Origin: an uncultured Methanoregulaceae archaeon | GTDB taxonomy: Archaea > Halobacteriota > Methanomicrobia > Methanomicrobiales > Methanospirillaceae | Reading direction: 5' to 3' | NCBI GenBank assembly: GCA_963701095.1 | Contig: OY969564.1 | Location: 1,984,001-2,048,000, forward strand | DNA: 64,000 nt | In this document: positions 1-64,000 of the stretch, in pieces | Numbering within the stretch: the stretch's first letter is position 1 | How the letters are laid out: each line of letters begins with the position of its first letter | Notes under the pieces: model-generated | Seen by the model: the letters and a program-made list of their open reading frames with translations, nothing else | Database searches by the model: none | What the model was told of the DNA's origin: nothing | Translations under genes and position numbers: made by a program

Positions 1-1
1 G

Positions 2-1081
2 GTCGATGCAAAAGTCACTGAATGTCTCGTGGAGGCCGAGGTAAGAATCAGCAGATTTCATGAGCTCCAGATGCCCCGTGAACTGTGGCTTTCTGAAGTC
101 GAGCCCGGTATTACTCTTGGTGTAAAAACTACGCCCCTTTCCCGGATCGGTGCATATATTCCCGGTGGACGTGCTGCGTATCCATCGACAGCCCTTATGT
201 GCACCATTCCAGCCAGAATCGCCGGTGTTCCAGAGATTTGTTGTTGTTCACCGCCGCCAATCCAGCCGCTCACGCTCGTTGCTCTCGATATTGCCGGAGT
301 ACACGAGATCTACCAGTGCGGAGGTGCACAGGCAATTGCAGCAATGGCTCTTGGTACAGAAACAATTGAACCCGTGGATAAGATTGTGGGACCGGGGAAT
401 GTCTATGTTACAGCAGCAAAGATGATGCTTCGTGATTACGCCGAGATTGATTTTCCTGCAGGGCCTAGCGAGATTGCCATTATTGCGGATGAAAGCGCCG
501 TCCCGGAATATGTAGCAGCAGATATCCTCGCACAGGCAGAACATGATCCGCATGCCTCCTGTATTCTCATCACATCCTCCTCCGCTGTTGCAGATCGTGT
601 GGGGATCGAAATTAAAAAGCAGGCAGAACACGCCAAGCGAAAAGAGATAATAACACAAGCGCTTAAAAACTCAGGATTTATTGTTGTCGGGGATCTTTCC
701 GAGGCGGTAGCAATATCAAACACCATCGCACCTGAGCACCTCGCTCTTCAGGTTGTTGATCCTTTGGCAGTTCTCGGCAGTATTCATAATGCAGGTTCAA
801 TCTTTGTCGGTAAGTACACTCCTGTTGCCTGTGGGGACTATGCGTCAGGGACAAACCATGTTCTACCAACGGCTGGATTTGCCCGGCAATACTCCGGCCT
901 CGATGTGCATCACTTCTGCAAGACATCATCAGTCCAGTATCTTACAAAAGAAGGACTTGAGAGCATCGGGGATATCGTTGAAACTCTTGCCGAAGCTGAA
1001 GGGTTTTTCGCCCACGCACAGTCTGTCAGCGTGAGACTAAAAAGTTCTCAAAATCTCCAAAGAAAAAATTCCGGCTGTTGA
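2..1081 (+). CDS. hisD: Histidinol dehydrogenase (5'-truncated by window edge)
   Basis: Motifs GAYIPGGRAAYPST, KIVGPGNVYVTAAK, PAGPSE, QAEHD, APEHL, GDYASGTNHVLPT; frame open from position 2. Confidence 0.95.
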   Translation, partial: VDAKVTECLVEAEVRISRFHELQMPRELWLSEVEPGITLGVKTTPLSRIGAYIPGGRAAYPSTALMCTIPARIAGVPEICCCSPPPIQPLTLVALDIAGVHEIYQCGGAQAIAAMALGTETIEPVDKIVGPGNVYVTAAKMMLRDYAEIDFPAGPSEIAIIADESAVPEYVAADILAQAEHDPHASCILITSSSAVADRVGIEIKKQAEHAKRKEIITQALKNSGFIVVGDLSEAVAISNTIAPEHLALQVVDPLAVLGSIHNAGSIFVGKYTPVACGDYASGTNHVLPTAGFARQYSGLDVHHFCKTSSVQYLTKEGLESIGDIVETLAEAEGFFAHAQSVSVRLKSSQNLQRKNSGC

Positions 1082-1248
1082 ATTGTTAATGTAATGTGCA
1101 TTCAACCGTTTCTTAAAATTTTCTCTCTTAAATCTTTAAAAAAAATGCTTCAAGTATATTGGTGATTTATCGGGAGAGAAAAGGAGATACTAATTAAGGG
1201 CTTCCCGTGATTATTCCGGGTTCCGTTGGAGCATTAATTCCCAATTTT

Positions 1249-2550
1249 TCAAAATTCCACGACCATAACAGCTTCTTCTTCAGCTTTGAGTTCCCCCTTC
1301 AGATGTTCCGCATCGAACTCATAATTATCGGCCGGGTTATAATCTTCGTAAATCTCACACTTATCCAGGACATCGATAAATTCCTTGAGAAATATCCGCG
1401 GGATTATGTCAACCCTCCCCCCAAACCGGTTCGTGAGTTTTTTGATCATAGCACGGATAAACCTGTGAGAAATCCGTTCTCGATCGACTTCACGGTAAGC
1501 CTGTGAGTAAACGTCAATAACCTTGAGCGCAACGAGTTCGAGTTTTCCATTGTCGAATCTGGTTAGATGGATTTGAGGCTGGCGTGGATTTTTATAACTA
1601 TCCGTCTCCACTACACTGATCCTGTCGTAGAGAGGTGTTACTGATCGTATACCCCGTGAGCTATCGAAGAATGAAGGTGTGCCGGTGAACAAAAAGTAAC
1701 AATGTGGCATTCTTCCGCCATCAAGAGCATCGATAATCCGGGCAAGTGTCTGGTAGCTTCTCTCCCGCTGGTTCCGCTGGAGTCCCTGGGTAGTTTCAAG
1801 TTCGTCTATCGCGATTGCGAGTCCCTTGTATCCGGCGCGATGTATGATTTCAACGAGGCCCAAAAGGAACGAGAACGCTGTATTATCGTCGACTTCACCT
1901 TTAATTCCTGCCTTCTGCTTAAAATCGCGACCTACGGTCGGTTCTGCAGCAATCCAGCCTATTGCAGCCTGCGCTACGGGAAAATCCCCGGCGTTATTTG
2001 CCCGGTAATAGGTACGCAGCGCAGCAGAAAGACCCGTATTGGTCTCACTTATACCTGCCAGCGCCGCTTCAATCTCTTTTTCCGTGGCTGCTTCAAGAAC
2101 TGCATTCTCCCCTCCATCCCGGCCTGTCGAGATCAGGCGCTCCTCAATGGCGAAGATCCAGTTGTCCACAATAGTCTTGAGGGCGTGATCTGCTTCGATG
2201 GTTTTGAGATTGGCGCAGATTTGTTGGTAGAGCGCTTTTGGTTTTGAGAGGGGTGCTGATGGGGAAATAAACACATGTGAAGTTGCAAACCCTTTGTTGC
2301 CGGCGATTTCAAGGGCCCGGGCGACAAAAAAAGTTTTGCCACTCCCGAAATCCCCCCGGATAAATTTTAGATCCCCGCCACCATCTGCCACATAATCCAG
2401 CTGCCTGCTGATCACGTTTTCTTCTATATCAAGTCCAACAACAATCCGTTCAAGTCCGTCAGTAGGAACTGTCCCTCTTCTCAGTGCATTGATAATATTG
2501 AGACTCTGATGTCGACGCTGTTCCTTCTGGTCAGGGGCCACAATATTCAT
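1249..2550 (-). CDS. BrxD-like / DUF2791 P-loop ATPase
   Basis: N-terminal ALRRGTVP..GL...VG, Walker A RGDFGSGKTF, Walker B IAIDELE, FTGTP.FF, NPRQPQI; matches recalled BREX ATP-binding protein pattern. Confidence 0.75.
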   Translation of the reverse strand: MNIVAPDQKEQRRHQSLNIINALRRGTVPTDGLERIVVGLDIEENVISRQLDYVADGGGDLKFIRGDFGSGKTFFVARALEIAGNKGFATSHVFISPSAPLSKPKALYQQICANLKTIEADHALKTIVDNWIFAIEERLISTGRDGGENAVLEAATEKEIEAALAGISETNTGLSAALRTYYRANNAGDFPVAQAAIGWIAAEPTVGRDFKQKAGIKGEVDDNTAFSFLLGLVEIIHRAGYKGLAIAIDELETTQGLQRNQRERSYQTLARIIDALDGGRMPHCYFLFTGTPSFFDSSRGIRSVTPLYDRISVVETDSYKNPRQPQIHLTRFDNGKLELVALKVIDVYSQAYREVDRERISHRFIRAMIKKLTNRFGGRVDIIPRIFLKEFIDVLDKCEIYEDYNPADNYEFDAEHLKGELKAEEEAVMVVEF

Positions 2551-4342
2551 AGACCTCTCCTTCAGCACTCATACCTTTTCTCTCTATAAGCATAATCCCC
2601 TGCTCCTTTGCCTTACGGATCAGCATATTTACGATACCAGCCACTCTGCGAGTGGTTAAAAGATGCCGGAGGTCAGTTTCGGTTGCTCTCTTGTGTACGG
2701 CAAGGAACGATACAATTTTTATTTCAGGGTCAGTGAGTCCCATTTTATCTATGATGGTCATAGCCGTTTCTTTGGATGCAACTGCATCGTTTGCCGTGGG
2801 CGAGATTATAACCGGGGGAGTGGTGGGTAACAATTCCTTTGCCAGATTTATTAAAGACAGAAAATCACCGGTATGACAGGTTTTGGAATATGCCGGAAGG
2901 ATATCAATACCGCACAGACAGTTGTAGATGCATGCAGCGTAATCGTTTCGCGAGAGTGCATCTGCAGCTTCGCCCCGGTAGGCTGCAGCAAGGAACTCCC
3001 GGTCATCTGACCTGAGAGTCTGGCGGCGCTCTTCCAGCCGCCGTATCAGCTGTCGAGTGAGACGTTTCATTCGCTGAAATGTAGTGTCATATTCGGTGAC
3101 TGCTGCAGCTACTCTACTAAGATCAGCATCTTTTCTGACATTTGCGAGGATATGGAGCAGCACCTTCTCGCATTCCCGGTCATCGCCACAGGAGGCAAGG
3201 AATCCTGCGTAAGAAAGCCCTCCATGAAGATAATCGGCTCGGTAAGCGCGATAATAACAGGCTTTTGCCTCTTCGATTTCACCTGATTCGAGGAACATTT
3301 TACCCGTTTCTTCGAGGCAGATGACATTTGTATCCTGGGGGACTACGGTGAAAAACCGCTCACGGGCTTCTGCCGGGGTAAATCTTCCGTTGATATACCG
3401 GCAATAGGCCCGTAGTATCTGCCGGAAAGAGTCTGATACGGCTGGGGCGTCCAGTTCATCTCGGATGAGTTTTTCGTATTCAACAAGAGCGTTTAAATGA
3501 TCACCGAGGATTGCAGAAAGTTCGCATGCAATGAGACGGTAATGTGGTTTGTTATTGATAGAGATTAGTTTTCTTACTGCAGTAAGCGCACGGAGATATT
3601 CTCCCCTATCATGTAAAAGGCGGATGTAATCAAGGTAAATATCAGGATCCGAAACCTCCTTCAGAAACGATGCATAAGCAGCGGGTGCGGTAGCAGAATC
3701 CACATGGTTATGTGCAGCAAGGTACACCCTGAGAATCCCGACATCGTGAGTCTCTCTATAAAGTCCCTGAGCCTCCTGTTCAGCCTCCTTATATCTGCCA
3801 GCCTCGCAGAGAGCATGGGCATATTCCGGGCCTGTTTTCTTCCCAGATCCCTGGGACTCACAGAGAGCACAAGCAGCATCTGCAAATCCGGAATGTGTAA
3901 GAGAAGAGACCAGCTGGAATAGATCGTCGGGCCGGTTACTTGCCTGGTAAAGTCTTTTTAAGGCCGGAAGCGCTCCCCGCTCGTCATTTCGCTCAACCAG
4001 CCAAGAGATATAGCTCCGTAATGCCTCTTGATTGCCGGGATCGAGGCGGACCGCTGCCGCATATTCAGCAATCGCGTTATCATCTCCTTTCTTTTCGAGA
4101 ACCTTTGCAAGATAACTGTGAACATAGGATGATTCTGGCATCCGTTGTGCGAGATCCCGGAAAAATACCTCGGCGTCCTCGAGTTTTCCAAGAGAGAACA
4201 GGTTAGTTGCAGCAAGAATCTCAATTGCCGGGTCCCGGGCTGTTTCTATCAACCGGTTACACAATGCAAGGGATTCCGCATACATTCCTGCATGGTACAG
4301 CCCGAAAGCCTCCTTTTTTTTATCATCCGCAGTGGCCGGCAT
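2531..4342 (-). CDS. Tetratricopeptide-repeat protein with C-terminal winged-helix-like domain
   Basis: Multiple TPR-like units (e.g. AIAEYAAAVRLDPGN); start overlaps upstream stop (TAATG); 3' end overlaps ATPase start. Confidence 0.75.
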   Translation of the reverse strand: MPATADDKKKEAFGLYHAGMYAESLALCNRLIETARDPAIEILAATNLFSLGKLEDAEVFFRDLAQRMPESSYVHSYLAKVLEKKGDDNAIAEYAAAVRLDPGNQEALRSYISWLVERNDERGALPALKRLYQASNRPDDLFQLVSSLTHSGFADAACALCESQGSGKKTGPEYAHALCEAGRYKEAEQEAQGLYRETHDVGILRVYLAAHNHVDSATAPAAYASFLKEVSDPDIYLDYIRLLHDRGEYLRALTAVRKLISINNKPHYRLIACELSAILGDHLNALVEYEKLIRDELDAPAVSDSFRQILRAYCRYINGRFTPAEARERFFTVVPQDTNVICLEETGKMFLESGEIEEAKACYYRAYRADYLHGGLSYAGFLASCGDDRECEKVLLHILANVRKDADLSRVAAAVTEYDTTFQRMKRLTRQLIRRLEERRQTLRSDDREFLAAAYRGEAADALSRNDYAACIYNCLCGIDILPAYSKTCHTGDFLSLINLAKELLPTTPPVIISPTANDAVASKETAMTIIDKMGLTDPEIKIVSFLAVHKRATETDLRHLLTTRRVAGIVNMLIRKAKEQGIMLIERKGMSAEGEVYEYCGP

Positions 4343-5049
4343 TATGGTATTTTCGAGAAGAATCGCACCCGGAGGAGTCCTACAAGCATTTTTATCATAT
4401 CCCTTTTCCTGACCCGGGAATCTCCCTTGTTCTGCCATTCGATGGGAACCTCCTCGATCCGGTACCCGGCCTTTTCCAGCTTCCAGATCAATTCTACATC
4501 AAATTCAAAACCCCGCGAAACAAGCAGGGGTAATACAGCATCGACTGCGGATTTTTTAAAGACTTTTGCCCCGCACTGTGTATCGTTGAAAGTAAAGCCG
4601 AATAGAAGCCTGATAATCAGGTTAAATCCCCGGCTTTCCAGACGGCGCATCAATCCCTGCCGGGTCAGAAGGGAAGAACCGGACATCCATCGGGAACCCA
4701 TAACAGCATCAAATGTGGAAAGATGTTCGTAAAGCCGGCACATTTCTTCGATAGTGGTTGAACCGTCAGCATCTGCGTATCCTACAAGAGGAGCTTGTGC
4801 AGCTGCGAGGCCGGCGATGACCCCTCCACCTTTACCAAGACGGTTGGGAAAACGCAGGCAGCGAATAGAGAGGTCGTGGCGTCTTTTTGCCATGGTTTCA
4901 ACCACATCTGCTGTCTTGTCGTTCCCGTCGCAGATTACGATAATCTCCCCGTCGAACCGTCCGACAGACTCAAAAAAAATTGCAATCCGTTTTTCTTCGT
5001 TGTATGCAGGAATGACCAAACTACATGGGGGATTTGAGGCAGGAGACAT
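4342..5049 (-). CDS. Family 2 glycosyltransferase (dolichyl-phosphate hexose synthase-like)
   Basis: LVIPAYNEE, GKGGGV, DADG motif, DTQCGAKVF, FEFDVEL. Confidence 0.9.
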   Translation of the reverse strand: MSPASNPPCSLVIPAYNEEKRIAIFFESVGRFDGEIIVICDGNDKTADVVETMAKRRHDLSIRCLRFPNRLGKGGGVIAGLAAAQAPLVGYADADGSTTIEEMCRLYEHLSTFDAVMGSRWMSGSSLLTRQGLMRRLESRGFNLIIRLLFGFTFNDTQCGAKVFKKSAVDAVLPLLVSRGFEFDVELIWKLEKAGYRIEEVPIEWQNKGDSRVRKRDMIKMLVGLLRVRFFSKIP

Positions 5050-5267
5050 GGCAGGTAATGGGTAGATGATCATTTTTGTGTTCAAAAATACATGAGATCC
5101 AGTATTATTCTCTCGCTCTTTTAAAAAGGGTCGGCCGATCTGATAAAACTATCAAACGGTAGCTTCCAATGATAATCAGTCGGGTTTTGTAATAGCAGAA
5201 ATTTAGGGAGTATATATTATTTAGAAATAAATATGATAATTAAATAAGGCTTTCAACAGATGATTAA

Positions 5268-5891
5268 ATGATAAGAATTCTTGTGGTGGATGATAATCTC
5301 GATGTCCTTGAAGTATTTGTAGAGATGCTTAACCAGGGAGGGTACTGCGCATCGGCTGCCTCCAGCGGAGAAGAATGCCTGAAGGTTATAAAAAATGAGG
5401 CACCGGATCTAATCCTTCTTGATATTATGATGAAGCCAATGGATGGCTGGGAGACGTTGGAAAAGATCAAAGGAGAAATAACTACGGCGCATATCCCGGT
5501 GCTTATGTTGACATCAAAACAAGTGACTCCGGCCGAAATGGAGAAGTACAGCACCTGCATTGAAGATTATGTCCTTAAACCTGTCACTAACATTGAACTT
5601 TATAATGTGATTGAGCATGTGTTTGACCGCCAGCGAAATATCCAGTCGGGTGTAGATCGGGCAAAGAAGTACGGGGTTGATTCCAGAGTTGTCAGTGAAT
5701 ACGCCCTTCTTTCAAGAAGCATCGATATCAATAAGCGATTCCTGAATATTATCGAAACCAGGTATAATCTCAATAACGCATACATGGATACCAACGACAG
5801 TATCTATGCTGCGCTGAAAAAATTGGACGCCACCATCAGGTTTCAGAAGACCCGTCTTCAGGAAATCGAAGAAGAAATCAAAATACCTTAG
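5268..5891 (+). CDS. Response regulator receiver protein with C-terminal coiled extension
   Basis: ILVVDDN, PDLILLDIMM (phospho-Asp), MDGW, LT, KP. Confidence 0.9.
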   Translation: MIRILVVDDNLDVLEVFVEMLNQGGYCASAASSGEECLKVIKNEAPDLILLDIMMKPMDGWETLEKIKGEITTAHIPVLMLTSKQVTPAEMEKYSTCIEDYVLKPVTNIELYNVIEHVFDRQRNIQSGVDRAKKYGVDSRVVSEYALLSRSIDINKRFLNIIETRYNLNNAYMDTNDSIYAALKKLDATIRFQKTRLQEIEEEIKIP

Positions 5892-6057
5892 CTGAGTTCA
5901 TTGGCGGAGTGCAATCGTACGATCGATTGAATGATTTTTAAGATATGAAATGTTCCATGGCCGTCCATAAATTTTTCTGACGTCAGACTCCTGTTATTAA
6001 CTCGATTTCTCCTAAAACTTTCGCTTAATAATTCCCCAATTTAAAGGACTAAATCCA

Positions 6058-6288
6058 TTACTGGTGTTTTCCCAGATGCCTGGCGAGTGCAGTTTTCTTA
6101 TGATATTTTTCTGCAATGGCAAGAGCCGTTGTCCGGAGATCCTGGTGATCCCTCAGACAGCTATCAGGGGGCGGGGATTTGCGAAGTAATGCCGAAGTGT
6201 TTTCGGTCACCTGGATGAGTTCAGTTGCTATCAATGCATTAAGCCAAATAAGATCGGCGAGCATGTCTTTGAGTTCAGCATCTTCCAT
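6058..6288 (-). CDS. Small hypothetical protein
   Basis: 76-aa ATG ORF with helical composition, SD-like AGGT upstream. Confidence 0.65.
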   Translation of the reverse strand: MEDAELKDMLADLIWLNALIATELIQVTENTSALLRKSPPPDSCLRDHQDLRTTALAIAEKYHKKTALARHLGKHQ

Positions 6289-6364
6289 ATACCTATTTCA
6301 GAAATACCCGATATATAAGGAGACCCATTGTTTATCGAGCGGTTTTAAAAAAAGTGTAGCATTC

Positions 6365-6622
6365 CTAACCCCGCCACCGGAAGTAGGGAATGCCGTTAAT
6401 TACACGATATTCAATCTTTTTCTCTTCAAACAGCAGCGGGGCAATCAGCGTGAGGTTTGCAATAAACACATCAAGATGCTTTGTACGGTTCATACCGGGC
6501 CCTATGAGTGCTTCCTCGATCTCGTGAAGCGAGTATGCCACACCGGGATGTTGCTTAAGCAAATTTTCGATTTCATTTGTCCCGGCGGCTCCTTTTTCGA
6601 ATTCATCCGCTGATAATGACAT
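6365..6622 (-). CDS. Small hypothetical protein (possible winged-helix)
   Basis: MSLSADEFEKG...LLKQHPGVAYSLHEIEEAL...YFRW. Confidence 0.55.
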   Translation of the reverse strand: MSLSADEFEKGAAGTNEIENLLKQHPGVAYSLHEIEEALIGPGMNRTKHLDVFIANLTLIAPLLFEEKKIEYRVINGIPYFRWRG

Positions 6623-6739
6623 AAATAATAACCTCAATCCATCGATTACGGTTCGCGATACATAAATCTTGGGAAGCATGCAGTTTTTCTGACGGGAACC
6701 TTAATGCATTTTCGTTCCAGATATCTTTCCCTGAGTACC

Positions 6740-7156
6740 ATGACGTATCTGGATAATATCCGAAAGGATGGTAAATATGCCAACCCTTTTTTTTGCCTTG
6801 CCGGAATTGAAGTCGTTCATACAGAGGAAGGTCGTGCAATCTTGAAAATGATTGTCCGGCCTGATATGCATAATGGCGTTGGCTGGCTGCAGGGAGGCAT
6901 GCTCGTTGCCCTCGCTGATGAGGCGATGGCGCTTGCACTCTATCCAATGCTTGCTGAGACTGAAGGCATAGCAACCATTTCGGAGTCGACGAGTTTTATC
7001 AAAGGAATACGGGATGGCGTGATTATAGCTGAGGGAAGAGTAATCAGGAAAGGGCGAAGGGTAGCGTTCTGCGAGGGAGAAGTCAGGATGGGTAATGCAG
7101 AAAAGACCATATTATCGAGGACTACGGCATCATTTGCTGTTACATCCCTGATATAA
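6740..7156 (+). CDS. PaaI-family hotdog thioesterase
   Basis: NGVGWLQGGMLVALADEAM; GRVIRKGRRVAFCEGEV. Confidence 0.9.
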   Translation: MTYLDNIRKDGKYANPFFCLAGIEVVHTEEGRAILKMIVRPDMHNGVGWLQGGMLVALADEAMALALYPMLAETEGIATISESTSFIKGIRDGVIIAEGRVIRKGRRVAFCEGEVRMGNAEKTILSRTTASFAVTSLI

Positions 7157-7163
7157 AAAGAGT

Positions 7164-7901
7164 TTATTTACTTTTCATTTTCTTAGAACGGGTTTTTTTG
7201 TCAGGAGTATCTGTAATCTTCTTTACGGAGGGAGTTCTTTTGATAAGGTAATACCCGATACCGACTCCGGCGATAATCACAATGACAACGATGGCGATCA
7301 GCGTTAATGGCAGTGCAGTGGAAGCAGATTTTTCTGCATCGGCAATTTTTGTTGGTAAGACTGTACTATTAGGATAGGTCACGAGCGCTGCTTTATACGT
7401 GGTTACTGCATCCTGGTAATTACCCATTTTATCCAGGGCATCTCCTTTGTTGATTAATGCAGTAGTAAAGTTTGCATCACTGGACAGTGCCTGATTGTAA
7501 GAATTCACGGCGTCTGCATAATCGCCGAGCATAAATTGGGCATAGCCTTTGTTGTTCCACAGGTTTTCGTCTGTAGGGTACAAGGCAAGTCCGGCATTAA
7601 GAGTGGCTAATGCATCAGTGTAATTGCCCTGCTGGATTTGGGCATAGGATTTATCATGGTAGATATCGGTGAGGACACCGTCTAACTGGACCATTGTCGT
7701 ATTTGATCCAAGTGCCTGATCAAAACTCGCGATCGCACCGGTGAAGTTCCCGGCTGAAAGTGCAAGCTCGCCATAGTTATAGTAATCGGTAGCGATATCG
7801 TGTGTTGAAGTAACAGTCACATTTTCTGCCACAGCGGGAAAAATAGCAATGGCGCACAGCAGAAAAAGTGACAGAATTCCCAGAATCTGTCCACGCTTCA
7901 T
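7164..7901 (-). CDS. Secreted/membrane-anchored TPR protein
   Basis: Signal peptide, TPR repeats (LWNNKGYA..LGDYADAVNSYNQAL), C-terminal TM helix and basic tail. Confidence 0.85.
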   Translation of the reverse strand: MKRGQILGILSLFLLCAIAIFPAVAENVTVTSTHDIATDYYNYGELALSAGNFTGAIASFDQALGSNTTMVQLDGVLTDIYHDKSYAQIQQGNYTDALATLNAGLALYPTDENLWNNKGYAQFMLGDYADAVNSYNQALSSDANFTTALINKGDALDKMGNYQDAVTTYKAALVTYPNSTVLPTKIADAEKSASTALPLTLIAIVVIVIIAGVGIGYYLIKRTPSVKKITDTPDKKTRSKKMKSK

Positions 7902-8031
7902 GTCCGTTTATATGCGTATTCTTCAGACATCAATCTTACTTTTTTAATTCTGGACCGGCCGTTCTATCCCGTCGTTAAGATAATAATAATAGGGAATGCG
8001 GGTTAAATGGTAAAGCAATCGGGGAGATCAC

Positions 8032-9612
8032 GTGAAGTATATTTTTATCACCGGTGGTGTTATGAGCGGCCTGGGAAAAGGGATCACGGCTGCATCGGTA
8101 GGACGGATCCTGAAAAACAGGGGGTACCGGGTCACGGCTGTGAAAATTGACCCCTACCTGAATATAGATGCAGGTACAATGAACCCGGCCCAGCATGGCG
8201 AGGTTTTTGTTTTAAAGGATGGAAGCGAAGTTGACCTGGACCTCGGAAATTACGAACGGTTCCTGGATATCGAGCTTACAGCTTCGCACAATATTACCAC
8301 TGGAAAAGTATACCGCACGGTAATTGAAAAGGAACGCCGTGGAGATTTCCTTGGCGAAACTGTTCAGATCATCCCCCACATCACCGATCAGATAAAGGCA
8401 TGTATCCGGCAGGCTGCGGAAGAGGAATTCCCTGAAAAGACGAAAGCCGAGGTATGCCTGGTGGAAGTTGGCGGTACCGTTGGCGATATTGAAAGCATGC
8501 CCTTCCTCGAAGCTGTCCGGCAGATGCGTGGTGAACTCCCCGCACATGATTATGTCCTCATTCATGTCACTCTTGTTCCTGAAGACGCAATGGGTGATTT
8601 AAAGACAAAACCGACCCAGCACTCAGTGAAGGCACTCCGGGAACTCGGGTTGCATGCGGATCTGATTGTCGGAAGGAGTGAGCGGGTGATTGGCGCCAAT
8701 ACCAAACGCAAGATTTCTGCGTTCTGCGACCTCCCTATAAACGCGGTCATATCTGCGGCCACTGCCCGTGATACCTATGAGGTACCGATGGAGATGGAAA
8801 AAGAGGGTATTGCAGATGTCCTTTCCTCCATATTAGGTCTTGAGAAGAAAGAGACCGATCCCTCATGGTACCGGCTTGTTACCAAAGAGTACACGAACCG
8901 GGTAACGGTTGCAATCGTGAGTAAATATGGCATTGAGGATGTTTATATCAGCATCAAGGAAGCGCTCAAACATGCAGGGAGAGCGCTTTCCACCGAAGTG
9001 AAAATTGTATGGCTGGACGCAGAACGTTATGAACGCTGCCAGCTGAAGGATTACGATGGCATCCTTATCCCGGGAGGATTCGGTAAACGTGGCATTGAAG
9101 GAAAAATTGAGGCAATTAAGTTTGCACGGGAAAATAACGTACCGTTCCTTGGCCTCTGCCTCGGGTTCCAGCTGGCAACGGTCGAATTTGCCCGCCATAA
9201 ATGCGGTATTGCGAATGCAACAAGTGAGGAATTCGGGGAAGGCTCACATGTAATTGCGCTTCTTCCCGAACAGGAAAGTGTTACGGAACTGGGTGGCACG
9301 ATGCGTCTCGGTGACTATACCTCAGATATCCGGGACAACACTCTTGCCATGAAACTCTATGGGCAGAACCAGATTGTGGAACGCCATCGTCACCGGTATG
9401 AGGTCAACCCCGATTATATAGAAAAGCTGGAAAAAGAAGGGCTAGTCTTCTCGGCAACAAACAAGAACCGGATGGAATGCCTGGAGCTTCCCGGCCACCC
9501 GTTCTTCTTTGCAACGCAATTTCATCCTGAGTTCAGGTCACGGCCGACACGCCCTTCCCCGTCATATATTGGTTTTGTCGAGGCATGCAGGGCGAATAAG
9601 CGGACAAAGTAA
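8032..9612 (+). CDS. pyrG: CTP synthase
   Basis: [48 protein letters not shown]. Confidence 0.98.
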
Positions 9613-9627
9613 GAAAGGCAGGTCAAC

Positions 9628-10545
9628 ATGGTCAAACCAGAGAAATTTATCCCGGCGGCAATCGAGGAGATCAAAAAAGCAGCCGGTAACGAAAAGGTTG
9701 TCGTAGCACTATCAGGTGGCGTTGACAGCTCAGTATGTGCGGCGCTTGCCGCCTTGGCAATCGGGGACCGGCTGGTCCCGATCTATATCGATACCGGCCT
9801 TATGCGAAAAGGAGAAACTGAAAGGATAAAAAAAATCTTTGGTGATATCAGGCTCCAGGTAGTTGAAGCAGGCGATGAATTCCTTGCCGCACTTGCCGGG
9901 ATCACTGATCCTGAGGAGAAACGTAAAGCAATTGGCGAACGTTTTATCCGGGTCTTTGAAAGAGAAGCAAAAAAGTCGGGCGCGACCTGCCTTTTGCAGG
10001 GTACTATCTATCCTGACCGGATAGAGAGTGAAGGAGGCATCAAAAGTCACCATAATGTCGGCGGGATGCCTTTAAAAATGGCGTTCACCAAGATTATCGA
10101 ACCAATCCGGGACCTGTATAAAGACGAAGTTCGGGAAATTGCAGGAGCGCTTAATCTGCCTCCCGAGATCCAGCACCGGATGCCGTTTCCCGGGCCCGGC
10201 CTTGCTGTCAGAATTATAGGAGAGGTTACCCGTGAGAAAGTTGAGGTTATCCGCGAGGCAAACTGGATCGTTGAGGCTGAGATAGTTGAGCAGTACCGCC
10301 CCTGGCAGTGTTTTGCCGCACTGTTAGGCCTTGGGACCGGAGTCAAAGGCGACAACCGGATCCATGGCTGGATTGTTGCAATCCGGGCCGTGAACTCACG
10401 GGATGGCATGACCGCTGACCCCGTCGAAATCCCGTTTGCCGATCTGACGAGAATTGGCTCTAGGATTACTGCCGAGATCCCCCGCGTTGCTCGTGTGGTA
10501 TATGATGTCACGCCGAAACCGCCGGCGACCATCGAGTACGAATGA
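9628..10545 (+). CDS. guaAB: GMP synthase ATPPase subunit B
   Basis: SGGVDSS PP-loop, [29 protein letters not shown]. Confidence 0.96.
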
Positions 10546-10628
10546 ACTCATTTGTCCCGTTACAACCCGGGAATAAATGTCCGAAAATAAGAAGACAAAA
10601 TAAAAAAACCAAAAATCACGTGATACCC

Positions 10629-11780
10629 ATGAAAAACGCCGATATTACCAGCATTTACAAGGCGCTGGACGACCAGTACTTTATGCCAGCTTTCTCCCGG
10701 AATATGGCGATTGTCCGCGGGAAAGGGTCCATCGTGTGGGATGGAACCGGAAAAGAATACATCGATTGTGTAGCCGGCATTGCCGTTTGCAGCACCGGTC
10801 ATTGCCATCCTGCTGTTGTAAAGGCTATCTGCGAACAGGCGCACGAGCTCATACACTGTTCAAATCTCTATTACGTTCCTCACCAGGGAGAACTCGCACA
10901 GAAGATCGTAGAGATCACGGGTATGAAAAAAGCCTTCTTCTCCAACTCTGGCGCTGAAGCAAGTGATGGGGCCCTGAAACTTGCCCGGGTCAGGACCAAA
11001 AAGAAGAAGTTTGTTGCCTTCATGCATGGTTTCCATGGGAGGACGATAGGATCGCTTGCAGTAACCCACAAACCAGCAGCCCGTGAACCGTTCGAACCTT
11101 TGGGCTTACCAACCACGTTTGTCGAGTACGGGAACCTCGAAGCGTTAAAGAAAGCCGTCGATCGCGATACCGCGGCGGTAATTGTTGAGCCTATACAGGG
11201 TGAAGCGGGTGTTATTATTCCTCCGGACAGTTTCCTTGAAGGTATCCGTGAAATCTGTGATGCAACCGGGACACTCATGATAGTAGATGAAGTTCAGACC
11301 GGGATGGGTCGAACCGGAAAATGGCTTGCAATCCAGCACACCAAAGTTGAGCCTGATATTATCACTCTTGCAAAAGGTATCGCAAGCGGGTTTCCCATGG
11401 GTGCACTTGTAGCCCGTGACGGTCTCGAATTTACGAAGGGCGAACACGGGAGTACATTTGCAGGCGGCCCTCTTGCATGCGCTGCCAGCCTTGCGACGAT
11501 CAGCGTCCTCGAACCACTCCTTCCCGAAATAGTCCGTAAAGGCGAGCGGCTCCGCCAGGGCCTTGCAAAATACCATCCCCGGGTACGCGGTCTGATGATT
11601 GGTGTTACAGTCGGGGACAAGTGTCCTGATGTCCAGAATGAATGTGCGGAGCAGGGTGTGCTTGTCAACTGTGCGGCAGATGGCAACCTGCGGTTAGTCC
11701 CGCCACTCGTAATCTCGGATGCTGAGATTGACCAGGTGGTGAAGGTGATCGATGGAGCACTTAGTAAGGTCATGCTATAA
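10629..11780 (+). CDS. argD: Acetylornithine aminotransferase (class III)
   Basis: FSNSGAEA, FHGRT, EPIQGEAGV, DEVQTGMGRTG, AKGIASG, HGSTFAG. Confidence 0.9.
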   Translation: MKNADITSIYKALDDQYFMPAFSRNMAIVRGKGSIVWDGTGKEYIDCVAGIAVCSTGHCHPAVVKAICEQAHELIHCSNLYYVPHQGELAQKIVEITGMKKAFFSNSGAEASDGALKLARVRTKKKKFVAFMHGFHGRTIGSLAVTHKPAAREPFEPLGLPTTFVEYGNLEALKKAVDRDTAAVIVEPIQGEAGVIIPPDSFLEGIREICDATGTLMIVDEVQTGMGRTGKWLAIQHTKVEPDIITLAKGIASGFPMGALVARDGLEFTKGEHGSTFAGGPLACAASLATISVLEPLLPEIVRKGERLRQGLAKYHPRVRGLMIGVTVGDKCPDVQNECAEQGVLVNCAADGNLRLVPPLVISDAEIDQVVKVIDGALSKVML

Positions 11781-12798
11781 GCAGGGCGGGTATGTATTCG
11801 CAAAAAAAGCGGCAAACCTCGCAGGTGACGGGAGGGTTGCACGTCTTGCAAGTAACGAAAATCCCGAAGCCCCTTCTCCGGCGGCGATAGCGGCAGCACA
11901 GGAAGCAGTACGTACTGCAAACAGGTATCCTGATGAGCGGGTGGACGTCCTTGTCTCTGCCCTTCGCGCTTATTACGGTAACTACCATTTCGTGACCGGT
12001 GTCGGTATGGATGGCGTGATTGAAACGCTGATACGGACACTTGTTGATCCCGGGGATAAGGTGGCTGTATCTACCCCTACCTTCTCCTTCTATGGGATCG
12101 CCGCTCAAGCACAGGGTGCAAACGTTATTGCAGTCCGGCGCCAGCCGGATTTTTCCGTTGATACTGCCGCACTTATCCGCGAAGGAAAAGATGCCAAGAT
12201 TGTCGTGCTCTGTACACCCAATAACCCAACCGGTAATTTAACCTCATTTGAAGATGTTCAAACAATACTTGAGGGGATTTGTGGGATGCTTTTCCTCGAC
12301 AATGCGTATGTTGAGTTTTCTGGCACCGATTATCTCCCTCTCATGAGAAAGTACGAAAATCTGGTCATTGGCAGGACGTTCTCGAAAGTTCACTCACTTG
12401 CCGGCCTTCGTATCGGATACGCGTTTGTACCGGCCTGGCTTCAACCGTTCTACCTTCGGGCTGGTACACCGTTTACGGTGAATACGATTTCTGCAGCAGC
12501 TGCTGCAGCTGCGTTAACAGACAAGGCACATGCTGACCGGTATATTGGCCAGGTCGTTACATGGCGCAAACAGTTCAGCGCTGACCTGAAGTATCCGGTG
12601 CTGCCTTCGGGTGCCAACTTTGTGATGGTCGATGTAACGCCCTTCACCTGCGATGAGGTCGTGGAGAGACTGGCTGCAAAAGGAGTGCTTGTTCGTTCCT
12701 GCAGAAGTTTTACAGGACTTGCTGACCATTATATCAGGGTGAGCATTGGCGAGGACTGGGAGAACGAACGCTTTATAAAGGAGTTAAACGCCCTATGA
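11752..12798 (+). CDS. hisC: Histidinol-phosphate aminotransferase
   Basis: LASNENP, PNNPTG, DNAY, RTFSKVHSLAGLRIGY. Confidence 0.9.
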   Translation: MEHLVRSCYKQGGYVFAKKAANLAGDGRVARLASNENPEAPSPAAIAAAQEAVRTANRYPDERVDVLVSALRAYYGNYHFVTGVGMDGVIETLIRTLVDPGDKVAVSTPTFSFYGIAAQAQGANVIAVRRQPDFSVDTAALIREGKDAKIVVLCTPNNPTGNLTSFEDVQTILEGICGMLFLDNAYVEFSGTDYLPLMRKYENLVIGRTFSKVHSLAGLRIGYAFVPAWLQPFYLRAGTPFTVNTISAAAAAAALTDKAHADRYIGQVVTWRKQFSADLKYPVLPSGANFVMVDVTPFTCDEVVERLAAKGVLVRSCRSFTGLADHYIRVSIGEDWENERFIKELNAL

Positions 12799-13307
12799 TG
12801 TGCGGTATCACCGGGACGCCGGGAACAGGCAAATCAACGGTCGCAGACGAACTGTTTCGTCGGGGGCACAGAGTGGTTCACATCACAGATGTAGTGCAAC
12901 CCTACGTGTTGGGAAAAGACCCGGAGCGGGACACGCAGATCATTGACACCGACAAGATGGTCGATGAATTGGTGCCCTTCGATGGTTTTGTCGAGGGCCA
13001 TTTCGCTCACTTACTTCCCTGTGATCGCATAGTGGTGTTGCGTCTTCGTCCTGACGAGCTGGTTGCACGCCTCAAAGCCCGGGGGTATTCATCCAATAAG
13101 ATCGTGGAGAACCGGGATGCTGAAGCGCTTGATGTCTGCCTGATCGAGACGGTAGATCTTTACGATCCTGATTATATTTTTGAACTTGATACGACAGCCA
13201 AAAGCCTGGCTGCTTGTGCTGACACGATCGAGCGGTTTTACCGGGGCGAAATCCCTGCCTCTTTTGGGTCGATCGACTGGTCAGCGTTTGCTGAGGTGTC
13301 GCCTTGA
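12795..13307 (+). CDS. Adenylate kinase, AK6/Fap7 type
   Basis: ITGTPGTGKST, EGHFAH, RLKARGY..KIVEN..AE. Confidence 0.88.
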   Translation: MMCGITGTPGTGKSTVADELFRRGHRVVHITDVVQPYVLGKDPERDTQIIDTDKMVDELVPFDGFVEGHFAHLLPCDRIVVLRLRPDELVARLKARGYSSNKIVENRDAEALDVCLIETVDLYDPDYIFELDTTAKSLAACADTIERFYRGEIPASFGSIDWSAFAEVSP

Positions 13308-13900
13308 CCCTTGACCAGTTCCGGCCGCATGTCAAGGTCTACTTCGATCCTCTCGTGCGGTTTGCCATCCGGTGCAGGCTTACGCCAAATATTCTTACAA
13401 TCGCGGCGTTTATCGCTTCTGCTGCCGCGGGCCTCCTCTTTTATTTCCGCCTTGAACTCTGGGCGGTACTTGCAGTCGCCATAAATGCGTTTTGCGATGC
13501 AATGGATGGAGCGGTTGCCCGGGAGACCAAAAGCCAGAGCCTAAGGGGAGATTTCCTCGACCATGCGGTAGACCGATACGCTGACATATTCATTATCACC
13601 GGTATCTTCGCAAGCGGCCTCGTAATCTGGCCTATTGGCGTTCTTGCTCTCACCGGGGTCCTGATGTCGTCGTACCTGGGGACGCAGGCACAAGCGGTTG
13701 GCGTGGGGAGGTACTACGGGGGAGTACTGGGCAGGGCCGACCGGCTCGTGCTGATAATGGTGGCCGGGATTGCTACAATCCTTTATCCCCTGACTATATT
13801 CAGTCTGAACTGGCTGGGCTGGCTTCTTCTCCTCTTTGGTGTCTTTGGCCACCTCACAGCATTCCAGCGGTTTGCATATGTGTGGCGGAAGATGGAATAA
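13304..13900 (+). CDS. CDP-alcohol phosphatidyltransferase (archaetidylinositol phosphate synthase-like)
   Basis: DAMDGAVAR...GDFLDHAVDRYAD signature; hydrophobic. Confidence 0.92.
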   Translation: MTLDQFRPHVKVYFDPLVRFAIRCRLTPNILTIAAFIASAAAGLLFYFRLELWAVLAVAINAFCDAMDGAVARETKSQSLRGDFLDHAVDRYADIFIITGIFASGLVIWPIGVLALTGVLMSSYLGTQAQAVGVGRYYGGVLGRADRLVLIMVAGIATILYPLTIFSLNWLGWLLLLFGVFGHLTAFQRFAYVWRKME

Positions 13901-13946
13901 CCAATCCTTTTAGAAGGGTAAAAATGGATAATCCGAGATGCCGACA

Positions 13947-14606
13947 TTATGGTGTTTCAGGTCTCTCTTTTAGATCCCGGATATATTCCAGCGCCGCAAT
14001 TGCATCTTCCCGTTTCTGATCAGCAGGGGTTTCTGTGACAAAAGCGAGGAACCGTTCTTTTGTCGCCGTATCAATTGCATCGCCGGCAACAGTCACGATT
14101 TTCTGGTAGGTACGTTGTGGATAAAAAACTGAACGTGCTGCGTCGAGCAGGATTTGGTGGACATCAGAAGAGATAACTCCGGCAGTCTCCGCATTTTTTA
14201 GTGTGCACCGGATATTGATGAGCGGCTCGGAGAGCGAATATCCTGAGACCGGATCGAAAACAAGTGCTACTTCGTCATCGGATGTGAGTGTGCCGTCTTT
14301 GTACATCTGGTAAATCTTTCCTATACCGGTCATACCCAGTGTATCCATCTCTGCAGCCCGAAGTGCGCCCATGCTCGATGCACCGATTACGGTTACCCCA
14401 TGTTTTACTGCAGCAAGGATCTCTCGATGTGCAACAGCAGCATCCTGATGGAAAACCCCGTCGATAAGACCGATGATCTTTGCACCGTCATGAATTGCCG
14501 CGAGGATATCGCTTCGCTTTGCAGGCAGCCGGTACTCTGCCGCGAGAATTTTTTGCGCAGATGCCAGATCAAGGCTTGGCCCGAGAAAAACGATGATTTT
14601 TTGCAT
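13947..14606 (-). CDS. tfuA: TfuA protein (MCR glycine thioamidation partner)
   Basis: VFLGPSL, LIDGVFHQ, GASSMGALRAAE, DDEVAL; coupled to ycaO. Confidence 0.92.
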   Translation of the reverse strand: MQKIIVFLGPSLDLASAQKILAAEYRLPAKRSDILAAIHDGAKIIGLIDGVFHQDAAVAHREILAAVKHGVTVIGASSMGALRAAEMDTLGMTGIGKIYQMYKDGTLTSDDEVALVFDPVSGYSLSEPLINIRCTLKNAETAGVISSDVHQILLDAARSVFYPQRTYQKIVTVAGDAIDTATKERFLAFVTETPADQKREDAIAALEYIRDLKERPETP

Positions 14607-15781
14607 GTCTGAGCCGCTCCCCTCGCCGTTCGGGATCCATTGCATAGACTTCGAGACCTGGAACGATCACCCTGACCACCGGTATCCCTATCTCCTCTCT
14701 GGTCAGGTCAACAACAATCACCCGGTCAAGTCCCTGTTTCCTGAGTGCATCAATCGCAAACCGGATATCCTGAGCGAAGTCATCGCTGTCATATGAACCG
14801 AGATTTTCATAATTGACGGTCCCATTATCCTTAAACCAGTACCCGTTGATCCGTTTGACCCGGTCGTACCCCATCTTTTTCCGGAGGTCTGCCGTTATTG
14901 TATCTTCCCGCGCACCATGGATCTGGGTAAGGCGGCTCTGTGCCACTTCAGTAAGGGCCCTCATGATCGCAATGCGGGCATTGGTATGGGTACCGATCCC
15001 GATCGTAAGCAGCGAGGGATCTTTGAGCAGTACATCATCGGAGACTGCAGCTGATTGTGGGAATGCCGATATCACTGGTAATATCCCGGACAATAACGTC
15101 GACTTTTGCATCAGTAAATTTCTTCTGCATTTCTGCAATCATGGGATCGTCGATCCCGGTCACTGCCGGTCCGGTATCCCGGGTAGCTTCAACAAGCGAC
15201 CAGGCATCCCGTTCAATAACTTCACAGAGTGCATGGAAGATTGCCTCTTCTCTTGTATTTCCTGACGCAAGACCGTTTGTCGAAGTCCGGAAAATTTGGC
15301 GGAAGTTCCGGGGAAGAGGATGGAAGACAGCCTGCGCAGGAACGAAGACCGGGATATCGTTTGCGATATCCCAGCCCTCGACCCAGGGGAGGACATGGCC
15401 GGGTTCGGTTTCTGAAGGGAGGATAAGATCCTTTGGATTGATCGCCGGTGCATTCCCGGCAAGCATTTCATAGGTGTCCAGTTGGATCTTGCGGTCGTGG
15501 ATCTCTGACGAATACCGTTCGATTCCTTCCATGATGCCGGAGATCCGTGATTCCTCGACTGTCGCTCCCTTCCCGTTATAGACCGTAATCGCCCCGTCAT
15601 CAGCGGTCGGCCGGATACAGGAGAAGACGGGAATGCCAATCCGATCGAGATTAGTAATATCTGCAACCCGGGTGATGCCGGCGACCGGGACTTTTGGTTC
15701 TATCCGCTCAAGGGTTTCTGCCAGCGGCACTGCCCGCTGGGTTTCGCGGTTATAGGTCTTTTTGCAGGGAGAAATGTGCAT
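14569..15781 (-). CDS. ycaO: YcaO thioamidation protein; split by a 1-nt frameshift near 15055
   Basis: GITRVADITNLDRIGIPV, GKG, EGIERYS, STNGLASGN, EVIERDA, then ALTEVAQSR and PVVRVIVPGLE in the next frame. Confidence 0.9.
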
Positions 15782-15933
15782 GGGGGTTCACCGGGGTTAC
15801 CGAGCGGATGAGATTGTCCTTTTTAAGAGATTTTACATTATTGTGGTTTATACATGTCCATAGTCCGGGAGCGCGAAGGGAGAATAGTCCAGCCACCCCC
15901 GGATATATTACCTTCCCGTGGCAATGGTGGTAT

Positions 15934-16275
15934 ATGGATTATTCCTACCTTGCCCTGAAATTCCTCATCGGCGGCGGCGTCATTGTAGGTGTAACATTTC
16001 TGGCAGAACAAGTCGACCCGAAATACGGAGGGATTCTCGCCGCAGCCCCGATAACGACAACATTGGCATTTCTTTTCACGTATTCAGATGCCGGGCAGGC
16101 GATAACAAGGCAGCTGGTGATGGGATCCTTCTGGTTTGCCATCCCCACCCTGCTCTTTCTACTGACGCTGTACCTTCTTATGTCACGATATTCCCTCATA
16201 CCCAGTTTTGGCGGGGCATATGGTGTATGGTTTGCAGCAGTCCTCGTAATGAACCGGTTACTTACCGGGATTTGA
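15934..16275 (+). CDS. Small membrane protein (DUF3147/GlpM-like)
   Basis: Four hydrophobic segments; LKFLIGG, GGILAAAP. Confidence 0.7.
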   Translation: MDYSYLALKFLIGGGVIVGVTFLAEQVDPKYGGILAAAPITTTLAFLFTYSDAGQAITRQLVMGSFWFAIPTLLFLLTLYLLMSRYSLIPSFGGAYGVWFAAVLVMNRLLTGI

Positions 16276-16321
16276 GCACAAGGGTCTTCATACACAATAA
16301 AATAGTGAATTTTTATGGATT

Positions 16322-17287
16322 TCAGATCTGCCTGAGATTTCCGCGTTGTTTTACAAACCGGTCCCAGTTCCACGGTTCGTCAAGTACGTTTACCCTCACA
16401 TGCTCGATACCGCAGATCCCGAGTGCTTTTCGCTGCACCTGTCCGGAAAGGTGATCGGAGAGGGGGCAGGCTTTACAGGTAAGCACCATGTCGATCTCCA
16501 CGCTGGTGCCCTTTACCCGTATTTCTTTTATTAGTCCGAGGTCGACAATGTCTATGCCCACCTCAGGATCAATTACTTCCTTCAATGCATTCCGAATCTC
16601 GTTCTCGCAGACGATCTCCTGGCGGGCCGCAGGGGATATTGGGTTTGGCTGTGCCTGCTCGAACGTGCGGAGTCTCTCTTCAAGCTGGTTCTGCCGGTCC
16701 AGCAGCCGGCTGACCACGCGGAGCATGGGATCAGGCATAACTTCTTCGATTGTCTCGTCCGGCGATCCATGTTCCGGACCGGCGATCCTGCCCGGGACAC
16801 CGACAACCGTTGCGCCTGACGGGACGGACCTGACTACGACTGATCCGGCACCGACTTTCGCCCCCCTGCCTATACGGATGGGACCGAGGACGATAGATCC
16901 GGATCCAAGGATCACATCACCCTCTATAGTTGGGTGACGTTTCACGTTCTCGAGCGCTGTACCCCCAAGCACGACACCCATGTAGATGAGGACATCATTT
17001 CCAATCTCGGCTGTCTCTCCGATAACAACTCCCATACCATGATCGATAACCACCCGGCGGCCAATCACTGCACCGGGATGGATCTCAATCCCGGTAAGGA
17101 ACCTGCCTATATGGGAGACGAACCGGGCCCAGAATTTGAAGTTATGGATCCAGAGCCAGTGAGCCCTCCGGTGGATCCAGAGCGCATGAAGCCCTGGATA
17201 ACAGAAAAGGACTTCAGAGGTGGAGCGGGCAGCAGGGTCCTTGGAAAATATTGCCTGGATGTCTTCCCGGAGGCGGTCAAAAACCAT
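16322..17287 (-). CDS. cysE: Serine O-acetyltransferase fused to C-terminal DUF59 (SufT/MIP18-like) domain
   Basis: [34 protein letters not shown]-terminal [19 protein letters not shown]...LTCKACP...PW. Confidence 0.92.
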
Positions 17288-17298
17288 GGTAGTCTCAC

Positions 17299-18231
17299 TT
17301 ATTCCACAAACAGATCCGGGATACTTAAGTACCGTTCCCCGGTATCTGGCAGGATAACCACAATAAGCTTACCCTTGTTTTCCGGGCGTGATGCCACTTC
17401 AAGAGCGGCATAGGTCGCTGCGCCACTGGAGATCCCGGCAAGAATACCCTCCTCTTTAGCCAGTCTTCGTGTCGTTTCAAAGGCGTCCTCATTCTTAACA
17501 CGGATAATCTCGTCCACGAGCTCGCGTTTGAGTACTGCGGGGACGAAACCAGCACCGATACCTTGGATGCGGTGTGGGCCGGGAAACCCGCCGGAGAGCA
17601 CCGGTGAAGCATCAGGTTCGACGGCGATTGCGCGGAATGAGGGCTTTTTCTTCTTGATCACATCTGCAATACCGGTAATTGTTCCTCCGGTTCCCACGCC
17701 GGCCACGAGGATATCGACTTTTCCGTCGGTATCGCGCCAGATCTCCTCGGCAGTAGTCTTCCGGTGAATTGCCGGGTTTGCCAGGTTGTTAAACTGCTGG
17801 GGGATGTAAAAGTACTTCGGGTTCTCTGCTGCCATTTTCTCGGCTCTTGAGACAGCTCCCTTCATACCCTCCGCACCGGGTGTAAGAACCAGCTCTGCAC
17901 CGAATGCTTTTGCCAGTCTCCGCCTCTCGACACTCATGGTCTCCGGCATCACCAGCGTGAGTTTGTATCCCCGTGCAGCACTTACGAATGCAAGGGCGAT
18001 ACCGGTATTACCGCTTGTTGGTTCGAGGATGATCGTATCTTTTTTGATCAATCCTTGCTTTTCGGCCTCATCGAGCATCGCAACCCCGATACGGTCCTTG
18101 ACACTGCTCAGAGGGTTGAACGATTCAAGCTTTACAAAAACCGTTGCGCCAGAACCCTTACTCAGACGGTTCAGCCGTACAAGCGGCGTGTTGCCAATCG
18201 TTGCTGTAATATTTTCGTAGATCTTTGCCAT
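17299..18231 (-). CDS. cysK: Cysteine synthase A (O-acetylserine sulfhydrylase)
   Basis: [57 protein letters not shown]. Confidence 0.97.
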
Positions 18232-18285
18232 TCCGTTTCCCTTCCTGACTCTGGAATCTCCCTAGGATCTGGTGAGGTTCCGGAA

Positions 18286-18300
18286 GTTCACAATTGTTAA
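18286..18300. promoter_or_regulatory. Putative operator GTTCACAATTGTTAA upstream of cysK
   Basis: Near-palindrome 55 bp upstream of the cysK ATG, about 15 bp downstream of a minus-strand TATAATAA box (~18316-18323); identical 15-mer at 20911. Confidence 0.7.
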
Positions 18301-18989
18301 TTGTCCGGAGCCAGTTATTATACCTTGTTTTCCAGCAAAAACTGCATTCCTGATCAGGATTTATGAATAATACTCTTACGAAGATTGACATTTAGCGGCA
18401 AAATATGACGCAAAATCAGGATATAATACATCTCCCGCCTCATATTACGTGTTCACACCTCTGAACAGGAAGACAGTCATGAACACACACCGCGCGAATA
18501 CCGCTGGACTCTCATCAGGCCCGGATGCACCCCGGTCGTTGCCCGTGTCTTTTCCGGCATTGTACCGGTAAGACCTGTGGAACAGTTCACTCGTATCAGG
18601 GGCTCAGGGCAGTATTGTTGTCCCTTGGAGCTCGCTAGAACAGGTTCACCAGTGACTGCATTCCTCATAATCCGCGGAATACCTGCAGTCCTTGGTATGG
18701 GTCCGTGAGAATCAATCCTGATTTCATGTCCTCGACCTCAACCAAATAGGACCATATAGAAGCACCTCGGCTGTCAAGGTCGATATCACCAGCCGTAATA
18801 AAGCCTCATGCACCACAAACACACAAACTCCGATACCACACCCGGGAGATTTGTTAGTATTTCCAGGTGAAACGTAATTTTTTCCACCTATGTTTAGACT
18901 CAATCTAGATCTATTGCAGAAAAAGTGAATATCACGAAGAAGAGTAATCCAACCTGAATATATTCGGGAAACGAGTCCATTGAAAAAGG

Positions 18990-19062
18990 GCCGGTGTGGC
19001 AGAGCGGTTAATGCCTTCGCCTGCAAAGCGAATGCGTGGGGGTTCGACTCCCTCCGCCGGCG
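18990..19062 (+). tRNA. tRNA-Cys (GCA), A37 type, apparent G73 discriminator
   Basis: Acceptor GCCGGTG/CGCCGGC, D arm GCAG..GG..ATGC, anticodon stem TTCGC/GCGAA with loop CT-GCA-AA, T arm GGGGG-TTCGACT-CCCTC. Confidence 0.88.
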
Positions 19063-19082
19063 TAAAAATGAGGATCACTGCC

Positions 19083-20343
19083 ATGGAACTGTACAGTACA
19101 TTATCAAGAACTGTTGAACCGTTTGCGACACTTCATCCGGACAGGGTGACGCTCTTTGTTTGCGGTCCGACAGTATACGATTATTCACATCTTGGTCATG
19201 CCCGGACCTATGTTGTCTTTGACGTCCTTACAAAATATCTTAGGTTGACGGGTAAAGAGGTGTTCTATCTCCAGAATATAACAGACGTCGATGACAAAAT
19301 CATCTACCGTGCAAAGGAAGAAGGGCTGTCCCAGAGCCTTCTGGCTAGGAAGTTTGAGACCGAGTACCTCCGAGACATGCGTTCCCTTGGGATTGATGCT
19401 GTTAGTTATTATGCCCGGGCCACAACTCACATCCCCGAGATAATCAACCAGGTGAAACGGTTGGTCGATCGGAATGTAGCATACGTCACCGAAACCGGAG
19501 TCTACTTCAATCTCGACTCGTTTAGACACAACGGGGAACTTTCAGGACAGGAACGGGCAAAGCGTGTCAGCCGCGTTAACGATTCGACAAAGCACAATCC
19601 CTTGGATTTTGCGCTCTGGAAACTGGGTGAATTCGGGGAATATACTTGGGACTCCCCATGGGGGCGGGGACGACCAGGCTGGCATATCGAGGACACAGTG
19701 TATCTCAGAGAAGTACTTCGGGCAGCAGTACGATATTCATGGGGGGGGATTAGATCTGATATTCCCTCATCATGAGGCAGAGATCGCGCAGATGGAGTCT
19801 CTGGAAGGAAAGCACCCGATGGTGAGATACTGGCTGCACACGGGTTTCCTCACGGTAAAAGGTGAGAAAATGTCCAAATCCCTCGGGAACTTTATCACGA
19901 TCAGGAACGCCCTCAAAACATGGAATAAGGATATACTCCGGTATTACTTTTTGCTCTCCCACTACCGGTCCCCACTTCAGGCAACTGACGAAGGTTTTGC
20001 TAACGCCGCCCGAGGTCTCGATCATATACGGGCTGTTGCAACTAAAGATAAAGGAGCGGACGCGAAGGGAAGGAGAGCCTTTATCGACGCTATGGAGTCT
20101 GATCTCAATACACCTATGGCCCTTGCTGCAATCCAGGCACTTGCGGTGAGTAGAGATCTTGAGGCGTTGCGCGAGTACGGAGAGATCCTCGGGATCAATT
20201 TTCTCCGCGAGACCAGTGCCCCCCTCAGTGTTCTTCAGGATATCCGGGCAGAACTACGGGCGAAAAAACAGTTTGGTATAGCAGATTTGATCCGTCAACG
20301 AATGGTAGCTGCGGGAATACCAATTACTGATGGACCACTCTGA
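19083..20343 (+). CDS. cysS: Cysteinyl-tRNA synthetase; 1-nt frameshift near 19700
   Basis: CGPTVY..HLGHAR, NITDVDDKII, DFALWK, PWGRGRPGWHIE; then DIHGGGLDLIFPHHEAE, KMSKS, AD.IR anticodon-binding motif in the next frame. Confidence 0.93.
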
Positions 20344-20594
20344 TTGGGTTCCCCCTTTCATCAGCTTTTTGGAATCCGGAACTGCGAAATGCTCCCGAGA
20401 TTACACATATACTTAAACGCTCAATGGTGTTGCCAAAGTTCACATACGGGCGGGGAATTAAATTCATTCCTTTACCGGGAACGTGAAAGATTCAGTGAGG
20501 AGGAAAATAAAAAAATCGCGGGGGAAACAGTGGGTAACAGGTTCACCACTGCCTTAGGAAATAGAGGAACGTGCATGTAGAGGCATAGGACACA

Positions 20595-20848
20595 TCATGC
20601 AGTAACCGCCTCTTCCAGCGGCTTGGTGTTCAGGCCGTACAGACTCTGCCTTGCATCGATGAAATAATAATGTTCAATCAAGAACTTTTCATCTTTGAGC
20701 CTGTTCAATGCATACCGCACAGTTCGGGACGGCAGGGCGGTCTCACGGATGAGATCCTTCTGCGTCAGCTGACCATTCGTTTCCAATACTTTATACACGA
20801 GCTTTGCCGATGGCGGCAGGTGCCTGATCCGTGCGAATGATCCTCCAT
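20595..20848 (-). CDS. Small winged-helix (MarR/TrmB-like) transcriptional regulator; probable frameshift just after the ATG
   Basis: LPPSAKLVYKVLETNGQLTQKDLIRETALPSRTVRYALNRL...DARQSLY; ATG at 20848 is one base out of frame. Confidence 0.82.
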
Positions 20849-20910
20849 TCGCGCTTACATTATTTTCGACAAAAACGATCCCTCATAGTGGATCACCATA
20901 GAACGTAAGA

Positions 20911-20925
20911 GTTCACAATTGTTAA
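20911..20925. promoter_or_regulatory. Putative operator GTTCACAATTGTTAA upstream of HTH regulator (autoregulation site)
   Basis: Exact copy of the 15-mer at 18286; overlaps a minus-strand TATA-like GAAAGACTTAA. Confidence 0.7.
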
Positions 20926-21465
20926 GTCTTTCGTTTCAGGACCCATTCGTTCGATGCATTCAAACTTCATTTTCATGAAAGACACATATCAAAAAATAAA
21001 GGTATATCTGCTTTTTAAAGCAGGAAAAAGCCATATTCTCCCCCGAATAATCTCACCGGGAGAATATCCGATCTTTATCCTTTTCTGTGACACCGATCCC
21101 AGTGTCTCAAAATAGAGTACCAGATCCGGATCTTACTGATAAACCATGGCGTAGAAATCAGGGTATTGATTCCCATGCGTTCAATTTCCGGGAGAAGATC
21201 TTCCCATTCACAAAAAACAAGACGAGATTTTATCACGCATGAAGAGCGTGAAAGCCCATAACCGGAAAGAGAGTGAAGTTTCCCAGCCATATTGCTTGGA
21301 GAACCTTCCGGCGCTCATAACAGATTCCGACAAGGCAATTTTATGTTGATAATGATAGTACGGTGTTTGTATCTTCAGTTTAATGAGATCCCGATGATAA
21401 TGCTGATCTGAGAAACATTTTCTGGTTTTTCCAGAAATTTCCCATTAAAGTGGAGTAGATCAATT

Positions 21466-22329
21466 ATGACATCCCAAGAAAAGGATGAACACATCCTGGA
21501 AGCTGTTGGACGGTCCCGGATTGTCATCCGGAACGGAACCATTGTGGAAATTGGAGAAGCAAAGATTACGGAATGCCCGCTGGCCAAACGTTTTGCGTAT
21601 CCTGTCCCCCGGATCACACAAGAAGCAGTAAAAGCTAACATCGAGCACCGGATGAAAGCATTCGGCATGTGCACATCCCGGAGAGACGTACTTGATATGC
21701 GCGAATTCGTAGGGTTCGGTGCCACAGAGTTGCTTGGTTTCGCATCACATGTGGGTTTGATCGATGCGGCTGTACTCGCGTGTGACGGTGCCGGGACAGT
21801 CATTGTGAGAAAACCCGCCCTTATCCAGGGAGTCGGCGGAAGGATGTCCGGGCTTATCTCTACGAGCCCTATCAAAGAGGTTATTCAACGCATCGAAGAA
21901 AGTGGCGGTATTGTTGTGGATAAAACCCACGCAGCACTCGATCAGTTTAGCGGTGTAAAACGAGCTTACCAAGAAGGCTTCAAAAAAGTGGCTGTTACTG
22001 TAGCAAGACCTGAAGTCGCAGTGCGTATTCACCAGGAATACCCTAATACCATCATCTTTGGTGTCCATGTCACAGGTCTCACCGAAGAGGAGACAGAAGC
22101 AATGGTGGGAGTTGCGGATCTTATGACTGCATGTGCCTCTAAAACCGTGCGACAGATAGCAGGTGCTAAGGCACTTCTTCAAGCAGGAGTTTCCGTTCCT
22201 ATATTTGCCCTAACAAAGCGAGGAAAAGAAATCATTATTGAAAAGATTCGTCAAACGGAAGAACAGGTTCTGATAAAACCTACAAAGCTTCCGGCTCTTG
22301 GCGAAAAACAGCCCGACCCGCTGGTCTGA
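21466..22329 (+). CDS. Methanogenesis marker protein 8 (DUF2099)
   Basis: DEHILEAVG, CPL, FGMCT..R, FVGFGATE, CDGAGTV, QGVGGRMSGL..TSPI, TACASK. Confidence 0.88.
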   Translation: MTSQEKDEHILEAVGRSRIVIRNGTIVEIGEAKITECPLAKRFAYPVPRITQEAVKANIEHRMKAFGMCTSRRDVLDMREFVGFGATELLGFASHVGLIDAAVLACDGAGTVIVRKPALIQGVGGRMSGLISTSPIKEVIQRIEESGGIVVDKTHAALDQFSGVKRAYQEGFKKVAVTVARPEVAVRIHQEYPNTIIFGVHVTGLTEEETEAMVGVADLMTACASKTVRQIAGAKALLQAGVSVPIFALTKRGKEIIIEKIRQTEEQVLIKPTKLPALGEKQPDPLV

Positions 22330-22662
22330 AATAATGAGATATTTTTTTTTAATTTGATGTTTTTAGTTTTTGAGATCCTCTATTTTTGCAAATTCAGACA
22401 TGCCAGTGATGAGGAATTGTCTCGAAAATAAAATACCGGTGACTTATCTGCATGATTGTGTTGAGGTCCTGTTGATGCTAAGAACCGAGAAAGTGACGGA
22501 TCACTTTAAGCCGTCTGTTGAAGAAGGATCCGGCCTTTGTTTTATTACTCCAGATAATAAATCATACGCGCCCAATATATCTTAACTGTATTCAAAATCC
22601 GGCCTCAAAAACACAGTTTTAGGTCTGTAATTCAGATCAGGAAAAAGTCGCCGAATACAGAA

Positions 22663-22715
22663 CTTATAAATAATCACGATTGTTATCTATTATGGTCGTA
22701 TTCACAATTGTGAAT
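22663..22715 (+). promoter_or_regulatory. TATA box (CTTATAAA) followed by degenerate ATCACGATTGTTAT and perfect palindrome ATTCACAATTGTGAAT
   Basis: TATA 22663-22670; sites at 22673-22686 and 22700-22715, the latter 8 bp before the tRNA-Cys 5' end. Confidence 0.75.
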
Positions 22716-22723
22716 GTGGCTAT

Positions 22724-22795
22724 GCCAAGGTGGCGGAGTGGCTACGCGGCTGACTGCAGATCAGCTACAACCCGGTTCGAATCCGGGCCTTGGCT
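22724..22795 (+). tRNA. tRNA-Cys (GCA), G37 and U73 (canonical methanogen type)
   Basis: GCCAAGG/CCTTGGC acceptor, GCTGA-CTGCAGA-TCAGC anticodon arm, CCCGG-TTCGAAT-CCGGG T arm. Confidence 0.96.
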
Positions 22796-22808
22796 TCGAG
22801 GTGTTCCC

Positions 22809-25570
<2,762 letters not shown>

Positions 25571-25573
25571 AGT

Positions 25574-27055
25574 ATGAATATGCTCCGTGGCTCTCTAGGC
25601 ATTGTCAGGACAGAACACGCAGACCTCTCCGGTTCACTCACCCTTGAAAGCGGAGAAGTGCTCTCCAACCTGACAATAGCCTATGAAACCTACGGCAAGC
25701 TCAACAAAGAAAAAAGCAACGCTATCCTTATCTGCCATGCTTTATCCGGGGACGCCCATATAGCCGGGTTTCACGAAGGGGACGACAAGCCCGGCTGGTG
25801 GGACACTGTTGTCGGGCCCGGTAAGGCATTTGATACGGATCGCTATTTTGTGATCTGCAGCAATGTTCTGGGAGGATGTAAAGGCTCAACCGGCCCTTCT
25901 TCAGTCAATACGGAGACCGGCAAACCTTTTGGTACAAGGTTCCCGGTCATTACCATCAGGGACATGGTCAACGCCCAGAAACTTCTTCTTGACTATCTCG
26001 GCATTACCGAATTGTATGCTGTAGTCGGGGGATCAATGGGAGGCATGCAGGCTCTCCAGTGGACGGTATCGTATCCGGACATGATAAAAAAGGCAATCGT
26101 TATTGCCGCGACCGGATACTCGACTCCCCAGCAGATTGCCTTTAACGAGGTTGGCAGGAAAGCCATTATCTCCGACCCTGACTGGAATAACGGGAACTAT
26201 TACGGCAAACGAGTTCCCACACACGGTCTAGCGTTGGCACGGATGGTGGGCCATATCACGTACCTCTCTGATGAATCAATGCATGCAAAGTTCGGGAGGG
26301 CACTCCAGGGAAAGGACCATGTCGGGTTTGATTTCTCGACTGAGTTTGCCGTAGAAAGTTACCTCCACCACCAGGGGGATACATTCACAAAACGGTTCGA
26401 TGCAAATTCGTATCTGTATATTACAAAAGCGATCGATTACTTCGACCTTACAAAGGATGGCTCGCTCGCGACCGGGCTCTCTGCCGTGAAAGCGTCTTTT
26501 TTCATTCTTTCAGTCTCGTCGGACTGGCTCTATCCTCCCTATCAGTCGCAGGAAATTGTGACAGCACTTACCGCTAATGAACGCGAGGTGCATTACTGCG
26601 AGATCCGTTCGAACTACGGTCATGATGCGTTCCTGCTCGAATCAGGTCAGCTCAATTACCTGATTACCCGGTTCCTGTCGCATACCGTTGTCGGGGACGT
26701 GATGACCCGGGAGGTCGAATGCATCGAAGAGGGTACCACAATCGCGGTAACTGCCCGGAGAATGATCAAGTGCAGTGTCAACCACCTGCCGGTTCTTTCC
26801 GCTACCGGCCAGCTCGTAGGAATCGTTACCTCGTGGGATATCGCAAAGGCAGTGGCGTCCAATTTTCTCTGGCTCGACGAGATCATGAGCCGGGATGTGG
26901 TTACGACAACCAAGAAGGAGCCCGTTGAGGAGGCGGCTAGGAAAATGGAGGACCATTCAATCTCTGCCCTGCCCGTTGTCGACAACGACCGGCACGTTAT
27001 AGGCCTTATCACGAGCGATGCGATCAGTACTCTCGTCGGGAGACAAACACCGTGA
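25574..27055 (+). CDS. metX: Homoserine O-acetyltransferase with C-terminal CBS pair
   Basis: [19 protein letters not shown] nucleophile elbow, FDANSY, YGHDAFL; tandem CBS domains at C-terminus. Confidence 0.95.
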
Positions 27056-27096
27056 AAATCCCCACTAATCAGGAAGAACCAGGGACAAACGTGAAC

Positions 27097-28209
27097 ATGG
27101 CAAAAAAGTGGTTGGTCCGGTACTCGGAGATATTCTTAAAATCAGATCCGGTACGCCGGCAATGGGAACGGGTCCTGATAAACAACATCCGGCAGCTTAT
27201 ACCCGATTTGAAGATCAAAAGTGAACGCGGCAGAATATGGATCACCGGGAATCTCGATCCCGAAAAACTTAGGCATGTATTTGGGATCGTTTCATTCTCA
27301 GAAGTCGAACATGTACCCCATGATTTACCGCTGGAAACAGCACTTATTGAATATTGCAGGACACACGGTCTTCCCGGCGCGAAGACATTTGCACTGCGCA
27401 TCAAAAGGGTAGGAAAACACAGTTTTTCCTCGAACGATAAGGCGATCGAACTTGGCGATGTAGTCCGGAAAGCATTCCCTCACCTGAAGGTGAACCTTGC
27501 TGTCCCAGACGTTGAAATCCATATTGAAATCCGGCAGGATGAATGTTATCTCTACGATAAAGTGATAAAAGGGTCCGGCGGTCTTCCTCTTGGGGTAGAG
27601 GGAACGCTTGTTGCACTTGTCTCGGGAGGCATCGATTCCCCGGTTGCGGCATGGATGATGATGAAACGGGGCTGCAGGATCGTGCCGATCTATGTGGCGC
27701 TCGATACCTTCCTTGACGAAACCGTCTTGACCCGGGCCGAACGGGTAGTTGAAGTGTTACGGAAGTACCAGCCCGACATCCGGCTCCGGGTGATACATGA
27801 CACCTACCTAGCGGCAGCAAAAAAGGAGCTGATCAGAAACCGGCAGGAGAAGTATACCTGCATCTTTTGCAAACGCCGGATGTACCGGATTGCGCAGGCT
27901 GTTGCACAAGAAATAGGGGCAAAAGGTATCGTGAACGGTGAGTCGCTTGGACAGGTAGCAAGCCAGACCCTCGACAATCTGGTGGTCCTCTCAGATGCCG
28001 CAGAGATCCCGGTTTATCGTCCCCTCATCGGGTTTGACAAGGCAGATGCGATAGCAATCGCCCGGGATATCGGAACCTACGAAGAGTCAACAAGTAAAGC
28101 TACCGGCTGCAAGGCTGTGCCAAAGGGACCATCCACGAAAGCTCACCTGAAGGAGATCCTTGAGATGGAAAAGAATATGGAAGCGACGAAAATACCACTA
28201 CCTGTGTGA
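27097..28209 (+). CDS. thiI: tRNA 4-thiouridine sulfurtransferase (THUMP + PP-loop, no rhodanese domain)
   Basis: VRYSEIFLKS, GGLPLG, SGGIDSPVA, CIFCKRRM, GESLGQVASQTL, RPLIGFDK. Confidence 0.93.
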   Translation: MAKKWLVRYSEIFLKSDPVRRQWERVLINNIRQLIPDLKIKSERGRIWITGNLDPEKLRHVFGIVSFSEVEHVPHDLPLETALIEYCRTHGLPGAKTFALRIKRVGKHSFSSNDKAIELGDVVRKAFPHLKVNLAVPDVEIHIEIRQDECYLYDKVIKGSGGLPLGVEGTLVALVSGGIDSPVAAWMMMKRGCRIVPIYVALDTFLDETVLTRAERVVEVLRKYQPDIRLRVIHDTYLAAAKKELIRNRQEKYTCIFCKRRMYRIAQAVAQEIGAKGIVNGESLGQVASQTLDNLVVLSDAAEIPVYRPLIGFDKADAIAIARDIGTYEESTSKATGCKAVPKGPSTKAHLKEILEMEKNMEATKIPLPV

Positions 28210-28274
28210 CAAGTATTCGGGATCACACAGACTCTCCTTAAATCAAGGGTCCCCCTCTCGCCTTTCCCCGGCGC

Positions 28275-29027
28275 ATGAATAAATCCATATCTTTTAACAA
28301 CACCCAGAGTACCATTATGCCATCTCCCATGGTCGGGCGGAAATTTGGTGTCGGTGCAATCACCGCACCGGACCCCGCAAACGTGCAGGGCACAAGAGTG
28401 GTAGGGATCTCTGGATCGAGCCGGCAGGAACCGGGGATGTCCAAGTCAGAACGCCTGCTCATCGAAGCTCTCGACCGGTGCACTGCACTCGGTTGCGAAA
28501 CGAAGTTTATCCGGCTCAAAGACCTTAAAATATATGATTGTGAAGGAAATTATTCCGAGAACCCGGAATACTGTACCTATCCCTGCCAGTCTTCGATGAA
28601 ATACGTGGACGACGAAATGGATAAAGTATATGCAGCGATTCTGGACTGTGATGTCCTTTTCCTTGCCACGCCCATCAGATGGAATAATCACTCAGCACTT
28701 GTCCAGAAATTTATCGAACGGATGAACTGCATCGAGAACCAGTACTCGTGGTTTGGCAACCGGATGATCAAAAATAAAGTCGTGGCGCTCATCATCATTG
28801 GCCATGTAGACGGTATGCAACACGTAGCAGGCAACCTCCTGAATTTTTTTGCATGGCTGGGTTTTCACAGCCCTGAAGTTTCTATCGCCTCTTGGGTAGG
28901 AGAGAATAATGAGGATACGACACGGGATTGGGAGCTGATAGAGAAAAACCAGTACACTCAGGAAGATCTCACGGATATGGTCCATAACTCGTTACGCCTT
29001 GCGTGCAGCCTGAAACGGCAGATCTGA
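28275..29027 (+). CDS. Flavodoxin-fold NAD(P)H-dependent FMN reductase / iron-sulfur flavoprotein-like
   Basis: GISGSSR, L.DLKIYDCEG..S....C..PC, DEMD, ATPIRW, KFIERM. Confidence 0.8.
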   Translation: MNKSISFNNTQSTIMPSPMVGRKFGVGAITAPDPANVQGTRVVGISGSSRQEPGMSKSERLLIEALDRCTALGCETKFIRLKDLKIYDCEGNYSENPEYCTYPCQSSMKYVDDEMDKVYAAILDCDVLFLATPIRWNNHSALVQKFIERMNCIENQYSWFGNRMIKNKVVALIIIGHVDGMQHVAGNLLNFFAWLGFHSPEVSIASWVGENNEDTTRDWELIEKNQYTQEDLTDMVHNSLRLACSLKRQI

Positions 29028-29108
29028 CTGAAGAAGATATACTCCCGCTGTTACCGGATCATCGTTCCTATGAAGGATAATCAGGATCGTATATTGAAAA
29101 AAACGTTA

Positions 29109-29513
29109 TCAGAGGAGTTTTGAACCGGCCGTCGCTCCAGGTTTACATTCAAAAACATCGGTAATCTTTACAATGAGAAGCGACCGTGCAGGAAGCGCTG
29201 GGTTTTTCTTGTTAATCTTATCCTTCATCTCGTCGTATTCCTTGCCGCTCGTTTTGATGGTGACATGCCCTTTAATCTGGAAACACCCTTTGATTTCCGG
29301 GCCCCAGACATAGAGTGCGATTTTCGGGTTTGCCTTGAGATTATCAAGGGTTTTATTCATGAAATTGTCCGTAATCCAGATCGTATCATCGCTGATAAGC
29401 TCGACTATCCCGATCGGGATAACATTTGGTGTGCCATCTTTGGCTGCGGTCGCTACCGGGAAGATTTTCATTTTCAGAAAGGCTTCTTTCATGTCAGCGG
29501 TTAATTTTGCCAT
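29109..29513 (-). CDS. Pyridoxamine 5'-phosphate oxidase-like FMN-binding protein
   Basis: ATAAKDGTPNV, DNFMNKTLDNLKANP, FQIKG. Confidence 0.88.
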   Translation of the reverse strand: MAKLTADMKEAFLKMKIFPVATAAKDGTPNVIPIGIVELISDDTIWITDNFMNKTLDNLKANPKIALYVWGPEIKGCFQIKGHVTIKTSGKEYDEMKDKINKKNPALPARSLLIVKITDVFECKPGATAGSKLL

Positions 29514-29636
29514 AATGAATGCACCGATCTCTTCCTCTGCGCCCCACTCGTATAAACCTTAGTATCAAGAAAGCAAGCCGGTCACCCGAAACCGTTTTAC
29601 GCTCCTCCCGGCAAGTGACTAGATTACGTGAAGATC

Positions 29637-30251
29637 ATGACCCGCCAGTTCCAGACCTATCATGACGCCGTTGCCTTTCACGGACATTCCTGTCCCGGCC
29701 TCGCGCTTGGTTATCGCGCAGCCAGACATGCTCTCTCTGTATTGCATGCCGAACGATCCGAGGACGAGGATTTGGTTGCGGTTGTTGAAAACGATGCCTG
29801 TGGGATTGATGCGGTCCAGGCAATTGCCGGATGTTCCGTTGGCAAAGGAAACCTGATTCTCAAGGATCTGGGCAAGCATGCATACACGTTTATCAACCGC
29901 AGGACCGGCTCGGCAATTCGTATTGTCCAGCGTTCTGAACCCCTGCTCGAACGTATTGATCCGGTGGCATCTGAGCTGCGCGGAAAAGTTGTGGCCGGGA
30001 AAGCGACGCCAACCGAGATACAGGAGTATGAAGAGCGCCAGACAGCAGTCATTGACAAGATCCTTACGGTTCCGATTGGTGAGCTATTTATTGAAAAAGA
30101 GGCGCGTTCTGATACCCCTGAAAAGGCACGGATTTCACGATCGGTTCCGTGTGCCATCTGTGGTGAGATGGTTGCTGAACACCGTGCCAGACTTAAAAAA
30201 GGTAAAACAGTCTGCATCCCATGCGCCGGCGAATATAACCGAAACCGATAA
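29637..30251 (+). CDS. FmdE-family protein with C-terminal zinc finger
   Basis: FHGHSCPGLALGYR, ENDACGIDAVQ, GCSVGKGNL, CAICGE...CIPC. Confidence 0.9.
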   Translation: MTRQFQTYHDAVAFHGHSCPGLALGYRAARHALSVLHAERSEDEDLVAVVENDACGIDAVQAIAGCSVGKGNLILKDLGKHAYTFINRRTGSAIRIVQRSEPLLERIDPVASELRGKVVAGKATPTEIQEYEERQTAVIDKILTVPIGELFIEKEARSDTPEKARISRSVPCAICGEMVAEHRARLKKGKTVCIPCAGEYNRNR

Positions 30252-30347
30252 CCTCGTTTTGGCTGAGCGGTTACACCGGGCAAGACATTTTAATTCCGGG
30301 AGATTTATCAGAGTATCCGTTCCAGTCTTTTTAGATGGTGAATATAG

Positions 30348-30590
30348 ATGGGCGTGATTGATGGTATTCAAGGTCTTGTTGCAGAATATCTTGCTTCTCA
30401 AAAAGGACAGGAGACGATACGCGCCTTTCTTTCTTCCCCACAAGGAAAGGAAGCTATTAATGCATATCTTTCAACTCTTGAAGGCCAGCAAATGGCCCGG
30501 CTCCTTCTTTTACGCGCCCTCGACCGTCTCGAGATTCCCGAGACAGTAAAGGAACAGATCCGTAAAGCCCTTGCAGATTCAGGGACCTGA
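30348..30590 (+). CDS. Small hypothetical protein with internal repeat
   Basis: Three (Y/F)L.S..G.. helical repeats; SD-like GGTGA upstream. Confidence 0.6.
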   Translation: MGVIDGIQGLVAEYLASQKGQETIRAFLSSPQGKEAINAYLSTLEGQQMARLLLLRALDRLEIPETVKEQIRKALADSGT

Positions 30591-30639
30591 AAGCATCTGA
30601 CCACAAACCCTCTCTTTTCTGCCCGCGTACCTGACTGGG

Positions 30640-31390
30640 ATGGATGAGACAATCATGGGAGCCCTGTTCTTCGGCTTACCCCGGCAGGGCCCGGGAAGCG
30701 ATGCCTGCACAGAACGGATGTTTCACCTGCTGCCCGGACTTCCAGCACACCCGACAATCCTCGATATCGGGTGCGGTTCCGGCATGCAGACCCTTGTGCT
30801 CGCCCGACTCGCACCGGACGCTCGGATTACTGCAGTTGACCTGTACCAGCCGGTGCTCGATATACTGGACGCTAGGGCACAGAAGGCCGGTGTTGCCGGC
30901 AGGGTAAAAACGGTCCGCGTTTTCATGGATGTCCTCCCGTTCCCTCCCGGTTCCTTTGACCTGCTCTGGGCGGAAGGCTCGATCTTTGTCATCGGGGTGG
31001 AGGCGGGGCTTGTAGCATGAAAGAAATTTATCCGGCCCGGCGGGTACCTCGCATTTACCGAAGCATGCTGGTTCGTGGAAGATCCTTCACGTGAGTCCCG
31101 GGCGTTCTGGGAGCAGTGTTACCCGCAGATAAAGACAGTGGAAGAGACCCGAATCCTGATCGCCCGGACAGGATATCATTTCTGTGCGGATTTCCCGTTG
31201 CCCCTGTCTGCATGATGGGACGAGTACTATATCCCGATGCTTGCCCGGCTCCCTGCTATCAGAGAACAGTACCGGGACACCCTCGGTTCAGCTCGAGTTC
31301 TTTGCCGGGATAGAGCAGGAGATTGAAGTGCACCGCAACCACCCCGGGGAATATGGGTACCAGTTCTTCCTGCTCCGTGCGCCGGCCTAA
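30640..31390 (+). pseudogene. Class I SAM-dependent methyltransferase, disrupted (two in-frame TGA plus a frameshift)
   Basis: LPRQGPGS, LDIGCGSG, FDLLWAEGS; homology continues past TGA at 31018 (KKFIRPGGYLAFTE) and 31213 (WDEYYIP); shift near 31280 to EYGYQFF. Confidence 0.8.
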
Positions 31391-31670
31391 AATTCCTGGT
31401 GGCGACCCCGTTTTTTCATAAAACCCTCCCTTTTCTCTTCCACATCTTAGTATGGGGCAGGTTTACCTGCCTCTATTGCCAGAGCATATACCATGACATT
31501 CCCTGTTCCAGTGAACATACCCTCGCTACCACGCTGCTCGCATTCGAGACGGTGATGGCGGATTTTTCCGACAGTACCCTGCCTCCGACGGGCACGACCG
31601 ACCGGTGATTTTCCCGGATATTCCTGAAACGTTCCTCTTATCTTTATAGCGCCCTAATCATGTGAGTGTG

Positions 31671-34309
31671 ATGCACGAGCCGCCGGTGAAAAAGATCCTC
31701 TACTGGTGTGACCGGTGCAATGTCCCGCTGATTGGCAGGACCTGCGCCTGCGGAACTATGGGGAGGGAGATCGAACTACTCCAGCCATACGATGTACGCC
31801 CGGCGCTTTCGGCTGATATGGCTCTTATAAAAAGACTGGTACGGGAACGTTTCGGCACTATCCCTCTCCAGACGGTCCTGCTTCTCAACAAGACCGGTGG
31901 TTTGGACAGGGCCGACCTTGTGATCGCCCACGGTCACCGGTTCGGCTGGCTCTCTTTTGACCCGGTATCACGTCAGCACTCGTTCGATCTATCGCCCGAG
32001 GCTCTGCCATATATACTCAAACACGTAACAACCGGCATCATCGACCTTGAAACAGGCATCGAAAGGGGTGAGGGATCCGGAAGGATGGGAGGAAAGAAAT
32101 TCCACCTGTCGAGCCCGGTTCCGGATGGTACTGCGGTAGTTAAACTCAAAAACAGGTACGGTACCGGAACGGTCAAAGACGGTTATGTCCGGGTAAGAGA
32201 ACTGGCGCCAATCGATCCCAGGACTGGCGCTAACCCGGACTGGGAACAAGTAGTCCAGCAGAACCGGTATCATTTAAAAAACCTGGAACGCCATAGCGTT
32301 CGCATGATTAAACACCATATACATGACCGCCCAGTATGCAATGTCTCATTCTCCGGTGGAAAAGACAGCACAGCGGTCCTTACCCTCGCACGCAAGGCCG
32401 GGGTGAAGGATGCGTTCTTTCTTGATACCGGTATCGAGTTTCCCGAGACGGTTGCTTTTGTGAAATCGCAGGGAGTACCGGTCATAGAAAAAGCCGGGGA
32501 CTTTTTTTTAGCTGCAGAGAAAGCCGGGCCCCGGGAAAAGATAACCGGTGGTGCTGCAAACTCCTGAAACTCCGCCCGCTCAAACTTCACCTGGAAGATG
32601 TTGGTCCCTGCGTTACAGTTCAGGGCAACCGGTGGTATGAGTCATGGAACAGGGCAGCGCTCGAAGAGACCAGCCAAAATCCGGCAAATCCGCTCCAGCT
32701 TAATATCTCACCAATACGAAACTGGCGGGCTCTTGAGGTTTTTCTCTATCTCTGGTGGCAGAAAGTAGACATAAACCCGCTCTACGAGCGGGGAATAGAA
32801 CGAATCGGGTGCTATGTCTGCCCTTCCATGCTCGAAAGTGAGTACGAAGTGCTCCGGGATATGTACCCGGACTATGCCCGACGCTGGGACGCGTTTCTTG
32901 AGTCTCACGCAAAAAAGAGGGGGCTTCCCGACGCGTTCCACCAGTGGGGACTCTGGCGCTGGAAAGCATTACCGCCCAAAATGCGGGAGCTCTGCCGGGA
33001 CCAGGGTATCCCGGTGCGGGACGATTATACGTTGCAGGCAGAACCTCCTCTGGAACGGGAAGAAATGGTTGAAATAACAGGTGAAAGAATCATGGAACCG
33101 GAAATGGTAGCACAGGAAAGCAGGGAATATAATGTGGAAAATATCCGGAGGGACTTTCCTATTCTTGGGGATAGTGAAATCATTTACCTTGACAATGCCG
33201 CGACCAGTTTTTCCCCTCAACCCGTGATTACCGCGATGGTTGAGTTCGAGCACCGGTACCGGGCTAACGTAGGCCGGGGTGTCCACCGCCTTACGAGCAT
33301 CGCAAGCCAGCGGTATTGGCACGCCCACGAGAAAGTTGCGGAATTCATCTCCGGGAAAGACGGGGTTACCGTTTTTACGAAAAATACGACTGAATCGGTG
33401 AACATGGTCGCCCAGGGACTTACCTGGAAATCTGGCGACAGGGTCGTCACTACGCTTCTCGAACATCACTCGAACCTTCTTCCCTGGCGCCGGCTTGCCA
33501 GGCAAGGTGTATCAACAGATATTATTGGTATCAATCCGTCGTATTCGCTCGATCTTACCGCACTGGAAACGGCTATTACGGATTTCACCCGGCTCGTTGC
33601 GGTCACCCAGGCTTCAAATGTCCTGGGTGTCGTTACGCCGGTAAAGGATATTGCAAAAATCTGCCATGACCATGACGCACTCCTTCTGGTCGATGGTGCG
33701 CAGGCCGTTCCACACATGCCGGTAAATGTTGAGGACATTGGGTGCGATTTCTACTGTTTCTCCGGGCATAAGATGTCTGGCCCCACCGGCACCGGTGTTC
33801 TTTGGATGAAAGAGCCTTGTATTGAACCGCTGATGGTTGGTGGGGGCATGGTAGAAGCGGTCAGTTCAGAAGGATACACGCTTGCCAAAGGCTACCAACA
33901 GTACCAGGCAGGTACACCTAATATTGCCGGGGGGATCGGTCTTGGCGCAGCCGTAGACTACCTTCAAGTGATCGGTATAGAAAAAATCCACTGGCACGAG
34001 AAAGATCTTACCGACCGTCTGATTGCGGGGCTTAGCCGGAACAACCGAGTCCACGTGTATGCCTCGCAGGATCCGGCCAGCAGGATAGGTGTTGTCTCCT
34101 TTACGGTTGACGGGTACCATCCGCATGAAGTAGCTCAACAGCTTGACGAAGCGGCAGACATCATGGTGAGGTCCGGCCACCACTGTTGTCAACCACTTGT
34201 AGAAAGTCTGGGTCTCCCAGACGGTACTGTCAGGGCAAGTCTTGCCTACTATAATACCCGGCAGGAGATCGATCTGCTCATAGCCACGCTCAGCGAGCTT
34301 ACCCGGTGA
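31671..34309 (+). CDS. PAPS-reductase-family / cysteine desulfurase (SufS-like) fusion; 1-nt frameshift near 32530
   Basis: N-terminal [27 protein letters not shown]; after the shift [23 protein letters not shown] run in frame into YLDNAAT, EHHSN, DGAQ, SGHKM, RSGHHCC. Confidence 0.85.
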
Positions 34310-34314
34310 TTATC

Positions 34315-35113
34315 ATGGACAATCAGATTTTTTCCGCTCTTCTATCGCAGGCTAGGAAACAACGCCCTCTTGTCCACCATATTACAAATTACGTGACCGT
34401 TAATGACTGCGCAAATATCACCATCTGTGCAGGAGGAGCTCCGGTGATGGCAGATGCATGGGAAGAGGCAGGAGAGATGGCTGCTCTTTCAAGTGCCCTT
34501 GTTCTTAACATAGGGACTCTTAATTCAGGGATCATCAAAAGTATGATTTTCGCCGGGAAAATGGCAAACGAACGTAAGATCCCGATTGTCCTCGATCCGG
34601 TTGGCGCAGGAGCCACACGGTTCAGGACGGAGAGCTGCCGGCGACTCCTTGATGAATTGACTATTGCCACTGTCAAGGGAAACGCCGGGGAGATTGGGGT
34701 GCTTGCCGGTGTAGACTCAAAGGTACGGGGAGTTGATTCTGAAGGGATGAAAGGTGATCCGGTAACGGTAGCCCGGACATTTGCCCGCAATGCAGGAATT
34801 ACGGTAGTCATAAGCGGGGCAACCGACATCATCACTGATGGAGAACGTGTTCTCCTGGTTGAAAACGGCCACCCCATGATGGGCACACTTTCCGGGACTG
34901 GTTGTATGGCGACATCAATAACCGGCGTCTGCGCAGCAGTAAGCGATGATAGGGTGATAGCAGCAGCAACAGCCCTTGCAGCGTTTGGTCTTGCCGGAGA
35001 ACGGGCAGCAGAAAAAAGCCGGGTCCGGGTCCTTTAAATCGGCGCTTTTTGATGAAATGGCAGTACTCGCACCGGCAGACCTCCTTGCCGGTGCCCGGAT
35101 AAAATATGGCTGA
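34315..35113 (+). CDS. thiM: Hydroxyethylthiazole kinase; frameshift near 35022
   Basis: [38 protein letters not shown]-terminal [10 protein letters not shown] in the shifted frame. Confidence 0.92.
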
Positions 35114-35122
35114 AAAGAAGTC

Positions 35123-35782
35123 ATGAATCTCGAACTCTACGTTATCACTGATGAAGGAATCGCCAAAGGACGTACTCATGCAGAGATTGCACGTCTTGCC
35201 TGTGATGGCGGAGCAGATGCGATACAGCTGCGGGACAAATACTGCAGTTCTGAGAATCTATGCAGCATCGGCCGGGAGATTCGGGCAATAACCCGAAGGA
35301 CCGGGACAGTCTTTATTGTGAACGACCGGCTGGATATTGCACTTGCTTGCGGAGCAGACGGGGTTCACTTAGGCCAGGATGACCTCAAGGTAGATCTGGC
35401 ACGGCAGAAGGCACCCCGGCCTTTCATTATCGGTGTTTCGGTGGGAAATTCCGGAGAAGCTGTGGCAGCGGAAAGAGGCGGAGCGGATTATGTTGCCGTT
35501 AGCCCGGTCTTTGCCACAGTTTCGAAGATTGACGCCGGACCGGGGCGTGGGCTTGCAATGATTAAACAAATCAAAAGCGTGGTTTCGATCCCGGTTATAG
35601 CCATAGGTGGAATAAATTGTGATAATGTCGAAGAAGTGATCGCATCCGGTGCTGATGGCGTTGCGGTGATTTCAGTGGTAGTTGGTCAACCAGACATCAC
35701 TGCAGCCAGTCGCGATCTCAAAAAACGGATCACAGCAGCAAAACAAAGTCGCACGAGACTGAAAGCGATAAACCCCGATTGA
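35123..35782 (+). CDS. thiE: Thiamine-phosphate synthase
   Basis: LYVITD, QLRDK, IVNDRLDIALA..ADGVHLGQDD, AIGGI. Confidence 0.95.
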   Translation: MNLELYVITDEGIAKGRTHAEIARLACDGGADAIQLRDKYCSSENLCSIGREIRAITRRTGTVFIVNDRLDIALACGADGVHLGQDDLKVDLARQKAPRPFIIGVSVGNSGEAVAAERGGADYVAVSPVFATVSKIDAGPGRGLAMIKQIKSVVSIPVIAIGGINCDNVEEVIASGADGVAVISVVVGQPDITAASRDLKKRITAAKQSRTRLKAINPD

Positions 35783-35894
35783 AAACTCTTTTCCAGTACT
35801 TTCCGATCGTTTCATTTTTTGTTTCAAAATCTGGTTTTTGAAAAAGGCTCTATACCTCAAAGAGGAGGAGATAACGTCAGCAAGGAGATGTACG

Positions 35895-36023
35895 ATGAAA
35901 AATATGGCAATCAATGTTCTTGATCGAATAGGAAGGCTTGCGCTGAGGCGAAGTATTGAAGATCCTTCGGAAAATTTCCAGATTACTGCAGCAAATTCGT
36001 CGACATCCATGTATGCCTTATAA
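35895..36023 (+). pseudogene. Remnant of a type I glyceraldehyde-3-phosphate dehydrogenase N-terminus
   Basis: MKNMAINVLDRIGRLALRR resembles the AINGFGRIGR motif; AAGGAG upstream; ends after 42 codons. Confidence 0.5.
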
Positions 36024-36045
36024 AGATCCACGAGGAGATTTTAGC

Positions 36046-38466
36046 ATGAGTACAGCAAAATACATCCGCTGGTTTGCGGAGATCAGGAACGAGGATGTCG
36101 CCAGTGTGGGAGGCAAGAACGCCTCGCTTGGCGAAATGTACCAGGATCTGACAAAGGTTGGGGTAAAAATCCCCAATGGTTTTGCCATTACCGCTGATGC
36201 ATACTGGAGAGTCGTAAAAACCGGTGATGTCATTGACAGGCTCAGAGACAATCTGGCCGATCTCGATAAGACAAGTCTCTCCAATCTGGAAGGACGGGGA
36301 AAAAAGGCACGAGACCTGATCCTCGGTGCAGGTATACCTGATGACATCTGGGCCGAGGTCCAGACTGCCTACGACAAGCTCTGTGAGGAGTACGGACCTG
36401 AAACCGATGTTGCGGTCAGGAGCTCTGCTACAGCGGAAGATCTCCCCACGGCATCATTTGCCGGCCAACAGGAAACTTACCTTAACATCAGAGGATATCA
36501 ATCACTACGGGAGGCATGCAGTAAATGCTTTGCCTCTCTCTTTACCGACCGGGCAATATCTTACCGGATCGACCAGAATTTTGACCACTTCAAGGTTGCT
36601 CTTTCTATCGGGATTATGAAGATGATCCGTTCTGATATGGCGTCGAGCGGCGTGATCTTTACTCTGGACACCGAGACCGGGTTCCGGGACGTTGTTTTTA
36701 TTACGGGCTCTTACGGTCTTGGCGAGAATATTGTACAGGGTGCCGTTAATCCGGACGAGTTCTATGTGTTTAAACCGACGGCGAGGACCGGGTACAGGGC
36801 CATTATCCGAAAAAACCTTGGCGATAAAAAGATCAAGATGATTTACGGTCAGGGCACTTCCAAGGTACTAACGAGAAATGTTGAAGTCCCCGAATCAGAT
36901 AGCCGGCGTTTCTGTATCACTGATGACGAGATTCTTAAACTGGCTCAGTTTGCCATCAAGATCGAGGAACATTATTCACAAAAGGCGCACCAGTCCGTCC
37001 CGATGGACATCGAATGGGCAAAAGATGGGATCTCCGGAGATTTGTTCATCGTCCAGGCACGTCCCGAAACCGTCCACTCTCAGGAGGCAATGGATCTCCT
37101 AATAACCTACCACCTGGAGCAGCGGGGGAAGGTTCTTGCAACGGGAAAAGGTGTCGGGGAAAAGATCGCTACCGGTAAAGCACGGGTTATTGCAGATGTT
37201 AGCCATCTTGGCGAGTTCCGCCCTGGGGAAATTCTGGTTGCTGACACGACAAATCCCGACTGGGAACCGGTCATGAAGACCGCTGCAGCAATCATTACCA
37301 ACCGCGGCGGAAGGACCTGCCACGCAGCCATAGTAAGTCGTGAGCTCGGGGTTGCGGCTGTTGTCGGGACTAACGATGCTACGGAAAAGATCAGAACCGG
37401 GCAGGACGTGACCGTCAATTGTTCAGAGGGAGATGAAGGGGTTGTTTACGAAGGCATCCTTCCGTTCCATATCGAAAAAGTATCCTTAAAAGATCTCAGG
37501 CGACCGAAAACAATGATAATGATCAACCTCGGTGAGCCGGATCAGGCCTTTGCCCTTTCGATGGTTCCCAACGATGGTATCGGGCTTGCCCGGATGGAGT
37601 TTGTCATCAATAATTACATCAAAATCCACCCGATGGCGCTCGTCCATCCGGAGAAAGTCACTGATGAGACAGTTAAAGCAAAGATAGGAGATCTTACGTA
37701 CGGTTACGGAGATCAGGAAGATTATTTTGTAGAGAAACTATCGCAGGGGATCGGAACGATTGCCGCCGCTTTCTACCCAAAACCTGTGGTTGTCCGGATG
37801 AGCGACTTCAAGACCAACGAATATGCCGATCTTCTGGGAGGGAAATATTTCGAGCCCGAAGAATCAAACCCGATGCTCGGCTTCCGCGGAGCATCACGAT
37901 ATTACGATGAGAAATACCGTGAAGGTTTTGCTCTTGAATGCCAGGCAATGAAACGGGTGCTCAATGAAATGGGTCTGACGAACCTGATCATCATGATCCC
38001 GTTCTGCAGAACGGTCAGTGAAGGTGAAAAAGTGCTGGCCGAAATGGCAAAGAACGGTCTAGTGCGGGGTAAGAACGGGCTCCTGGTTTATGTTATGTGC
38101 GAGATTCCCAATAACATCCTCCTCATCGATGAATTCAGCAAATTGTTCGACGGGTTCTCGATTGGATCGAACGACCTGACCCAGCTTACTCTCGGGGTTG
38201 ATCGTGATTCCATGGTAGTCGCCCACGATTTCGATGAACGGGATCCCGGTGTGATGAAATTTGTATCTATGGCGGTGCAGGGTGCCAAGAGAAACGGCCG
38301 TCATTCCGGCCTTTGTGGACAGGCGCCCAGCGATTATCCGGAATTTGCCGAGTTCCTCGTACGGGAAGGCATAGAATCAATTTCCCTCAACCCGGACTCC
38401 GTGATGAAAATCACCCAGAAAGTGGTTGCACTTGAGGAACATATGAACCAGAAGAGAATGAAATGA
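36046..38466 (+). CDS. ppsA: Phosphoenolpyruvate synthase
   Basis: VGGKNASLGEM, AVRSSATAEDLP.ASFAGQQET, DIEWA, GGRTCHAAI (phospho-His), NPMLGFRG, SIGSNDLTQ. Confidence 0.97.
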   Translation: MSTAKYIRWFAEIRNEDVASVGGKNASLGEMYQDLTKVGVKIPNGFAITADAYWRVVKTGDVIDRLRDNLADLDKTSLSNLEGRGKKARDLILGAGIPDDIWAEVQTAYDKLCEEYGPETDVAVRSSATAEDLPTASFAGQQETYLNIRGYQSLREACSKCFASLFTDRAISYRIDQNFDHFKVALSIGIMKMIRSDMASSGVIFTLDTETGFRDVVFITGSYGLGENIVQGAVNPDEFYVFKPTARTGYRAIIRKNLGDKKIKMIYGQGTSKVLTRNVEVPESDSRRFCITDDEILKLAQFAIKIEEHYSQKAHQSVPMDIEWAKDGISGDLFIVQARPETVHSQEAMDLLITYHLEQRGKVLATGKGVGEKIATGKARVIADVSHLGEFRPGEILVADTTNPDWEPVMKTAAAIITNRGGRTCHAAIVSRELGVAAVVGTNDATEKIRTGQDVTVNCSEGDEGVVYEGILPFHIEKVSLKDLRRPKTMIMINLGEPDQAFALSMVPNDGIGLARMEFVINNYIKIHPMALVHPEKVTDETVKAKIGDLTYGYGDQEDYFVEKLSQGIGTIAAAFYPKPVVVRMSDFKTNEYADLLGGKYFEPEESNPMLGFRGASRYYDEKYREGFALECQAMKRVLNEMGLTNLIIMIPFCRTVSEGEKVLAEMAKNGLVRGKNGLLVYVMCEIPNNILLIDEFSKLFDGFSIGSNDLTQLTLGVDRDSMVVAHDFDERDPGVMKFVSMAVQGAKRNGRHSGLCGQAPSDYPEFAEFLVREGIESISLNPDSVMKITQKVVALEEHMNQKRMK

Positions 38467-38503
38467 GAAAATTATTTTCATTCGGTAACCGGAACTCAAT
38501 GTA

Positions 38504-39391
38504 ATGCCAAAGAACAGGGAATCATTTCAGGATCTCTCGAAGGTCCGGCTGACCAACCTCAACAAAATTTTGTACCCGGCAGAAGGGATCACTAAAGAGG
38601 AGGTGATCACCTATTATATCCGGAATGCACCTCGTATGCTTCCGTTCCTCCACAACCGGCCGCTGACTATGCACCGGTTCCCGGAAGGTTTCGGTGGTGA
38701 AGATTTCTTCGAAAAGGATGCACCCCGGGGAACTCCTGATTATGTGGAAATATTTGCCCGGTGGTCAGAGACTACCCAACGCGAGGTCCACTTTATAGTC
38801 TGCAACAATCTTGACACGCTCATCTGGATAGCTAATCTTGCCTCGCTGGAGATTCACATTGCGCTTTCTACAACTTCAGCCTTTGAAACCCCGGATATTC
38901 TCTTGGTTGACATTGATCCGGAACCGCCCATCCCGTTTGATGAGGTTATAGATGTAGCACATGTTGTCCGCGAGCATCTCGAAAACGAGGGGATTCACCC
39001 GTACGTGAAAACATCAGGAAAAAAAGGACTGCATATAGTCGTCCCGCTCATATCAGGGTACCGGTTTGGTGAAGTCCGGGAGTTCGTTCATAGTATCGGG
39101 AGATCAATTTCCAGGGAAATACCACATGTGGTTTCGGAATTTCCACAATCCCAAGATCCCGGGACTATTTTTATCGATTACCTTCAGAACGCTCATGGTA
39201 AAACCATGGTTGCTCCCTACAGCATGAGAGGAAGCCCGGAGGCGACGGTCTCAACACCTCTCCATTGGGGGGACCTTGTGCATGGTGTCCGTCCCGAAGA
39301 TTTTAATATCCGGACACTGAATCCAGCACACGAAGATCCATGGAGGGATATCTTTGAAAACAGGCAGTCCATCGGGAAGTCCGCCAAATAA
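38504..39391 (+). CDS. NHEJ primase-polymerase (LigD Pol domain)
   Basis: LTNLNKILYP..GITK, RPLT..RFPEG, FFEK, DIDP, KTSGKKGLHI, IFIDYLQN..GKTMVAPYS.R, VSTPL.W. Confidence 0.93.
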   Translation: MPKNRESFQDLSKVRLTNLNKILYPAEGITKEEVITYYIRNAPRMLPFLHNRPLTMHRFPEGFGGEDFFEKDAPRGTPDYVEIFARWSETTQREVHFIVCNNLDTLIWIANLASLEIHIALSTTSAFETPDILLVDIDPEPPIPFDEVIDVAHVVREHLENEGIHPYVKTSGKKGLHIVVPLISGYRFGEVREFVHSIGRSISREIPHVVSEFPQSQDPGTIFIDYLQNAHGKTMVAPYSMRGSPEATVSTPLHWGDLVHGVRPEDFNIRTLNPAHEDPWRDIFENRQSIGKSAK

Positions 39392-40375
39392 GCGATCGAC
39401 TGAAAAGAAATCATCACGGGAAACCCAAAAAGGCAAAGAAACTCCTGTACTTGGAGATTCGAATTTAAAACAACCTTCTCGGGACTATGTTCTGGAAAAA
39501 GTGCCACTCTCTTCATCAGAAACAGGAAACAAAAACAGAAAAAAAGAACTCGTTCAATCTGCCTCCAACGATCAGCATACCAGCGACTCTACGTTGCGGA
39601 ACGTAGGAAGACCTTTCTGGAGCGGCTCGATAACTATCGGTCTCATTAACATACCGGTCCGGCTCAATACGATGTTCAGGGATCGGTCGTTCTCATTCCG
39701 TTTGCTCCATCGCGAAGATGGACAATTGCTCAGGTACAACAGGGTCTGTTCCCGGGATGGCGTTGTAGTCCCCTGGGAAGATACCGTGAAGGGGTACGAG
39801 ATCAGGAAAGGAGAGTTTATTGTCTTTACAAACGAGGAGCTCGAAAGCTGCAGCGCCGGAATCAGATCGCAAGATCAGAATCGGAAAGTTCGTGCATTAT
39901 CTCTCGCTTGATCCGATGTATTTTGACACATCCTATGTCCTAACCCCGGATCGTAGCGAGGAAGCCTATAATCTTTTTGCTTCGACTCTTATGGACCTTA
40001 GTATGGCAGCGGCCGGGTCCATTACCCTCCGTACCAAAGAATATCCTGTCGTGGTTCATTTCTATCGGGGAGGCCTTGTCCTCACCACTCTTCGTTACGC
40101 AGAAGAGGTCATTCCTCCGCAGGCATTTACCGATCTTGCTAATCTCCCGGCACCACAAGAATCTGAAATTGCCCTTGCAAAACGAATCGTCACCGAGCTT
40201 ACCGGAGATTTTTCTATAGACGAATATCAGGACCATTACCGCAAAGCTATCGTGGATCTTATAGAAAAGAAACGTGCAGGAGAAAAGGTTGTCTACGAAG
40301 AACCGCATCCCGAAGAAGCTGAAAGAGCTTATGCAGGCCCTCAAAGAAACCCTTGCTACCCTTGCTACAAAGTGA
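39354..40375 (+). CDS. ku: Ku protein (NHEJ); frameshifts near 39846 and 40321; start uncertain
   Basis: RPFWSGSITIGLINIPVRL, VKGYE, LDPMYFDTSY.L.P, LTTLRYAEEV, EIALA..I, Y.D.Y, ELMQALKETL. Confidence 0.9.
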
Positions 40376-40391
40376 TCCGGTTCGGGTAGAA

Positions 40392-41914
40392 ATGAAGACA
40401 CTATATCTGCCGATGCTTGCAAAAACTGCAAAAGGTCCTTTCAGCAGCAACGATTGGGTATTTGAGGTCAAATGGGACGGTGTCAGGGCAATTGCCTACA
40501 TTAATTACACACTATCTCTTAAGAGTCGTAACGGTCGTGAACTTGCCGGGCAGTTCCCGGAACTGAGTGTGCTTTCGACCCTTGCCCCGGGTATGTACTC
40601 GATGGAGAGATCGTCGCAATGACCCGGGGGAAACCCGATATCCAGGCTCTTCTTCCCCGTTTGCAAACCAAAACGATAAGACCTGGACTGGAACCAAATC
40701 CAGTTACCTACATTGTTTTTGATATTCTTGAAAAAGAGGGGAAGTCCTTGACCGGATTGACTTTTACTGACCGGAGGAAAATTCTTGAAGAGGCAGTAAG
40801 AGAAGGGTCTCATGTAGTACTATCCCGTCCCGTGGAATCGAGGGGAGAAGAATACTACCAGACCGCTGTGGCACAGGGACTTGAAGGTATAATTGCAAAA
40901 CGCAAAGACAGCCGGTACGATCAGGGCCTGCGGAGCGAGGGATGGCTTAAGATAAAGGCGCAGAAGACCTGCGATTGTGTGATTGCCGGATACACTATGG
41001 GGAAGGGGGGACGAGGAGTCTCGTTTGGATCCCTACTGCTTGGTTTGTATGATCCAGATAGCGCAGGGAAACTGGTTTTTATCGGAAAAGTCGGGACAGG
41101 GTTTTCGGTGCGCGATCAGGCGGACCTTATGGAATTATTCTCGGCGCTGGAGACTTCAACCCCAAGTCTTACTGGAGCTGATCGAACGTACGGGATAACC
41201 TGGCTGAGACAAGAGCTTGTATGCGAAGTAGCATACCAGGAAATGACGCGAGACAGAAAACTAAGAATACCCCGGTTTATCAGGGTACGGTTAGATAAAA
41301 AAGCCGCAGATTGCACGATTGACCAATTAACTGATGGCGTTAATGTGCCTGGAAAAGCTACTCTGGCAGAAAATAAAGTCCAAAAAAGAGAAGATTACAA
41401 TAACGATACTTCCGCGAGAAAACGAACGGAGAATGATGATCCGGTAAGAAAATCTATTGAATTGTCACTAAAAAACTATCAAGGGAGGCGGGATTTTTCT
41501 ATGACTCACGAACCATCGGGAAATGAAAAAAAGATTGGAGAAGGGAATTATTTTGTCGTTCATGAACATCACGCACGTCATCTTCACTATGATTTGCGCT
41601 TGGAACGTGAAGGCGTACTGAAGAGCTGGGCAGTCCCCAAAGGAATACCGGAGGCACCCGGAGAGAAACATCTTGCAGTGGCAGTAGAGGATCATCCTCT
41701 TGAATACCGGACCTTTGAAGGAACCATCCCCCAAGGAGAGTATGGGGCAGGTGCAGTTACGATCTGGGATAAAGGATGGTACACTACCCTGCAATGGGAT
41801 GATGAAAAGATTGAAATTATTTTCCATGGGGAACGGCTGAATGGCCATTACGTGCTTGTCCGGTTCAAACGTGCTGGAAAATCCGAATGGCTGGTGTTCA
41901 AAACAGGAGGATAA
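40392..41914 (+). CDS. ligD: NHEJ ATP-dependent DNA ligase fused to C-terminal 3'-phosphoesterase; frameshift near 40594
   Basis: PMLA, EVKWDGVR (motif I), LDGEIV, FDIL, EGIIAKR, WLKIK, GKVGTGF; PE domain FVVHEHHARHLHYDLRLE, SWAVPKG, VEDHPLEY, YGAG. Confidence 0.92.
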
Positions 41915-41998
41915 AGATATCCCGGTGTTCTCCGGAACAGGATCAGGTAGGAATCTTCCATAGGTATTTCTATTGGGTAATATTGAGTGGCTTACTGT

Positions 41999-42442
41999 AT
42001 GACAGATCTACGGTTCTGGATTATTGTTGCATCAAGGGAACACGTAATGCTTGGTGTTGCCGGAGGGTTTGCTCAGGCCGGGCACGGAAAGAGAGCGGGA
42101 CTTGCGAGGATGAATGCCGGGGATTCCATTATTTACTACTCCCCGAAAGTAACCTATGAGGGAGACGAACCCCTGCATGCATTTACCGCTCTTGGAACCG
42201 TGGCAGATGACCAGATAGTGCAAATTGAGATGCACCCGGATTTCAAGCCATTCCGGCGAAACGTGAAGTACAAGTACACCGGGGAGATAAAGATCGAGCC
42301 GCTTATCAACGACCTTAATTTCATACGGAACAAGAAGTCATGGGGATATGCATTCCGTTTCGGTCTGCTTGAGATCCAGAAAGAAGATTTCGAAAGGATT
42401 AAGCAAAAATTCGAACAATCAGGACAACTTCGGAGCCAGTGA
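41999..42442 (+). CDS. EVE-domain protein
   Basis: WIIVASREHV..GV.GGFAQA.HGK, GD.IIYYSPK, WGYAFRFG..EI...DF. Confidence 0.88.
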   Translation: MTDLRFWIIVASREHVMLGVAGGFAQAGHGKRAGLARMNAGDSIIYYSPKVTYEGDEPLHAFTALGTVADDQIVQIEMHPDFKPFRRNVKYKYTGEIKIEPLINDLNFIRNKKSWGYAFRFGLLEIQKEDFERIKQKFEQSGQLRSQ

Positions 42443-42565
42443 TCCCATCATCAGGAAAGAGTCATCCGGTCTTGAGGAAGGTTGTCCAGAGCATAATTAG
42501 GGAAGAGATGGCAACGACCCGGTTATTTCATATCGGAAACAAAAATCAGTCTCACTAGTGGCAGA

Positions 42566-42904
42566 CTAACGAAACTCTATGAAATTGACTTCACTTTTTC
42601 GCTGGATTTTCCACAATGCTTCGGTCGCTTTTCCGCGGGTCAATTCATCATCGTCGGTTAATACCGTCTGATTAAGTGCATCAATCGCTTTTGTCGATGC
42701 TATTTCCCCGAGTGCCCAGGCTGCGACATGACGGACATAGGTATGGCGGTCTTTGAGGGCGTAGATGAGCGGATCAATAGATTTTTCTGATTTAATGCGC
42801 CCCAGGGCGCCAGCGGCAGAAGAACGAACAATTTCGTCCTTGTCGCACTTCAGCTTCAGGATCAGGAAGTCAACGAGTATTTCAGATTGATGATCGGTAT
42901 TCAT
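42566..42904 (-). CDS. HEAT/PBS-lyase repeat protein
   Basis: VRSSAAGALGRI, LKDRHTYVRHVAAWALGEI, TRGKATEAL. Confidence 0.8.
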   Translation of the reverse strand: MNTDHQSEILVDFLILKLKCDKDEIVRSSAAGALGRIKSEKSIDPLIYALKDRHTYVRHVAAWALGEIASTKAIDALNQTVLTDDDELTRGKATEALWKIQRKSEVNFIEFR

Positions 42905-43422
42905 ATTATTATTCAAGCGATTTGTTTTGGGACTATCCAGATAGGGATTTTTTGGTTTATTCTGATTTTTTAAAACCATACTCCATCAAACCCTCGCCAC
43001 TCCTGTTCTGAGGTAACAACAAAAAGAAATAGCATGAATGTTACGCATATTGTATAAGGAAAATAAAAGGGATTTCCCTAAAAAACAAGTATTGAAACAA
43101 ATTTTGCAATGATCACCATTACGTCGTTTATTCCAAATATTTTTTATTTTTATCTGGTATACCTTACATTAACCGGGGATTAAGGAAAGGAAAAAAAGAG
43201 GCAGTTTATATAGAACAGCCTGTGGGTTGGTATGGGGCTTTAGGTGCAATGGCGGCTTGGTTGAGACCGCCACATCTTCAAACGTTTTATTTGATAAAAA
43301 AACTATTTTCACTTTCTAGTTTTTGTTTCTTAATTTATTCTGGAATCTCGAGTGATATTTCAATGCTTCACTCAACAATGATGTAAAAGAAAAAAGAGAG
43401 GGTATCTTCAATATTTTCAATA

Positions 43423-43622
43423 CTAACGAATTCTGTTTTTTACAAAAAAAGAAACAGAATATCCTTGACCTATCAAATATGAGGAACCCTGGGTTTTGCT
43501 CAGCGCTTCCTCAGAAGTAGAGGATTTATCCTGTTTTCGGCTGTCAACAACATACGTCAGGCACGACCCACAAAACCTGCTGCATACATTGGATTTGCCA
43601 AAGATTCATCAACTTTTGCCAT
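43423..43622 (-). pseudogene. Possible degenerate small Cys-rich (DUF2769-like) gene
   Basis: With one base restored reads MAKVDESLANSNVCSRFCGSCLTY; similarity recalled from memory only. Confidence 0.25.
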
Positions 43623-43818
43623 TTTTCTTCCCCGCGTGGCATTGTAAATGGAAATCATAAATATTTCGACATTTCCGGGTTTGGGAAATGCCTCTCCTTG
43701 TAGTATCATATTACAAATATTGAGACAGATTGTGTAAATCCGGCATAGGATTATTGAAGATTGCAATGATACAAACCGTCCAAACTACTATTCCGAAGGC
43801 ATAAAGGAGCATATTGAT

Positions 43819-44283
43819 ATGGATGACGAGAATCTTTTCATCAGTATTGATTTTGACAAAAGTGTTTTCCCCAAAAAACACACTTGTGACGGCGAAGATG
43901 TATCTCCGATAATCCATGTTGACCGTATTCATTCCCCTTACCTTGCCGTTATAATTGATGACTGGATCGGACCTGAGGAACGATTCACTCATTGGCTGAT
44001 GTGGGATATTGAATCCCAAGATACTATCCCTGAGAATATTCCTAAAACACTGGTAATTAACGATCCTTTCATGGCAGTCCAGGGAACTAATGATTTTGGA
44101 ACTATCGGATACCGGGGACCATGTCCACCTCCAGGAGAAACCCACACCTATTACGTTAATGTATACGGGCTGGACGCAAAACTGGGAATTCCCGCCGGTT
44201 CAAAAAGAGAAGTCCTCGAAAGGGCGATGAAGGGTCATATGAGACAATACGGAGGTCAAGCAATCGCTATATACAACAGGTAA
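43819..44283 (+). CDS. YbhB/YbcL (PEBP) family protein
   Basis: HTCDGEDVSP, FTHWLMWDI, QGTNDFG.IGYRGPCPP, H.Y...VYGLD. Confidence 0.92.
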   Translation: MDDENLFISIDFDKSVFPKKHTCDGEDVSPIIHVDRIHSPYLAVIIDDWIGPEERFTHWLMWDIESQDTIPENIPKTLVINDPFMAVQGTNDFGTIGYRGPCPPPGETHTYYVNVYGLDAKLGIPAGSKREVLERAMKGHMRQYGGQAIAIYNR

Positions 44284-44293
44284 ACAGGTACCT

Positions 44294-45337
44294 TCAGCGT
44301 GTCGATTTCCACCGCTGCCACCATCGTGTATCCTTATGATAAATGCAATCAACCAGTTTCATTGCATTCAGGGCATCGCGGGAAGATCCGTTTTTTATTT
44401 TTGTGCCGTCTTTGATGCAATCAAAAAATGCATCCATCTCTCGTTCCCATGACGTATACGTTTTAAAACAGGTTACCAGTTCTGCATCGAGCCCGGATAT
44501 GCTTTTTTCATCTTCGGATTGCCGGGATAAGATTGCCAGTTTTTCCTCGGATATGTAGACTCCCTCAGGAGAGAGAGTTCCTTCAATGGTAATGTATCCT
44601 TTTTCCAGACATATTTCAAGGGAATATCTGTTTTTCCAGTGAGTGGCTGACGCATGGATAGCTGCGATCTGGTTTTGCGCGTTTCGCAACAGAGCAAATG
44701 CATTATCTTCCACGGGGACATTCCAAAAAGAGGTGGAGACAAAACTTTTTACTTCTGTGAAACTTCCTGCAAAAAAAAACAGGAAAAGGTCTAGTATGTG
44801 GATCCCCTCGCCAAGAAGGATACCACCACCCGCCCACTCCCGGTTGCTCTGCCAAATGCTTTCAAAATAATTGCCTCCGGATTTCCCGTAGACAGCTTTC
44901 ATCCAGAGAATTTTACCAAATGTGCCAGTTTTTATCAATTCTTCTGCTTTAAGTACTGCCCCGTTGAACCTGTGGGTAAATCCGAATGCGAGTACACTTC
45001 CCTTTGCTTTTTTTTCCGCATTGACGATATTCTGGATGTCTTTTATTGTTCTGCCCGGCGGAATCTCACAGAAAACATGTTTGCCTCTTTCGAGGGCATC
45101 GATCACCACTTTTGGCCGGTATTTATTCGGGGGAGCAACAAAAACTGCATCGATGTCTGAGTCCAGAAGCTTCCGGTAATCTTCGTAATAGCGATACTTT
45201 TCCTGCCGGGGGATGTTCGGGCGGTGTGCATCACTTACCGCGACAAGATTGAGATCGGGATGATTTTCTGCTATCGTTTTCCTGTGCATGCCTTTGTGGC
45301 CAAGACCTATAATTCCGATATTGATCTTATCTTGCAT
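44294..45337 (-). CDS. Gfo/Idh/MocA family oxidoreductase
   Basis: IGIIGLG, GKHVFCEIP (EKP variant), GF.HRF, GGGILL..GIH.LDL. Confidence 0.85.
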   Translation of the reverse strand: MQDKINIGIIGLGHKGMHRKTIAENHPDLNLVAVSDAHRPNIPRQEKYRYYEDYRKLLDSDIDAVFVAPPNKYRPKVVIDALERGKHVFCEIPPGRTIKDIQNIVNAEKKAKGSVLAFGFTHRFNGAVLKAEELIKTGTFGKILWMKAVYGKSGGNYFESIWQSNREWAGGGILLGEGIHILDLFLFFFAGSFTEVKSFVSTSFWNVPVEDNAFALLRNAQNQIAAIHASATHWKNRYSLEICLEKGYITIEGTLSPEGVYISEEKLAILSRQSEDEKSISGLDAELVTCFKTYTSWEREMDAFFDCIKDGTKIKNGSSRDALNAMKLVDCIYHKDTRWWQRWKSTR

Positions 45338-45397
45338 GCCGTGTGTCCCCTATCCGATAGGCACTTTTGTTTCGGAATAAAAGAAGAACACGACCAT

Positions 45398-45610
45398 TCA
45401 CTCGCGAGCTTCGAAATATTTTAGTGCTTTTGGGACGTGTTTTTTTACTTCTTCGAAAAAATACCTGACATTTCCTTTGTCTGAATCGGCTATTGAACCA
45501 TTGATGGTTATTAAAAGCCAGTTAGGCAGGTCAGGATTCTTGTCAAGAACATTCATTAACACTACAATGGCTTCATCCACATCGGTTTTGGTTTTCCAAC
45601 GGTAAGGCAT
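45398..45610 (-). CDS. Small hypothetical protein
   Basis: 70-aa ORF following the ATP-cone gene on the same strand. Confidence 0.55.
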   Translation of the reverse strand: MPYRWKTKTDVDEAIVVLMNVLDKNPDLPNWLLITINGSIADSDKGNVRYFFEEVKKHVPKALKYFEARE

Positions 45611-45633
45611 ACGACTCTCAACCTTTTTCAAAT

Positions 45634-45888
45634 CTATTCAGATCGCTTTTTTACGGCAGTATCAAAGACCATCCAGTTTCTTTCCCATTCAGGATTTTTC
45701 GATTTGAGCATCCCCAGTACTTTTCCTTTGATCTCCCGGGTGGTGATGCCGTCTGTTGCATTTTGCTCTATTCCATGGGCAATAGATCGCGCCACCTCCG
45801 GTGAGGCACCGGATTTTAAGGCACTTACAACGATCTTTTCAGCAACAAATGGTTCTTTACGACCATCCCTTTTCTTTACCGAAATCAT
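45634..45888 (-). CDS. Stand-alone ATP-cone domain protein
   Basis: VKKRDGRKEPF..EKI, ITTREI. Confidence 0.85.
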   Translation of the reverse strand: MISVKKRDGRKEPFVAEKIVVSALKSGASPEVARSIAHGIEQNATDGITTREIKGKVLGMLKSKNPEWERNWMVFDTAVKKRSE

Positions 45889-46122
45889 GATCTTTTCTCC
45901 TCAAATCTGCATCCAGGAATAATTCATCATGCTGAGGACTTTCCCAATGAGCACTTACTACAGTATATCATAGATTTTGTCCCGTCTATCATCATTTGAG
46001 ACATAGTTTGAAACTTAATATCTCTTTTTTCAAAGCAGCGTCATTTTTTTATTGCCGTCCAAAGGGAACAATAATAACTATTCAGCCTGATTCTCTTTTC
46101 GAAAACCATAAAGAAAAGGGGC

Positions 46123-47213
46123 ATGTCAGGAATGGATCAAGCAGGATTATCGGTATATCGTCGGGTAAAACTTGATCTGGCATATCTTGCCGGAAGGGGC
46201 ATGGACCAATTCGCAAAAAGGCACCCGGCCATCTGGCGTGACTCAAGTGCAATGCAGAAGGTGCAGCTATCGGACGAGTTTAGCACTTTTATTGAAAGTC
46301 TTGAAGAATCGTTTGCAATCGATAATCCGGCACTTTTCATTGATCATGCATGTTGGGCAGCGGTACATCTCACTTCATTAGGCTTTTCCAAAAAATATGT
46401 TTCTCTGATTCTCGATACGTTGAGAGAAGTCTTTGAAAAGGAACTACCCATTGAGTTTCGTAAACAAGCGTGGGATTTTATTGTCAAAAGTCAGGCTGCA
46501 CTAAAAAAAGCTCAATGGATGTACCTACCTGCATCGTGCCAGATAATCCTCTTGCTGATGCAGCCAGATCCTTCCTTGCCGCGGGTATTGCAGAAGACAA
46601 GAATCGGGCCCTGCAGATACTTGAGGATGTTCTGAGATCTGGAGTATCTGTAAAAGGGATTTACCTGAACGTCCTGGAGCCTGTCCTCAAGGAAACAGGA
46701 AGGCTTTGGCAGCTTGGCAAGGTCGGTATAGCGCAGGAGCATTTCATAACTGCCTTGGTTGAAACGTGTATGGCCCGGCTCCACGATCTGATTATATCTT
46801 CGGGCGGGAGAAAAAAAATACGACGGCAAAAGAGAATTGTCGCTGCCAGTGTGGGATCCGATCTCCATGAAATCGGGATCCATATAGTGGCGGACTTTTT
46901 TGAAATGGATGGCTGGGCAACGTATTATTTTGGTGGGAACACACCGGTTGGCAGTATCCTTGAGGCAGTACGGGATCAAAATGCGGATGTTATTGCCCTA
47001 TCCACAACTATGGTTCGCTATCTTCCTGAGGTCCGGTACCTCGTTCGATCACTGCGTGCCGAAAAGACAACATCGGAAGCAAAGATCATCGTTGGCGGGT
47101 ATCCGTTCAAGGTAGTTCCTGATCTTTGGAAACAAATTGGTGCAGATGCATACGCGGGAACAGCAGAAGACGCAGTAACCATAGCCAATCATCTTATTCA
47201 CAAACGCGATTGA
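46123..47213 (+). CDS. Cobalamin-binding domain protein with N-terminal helical domain; frameshift at A-run near 46505
   Basis: IYLNVLEPVL.ETGRLWQ...V.IAQEHF.T, DLHEIG (DxHxxG), GGNTP, IVGG; N-terminal part in 46123 frame. Confidence 0.8.
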
Positions 47214-47265
47214 ATGGCTCAGGAAAGAACGAAGGTTTAAGCATCATATAAACACAGTTTTTCAC

Positions 47266-48621
47266 CTATTCTTCTCTGCGATCAACGAAACGTTTTGGCC
47301 GTCCTTTAAGTTTGTGGATCTCAAGTTCTCCCGGGTGAACCAATTTGAATGCCACAGAGAATGTCCTATCCTCGTAATATGGTGTGAGGTTCCTTTTGAT
47401 TTTAAAGAAATGGTTGATAAACCGGTCTTCGATAATCTTCCGGTCAGCAATTTCCGGATCCAAACACTCACCGCTCACCCGCATCACAACCTCACCTTCT
47501 GATTCGCCATTAGAGAGGAAAGCCTCATACTCGCCGTTGAGATACCTCATGTTTTCCCGCTGGAAGACACATGCCTCAACATCCACACGGTTTACGGAAT
47601 TGCCAAAAATCCAGAACGTTTCAGATTCCCTCTGCGGGTTAGCGATACGCATATGTGTCCTGCCACAGGTGCACTGCTCCCGGGAAAGTACTGCTGTAGC
47701 ATCTTCGGTATCATAATTGAGCAGGAGAGTGCCGGCATTTGAACCCTCCGGGAGAAGTGTCGTGAGGACCGCCCGGCCGCAGTTGCCGTCCGAGACGAAG
47801 GATTTCATCTGGGGATCGTAAATGTCAAGATGGACAAGATCTTCGGGAACGTGGAGACCGGCAAATGCCGTGCATTCGCCGCACATTGTCCCTTCAGTGC
47901 TGCCGTAGGTATTGAATACCGGGCATCCCCATATCTCTGCCAGGTAAGCACGGGATTCGTCAGAAAAACTCTCGCCCCCGACAATCAGCTTCGTAATCGA
48001 TGTTTCTTTGAGCCGGATTCCCTCCTGTTTGAGTCTTTGAGCAAGCCTTAGTAGTTTGAATACACTTCCAACAATTGCGGTTGGACGGTATGCCGTGATG
48101 ACTCTGGATGCAAAATCACACCTGCCAAACGGGATTATAGTCACGCCGATTCGTTGTGCTGCAAGGGTCATCGTGTTTGCCCCGACGTTCATACCGTATG
48201 AGGCGCAGACAACTAACCGGTCACCTAGATAGAATCCCTGCGAGACAAAACTACGGGCATATTTCTCCGCGTACCTTTTCCAGTCGTTCCAGGTAAGAAA
48301 AAAACTCTTTGGTGTCCCGCTTGTACCACTTGTCTCCTGTATGGTGAATACATCTCCCCACCCTGACGATAAGAACTGGAAATCCGGGGTATTTGGTGGC
48401 TGGTGCTCTCGAATGGTGCGACCGGAGACGATAGGGAGCTGCAGTAGATCTTCGTGAACCCGGATGTCACGCAGGTCGATACCATTCTTTTCAAACCAAT
48501 GCCGGTAAAAAGGAGAATGGTCATTGGCGTACCGGACGGTATATCGTACCCGGTCGTCGATAAGGGAATCAAGAGCGTCTCGGTCTAATGTCTCGATTCC
48601 GGGATTGTAGAATTGTGGCAT
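47266..48621 (-). CDS. ftsA: Coenzyme F390 synthetase (phenylacetate-CoA ligase superfamily)
   Basis: IETLDR..LD.LID.RVRYTV.YA...SPFY, ETSGTSGTPK, YGMNVGA, YGSTEG, LLNYDTED, KGRPKR. Confidence 0.8.
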   Translation of the reverse strand: MPQFYNPGIETLDRDALDSLIDDRVRYTVRYANDHSPFYRHWFEKNGIDLRDIRVHEDLLQLPIVSGRTIREHQPPNTPDFQFLSSGWGDVFTIQETSGTSGTPKSFFLTWNDWKRYAEKYARSFVSQGFYLGDRLVVCASYGMNVGANTMTLAAQRIGVTIIPFGRCDFASRVITAYRPTAIVGSVFKLLRLAQRLKQEGIRLKETSITKLIVGGESFSDESRAYLAEIWGCPVFNTYGSTEGTMCGECTAFAGLHVPEDLVHLDIYDPQMKSFVSDGNCGRAVLTTLLPEGSNAGTLLLNYDTEDATAVLSREQCTCGRTHMRIANPQRESETFWIFGNSVNRVDVEACVFQRENMRYLNGEYEAFLSNGESEGEVVMRVSGECLDPEIADRKIIEDRFINHFFKIKRNLTPYYEDRTFSVAFKLVHPGELEIHKLKGRPKRFVDRREE

Positions 48622-48790
48622 TACCTTACAAAGCATAGTAGAAAAAAGGTTTATAGATTGCTGAGAGTGATCCGGAGACACGTGGTTATGGGTGCAAAAG
48701 AAGAGCTGCACTATGTTTCTCTATGCGAAAATCGTGTAATGTTATGCCCCAGGATATTTTTGAATTAGAGCATTTGATACGGTATGCAAA

Positions 48791-48862
48791 AGCCGCCGGA
48801 GGGACTTGAACCCTCGACCTGCTGATTACGAATCAGCCGCTATGCCGCTAAGCCACGGCGGC
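48791..48862 (-). tRNA. tRNA-Thr (CGT)
   Basis: Reverse complement GCCGCCG...GCTGA-TTCGTAA-TCAGC...GAGGG-TTCAAGT-CCCTC-CGGCGGC-T. Confidence 0.96.
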
Positions 48863-48927
48863 GCTCTGCCTCACAATATCGACCTATATAATTATAAAAT
48901 CTGTGTTTGGCCGGAAAGGTTGACAGT

Positions 48928-49224
48928 TTAAGAATACCCCCGGAGCGTTGTTACACTATCCGGGGCATGCGGTTCCTTTGCCGGAGAAATTGTTCCAAAT
49001 TTTCCCTCATAGTCAGCTACTGTTTTCTGGAGAACCGCGAGAAGGTTCTTCGCGTGGGCCGGCGTAATGGAAACGATCGCTTTTGCCCTTGCCTGATTAA
49101 CCTGAGGGAGCTGGTGGAGGAACACAAAGGTGAATTCATCATCTTTGTATGCTATCTGGATCATGTTGCTATAAACGGGATCCAGCGTCGGGGGAATATT
49201 TACTGATATTTCCTGTCCGGTCAT
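48928..49224 (-). CDS. DUF3467-like protein
   Basis: VYSNMIQI....DEFTFVF, AIVSITPAHAKNLL..L. Confidence 0.75.
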   Translation of the reverse strand: MTGQEISVNIPPTLDPVYSNMIQIAYKDDEFTFVFLHQLPQVNQARAKAIVSITPAHAKNLLAVLQKTVADYEGKFGTISPAKEPHAPDSVTTLRGYS

Positions 49225-49390
49225 ACAGATCTGTTCGTTGTTTTTGTATGAATAAGTTGGTCACCTATCATAACAATCTGTATAATCCAGTTGGCGCTGC
49301 CAAACATTTCAAGAAGGGTTTTGAATCACCTCTACCAACTTATTACGCAAACTCTGCGTATCCCGGTAGTTTTTCCGGGTATTAACAAAA

Positions 49391-50383
49391 ATGACTCTCG
49401 CACACGGTTGTATCCTCTGCTACAAGGGCGCAAAGATGGTGCTCTTTGTTACGGGACGTTGTCAACGCTCCTGCTGGTACTGTCCACTATCCAGCGAACG
49501 GAAAGGAAACGATGTGGTCTTTGCAAACGAGCATAGGATAGATACACCGGAACAGGCCATCCAAATCGCCGAGCGCATGAGTGCACTAGGTACAGGGGTT
49601 ACCGGCGGAGAACCGTTACTGTGCATAGACCGGGTTGCGCTTTATTGTAAACTGCTTAAAAATCATTTTGGAAAAGACCACCATATTCACCTTTACACAG
49701 CACAAGCGCCGACAAAGAAGGAACTGGATCAGATTGGCGGGATTGTAGACGAAATTCGGCTCCATCCCCCACGCGCGTGTTGGGAGAATATAGTAGAATC
49801 GGATTTTTTAGCGTCCGCAAAGCGTGCAAAAGAGATGGGTTTTGCAATAGGTTTCGAAGTCCCGGCCCTCCCCGGCCTCGATCTGCTCATCCCCGCACTC
49901 CCTTATCTGGACTTTTTAAATATCAACGAACTTGAATGGGGCGAGAACAATGCCAATGATATGCGGGAGCGCGGCTTTGAACTGGCCGACGGTGTCCATA
50001 ATGCAGTGAGCGGAGCTCGGGACTGGGCAGAAGAAATAGTAAAGCATGAAAAGGTCCACTGGTGTGCCTCGTCGTTTAAGGATTCGGTCCAGCTGCGTGA
50101 ACGTCTACGGCGTATTGCCGAAAACACGGCCCGGTCTTTTGATGAAGTTACAGATGATGGAACAATCGTATATGGTGTGCTGGAACTACACCCCGGTACG
50201 CGGGATGCAGTCGTCGCCCGGTGCAGGACATTTCTTGAGGATGGAGAATTCTCTGACTGTGGAGACCATGTTGAGACTGCATGGTGGCTTCTCGAAGAGT
50301 ACAAAGATAAGATCCCCGGGAAAAAATCGGTGATTGAACGTTATCCTGATGGTGGTATGGTCGTTGAGGTGACACCGTTATGA
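49391..50383 (+). CDS. Archaeal radical SAM protein
   Basis: GCILC..GAKMVLFVTGRCQRSCWYCP (CxxxCxxC), TGGEPL, DEIRLHP, LNINELE. Confidence 0.9.
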   Translation: MTLAHGCILCYKGAKMVLFVTGRCQRSCWYCPLSSERKGNDVVFANEHRIDTPEQAIQIAERMSALGTGVTGGEPLLCIDRVALYCKLLKNHFGKDHHIHLYTAQAPTKKELDQIGGIVDEIRLHPPRACWENIVESDFLASAKRAKEMGFAIGFEVPALPGLDLLIPALPYLDFLNINELEWGENNANDMRERGFELADGVHNAVSGARDWAEEIVKHEKVHWCASSFKDSVQLRERLRRIAENTARSFDEVTDDGTIVYGVLELHPGTRDAVVARCRTFLEDGEFSDCGDHVETAWWLLEEYKDKIPGKKSVIERYPDGGMVVEVTPL

Positions 50384-51146
50384 ACATTCGAAGGGTTCTC
50401 GAACCCCTGTATGAACGCTATCTCCTGATGCAATGCACACAGATTCCTAAACATATTGCCATCATACAGGACGGGAACCGGCGTTTTGCAAAGAAGACGG
50501 GAATCGACGTTGCAAAGGGACATCGAGCCGGGGCAGATAAAACAGAAGAAATGCTTGACTGGGCGCATGACCTGGGCATACGATATATAACGGTCTATTC
50601 ATTCTCGACAGAAAATTTCAACAGAGCCGAGAAGGAAATCCAAGAGCTTTCGAGCTTTTCAAAGAGAAATTTATCCGAACTATTTCCGATGAACGAGTAA
50701 TCAGGTATCGGATACGTATCCAGATGGTAGGTGACAGGTCGCTTCTTCCCGAAGACCTGAGGACCGCTGTAGAAGCAGCAGAAGAGGTAACCAAAGATCA
50801 CGATGGATTTACCCTCAGTGTTGCGCTTGCCTATGGGGGGAGAAATGAGATCGTTCTTGCGGCCCGGGAGATTGTATCAGCGGTACGCGAAGGAAAGATC
50901 ACCCCGTCGGCGATTGACATTCATATGGTCGAATCCCATCTTCATGAAGGAAAAGAAATCCCCCCTGTAGATCTTATTATCCGGACCGGAAACGAATACC
51001 GCACTTCCAATTTCCTTCCCTGGTTAGCGAATGGCCATGAATCGGCAGTCTATTTTTGCGCCCCTTACTGGCCCCTTTTCCGGAAGATTGACCTGCTTCG
51101 TGCCATCAGGATTTATGATCAGCGCCTGTGTGCCAAAGTGCATTAA
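50380..51146 (+). CDS. uppS: cis-prenyltransferase catalytic subunit; frameshift at T-run near 50650
   Basis: HIAIIQDGNRRFA, YSFSTENF.R, ALAYGGR.EI, DLIIRTG..RTSNFLPW. Confidence 0.9.
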
Positions 51147-51227
51147 GTTCGTTCCCGGAGTGAATTCACTGATTTCGTTTCGTGTACTATATTTCCCTGT
51201 ACATACCAGAGGAAATATGGTGAACCT

Positions 51228-51881
51228 ATGGGTGCAGGTAAGACTGTAGGATCCGGCTGGCAGCACATTCGGATCACGCTTCGGTCAGATATCGTCGCCG
51301 CAGCACAGAAAGAAAAAATCGATATCAGCAGTGAATGCAACAAGGCGCTTGCTCAGCGTCTGGAAATAGGATACCCGACGCCGCGGCAGGTCTCAGTCGA
51401 TTCAAAAGTTATCGTTGCACCGGATAATGTACCGGTAAAAAGATCGGTTCAGAAGGCGGCTGCACCCCCGGTCATTAATGCTGAAGATCCCACGGTTCCG
51501 GGCAAAGTTCTCCGGGAGAAAAAGGAGAGGAAAATGCCTGTGGTAACAAAACCGCAGGAAGGAGAACATCTTCATATGGTCAATCCTTCGGTACAAGCGG
51601 CACCTGCCAGCCCCGCATCCAAACCCAAAAAGAAAGGAAAAAAAGAGGAGGCAATTAAACGGTTTGTAAGTACCCGGATTGTCAGGGAGGCTGAGGACAG
51701 TCCTGACGCGATTATTCCAAAGGACGAGCTTTACCAACGGTTTGAACGATGGTGCCGGGATCAGAGTTATTCATTTATTCCCGAACACCGGGTTTTTTCT
51801 GTGACCCTCAAAAACAAGTTTGCATTCACAGAACGGATTGTTGGAGGGACCCCGAGCTGGATCAGTATTCGGATCAAATAA
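51228..51881 (+). CDS. Hypothetical DNA-binding protein (N-terminal ribbon-helix-helix-like, C-terminal winged-helix-like)
   Basis: ITLRSDIVAAAQKEKIDISSECNKAL; Pro/Lys-rich linker; IPKDELYQRFERWC...F...L. Confidence 0.6.
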   Translation: MGAGKTVGSGWQHIRITLRSDIVAAAQKEKIDISSECNKALAQRLEIGYPTPRQVSVDSKVIVAPDNVPVKRSVQKAAAPPVINAEDPTVPGKVLREKKERKMPVVTKPQEGEHLHMVNPSVQAAPASPASKPKKKGKKEEAIKRFVSTRIVREAEDSPDAIIPKDELYQRFERWCRDQSYSFIPEHRVFSVTLKNKFAFTERIVGGTPSWISIRIK

Positions 51882-51891
51882 TTTTTTTAAA

Positions 51892-52533
51892 TTATTTTCC
51901 GAAACGGCGTATTCGGGACTGGTAATCACGCAGCACCCGCAGGAAGTCCACTCGCCGGAAGTACTTCCAGTTGACATCGGAAAAGAAAAGTTCAGAATAG
52001 ACTGATTGCCAGATTAAAAAATCAGTTAGGTGATCGCCCCCGCTCTTAACGACTATATCTGGATCATACCGGAATGTAAGACAGGATTCGAGCGTTTTTT
52101 CATCGATCTCCGATGGCGGAATACCATTTTCTGCAAGTTTTCGAATGCAGTCGGTGATCTCCTCCCGGCCGCTTTTCCCGATCGCAACTACGACATCAAG
52201 ACCTGTCCCTGAGATTTCCTCAGTCGAGCCATGATGCAACACGAGCCGGGCAACTGACGAAATCTTTTTTATCGCCGGGAGTGTGCGGATAAGTTCGTCT
52301 TGTGGGATCCGGTTAATATGAAAAGTAATGCTTTTGATGGAGGATGGTGTTTTTACAGCGTTCTTTAGGGGATTACGGGCGAGGAATGTATTTAATTCGG
52401 AGCACCACACGGTTACTTCGAGGCACTTCCCCGGCTCTGCGGTAAGGTCTGCCCCGCTGATCATAAAACAGATATTGGGGGGGAGTTCCTGTATCTGCGA
52501 GAGAAGCATCCGCTCGTAGAGCCAATAAAACAT
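51892..52533 (-). CDS. cis-prenyltransferase partner subunit (Nus1/NgBR-like)
   Basis: SGREEI, PDIVVKSGG.HLTDFLIWQSVYSELFF, C-terminal RRFGK; lacks DGNRR. Confidence 0.82.
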   Translation of the reverse strand: MFYWLYERMLLSQIQELPPNICFMISGADLTAEPGKCLEVTVWCSELNTFLARNPLKNAVKTPSSIKSITFHINRIPQDELIRTLPAIKKISSVARLVLHHGSTEEISGTGLDVVVAIGKSGREEITDCIRKLAENGIPPSEIDEKTLESCLTFRYDPDIVVKSGGDHLTDFLIWQSVYSELFFSDVNWKYFRRVDFLRVLRDYQSRIRRFGK

Positions 52534-52671
52534 CTGACTTAATCGTATGGCGGACAAGGTTATGAGGGTTTACCTCTGCATTTTTTGTATGAGGCATTTT
52601 TTGCAATTTACTCCGAGCTTAAATCCGGCAAAAGCACTTATAACCCCTCCTGTGAAATGATCAGACAATAG

Positions 52672-53379
52672 ATGTACTCCTATAAGACTGGAATTCCCCT
52701 GATTGATCAGGCAACCGGTGGATTTGATGCGGGGACGAATCTTCTCATTCTTGCACCGTCACTGAGCTTTGCGGAACAGCTTGCGTACAGTCTGACACGG
52801 CCGCTTGCCGGAGAATATGCCATCATGCTCTCTACAAATGAACGTGCCTCTGAAGTAATAGATCAGTTCAAATCCGGCGGTGCTGATAAACATTTCGTCG
52901 GTGTGATTGATGCTATCACTAAAAGTTCTACGCCGGCCGTCTCGGATACCGAGAGATTCATGTTTGTCACAAATCCTACCGATCTTACCGGGATCGGGAT
53001 CAAATTTTCTCATATGATTGAATCGATTTTTGACGGAACTTTTTCCGGGGAAGAAACCGGCCTTTTCCCGCCGCCAGTGCGGTTCTGTATCAACTCGGTC
53101 TCAACTCTCCTTATGTATCGCAAGCTGGAAGTGTTGTACCAGTTCCTCCACGTAATGACCGCAAAACTTAAGAAAATTGAAGGGTTGGGTGTCTATATCC
53201 TCAACAACGAGGCATTTGACGAGAAAACGATTTCCCTGATCAAGCAGCTTATGACAATCGTAATTGAGGTCAAGATGGAACAATCCGATAATTATTTCAG
53301 AGTAATGGGAATCCGGGATGTCAACGCGGACTGGCACAAATTTACCATTGTCAAGGGACAGGTGGTTTTATCTTTATGA
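52672..53379 (+). CDS. KaiC/RAD55-like inactive ATPase-fold protein
   Basis: KTGIPLID...GG, NLLILAP, PTDLTGIGI, SVSTLLMY; no canonical Walker A. Confidence 0.75.
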   Translation: MYSYKTGIPLIDQATGGFDAGTNLLILAPSLSFAEQLAYSLTRPLAGEYAIMLSTNERASEVIDQFKSGGADKHFVGVIDAITKSSTPAVSDTERFMFVTNPTDLTGIGIKFSHMIESIFDGTFSGEETGLFPPPVRFCINSVSTLLMYRKLEVLYQFLHVMTAKLKKIEGLGVYILNNEAFDEKTISLIKQLMTIVIEVKMEQSDNYFRVMGIRDVNADWHKFTIVKGQVVLSL

Positions 53380-54539
53380 TTTCGACCGGGATGTTTGGAA
53401 TCGACGATATGTTGGGTGGAGGGATTCCTGAAGGAAGCCGGGTCCTCTACAGCTTAGAGCCTGGTGTTGACGGGCAACTTTTCATGATCTCGACATTATT
53501 GGGAGCGCTTGAAAAAGGGCAATCCTGTCTTGTTATTATCCCCCATACGACTGTTGATGCTTTTCTGCACGATATCAACCAACTCCGGGGAAAAACCATA
53601 AAGCCAAAAGAAAACCGTCTGGTTTTTCTGGACAGCGTCGATAGAGAACGGATACAGCGCAGTACTGCCAGCAGAGAAGCTGCTGAAAGGGAATGGGAGG
53701 CGAGAATACATAAACTCTGCACCGACAACAAAGTCGAAGTAATTTTTGGCTATTTCGATATGATTTACGAGGATTTTGGTTTGGATAAAGGACTTTCACT
53801 GCTCTCTAAAGCCAGCTGCCCGCCCGGTTCCACAATTATTATCGAGCTCCTGAATTTCGAGCGGGATACGTTCCTTGAATCGCTTGCTGCCAGGAAATCC
53901 TTTGACCTTATCGTTGCGATTAAATCCTCATTCCGGCCTCTCCCGCATTTTAACTATTTCACCATTTTGTATACGTCATGGTCGACGAAGCTGCGTCGTT
54001 CAGTCCCCTTCCTTGTCAAAAACGGTCATATCGTCCCTTATATTCCAAAAATCGTCGTCACCGGGCCTCCTGAATCCGGGAAGTCACGTTTCGTGGCGAA
54101 CGCAACAGAACTTGGTATGTCAATTGACAGAACAGGTGTCAGCGGAGCGATGACTACTGTTGCTATGGACTTTGGCTGGCTTCACTGGCAGGATTTCGAC
54201 ATCACACTTTACGGTACTCCCGGGCAGCCCCGTTTCGATCCGATGTTACCGGTAATCCTGAATAATGCCATGGGGGTAGTCCTGCTCGTGGATGCCACAA
54301 ATCATGAACAGCTTGCAAGGGCGCGGTATCTCTATAAAATTATTACCCGGATGCATGTACCGATTATTATTGCGGCCAATAAAAAGGATTTACCCGGTGT
54401 GATGAGTGACGAGGAGATTAGAAAAGGTATCGGGATCGGAAAAACAATTCCGGTTTATATAATTTCTGCACACCAGAAAGAAGACGTGCGTTCAGTGCTT
54501 GAATCGCTGGTGGATTCAATTACCCAGTTCATCTATTGA
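53376..54539 (+). CDS. KaiC-like domain fused to MglA/ARF-like small GTPase
   Basis: STGMFGIDDMLGGGIP; C-terminal VTGPPESGKS, TTVAMDFG, GTPGQPRF, ANKKD, ISA. Confidence 0.82.
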   Translation: MISTGMFGIDDMLGGGIPEGSRVLYSLEPGVDGQLFMISTLLGALEKGQSCLVIIPHTTVDAFLHDINQLRGKTIKPKENRLVFLDSVDRERIQRSTASREAAEREWEARIHKLCTDNKVEVIFGYFDMIYEDFGLDKGLSLLSKASCPPGSTIIIELLNFERDTFLESLAARKSFDLIVAIKSSFRPLPHFNYFTILYTSWSTKLRRSVPFLVKNGHIVPYIPKIVVTGPPESGKSRFVANATELGMSIDRTGVSGAMTTVAMDFGWLHWQDFDITLYGTPGQPRFDPMLPVILNNAMGVVLLVDATNHEQLARARYLYKIITRMHVPIIIAANKKDLPGVMSDEEIRKGIGIGKTIPVYIISAHQKEDVRSVLESLVDSITQFIY

Positions 54540-54598
54540 TATATTCACAGAAAATCTACAGATTGTAATTTCGGGTTCCATTGTAATCCTGGAAAAGG

Positions 54599-55363
54599 AT
54601 GAAAACACCTATGCTCACCTTTATCGGTCTTGGTCTCTACGATAAACATGATGTTTCGGATAAGGGACTTTTTCTTATAAGGAATGCCGATCACGTCTTT
54701 CTCGAGAATTATACCTCCCGGCTTATGGGGACAACAAAAGAAGAGCTCGAAGCGTTCTACCAAAAACCACTCCTGCTGCTCAAGAGAGAGGATGTAGAGC
54801 AACACCCGGATTACCTGCTTGAATGTGCACTTCAGGGAAATACAGTTTTTCTCTGTGCCGGTGATCCCATGGTCTCGACAACTCACGCGGACCTCCGCAT
54901 TCGGGCGGCTGAACGTGGCATTCCAACCGCTATCATTCACGGTGCATCGATTGTGAGCGCGATTTGTGGGCTTTCAGGTCTCCAGAATTACCGGTTTGGG
55001 AAATCGTGCTCAGTGCCTTTTCCTCAGGGTCGATGGTCTCCGATATCGCCGTTGGAAGTAATTGAAGAAAACCGTCTGCGCAGATTGCATACCCTCGTAT
55101 ATCTCGATATCCAGGATGGGCGTTATATGTCCGTAAATGAAGGTATCTGTTTGCTTGAACGCATGGCAGAGAAAAAACAGGTCACTATACCGCTTTACGT
55201 CGGTATCGCAAGGGCCGGGTCTCCGGCTCCGGTTGTGCGGGCCGGGACCGCCACTGATCTTTGTTCTGTGGATTTTGGTCCGCCCCTTCATATTCTGATT
55301 GTCCCGGGAGATCTCCACGATATGGAGCAATTATACCTCGAGAGGTTTGCAGGCCTATGTTGA
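54599..55363 (+). CDS. dph5: Diphthine synthase
   Basis: [46 protein letters not shown]. Confidence 0.95.
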
Positions 55364-55938
55364 TCGTGGAATGTGGGAAACTCCTTTCCGGTGAACTTGA
55401 AGCACTTGGTACCGCACTACCCGAGGGTACACCCCTCTCTGAACTTGCTGGTATTGTAAAAGATATGGCAGATGCATACGCCGACGACGGAAAAACGTTC
55501 TTTTTAGGAGGTGACCGGGTGAATGCACTGGCTGCATTTTACTATGGATACGGCTGGCTGCATTTCGGTCTCGCGTACGGCCTTCTGTCCCTTCAAAGGA
55601 AAGGACAGGTTTCCTGTCCATTTTCCACGCCGGTAGAATTACTTTCCCCGGCTTTCTCTGGAAAGCTTGATGAGAAGACAAGGAGATATGCCCGCCTTCT
55701 CGAAACAGCATGCGCCTCGGTAGTTCCTGCACCTGAACCGGAAACGACCGCTGAAACCTTTTCCCAACGTGTTATCCTGATTGGCAGGTGCTATGCGCGG
55801 GGTGGTATGGGAAGTCTCACTGCAGGATCAGAGGAGGAAGCCCTTGCCCGGTTCAGCTATGGCCACGGGTGGCTTGATGCCGGGGTCAGAACAGGGCTTC
55901 TTGCACTTGTGGGCAACCGGGAAATTTTTACGATTTAA
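55357..55938 (+). CDS. Tandem DUF357 protein
   Basis: Two copies of the A.A.F.YG.GWL..G motif. Confidence 0.8.
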
Positions 55939-56043
55939 AAAAGGCGGCATAATTACAGAATTTTCCCGGATAAAAAGAGTTTATACTATGCCTCATAACC
56001 TTTTTAGGTAAAATATTCTTTCCGCACCTGCAGGAGTTTAACA

Positions 56044-57060
56044 ATGGAGAAATCTCAGAAGAAATGGTTGTTTGTTTCCATCGGTTTCTCTCTAGCAGTA
56101 TTGATCATTATCCTGTTCCTGACCATTAACGTAAATACCCTTCAATATCTCAAAAATATCAATCCCTGGTTTCTACTGCTGGCATTCCTCACGCATATTC
56201 TGACAATGTGTTTCTGGGCAATGCGGGTTAAGAAGATGTCCGGATCGCTGGGTTATCCGATCAAATTTTTATATTCATTAAATCTGGTGTTCGCTAACCT
56301 TCTCGCTGCGGCAATCACTCCTGCCCAGGCAGGCGGAGAACCGGTCCGGGTACATGAGCTTTATAAAGCAAATGTCCCGCTTGGAGATGCAACGGCAATC
56401 GTTATCATGGAGCGGGTGCTGGATGGAATCGCCCTTGCAGGTCTTGCTGCAGTCGCAATGTTTGCTCTTTCTGAGGAATGGCAGAGTCTGGGGGCAATTT
56501 CGGCTGTTATGGTCTATGTTACGTGGTTTTTTGTGGCCGGCTGTCTCTTCCTGTTCTATCTCGCCATACGTCGTCCTGATGTAATGAAGAGGATCGCAGA
56601 CAGGATTGCACGGTTCTTTACCCGCAAATGGGAACCCATCAAAGTTCAAAAAACACTCGAACGTATTGATCTTGAAATTGCAAACTTCCATGCAGCAGTG
56701 TTGAGGTTTGTGCGGACAGCAAAGTCCGGGCTGATATGGGGGATGGTGTTCACCGTGCTCTACTGGGTTTCGGAGATTGTTACTGCATCCCTTATTCTTA
56801 TGGGTCTCGGGCAACCTCCACTCTTTTTTGAATCGTTTGTGATCCAGCTCATTCTTGCCATCTTAATGATGCTCCCCCTCACTCCAGGCAGCTCCGGAAT
56901 CGCAGAGGTCGGGGCTACCTCGATGTATGCCTTGTTCATTCCTGGTGCAATAGTCGGTGTATTCGTTGTTGTCTGGCGGGTTGTGCTGTATTACTTCAAT
57001 ATTGCCCTTGGCATTATCTCAAGTCTCATTATAGTGAGGCGTGAATCGGGAAACCTCTAA
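56044..57060 (+). CDS. Flippase-like UPF0104 membrane protein
   Basis: ITPAQAGGEPVR, ERVLD, PLTPGSSGIAE, WR...YY; multiple TM helices. Confidence 0.88.
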   Translation: MEKSQKKWLFVSIGFSLAVLIIILFLTINVNTLQYLKNINPWFLLLAFLTHILTMCFWAMRVKKMSGSLGYPIKFLYSLNLVFANLLAAAITPAQAGGEPVRVHELYKANVPLGDATAIVIMERVLDGIALAGLAAVAMFALSEEWQSLGAISAVMVYVTWFFVAGCLFLFYLAIRRPDVMKRIADRIARFFTRKWEPIKVQKTLERIDLEIANFHAAVLRFVRTAKSGLIWGMVFTVLYWVSEIVTASLILMGLGQPPLFFESFVIQLILAILMMLPLTPGSSGIAEVGATSMYALFIPGAIVGVFVVVWRVVLYYFNIALGIISSLIIVRRESGNL

Positions 57061-57129
57061 AGGGAACATACCTTCCGTGCACCGATCTCAACTCTTATGT
57101 AAGGGTAGAGTAATTTCTCTTCACCTATA

Positions 57130-57579
57130 ATGCTGCAGATAAAGTGCGCTGTCAAAGGAGTGTTTATTGCCGTAAATGAAGCGTCTGCGATACCTGCAGT
57201 TGTACTGACCGATGATCAGGGACGGATGCTGCCAATCTTTGTTGGCCTTTGGGAAGCTATCTCCATAAACAGCGCACAGAATAATGAGGTACCGCCACGT
57301 CCGCTAACCCACGATCTGTTTCTGGAGCTCATGGCACAGTATTCTATAACGGTATGTTCCATGAGCATCGATAGTATTGACGAGGGTATTTATTATGCTC
57401 ATCTGGTACTCTCGTCCAGTGGTCATGAGGATTGTCTTGACTGCAGGCCAAGCGATGGAATTGCAATTGCTCTACGTGCAAATGCGCCTATCTTTGCAGG
57501 TGAAGATATACTCGCCTCCGGAACAACTAATGTCAATGTCTCCGAAATGGTCGCGCTCTCAACGTTCCTTCGATCGTAA
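57130..57579 (+). CDS. Bifunctional nuclease family (DUF151)
   Basis: LPIFVG..EA.SI, PRPLTHDL, DCRPSDGIAIALR. Confidence 0.9.
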   Translation: MLQIKCAVKGVFIAVNEASAIPAVVLTDDQGRMLPIFVGLWEAISINSAQNNEVPPRPLTHDLFLELMAQYSITVCSMSIDSIDEGIYYAHLVLSSSGHEDCLDCRPSDGIAIALRANAPIFAGEDILASGTTNVNVSEMVALSTFLRS

Positions 57580-57614
57580 GAAAGAACGATATGCGCAATG
57601 AAACGGTCGGATAA

Positions 57615-57929
57615 TTATTTTCGCCGGCGCTCAAGTTCGTGTATGACTTCTTTAAAATCAACATTTGCAGCCCGGAGCGCGACAAGGATATGGAAAAAAA
57701 GATCAGCTGCCTCTTCAGTTGTCCGTTCAGGTACTCCGTTTTTTATGGCTATAATAAACTCAGTGGCCTCCTCTCCAACTTTCTCGAGAACCTTGTCGAT
57801 TCCCTTTTTATCTCGAAGCAGTCGGCTTGTATATGAATTCTCGTCAGGATGTGCTGCACGCTCGCATATGACTTCCCAGAGCTCGCCGATCACCCGGGGA
57901 TCAGTTGTGGATTTACCCGTGTCCTTCAT
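57615..57929 (-). CDS. hisE: Phosphoribosyl-ATP diphosphatase
   Basis: SYTSRLL, KVGEEATE, EAADLFFH, ELERR. Confidence 0.94.
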   Translation of the reverse strand: MKDTGKSTTDPRVIGELWEVICERAAHPDENSYTSRLLRDKKGIDKVLEKVGEEATEFIIAIKNGVPERTTEEAADLFFHILVALRAANVDFKEVIHELERRRK

Positions 57930-58369
57930 GCTTCCTCCTGTGCGAGAAGAACCTCCCCGATTTCAAGGCCACAGAAACGCCGGCAAAGTATGCGCGCCTT
58001 CTCGATATTACACCCTGCTTTACCGATCGCAATGCCAAGATCACTTTTTTTCTTCACCAGCACATTGACAGGGCTGTCGTCAGCGCCGTGTTCGATATTG
58101 ATGACTGCTGCAGGTTTGAAAATGTTGGTTATAAAAATCTCCGGATCCTCGGCGTACTCAACCATTTCGATGCGTCGACCAAGCACGTTCTGGAGGCGCT
58201 TGATATTATCGCCCTTTTTCCCAATCGCGAGCCCCATGTCTCCTTGCCGGATAACATAGATTACCCGGTCGAACCTGTCATCTATTACACAATCCAGAGC
58301 CGTTGCACGGGTAAGAATCCGCAGTTCCTCTATGTACCTTCGCTCTTTAAAGCCAATATTGCGTTCCAT
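57926..58369 (-). CDS. nusA: Archaeal NusA (two KH domains)
   Basis: GLAIGKKGDNIK and GIAIGKAGCNIE KH motifs. Confidence 0.92.
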   Translation of the reverse strand: MERNIGFKERRYIEELRILTRATALDCVIDDRFDRVIYVIRQGDMGLAIGKKGDNIKRLQNVLGRRIEMVEYAEDPEIFITNIFKPAAVINIEHGADDSPVNVLVKKKSDLGIAIGKAGCNIEKARILCRRFCGLEIGEVLLAQEEA

Positions 58370-58528
58370 TTTAAAATCATCCTATTGTATCCGTAATTTT
58401 TCCGGTATTCGATACTTGGATATAGGTAGGTCCGGTAAGCCGGATTTGTGTTTGCTGGATTAAGAAGATATCAGACATTGCTAATGTAAAAAAGTTTTGA
58501 CATAAATTAAAGGGAATCTGATGGGGTA

Positions 58529-59260
58529 TCAGCTGATTATATAGGTTACCGACACCTGAGCTGTCACCGTTACATCCCCGGATTGGATCGGCGTTGGGGC
58601 AGTAGCCATTTTTCCCGAAGCTGCGGCTGCAGTGTCGTAACTACCATACACCACCGGCGTATACCCCTGGCTGACGTCTGCAGACTGTGTCCCGGTTATA
58701 GTTGCATTGAGTGCTGAGGCAACTGTATCTGCGTCAGCTCTTGCGTTCGCAATCGCCTGGGTCAAAGCCTGGCTTCTCAGCACCTGAGTCTGCTGGTCAG
58801 AGAGCATAAACTGGATGGAGTTTACCTGGTTTACTCCAGCGCCAACTGCCGCGTCGATAATCTGGCCGGTCTCGTTGGTGTCGTTGAGCGTAACCAGAAG
58901 GGTGTTTGTCACCTGATAACTTTTAATTGTCCCTGAGAGAATGCCGTTACTGTCCTGCTGGTAGACCGGGGTTATGGTGTATCCGGTCGTTTTCATCTGG
59001 TTACCAGGAACACCGGCAGCACCCAAAGTCATAACGATATTATTCATTGCCTGTGAATTGTCCGACTGGGCGATGTTGACATCTGCATTTTCAGACTCTA
59101 CTGCCAGGTTTATCTGAACGCGGTCCGGGGTCCCCGTAACCGTGCCAGTGCCGGTGACTTGAAGGGTATGATCAGTATTTACATCCGAAGCTGACACGCA
59201 GCCGATAAGTGCCATGGCAAGAACGACCATGGCCAAGGTAAGCACTGCTGTTTTGCTCAT
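58529..59260 (-). CDS. SIMPL/DUF541 exported protein
   Basis: Signal peptide, VTGTG.V...PD, IIDAAV.AG.N, AL..A...A...A. Confidence 0.88.
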   Translation of the reverse strand: MSKTAVLTLAMVVLAMALIGCVSASDVNTDHTLQVTGTGTVTGTPDRVQINLAVESENADVNIAQSDNSQAMNNIVMTLGAAGVPGNQMKTTGYTITPVYQQDSNGILSGTIKSYQVTNTLLVTLNDTNETGQIIDAAVGAGVNQVNSIQFMLSDQQTQVLRSQALTQAIANARADADTVASALNATITGTQSADVSQGYTPVVYGSYDTAAAASGKMATAPTPIQSGDVTVTAQVSVTYIIS

Positions 59261-59417
59261 ACTATTACCGGGCAATCATTAGAGATCAGGGAGATTAAAG
59301 ATTGCCTTGACTAAGAAAAAATTTGAAGTCACATGTTTTTGCCCGGACAACCCTACAGGAATTTGCAAAGCCCCAAAGTACAAGTGCTGACAATACACAT
59401 TGTACAGACGATAGAGC

Positions 59418-60668
59418 ATGGGATCAACAATCGTCGAGAAAATATTCTCATGGAAATGTGGTAGCGATATCAGTGCAGGCGAAGTGGTCATGACACCTCT
59501 TGACGGGGCAATGATCCACGATATTACCGGCCCGCTCGCCATTCAGAAGTTCCATGAGATGGGGGGGAACATGTCTTTGATCCGAAACGTGTCATCATGC
59601 TCTTTGACCACCAGATACCTGCAGATTCGCTGGATGCGGCAAAAAACCATGTATTTATGCGTAAATTTGCCAAAGAACAGGGAATTCACAACTACGATAT
59701 CAATGAAGGGGTCTGCCACCAGGTAGTCCTGGAAAAGGGACTGGCTGCACCGGGGGAGATCGTTGTAGGTGCCGATTCCCATACCTGCATGTACGGCGCC
59801 GTTGGAGCATTTGCTACTGGCATAGGCTCAACTGATATGGGATTTGCCCTGAAGTTTGGTGCTCTCTACTTCAAAGTACCGGAGACTATTCAGGCAAAGG
59901 TTTCGGGAAAATTTCCAAAACGAGTCGGGGCAAAGGATTTGATTCTTGCTATTGCAGCCGATATTGGGGCCGACGGGGCGACATACAAAGCGATCGAATT
60001 TACCGGCAAAACCATAACAAAAATGGACATGGCAGGACGGATGACCTGCTGTAATATGGCCATCGAAATGGGTGCAAAAGCCGGGATCGTCCCACCAGAT
60101 AAGATCACATGGGATTATATGAAAGGTCGCAGGAAGATGAAACCCTTTGATCTAGAAAGTGATGATGACGCGACGTTTGCGGAGAAGCGGGAATACGAGG
60201 TCTCGGATCTTGAGCCACAGGTTGCGGTTCCCCATAATGTTGATCAGGGTGTGCCTGTAAGCAAGGTCCAAGGGACGCACATTGATCAGGTTTTCATCGG
60301 CTCCTGCACGAACGGACGGTACGAAGATCTTGCCGAAGCTTCGAAGGTACTCTGGCAAAAAGAAGTTTGATCCGAATACGCGTGTGCTCATAATTCCAGC
60401 TTCACGGGAAGAATATCTCAAAGCATTGGAACATGGACTTATCGAACGATTCGTAAAGGCCGGTGCTCTTGTCGAAGCCCCGTGCTGCGGGCCCTGTATG
60501 GGGGGATCATTTGGTCTTCTCGCACCCGGGGAGATCTGCCTCTCAACGTCAAACCGGAATTTCAGGGGGCGTCAGGGAAGTACTGAGGCTGCAGTCTATC
60601 TCTCATCAGCGGCAACGGCGGCTGCAAGCGCGATAAAAGGTGAGATTACCGATCCCCGCGAGGTGTGA
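59418..60668 (+). CDS. leuC: 3-isopropylmalate dehydratase/homoaconitase large subunit; frameshifts near 59565 and 60355
   Basis: [60 protein letters not shown]. Confidence 0.9.
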
Positions 60669-60670
60669 CA

Positions 60671-61168
60671 ATGAGAACATGGAAATTCGGTGATAATATC
60701 GACACTGATGCGATTATACCTGGACGTTTCCTGACAATATATGATCCAAAGGAACTGTCAAAACATGCCTTTGAAGGTACTCGTGACGAGTTTGCAGGAG
60801 AAGTCAGGGAAGGGGACGTTGTTGTCGCCGGAAAAAATTTCGGATGCGGCTCTTCACGCGAACATGCACCATTGGCGCTTCTTGGCGGAGGCGTGCACAT
60901 TGTTATGGCGCAATCTTTTGCCCGCATTTTCTTTCGGAATGCCGTTAATGTCGGGGTGCTCCCGGTAGTGTGCCATGAGGCGGATAAGATCGCCGATGGT
61001 GTAAAGATAAAAATCGATCTCAAAAGGGGATACGCTGAAGTAGAAAACCGAAAACTTGCTATAGAGCCAGTTCCGCCATTCATGCAGGGGATCATCGATG
61101 CTGGCGGTTTGGTAGACTATGCAAAGAGCTTAAAGGAGGCTCCGGTATGTACAAAGTTGCAGCGATAG
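60671..61168 (+). CDS. leuD: 3-isopropylmalate dehydratase small subunit
   Basis: FGDNIDTDAIIPG, NFGCGSSREHA, SFARIFFRN. Confidence 0.92.
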   Translation: MRTWKFGDNIDTDAIIPGRFLTIYDPKELSKHAFEGTRDEFAGEVREGDVVVAGKNFGCGSSREHAPLALLGGGVHIVMAQSFARIFFRNAVNVGVLPVVCHEADKIADGVKIKIDLKRGYAEVENRKLAIEPVPPFMQGIIDAGGLVDYAKSLKEAPVCTKLQR

Positions 61169-62263
61169 GAGGAGATGGAATAGGGCCAGAAATCATAGCT
61201 GAAGGAAAGAAAGTACTCAGAAGCCGCCGGCGAGCGGTTCAACTTTGAGATTTCCTGGACAGATTTTGATATCGGCGCTGAACGGTACCTTGCTACAAAG
61301 GATCTATTAACAGACGAGGACCTTGCAGAACTCAGGAAATTTAAGGCTATTTATTTTGGCTCTATTGGCGATCCCCGTGTCCAGCCGGGGGTTCTCGAAA
61401 AAGGAATTTTGCTTGCGATCCGGTTCTCTTTTGACCAATACGTAAACCTGAGACCTATCAAATTGCTCGAAGGTGTTGAAACACCACTGGCCAACAAGAC
61501 GCCAAAAGACATCGACTTTGTCGTCGTGAGGGAAAATACAGAGGATTTTTACGTTGGGATCGGTTCGCGCTTCAAAAAACACCAGAAAACCGAGCTGGAA
61601 GTTATTCGTGATCTTTATAGCGTTAAGTTTGGCCTTGATATCGAAAGTGATGCCGAAGAAATCGCCTATCAGATTGGGGTGATAACCCGGGAAGGTGCCC
61701 GGCGGGTTCAGATCTATGCCTTTGATCTTGCAGAGAAAAGAAGGAAAAAACTTACCTCTGTTGACAAGGCAAATGTTCTCTCCGATGTATACGGACTTTG
61801 GCGTGATGTGTTTAGTGAAACGGCTAAGAAATATCCCGGTGTCTCAACGGAGTTCAGCTTCGTGGATGCCATTACAATGTGGTTTGTGAAAAACCCTGAG
61901 TGGTTCGATGTGGTTGTCACTCCCAATATGTTCGGCGATATCATTACCGATCTTGGGGCAATGATCCAAGGTGGACTCGGACTAACTCCGGGCGGCAATA
62001 TCAATCCTAAAGGGACATCGATGTTCGAGCCGATCCATGGATCGGCGCCAAAATACAAGGGTATGGATGTGGCAAATCCGATTGCAACCATTTGGGCCGG
62101 TTCACTTCTCCTAGACCACCTGGGCGAACACGAAGCTGCTGCGGCCGTAGTTTCTGCCATAGAAAAAAGCATAAAGGACGGTGTAGTTACAAAAGATCTT
62201 GGCGGGACTGCTGGAACTGCACGTGCAGGGAGCTATATCTCTGAATGTGTGCGCAGAGAGTAA
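61147..62263 (+). CDS. leuB: 3-isopropylmalate dehydrogenase; frameshift near 61219
   Basis: [50 protein letters not shown]. Confidence 0.9.
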
Positions 62264-62291
62264 TCCCCATTTCAGCTGTTTTTAATGCCGT

Positions 62292-62990
62292 ATGGAACTC
62301 CATCCTGATCGAAAAAATAATACCGGGATCACCGTTGATACCCTTATCAGAGAGATTAACAGGCAGGGGAAAACCCCAATCTGCGTTGGAATCGATCTCA
62401 CCGGGTCGGAACGACGGGCATCCGGAATGTGCATATTAAATGGACGGAGTGCCAGTCTTTTCCTTGCCCATAGTGATGATGAGATTCTCAGGATAATTGA
62501 TACAGCAGGCGCAGGCTTGGTCTCTATTGATTCGTCGCTTGGACTCCCCGCTGGGAGATGTTGTGTTGAGGATTCCTGCGAATGCAGAAAGTATGGGATT
62601 ATGCGGGAATGCGAACGTATTCTCAGAAAACGGGGCATTAGAATATACCCAACCCTGATAAAAAGCATGCAGCAACTGACAATGCGGGGAATGCGGCTTG
62701 CTGGGATCATCAGGGATCAGGGATACGAAATTATTGAAAGTTATCCGGGTGGGACACAGGACATCCTGAACATCCCCCGGAAAAAAACTGAACCATTCCG
62801 TCTTAAGTCAGGACTCTCGGATATAGGATTTACCATTTATGCTGAACATGAAAGGATTACTCACGATGAGCTCGATGCTCTTACCTCTGCCTTGGTCGGG
62901 TATTTTTATCTTTCAGGCTGGTACGAGGCTGTGGGAAACCCTTCTGAAGGATTCCTGATTCTTCCAGATCTATCCTCTGTCGATAGATGA
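62292..62990 (+). CDS. DUF429 (RNase H-fold predicted nuclease)
   Basis: GIDL.G, SIDSSL..P, RECER.L, IESYPGG, DELDA. Confidence 0.8.
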   Translation: MELHPDRKNNTGITVDTLIREINRQGKTPICVGIDLTGSERRASGMCILNGRSASLFLAHSDDEILRIIDTAGAGLVSIDSSLGLPAGRCCVEDSCECRKYGIMRECERILRKRGIRIYPTLIKSMQQLTMRGMRLAGIIRDQGYEIIESYPGGTQDILNIPRKKTEPFRLKSGLSDIGFTIYAEHERITHDELDALTSALVGYFYLSGWYEAVGNPSEGFLILPDLSSVDR

Positions 62991-63086
62991 AAAGGAAGTT
63001 TGGTAGAACTCAGAGCTCTGGTGGATGTCTAAAATTCGAATAAAAACTATGTTAAGAAGTGCAAAATAAAAAGAAAATTACAGCGT

Positions 63087-63998
63087 CTATTTTAGTACAT
63101 CCGGTATATCAAGGGAAATATCCCCGTCATCTTCCGTTTTTTTGGGGAAAAACAGGGATTTAAGGGTAGAAAACGGTCCTTGCCCCTCATTTACCGTTTG
63201 ATCACCCCTCCTTTTTTTCATACCCGCATAATTTTTCAGGAGAATTTCAGCCTCTATAAGACCTGCTTCGACTTTTTTCTTTTCCGTGACATCTATGATG
63301 TAACCGGCAATTGCGACTGTGTTTTTATTCTTTATTATGGGAATTTCGTTAACTTCCACCCAGACCTTAGTATCACTACGACCCTTAAACTCCAGTCGGT
63401 AAGGAGGTTCTCTCCTGCCGGAAGAGATAGCTTTGAGGGTCCTTTCCAGTCCTTTCGCATTAATCGGATTGTCGGTCAGATAATCGGTCCAAAGTCGTTT
63501 ACCTGACAATGGAACCTTCCCGAGAAGCACCCGTAACCGGGGACTTACATAATTCAGGGCGTGATCGGTGCCGTGAGTAAAATACATCTCTTTTCCGCTT
63601 TCGAGAAGTAGCATCAGTTCAGCGTCCCGCTTCATGAGGGCGTGGTGCTCTCTTTTGAGTCGCGTGATATCCCGCCCAGTAGCAATTATTGAGTTTACCT
63701 TACCGTCACCGTCGGTGACCGATCGTGCTGACCAGCTAATACAAAGTGAACCCTGCGGTGATGAAATCCATTGTTCAACCTGACAGGTATGGGGGGGTCT
63801 GAAGAGCTTGGTCATCTGGGTTGCCATTACTTCAGAATACCGCTGATCGGTAGCTGGCATAAAAATACTCCCGGTCAATTCCTCCTTAGTTTTTCCCACG
63901 ATATGGCAATACGCCGGATTGACAAACAGAAGGCGTCCCTCAGGACTGAACTTTACCAGCATATCCTGTTGGTGTTCCACGAGTTCTTTGTATGGGGA
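63087..63998 (-). CDS. PAS-domain sensor protein (5'-truncated by window edge)
   Basis: Two PAS/PAC units (FVNPAYC...G....EL.G; ATGRDIT; YVSP; GYIIDVTE). Confidence 0.85.
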   Translation of the reverse strand, partial: SPYKELVEHQQDMLVKFSPEGRLLFVNPAYCHIVGKTKEELTGSIFMPATDQRYSEVMATQMTKLFRPPHTCQVEQWISSPQGSLCISWSARSVTDGDGKVNSIIATGRDITRLKREHHALMKRDAELMLLLESGKEMYFTHGTDHALNYVSPRLRVLLGKVPLSGKRLWTDYLTDNPINAKGLERTLKAISSGRREPPYRLEFKGRSDTKVWVEVNEIPIIKNKNTVAIAGYIIDVTEKKKVEAGLIEAEILLKNYAGMKKRRGDQTVNEGQGPFSTLKSLFFPKKTEDDGDISLDIPDVLK

Positions 63999-64000
63999 AT

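Follow-up and report, generated by a model that had tools for sequence, protein, structure and literature searches.

A conserved palindromic promoter element of sulfur and iron-sulfur supply genes in methanogens, its putative regulator, and a winged-helix gene with a candidate +1 frameshift start

Results

Genes at the locus

The DNA analysed here, termed the window, is a stretch of 64,000 nucleotides from the genome of an uncultured Methanoregulaceae archaeon. A small winged-helix gene lies amid genes of cysteine and homocysteine synthesis and tRNA thiolation (window coordinates; evidence in brackets):

16322 to 17287, minus strand: cysE, serine O-acetyltransferase with a fused C-terminal FeS_assembly_P / SufT-like domain (profile matches)
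17299 to 18231, minus strand: cysK, cysteine synthase A, first gene of the cysK-cysE unit (PF00291; TIGR01139 466.9 bits, cut-off 351)
20598 to 20882, minus strand: winged-helix (HTH_24) open frame of 95 codons (HTH_24 profile match, orthologs)
22724 to 22795, plus strand: tRNA-Cys (GCA) with G at position 37, first gene of its operon (tRNA scan)
22809 to 24173, plus strand: SepCysS, O-phosphoseryl-tRNA:Cys-tRNA synthase (TIGR02539 389.8 bits, cut-off 365)
24176 to 25570, plus strand: metY, O-acetylhomoserine sulfhydrylase (profile matches)
25574 to 27055, plus strand: metX, homoserine O-acetyltransferase with a C-terminal CBS pair (profile matches)
27052 to 28209, plus strand: thiI, tRNA 4-thiouridine sulfurtransferase, its start overlapping the metX stop (profile matches)

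The identities of cysK, cysE, SepCysS, metY, metX, thiI and the small winged helix had been proposed in a sequence-only reading of the window and are confirmed by profile matches. The fusion of cysE to the SufT-like domain is kept in relatives and also outside the order. The winged-helix protein matches HTH_24 (PF13412) with 26.9 bits (cut-off 21.9), and its MarR_2 and TFIIE_alpha matches lie below their cut-offs.

A palindromic element at the promoters of sulfur genes

Copies of the palindrome TTMACAATTGTKAA precede cysK-cysE, the winged-helix gene and the tRNA-Cys-SepCysS operon:

18287 to 18300, no strand: putative operator copy TTCACAATTGTTAA, cysK-cysE promoter (sequence, genome and PWM scans, orthologous cysK in relatives)
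20912 to 20925, no strand: putative operator copy, promoter of the small winged-helix gene (scans; kept 5' of winged-helix orthologs)
22664 to 22671, plus strand: TATA-like box TTATAAAT, tRNA-Cys-SepCysS promoter (read from the sequence)
22674 to 22687, no strand: degenerate putative operator, tRNA-Cys-SepCysS promoter (PWM 16.9 bits, rank 6 in the genome)
22701 to 22714, no strand: perfect palindromic putative operator, tRNA-Cys-SepCysS promoter (sequence and motif scans)

The copies stand where the sequence-only reading had placed them. Those at 18286-18300 and 20911-20925 are identical over GTTCACAATTGTTAA, the copy ATTCACAATTGTGAAT at 22700-22715 is a perfect palindrome, and the weak copy ATCACGATTGTTAT (22674-22687) is directly 3' of the TATA-like box (22664-22671). 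The cysK copy lies 56 bp 5' of the ATG and about 19 bp 3' of the minus-strand TATA-like TATAATAA, and therefore covers the expected transcription start. Upstream of the winged-helix open frame, the end of the copy is 29 bp from the frame. The perfect copy lies 9 bp 5' of the mature tRNA-Cys end, with the degenerate copy 27 bp upstream of it, centre to centre. The claim that all copies are intergenic and at promoter positions is true of all strong sites, each of which is located at or beside a TATA-like box or the expected transcription start.

Within the window, the palindrome is matched 7 times at no more than 2 mismatches (both strands counted; 0.95 expected), a number reached in 0 of 100 shuffled sequences. 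At no more than 1 mismatch, TTMACAATTGTKAA is found at only 4 positions in the whole 2.63 Mb genome, the expectation being roughly 0.4 by our own arithmetic. Three of these positions are inside the window, and the fourth is between iscS-iscU (NifS/NifU type) and a divergent gene, HTH113; all four are at promoters of sulfur genes. In the genome-wide PWM scan, which the sequence-only reading had proposed, four sites (22.6-23.7 bits) stand clear of the remaining matches, the next of which (18.2 bits) lies inside a coding sequence; both degenerate partner sites rank high, 6th and 8th among 84 matches of at least 11 bits. The iscS promoter has the layout of the SepCysS promoter, with TATA, weak site and strong site at the same 27-bp spacing. 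As had been noted, no copy precedes tRNA-Cys(A37)-cysS in the motif and PWM scans of this genome; in the closest relative, a site occurs 183 bp 5' of that tRNA-Cys(A37), within a stretch of about 290 bp missing from the present genome.

Motif sites occur in 25 of 31 related genomes, with a reversed control yielding 0-1 per genome. They lie 5' of orthologous cysK-cysE, SepCysS-metY-metX-thiI, iscSU, nadA, pdxS, ThiF and TauE, and the tRNA-Cys of related loci has the site 7-15 bp before the gene in 10 of 13 cases. The distribution spans the order and genomes beyond it; in five genomes labelled as the same phylum, sites are 5' of tRNA-Cys-SepCysS, cysK-cysE, iscSU, nadA, Thi4, ThiM, TusA and DsrE-IscS. 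The phylogenetic footprinting that had been suggested thus finds the motif kept 5' of orthologous cysK, SepCysS and winged-helix genes. The palindrome joins free-cysteine synthesis, tRNA-dependent cysteine synthesis including the tRNA-Cys gene, homocysteine synthesis and tRNA thiolation, as originally supposed, and is conserved at these promoters. The targets first named for the regulon hold; its extent had been drawn too narrowly, and iscSU, nadA, thiamine and sulfur-relay genes belong to it as well. Judged by sequence comparison, the TTMACAATTGTKAA palindrome is a real, conserved promoter element.

HTH113, a candidate binder of the element

The gene divergent from iscS-iscU has the following features:

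G000:C1:2121522-2121863, outside the window, divergent from iscS-iscU: HTH113, a 113-residue protein with an XRE-like HTH and four conserved cysteines (putative operator copy in the HTH113 promoter)

HTH113 orthologs have a site (no more than 2 mismatches) within 250 bp upstream at 47 of 49 loci, and at most HTH113 loci of the order the site ends 42-45 bp before the start. Across 151 genomes, the 86 with an HTH113 ortholog contain 282 sites (52 genomes with at least 2) and the 65 without one contain 13 (2 genomes with at least 2), an association that overstates its weight because related genomes are not independent. No site at 1 mismatch or fewer is found in 24 of the 86, at least some of which have an A-type variant that the pattern misses; two genomes (G078 and G080) have 2 sites each and no HTH113 ortholog. 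Protein and site covary, in two protein lineages only: the recognition helix APSAVSQY[LIMV] accompanies loci with C-type half-sites, alone or mixed, and the helix TP..IS.YRT or TPASVSQYTS is present at 6 of 6 loci whose sole site is TTAACAATTGTTAA.

Residues C6, C88 and C91 are at least 90% conserved in 80 HTH113 family members, and a fourth cysteine near residue 102 is kept in orthologs. Tandem two-unit forms of the protein exist, which fit dimer action. HTH113 itself scores 20.5 bits with HTH_3 (PF01381; gathering cut-off 23), and 63 of the 80 family members match this profile at E ≤ 0.001 (best 2.4e-08). Structure searches return only weak XRE, HigA, ClgR and DeoR-type HTH matches (Foldseek E ≥ 0.2; VIA Z ≤ 6.7). 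Membership in the Rrf2 family (IscR, CymR, NsrR) was considered and rejected for want of an Rrf2 domain match: Rrf2 is absent from the Pfam matches of HTH113 at E ≤ 0.01, the protein has no NCBIfam match, and Rrf2 is not among the 25 families listed out of 35 matched by the 80 family members.

An odd start of the winged-helix gene

A short upstream frame (uORF) with its own initiation signals overlaps the winged-helix open frame:

20890 to 20897, minus strand: Shine-Dalgarno GGTGATCC, with complementarity to the 3' end of 16S and 3 bases 5' of the uORF ATG (sequence)
20860 to 20886, minus strand: short uORF of 8 codons and a stop, M-R-D-R-F-C-R-K (sequence and ortholog alignment)
20872 to 20874, minus strand: TTT, which with the following T (20871) forms the candidate slip site inside the uORF
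20869 to 20871, minus strand: zero-frame Cys codon TGT inside the uORF

The winged-helix frame is +1 relative to the uORF and holds no ATG, GTG or TTG before the GTG at 20798, a start that would remove the first helix. The Shine-Dalgarno, the ATG and a uORF beginning M-R/S-D-R-F/L-C, with the main frame at +1, are present in all 29 ortholog copies. The P-site codon is TTT in 24 copies and CTT in 5, always followed by T, and the next zero-frame codon is Cys in 29 of 29 (TGT in 20, TGC in 9), though a Cys codon is automatic here once the main frame encodes Phe-Val or Phe-Ala, a point against the frameshift. In 19 copies, the stretch from the upstream stop to the first helix has no in-frame ATG, GTG or TTG. 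Among the ortholog copies, a 19-nt block carries 1.81 bits per base and its flanks 0.41-0.54, and the genome has this signature only once. In an Rfam scan, the region 18000-23000 yielded the two tRNAs only; neither a terminator/antiterminator nor a tRNA-binding leader RNA was seen. The arrangement is reminiscent of prfB-like +1 frameshifting: the slippery P-site codon is predicted to re-pair at +1, the main frame appears to lack normal initiation, and the signal is kept at the nucleotide level. Slow decoding of the zero-frame Cys codon would depend on the supply of Cys-tRNA. The winged-helix gene seems to need a ribosomal frameshift at the Cys codon to be made and is a candidate for a +1 frameshift that senses Cys-tRNA.

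Discussion

We propose that the palindrome is a sulfur and Fe-S supply operator, that HTH113 is its likely binder, and that the winged-helix gene belongs to the regulon and has a frameshift start, a model to which we assign a probability of about 0.7. The opposite notion, that the palindrome is not a regulator's site but recurs by chance, through duplication of a promoter fragment or as a repeat element, could draw on the likeness of the iscS and SepCysS promoters beyond the 14 bases and on the short palindrome CAATTG in the core. It is scarcely credible in view of the shuffled sequences, the near absence of reversed-control matches in the 31 genomes, and the constant position that sites have at orthologous promoters in different families and beyond the order, even as the flanks diverge. 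A different question is which protein binds. The sequence-only reading took the winged-helix protein of about 85 residues (20598-20882, minus strand) to bind the palindrome as an autoregulated repressor of the regulon. The protein does have an HTH_24 DNA-binding winged helix, its gene is located amid the targets, and the operator in its own promoter, seen here and in orthologs, is the part of the proposal that stands. Its role as the regulator is not supported: true orthologs (at least 59% identity) are found in only 7 of the 31 related genomes, whereas the motif is found in 25; a profile of the whole winged-helix family has no match at E ≤ 0.01 in two genomes (G019 and G024, 98-99% complete) that have 4 and 3 sites and an HTH113 ortholog; and in a family outside the order (f7), the winged helix is present in 11 of 28 genomes and HTH113-like matches in 28 of 28. 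By these counts HTH113 tracks the motif far better, and the winged-helix protein, quite unlikely as the master regulator, is better regarded as a regulon member. With the operator in its own promoter, co-occurrence with the motif and protein-site covariation, HTH113 bears the genomic marks of an autoregulated repressor and is most likely the protein that binds the palindrome.

The winged-helix protein may be a second operator binder, because its orthologs also carry the site upstream. One can further envisage that both proteins act at the operator, HTH113 as general repressor and the winged-helix protein, made only in cysteine shortage, as a co-regulator or anti-repressor working at the same sites or on HTH113. 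Both genes have the palindrome in their promoters. Moreover, a paralogous pair, one winged-helix-like and one HTH113-like, is adjacent in every related genome examined that has both families, overlaps by 4 bases in the present genome, and has its own conserved operator-like element GTTAAC-N3-GTTAAC (by reading, clear in 16 of 19 upstream regions and altered in 3), which suggests that the two protein types work together. However, the motif and regulon persist where no winged-helix family member exists, and we consider joint action doubtful. Synthesis of the winged-helix protein without a frameshift is also somewhat unlikely. Translation would then start at a non-canonical codon (GGG or ATC), at the GTG of some orthologs or at the internal GTG 20798, and the conserved ATG block would be a leader peptide or a DNA or RNA element of another kind. 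GTG is the first in-frame codon in 3 of the 29 copies, where a normal start is possible; the conservation of Gly-Ile-Val-Phe-Val in the main frame could reflect protein-level selection; and the portions of a 2021 review available to us report that no +1 frameshift has been shown in an archaeal cellular gene. Against this, the 19 copies described above have no usual start codon ahead of the first helix, the Shine-Dalgarno spacing suits the out-of-frame ATG and not the main frame, synonymous main-frame positions are frozen (ATC and TTT in 29 of 29, by reading), and a start at GTG 20798 would cut off a first helix that is conserved. We favor the frameshift start.

IscR of Escherichia coli is an Rrf2 family [2Fe-2S] repressor of iscRSUA. 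HTH113 resembles it as a small cysteine-bearing HTH protein encoded beside iscSU; a palindromic site occurs in its own promoter region and in that of iscSU, and its putative regulon comprises genes of Fe-S supply. The proposed logic is the same, in that the form loaded with the presumed cluster would repress. In contrast to IscR, HTH113 shows no Rrf2 domain, matches only the XRE-type HTH_3 profile, and that weakly, has its helices arranged differently, and is divergently transcribed instead of being the first gene of the operon; its putative regulon extends to a tRNA gene and to cysteine, homocysteine, thiamine and NAD genes. CymR (Bacillus subtilis; Rrf2, with CysK as co-repressor) and CysB (enteric bacteria; LysR) are master regulators of cysteine metabolism. 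Like them, HTH113 would be one regulator coordinating cysteine synthesis with other sulfur assimilation genes; it belongs to a different protein family, with no sequence relation in profile searches, and to our knowledge neither CymR nor CysB controls a tRNA gene or tRNA-dependent cysteine synthesis. SurR of Pyrococcus furiosus, a sulfur-response regulator with a CxxC switch, shares with HTH113 an archaeal host, an HTH and a CxxC motif, and has the kind of response to sulfur chemistry that is proposed for HTH113; as generally described it differs in its targets (hydrogenase and sulfur-reduction genes), its signal (elemental sulfur), its two-domain winged helix and its site.

Programmed +1 frameshifting is found in prfB (release factor 2) of bacteria and, at a "hungry codon", in Ty1 of yeast. 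Common to these and the present candidate are a slip site of CUU or UUU with U as the next base, a zero-frame A-site codon that is, or in the present case may be, slow to decode, a Shine-Dalgarno-like stretch shortly upstream and a downstream frame that is otherwise unreachable. Instead of a stop or a rare Arg codon, a cysteine sense codon would here cause the pause, and the sensed signal would therefore be Cys-tRNA(Cys); the candidate also differs in lying at codon 5 of a tiny uORF, in its DNA-binding product and in its archaeal host. As in leader-peptide attenuation and T-box control in bacteria, control codons in a short leader would read the level of charged tRNA, with a change of reading frame as the output and not transcription termination.

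In the model that we favor, TTMACAATTGTKAA would serve a regulon of sulfur and iron-sulfur supply, widespread in methanogens of this phylum, as its operator and would be bound by an HTH113 dimer. The targets in the present genome would be cysK-cysE, tRNA-Cys-SepCysS-metY-metX-thiI, iscS-iscU together with HTH113 itself, and the small winged-helix gene. With sites located over the start, or between it and the TATA box, bound HTH113 would be expected to act as a repressor. The Cys4 site of HTH113 would hold an Fe-S cluster or sense sulfur status, and a shortage of sulfur or Fe-S supply would relieve repression, in a manner similar to IscR or SufR; alternatively, the four cysteines may be ligands of a structural zinc. 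On the uORF, a ribosome that pauses at the Cys codon would slip +1 on UUU-U (or CUU-U), so that the winged-helix protein is proposed to be made only when Cys-tRNA(Cys) is scarce.

A broader and more tentative reading, to which we give slightly less than even odds, is that methanogens read cysteine and sulfur status by two coupled devices, a Cys4 XRE-like repressor with one operator and a six-codon M-R-D-R-F-C slip leader. The repressor would hold the genes for cysteine, tRNA-Cys/SepCysS, homocysteine, Fe-S assembly, thiamine-sulfur and NAD, and a ribosome awaiting Cys-tRNA(Cys) would slip +1 and yield the winged-helix regulator. In the parts of the literature accessible to our searches, neither the operator regulon nor the frameshift feature is described, in line with the earlier statement that no such sulfur regulon has been described in methanogens. 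If true, the leader would provide the first case, for a cellular gene of an archaeon, of programmed +1 frameshifting that senses an amino acid, a device wired to the very regulon that supplies tRNA-Cys and the enzyme making cysteine on that tRNA.

Operator Sites in the Window and across the Genome

Three copies of 14–15 bases and a degenerate fourth, which a sequence-only reading had placed before cysK-cysE (18286–18300), a small winged-helix gene (20911–20925), and the tRNA-Cys-SepCysS operon (22700–22715, with the degenerate copy at 22673–22686), are present at these positions. The window contains seven operator matches at two or fewer mismatches (both strands counted) vs. 0.95 expected, a number reached in 0 of 100 shuffles. 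The window spans bases 1,984,001–2,048,000 of a single 2.63-Mb contig. Outside it, this contig holds just one further sequence within one mismatch of TTCACAATTGTGAA, at 2,121,908, which with the three sites of the window makes four in all. The genome-wide scan suggested in that reading was carried out with a position weight matrix from six operator sites, and the four strong sites (22.6–23.7 bits) do stand apart from the rest of the 84 hits of 11 bits or more; the best remaining hit (18.2 bits) lies inside a gene, and the two degenerate partner sites rank sixth and eighth. Weaker hits near genes for a PEGA protein, CbiX, a solute-binding protein, a response regulator, a pilin, and others showed no sulfur link and were not counted. 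An imperfect palindrome at 18450–18467, TGTTCACACCTCTGAACA, looks like a decayed operator site because the closest relative holds a one-mismatch copy, TTCACAATGGTGAA, at the matching place.

Genes Adjoining the Operator Sites

Profile searches confirmed the identities of cysK and of SepCysS, O-acetylhomoserine sulfhydrylase, MetX with a CBS pair, and ThiI, and assigned several of the features below.

Features near the operator sites (window positions unless stated)
16322–17287: cysE, fused to a SufT-like FeS_assembly_P domain (profile search)
18990–19062: tRNA-Cys with A37, before cysS
18996–19775 and 19564–20343: overlapping frames of a split cysS
20598–20882 (−): open frame of the small winged-helix protein, HTH_24 by profile search
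21466–22329: methanogenesis-marker-8 (DUF2099) gene, between the winged-helix gene and the tRNA-Cys operon (profile search)
22724–22795: tRNA-Cys with G37, before SepCysS
G000:C1:2121522–2121863 (this genome, outside the window): HTH113, a 113-residue, four-cysteine XRE-like HTH protein

The cysE-SufT-like fusion is retained in relatives and in one genome outside the order. In one relative (G004), the marker 8 gene comes after a second operator-preceded tRNA-Cys gene, and it may belong to the regulon there. The two tRNA-Cys genes of the window differ extensively in sequence, position 37 included, which hints that the direct and the tRNA-dependent cysteine routes each have an isoacceptor of their own. 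The cysS behind the A37 gene (18990–20343) is broken near 19690–19700, and about 290 bp upstream of that tRNA gene are absent relative to the closest relative, including the operator copy of that relative. The split cysS may be a decaying gene in this strain or an assembly indel (genome completeness 86%). Elsewhere in the window (13947–15781), the gene for YcaO (methyl-coenzyme M reductase thioamidation) appears split into frames 15035–15781 and 14569–15138, followed by TfuA at 13947–14645.

The fourth strong operator lies between iscS-iscU, encoding a NifS-type cysteine desulfurase and a NifU-type scaffold, and the divergent HTH113 gene. A degenerate copy sits 27 bp upstream (center to center), immediately after a TATA-like box, a layout and spacing of weak and strong sites identical to those of the tRNA-Cys-SepCysS promoter. 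Neighboring genes encode TtuA, FdhD, a LarE-like sulfur transferase, ThiF, a ThiS/MoaD-like protein, and MoaE. The ThiF/MoeB gene that follows iscU (L001 7127–7540; G000:C1 about 2124126–2124539) covers only the C-terminal half of its family profile, possibly owing to a further frame break in the assembly.

At cysK, the operator is found ∼19 bp downstream of the TATA-like box, over the expected start. The SepCysS and iscS promoters have the weak site after the TATA box and the strong site over the start, and at the winged-helix gene the operator overlaps the likely TATA/BRE region. The positions at these promoters fit repression; we infer that a bound regulator would act negatively, by blocking the pre-initiation complex.

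Conservation of the Operator

The operator, at one or no mismatch, is present in 25 of 31 related genomes, this one included, from six families of a single order, with 0–1 occurrences per genome of a reversed control pattern. In 20 regions from relatives, it precedes the orthologs of cysK-cysE, SepCysS-metY-metX-thiI, iscS-iscU with HTH113, and the winged-helix gene. The same regions show it before nadA, pdxS, and genes for a radical-SAM protein, a NuoD-like hydrogenase subunit, ThiF/MoeB, a TauE-type exporter, a CDGSH protein with a divergent TrmB regulator, and an Mrp/ApbC-like protein (the last identified from sequence rather than by profile scan). In 12 scanned loci, the operator ends 7–15 bp before the tRNA in 10 of 13 tRNA-Cys genes; the gap in the window is 9 bp.

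Five genomes labeled as belonging to the same phylum have operators before tRNA-Cys-SepCysS-metY, tRNA-Cys-metY-metX, cysK-cysE, iscSU, and nadA, and also before Thi4, ThiM, ThiF, TusA, and a DsrE-like protein with a cysteine desulfurase. In a genome from outside the order, three tandem operator variants, TTCACAATAGTGAA, TTCACAATAGTGAA, and TTCACAATAGTGAC, spaced by 15 bp (L148 2579–2622; G177:C1:723078–723121), separate the winged-helix ortholog from a divergent gene for a TusA sulfurtransferase. The conserved sites at orthologous and further sulfur-gene promoters support the original idea of a sulfur regulon and widen it.

HTH113 Is the Most Likely Operator-Binding Regulator

The small winged-helix protein had been proposed as the autoregulated repressor, an assignment that is most likely wrong: its true orthologs (59% identity or more) were found in 7 of 31 genomes, the remaining matches being a paralog of 38–50% identity, whereas HTH113 tracks the motif. 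G019 and G024, both 98–99% complete, hold four and three operator sites, and a profile search of the whole winged-helix family (E ≤ 0.01) finds no member in either. HTH113 orthologs are present in 26 of the 31 genomes, and the five genomes without one hold 0, 0, 1, 0, and 0 sites. A similar distribution is observed across the order in 151 genomes (150 of at least 90% completeness and that of the window, at 86%), for which we give no probability because related genomes are not independent. Several of the genomes counted with no site carry an operator variant, TTAACAATTGTTAA, that the strict pattern misses.

Operator sites in 151 genomes by presence of an HTH113 ortholog (E ≤ 1e-28)
With ortholog, 86 genomes: two or more sites, 52; one site, 10; no site, 24; total sites, 282
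Without ortholog, 65 genomes: two or more sites, 2; one site, 9; no site, 54; total sites, 13

An operator (two or fewer mismatches) lies within 250 bp upstream of HTH113 in 47 of 49 loci, ending 42–45 bp before the start in most loci of the order; one exception has no upstream DNA and the other a three-mismatch site. Genomes outside the order, labeled as of the same phylum, have HTH113 orthologs of 57–68% identity, again with the palindrome just upstream, adjoining iscS or cysK, and in family f7 all 28 genomes have an HTH113-like match, mostly at ortholog level. The recognition helix and the half-sites vary together. Among 43 listed loci whose helix reads APSAVSQY and then L, I, M, or V, one holds no site, and the sites are C-type or mixed, with A-type half-sites alone in none; all six loci with a changed helix (TP..IS.YRT in four, TPASVSQYTS in two) have the A-type palindrome only. 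This covariation is suggestive, not decisive, because it is based on two lineages. Taken as a prediction from sequence comparison, HTH113 is most likely the operator-binding regulator of the sulfur regulon.

HTH113 matches HTH_3 below threshold only, and close relatives are labeled “transcriptional regulator [Methanoregula sp.]” in public records. For both HTH113 and the winged-helix protein, NCBIfam has no matching model and a sequence search of solved structures gave no relative; Foldseek and VIA-align returned weak, generic HTH or helical matches. The HTH113 family comprises 992 representative clusters at E ≤ 0.001. In an alignment of 80 sequences, C6, C88, and C91 (a CxxC motif), P5, P15, S47, Y49, K53, R54, G55, and A72 are near-invariant, and orthologs retain a fourth cysteine near residue 102. 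The AlphaFold model (pLDDT 87.9, confident) folds into five helices, with C6 at the beginning of helix 1 and the CxxC motif in helix 5. The cysteines may bind an Fe-S cluster or zinc or form a thiol switch; we favor a cluster or a sensor of sulfur status because of the regulon content and the linkage to iscSU. Two of the relatives are long forms that arose by tandem duplication, which would suit a unit that works as a dimer. The AmzR family of archaeal regulators, described recently, is unrelated, judging by its abstract.

Genomes with both families carry an adjacent paralog pair, a winged-helix-like and an HTH113-like gene, which in this genome (G000:C1:1402589–1403109; L113 4581–5131) overlap by four bases. 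Between the TATA box and the ATG of the pair is a GTTAAC-N3-GTTAAC element (near L113 4555–4575), clearly present by eye in 16 of 19 upstream regions from 19 genomes and altered in three. An adjacent pair with its own conserved element suggests that the two protein types can work together, and the winged-helix protein of the window may be a co-regulator. Fusions of the two types were not seen; where HTH_24 matches an HTH113 relative, it covers the same HTH.

A Candidate +1 Frameshift Site in the Winged-Helix Gene

The winged-helix open frame begins immediately after a stop codon, and its first ATG, GTG, or TTG is a GTG whose use would delete the first helix. A perfect Shine-Dalgarno sequence (the 16S 3′ end was located in the genome) stands three bases before an ATG that overlaps this stop and is shifted by one base against the main frame. 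It opens a short upstream frame (uORF; M-R-D-R-F-C-R-K here). Orthologs occur in five families (f1, f5, f7, f14, and f29), and in all 29 copies examined, from 28 loci, the arrangement is Shine-Dalgarno sequence, ATG, and a uORF of M-R/S-D-R-F/L-C with 0–24 further codons, apart from one longer N-terminal variant and one uORF without a stop in the 90 bases read. No in-frame start precedes the first helix in 19 of the 29, and GTG is the first codon in three.

The P-site codon of the uORF is TTT (24 copies) or CTT (5), and the next base is T in every copy. In the zero frame the next codon is Cys in 29 of 29 (TGT in 20, TGC in 9), which follows automatically because a Phe-Val or Phe-Ala main frame yields Cys; the +1-frame codon is Val or Ala in all 29. 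A conserved 19-base block, some positions of which are synonymous in the main frame, has 1.81 bits per base vs. 0.41–0.54 in its flanks. This genome contains the full signature once, and haloarchaeal homologs have ordinary starts and lack it. In layout, the site is like that of bacterial prfB and the hungry-codon site of yeast Ty1, but here the pause codon is a cysteine codon. On this likeness, we propose a candidate +1 frameshift that would report shortage of Cys-tRNA(Cys). The part of a 2021 review that we drew on lists one −1 case and no +1 case among frameshifts in archaeal cellular genes.

Implications for Sulfur Regulation in Methanogens

The sequence-only reading knew of no such regulon in methanogens, and our literature search likewise found no description of the motif, of methanogen regulators of iscSU, SepCysS, or sulfur metabolism, or, for the exact 14-mer and shorter cores, anything on archaea. 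The words transcriptional regulator, regulon, repressor, and IscR are all absent from a 2021 survey of methanogen iron and sulfur pathways. The parts consulted of a paper on the Methanosarcina ISC system (PMC7585200) state that in many Methanomicrobia iscS2U2 lie clustered with genes of methionine and NAD biosynthesis, and they mention no regulator; term searches of two reviews (PMC13066941 and PMC8351635) and of PMC12192291 showed no archaeal regulator of these systems.

Methanogens need sulfur and iron-sulfur clusters in large amounts, and regulation of their supply is not covered in the works checked. The present analysis supplies a testable candidate regulator, an operator, and a list of targets, among them a tRNA gene predicted to be under transcription-factor control and coupled to tRNA-dependent cysteine synthesis. 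The genomes outside the order with HTH113 and a site may include genetically tractable Methanosarcina, in which case knock-outs could test the model. The candidate recoding signal in the winged-helix gene is unexpected, and, as a caution to annotators, members of this gene family have probably been missed or given wrong starts. If true, the frameshift would be a new kind of amino-acid sensor and the first case of +1 recoding for archaeal cellular genes.
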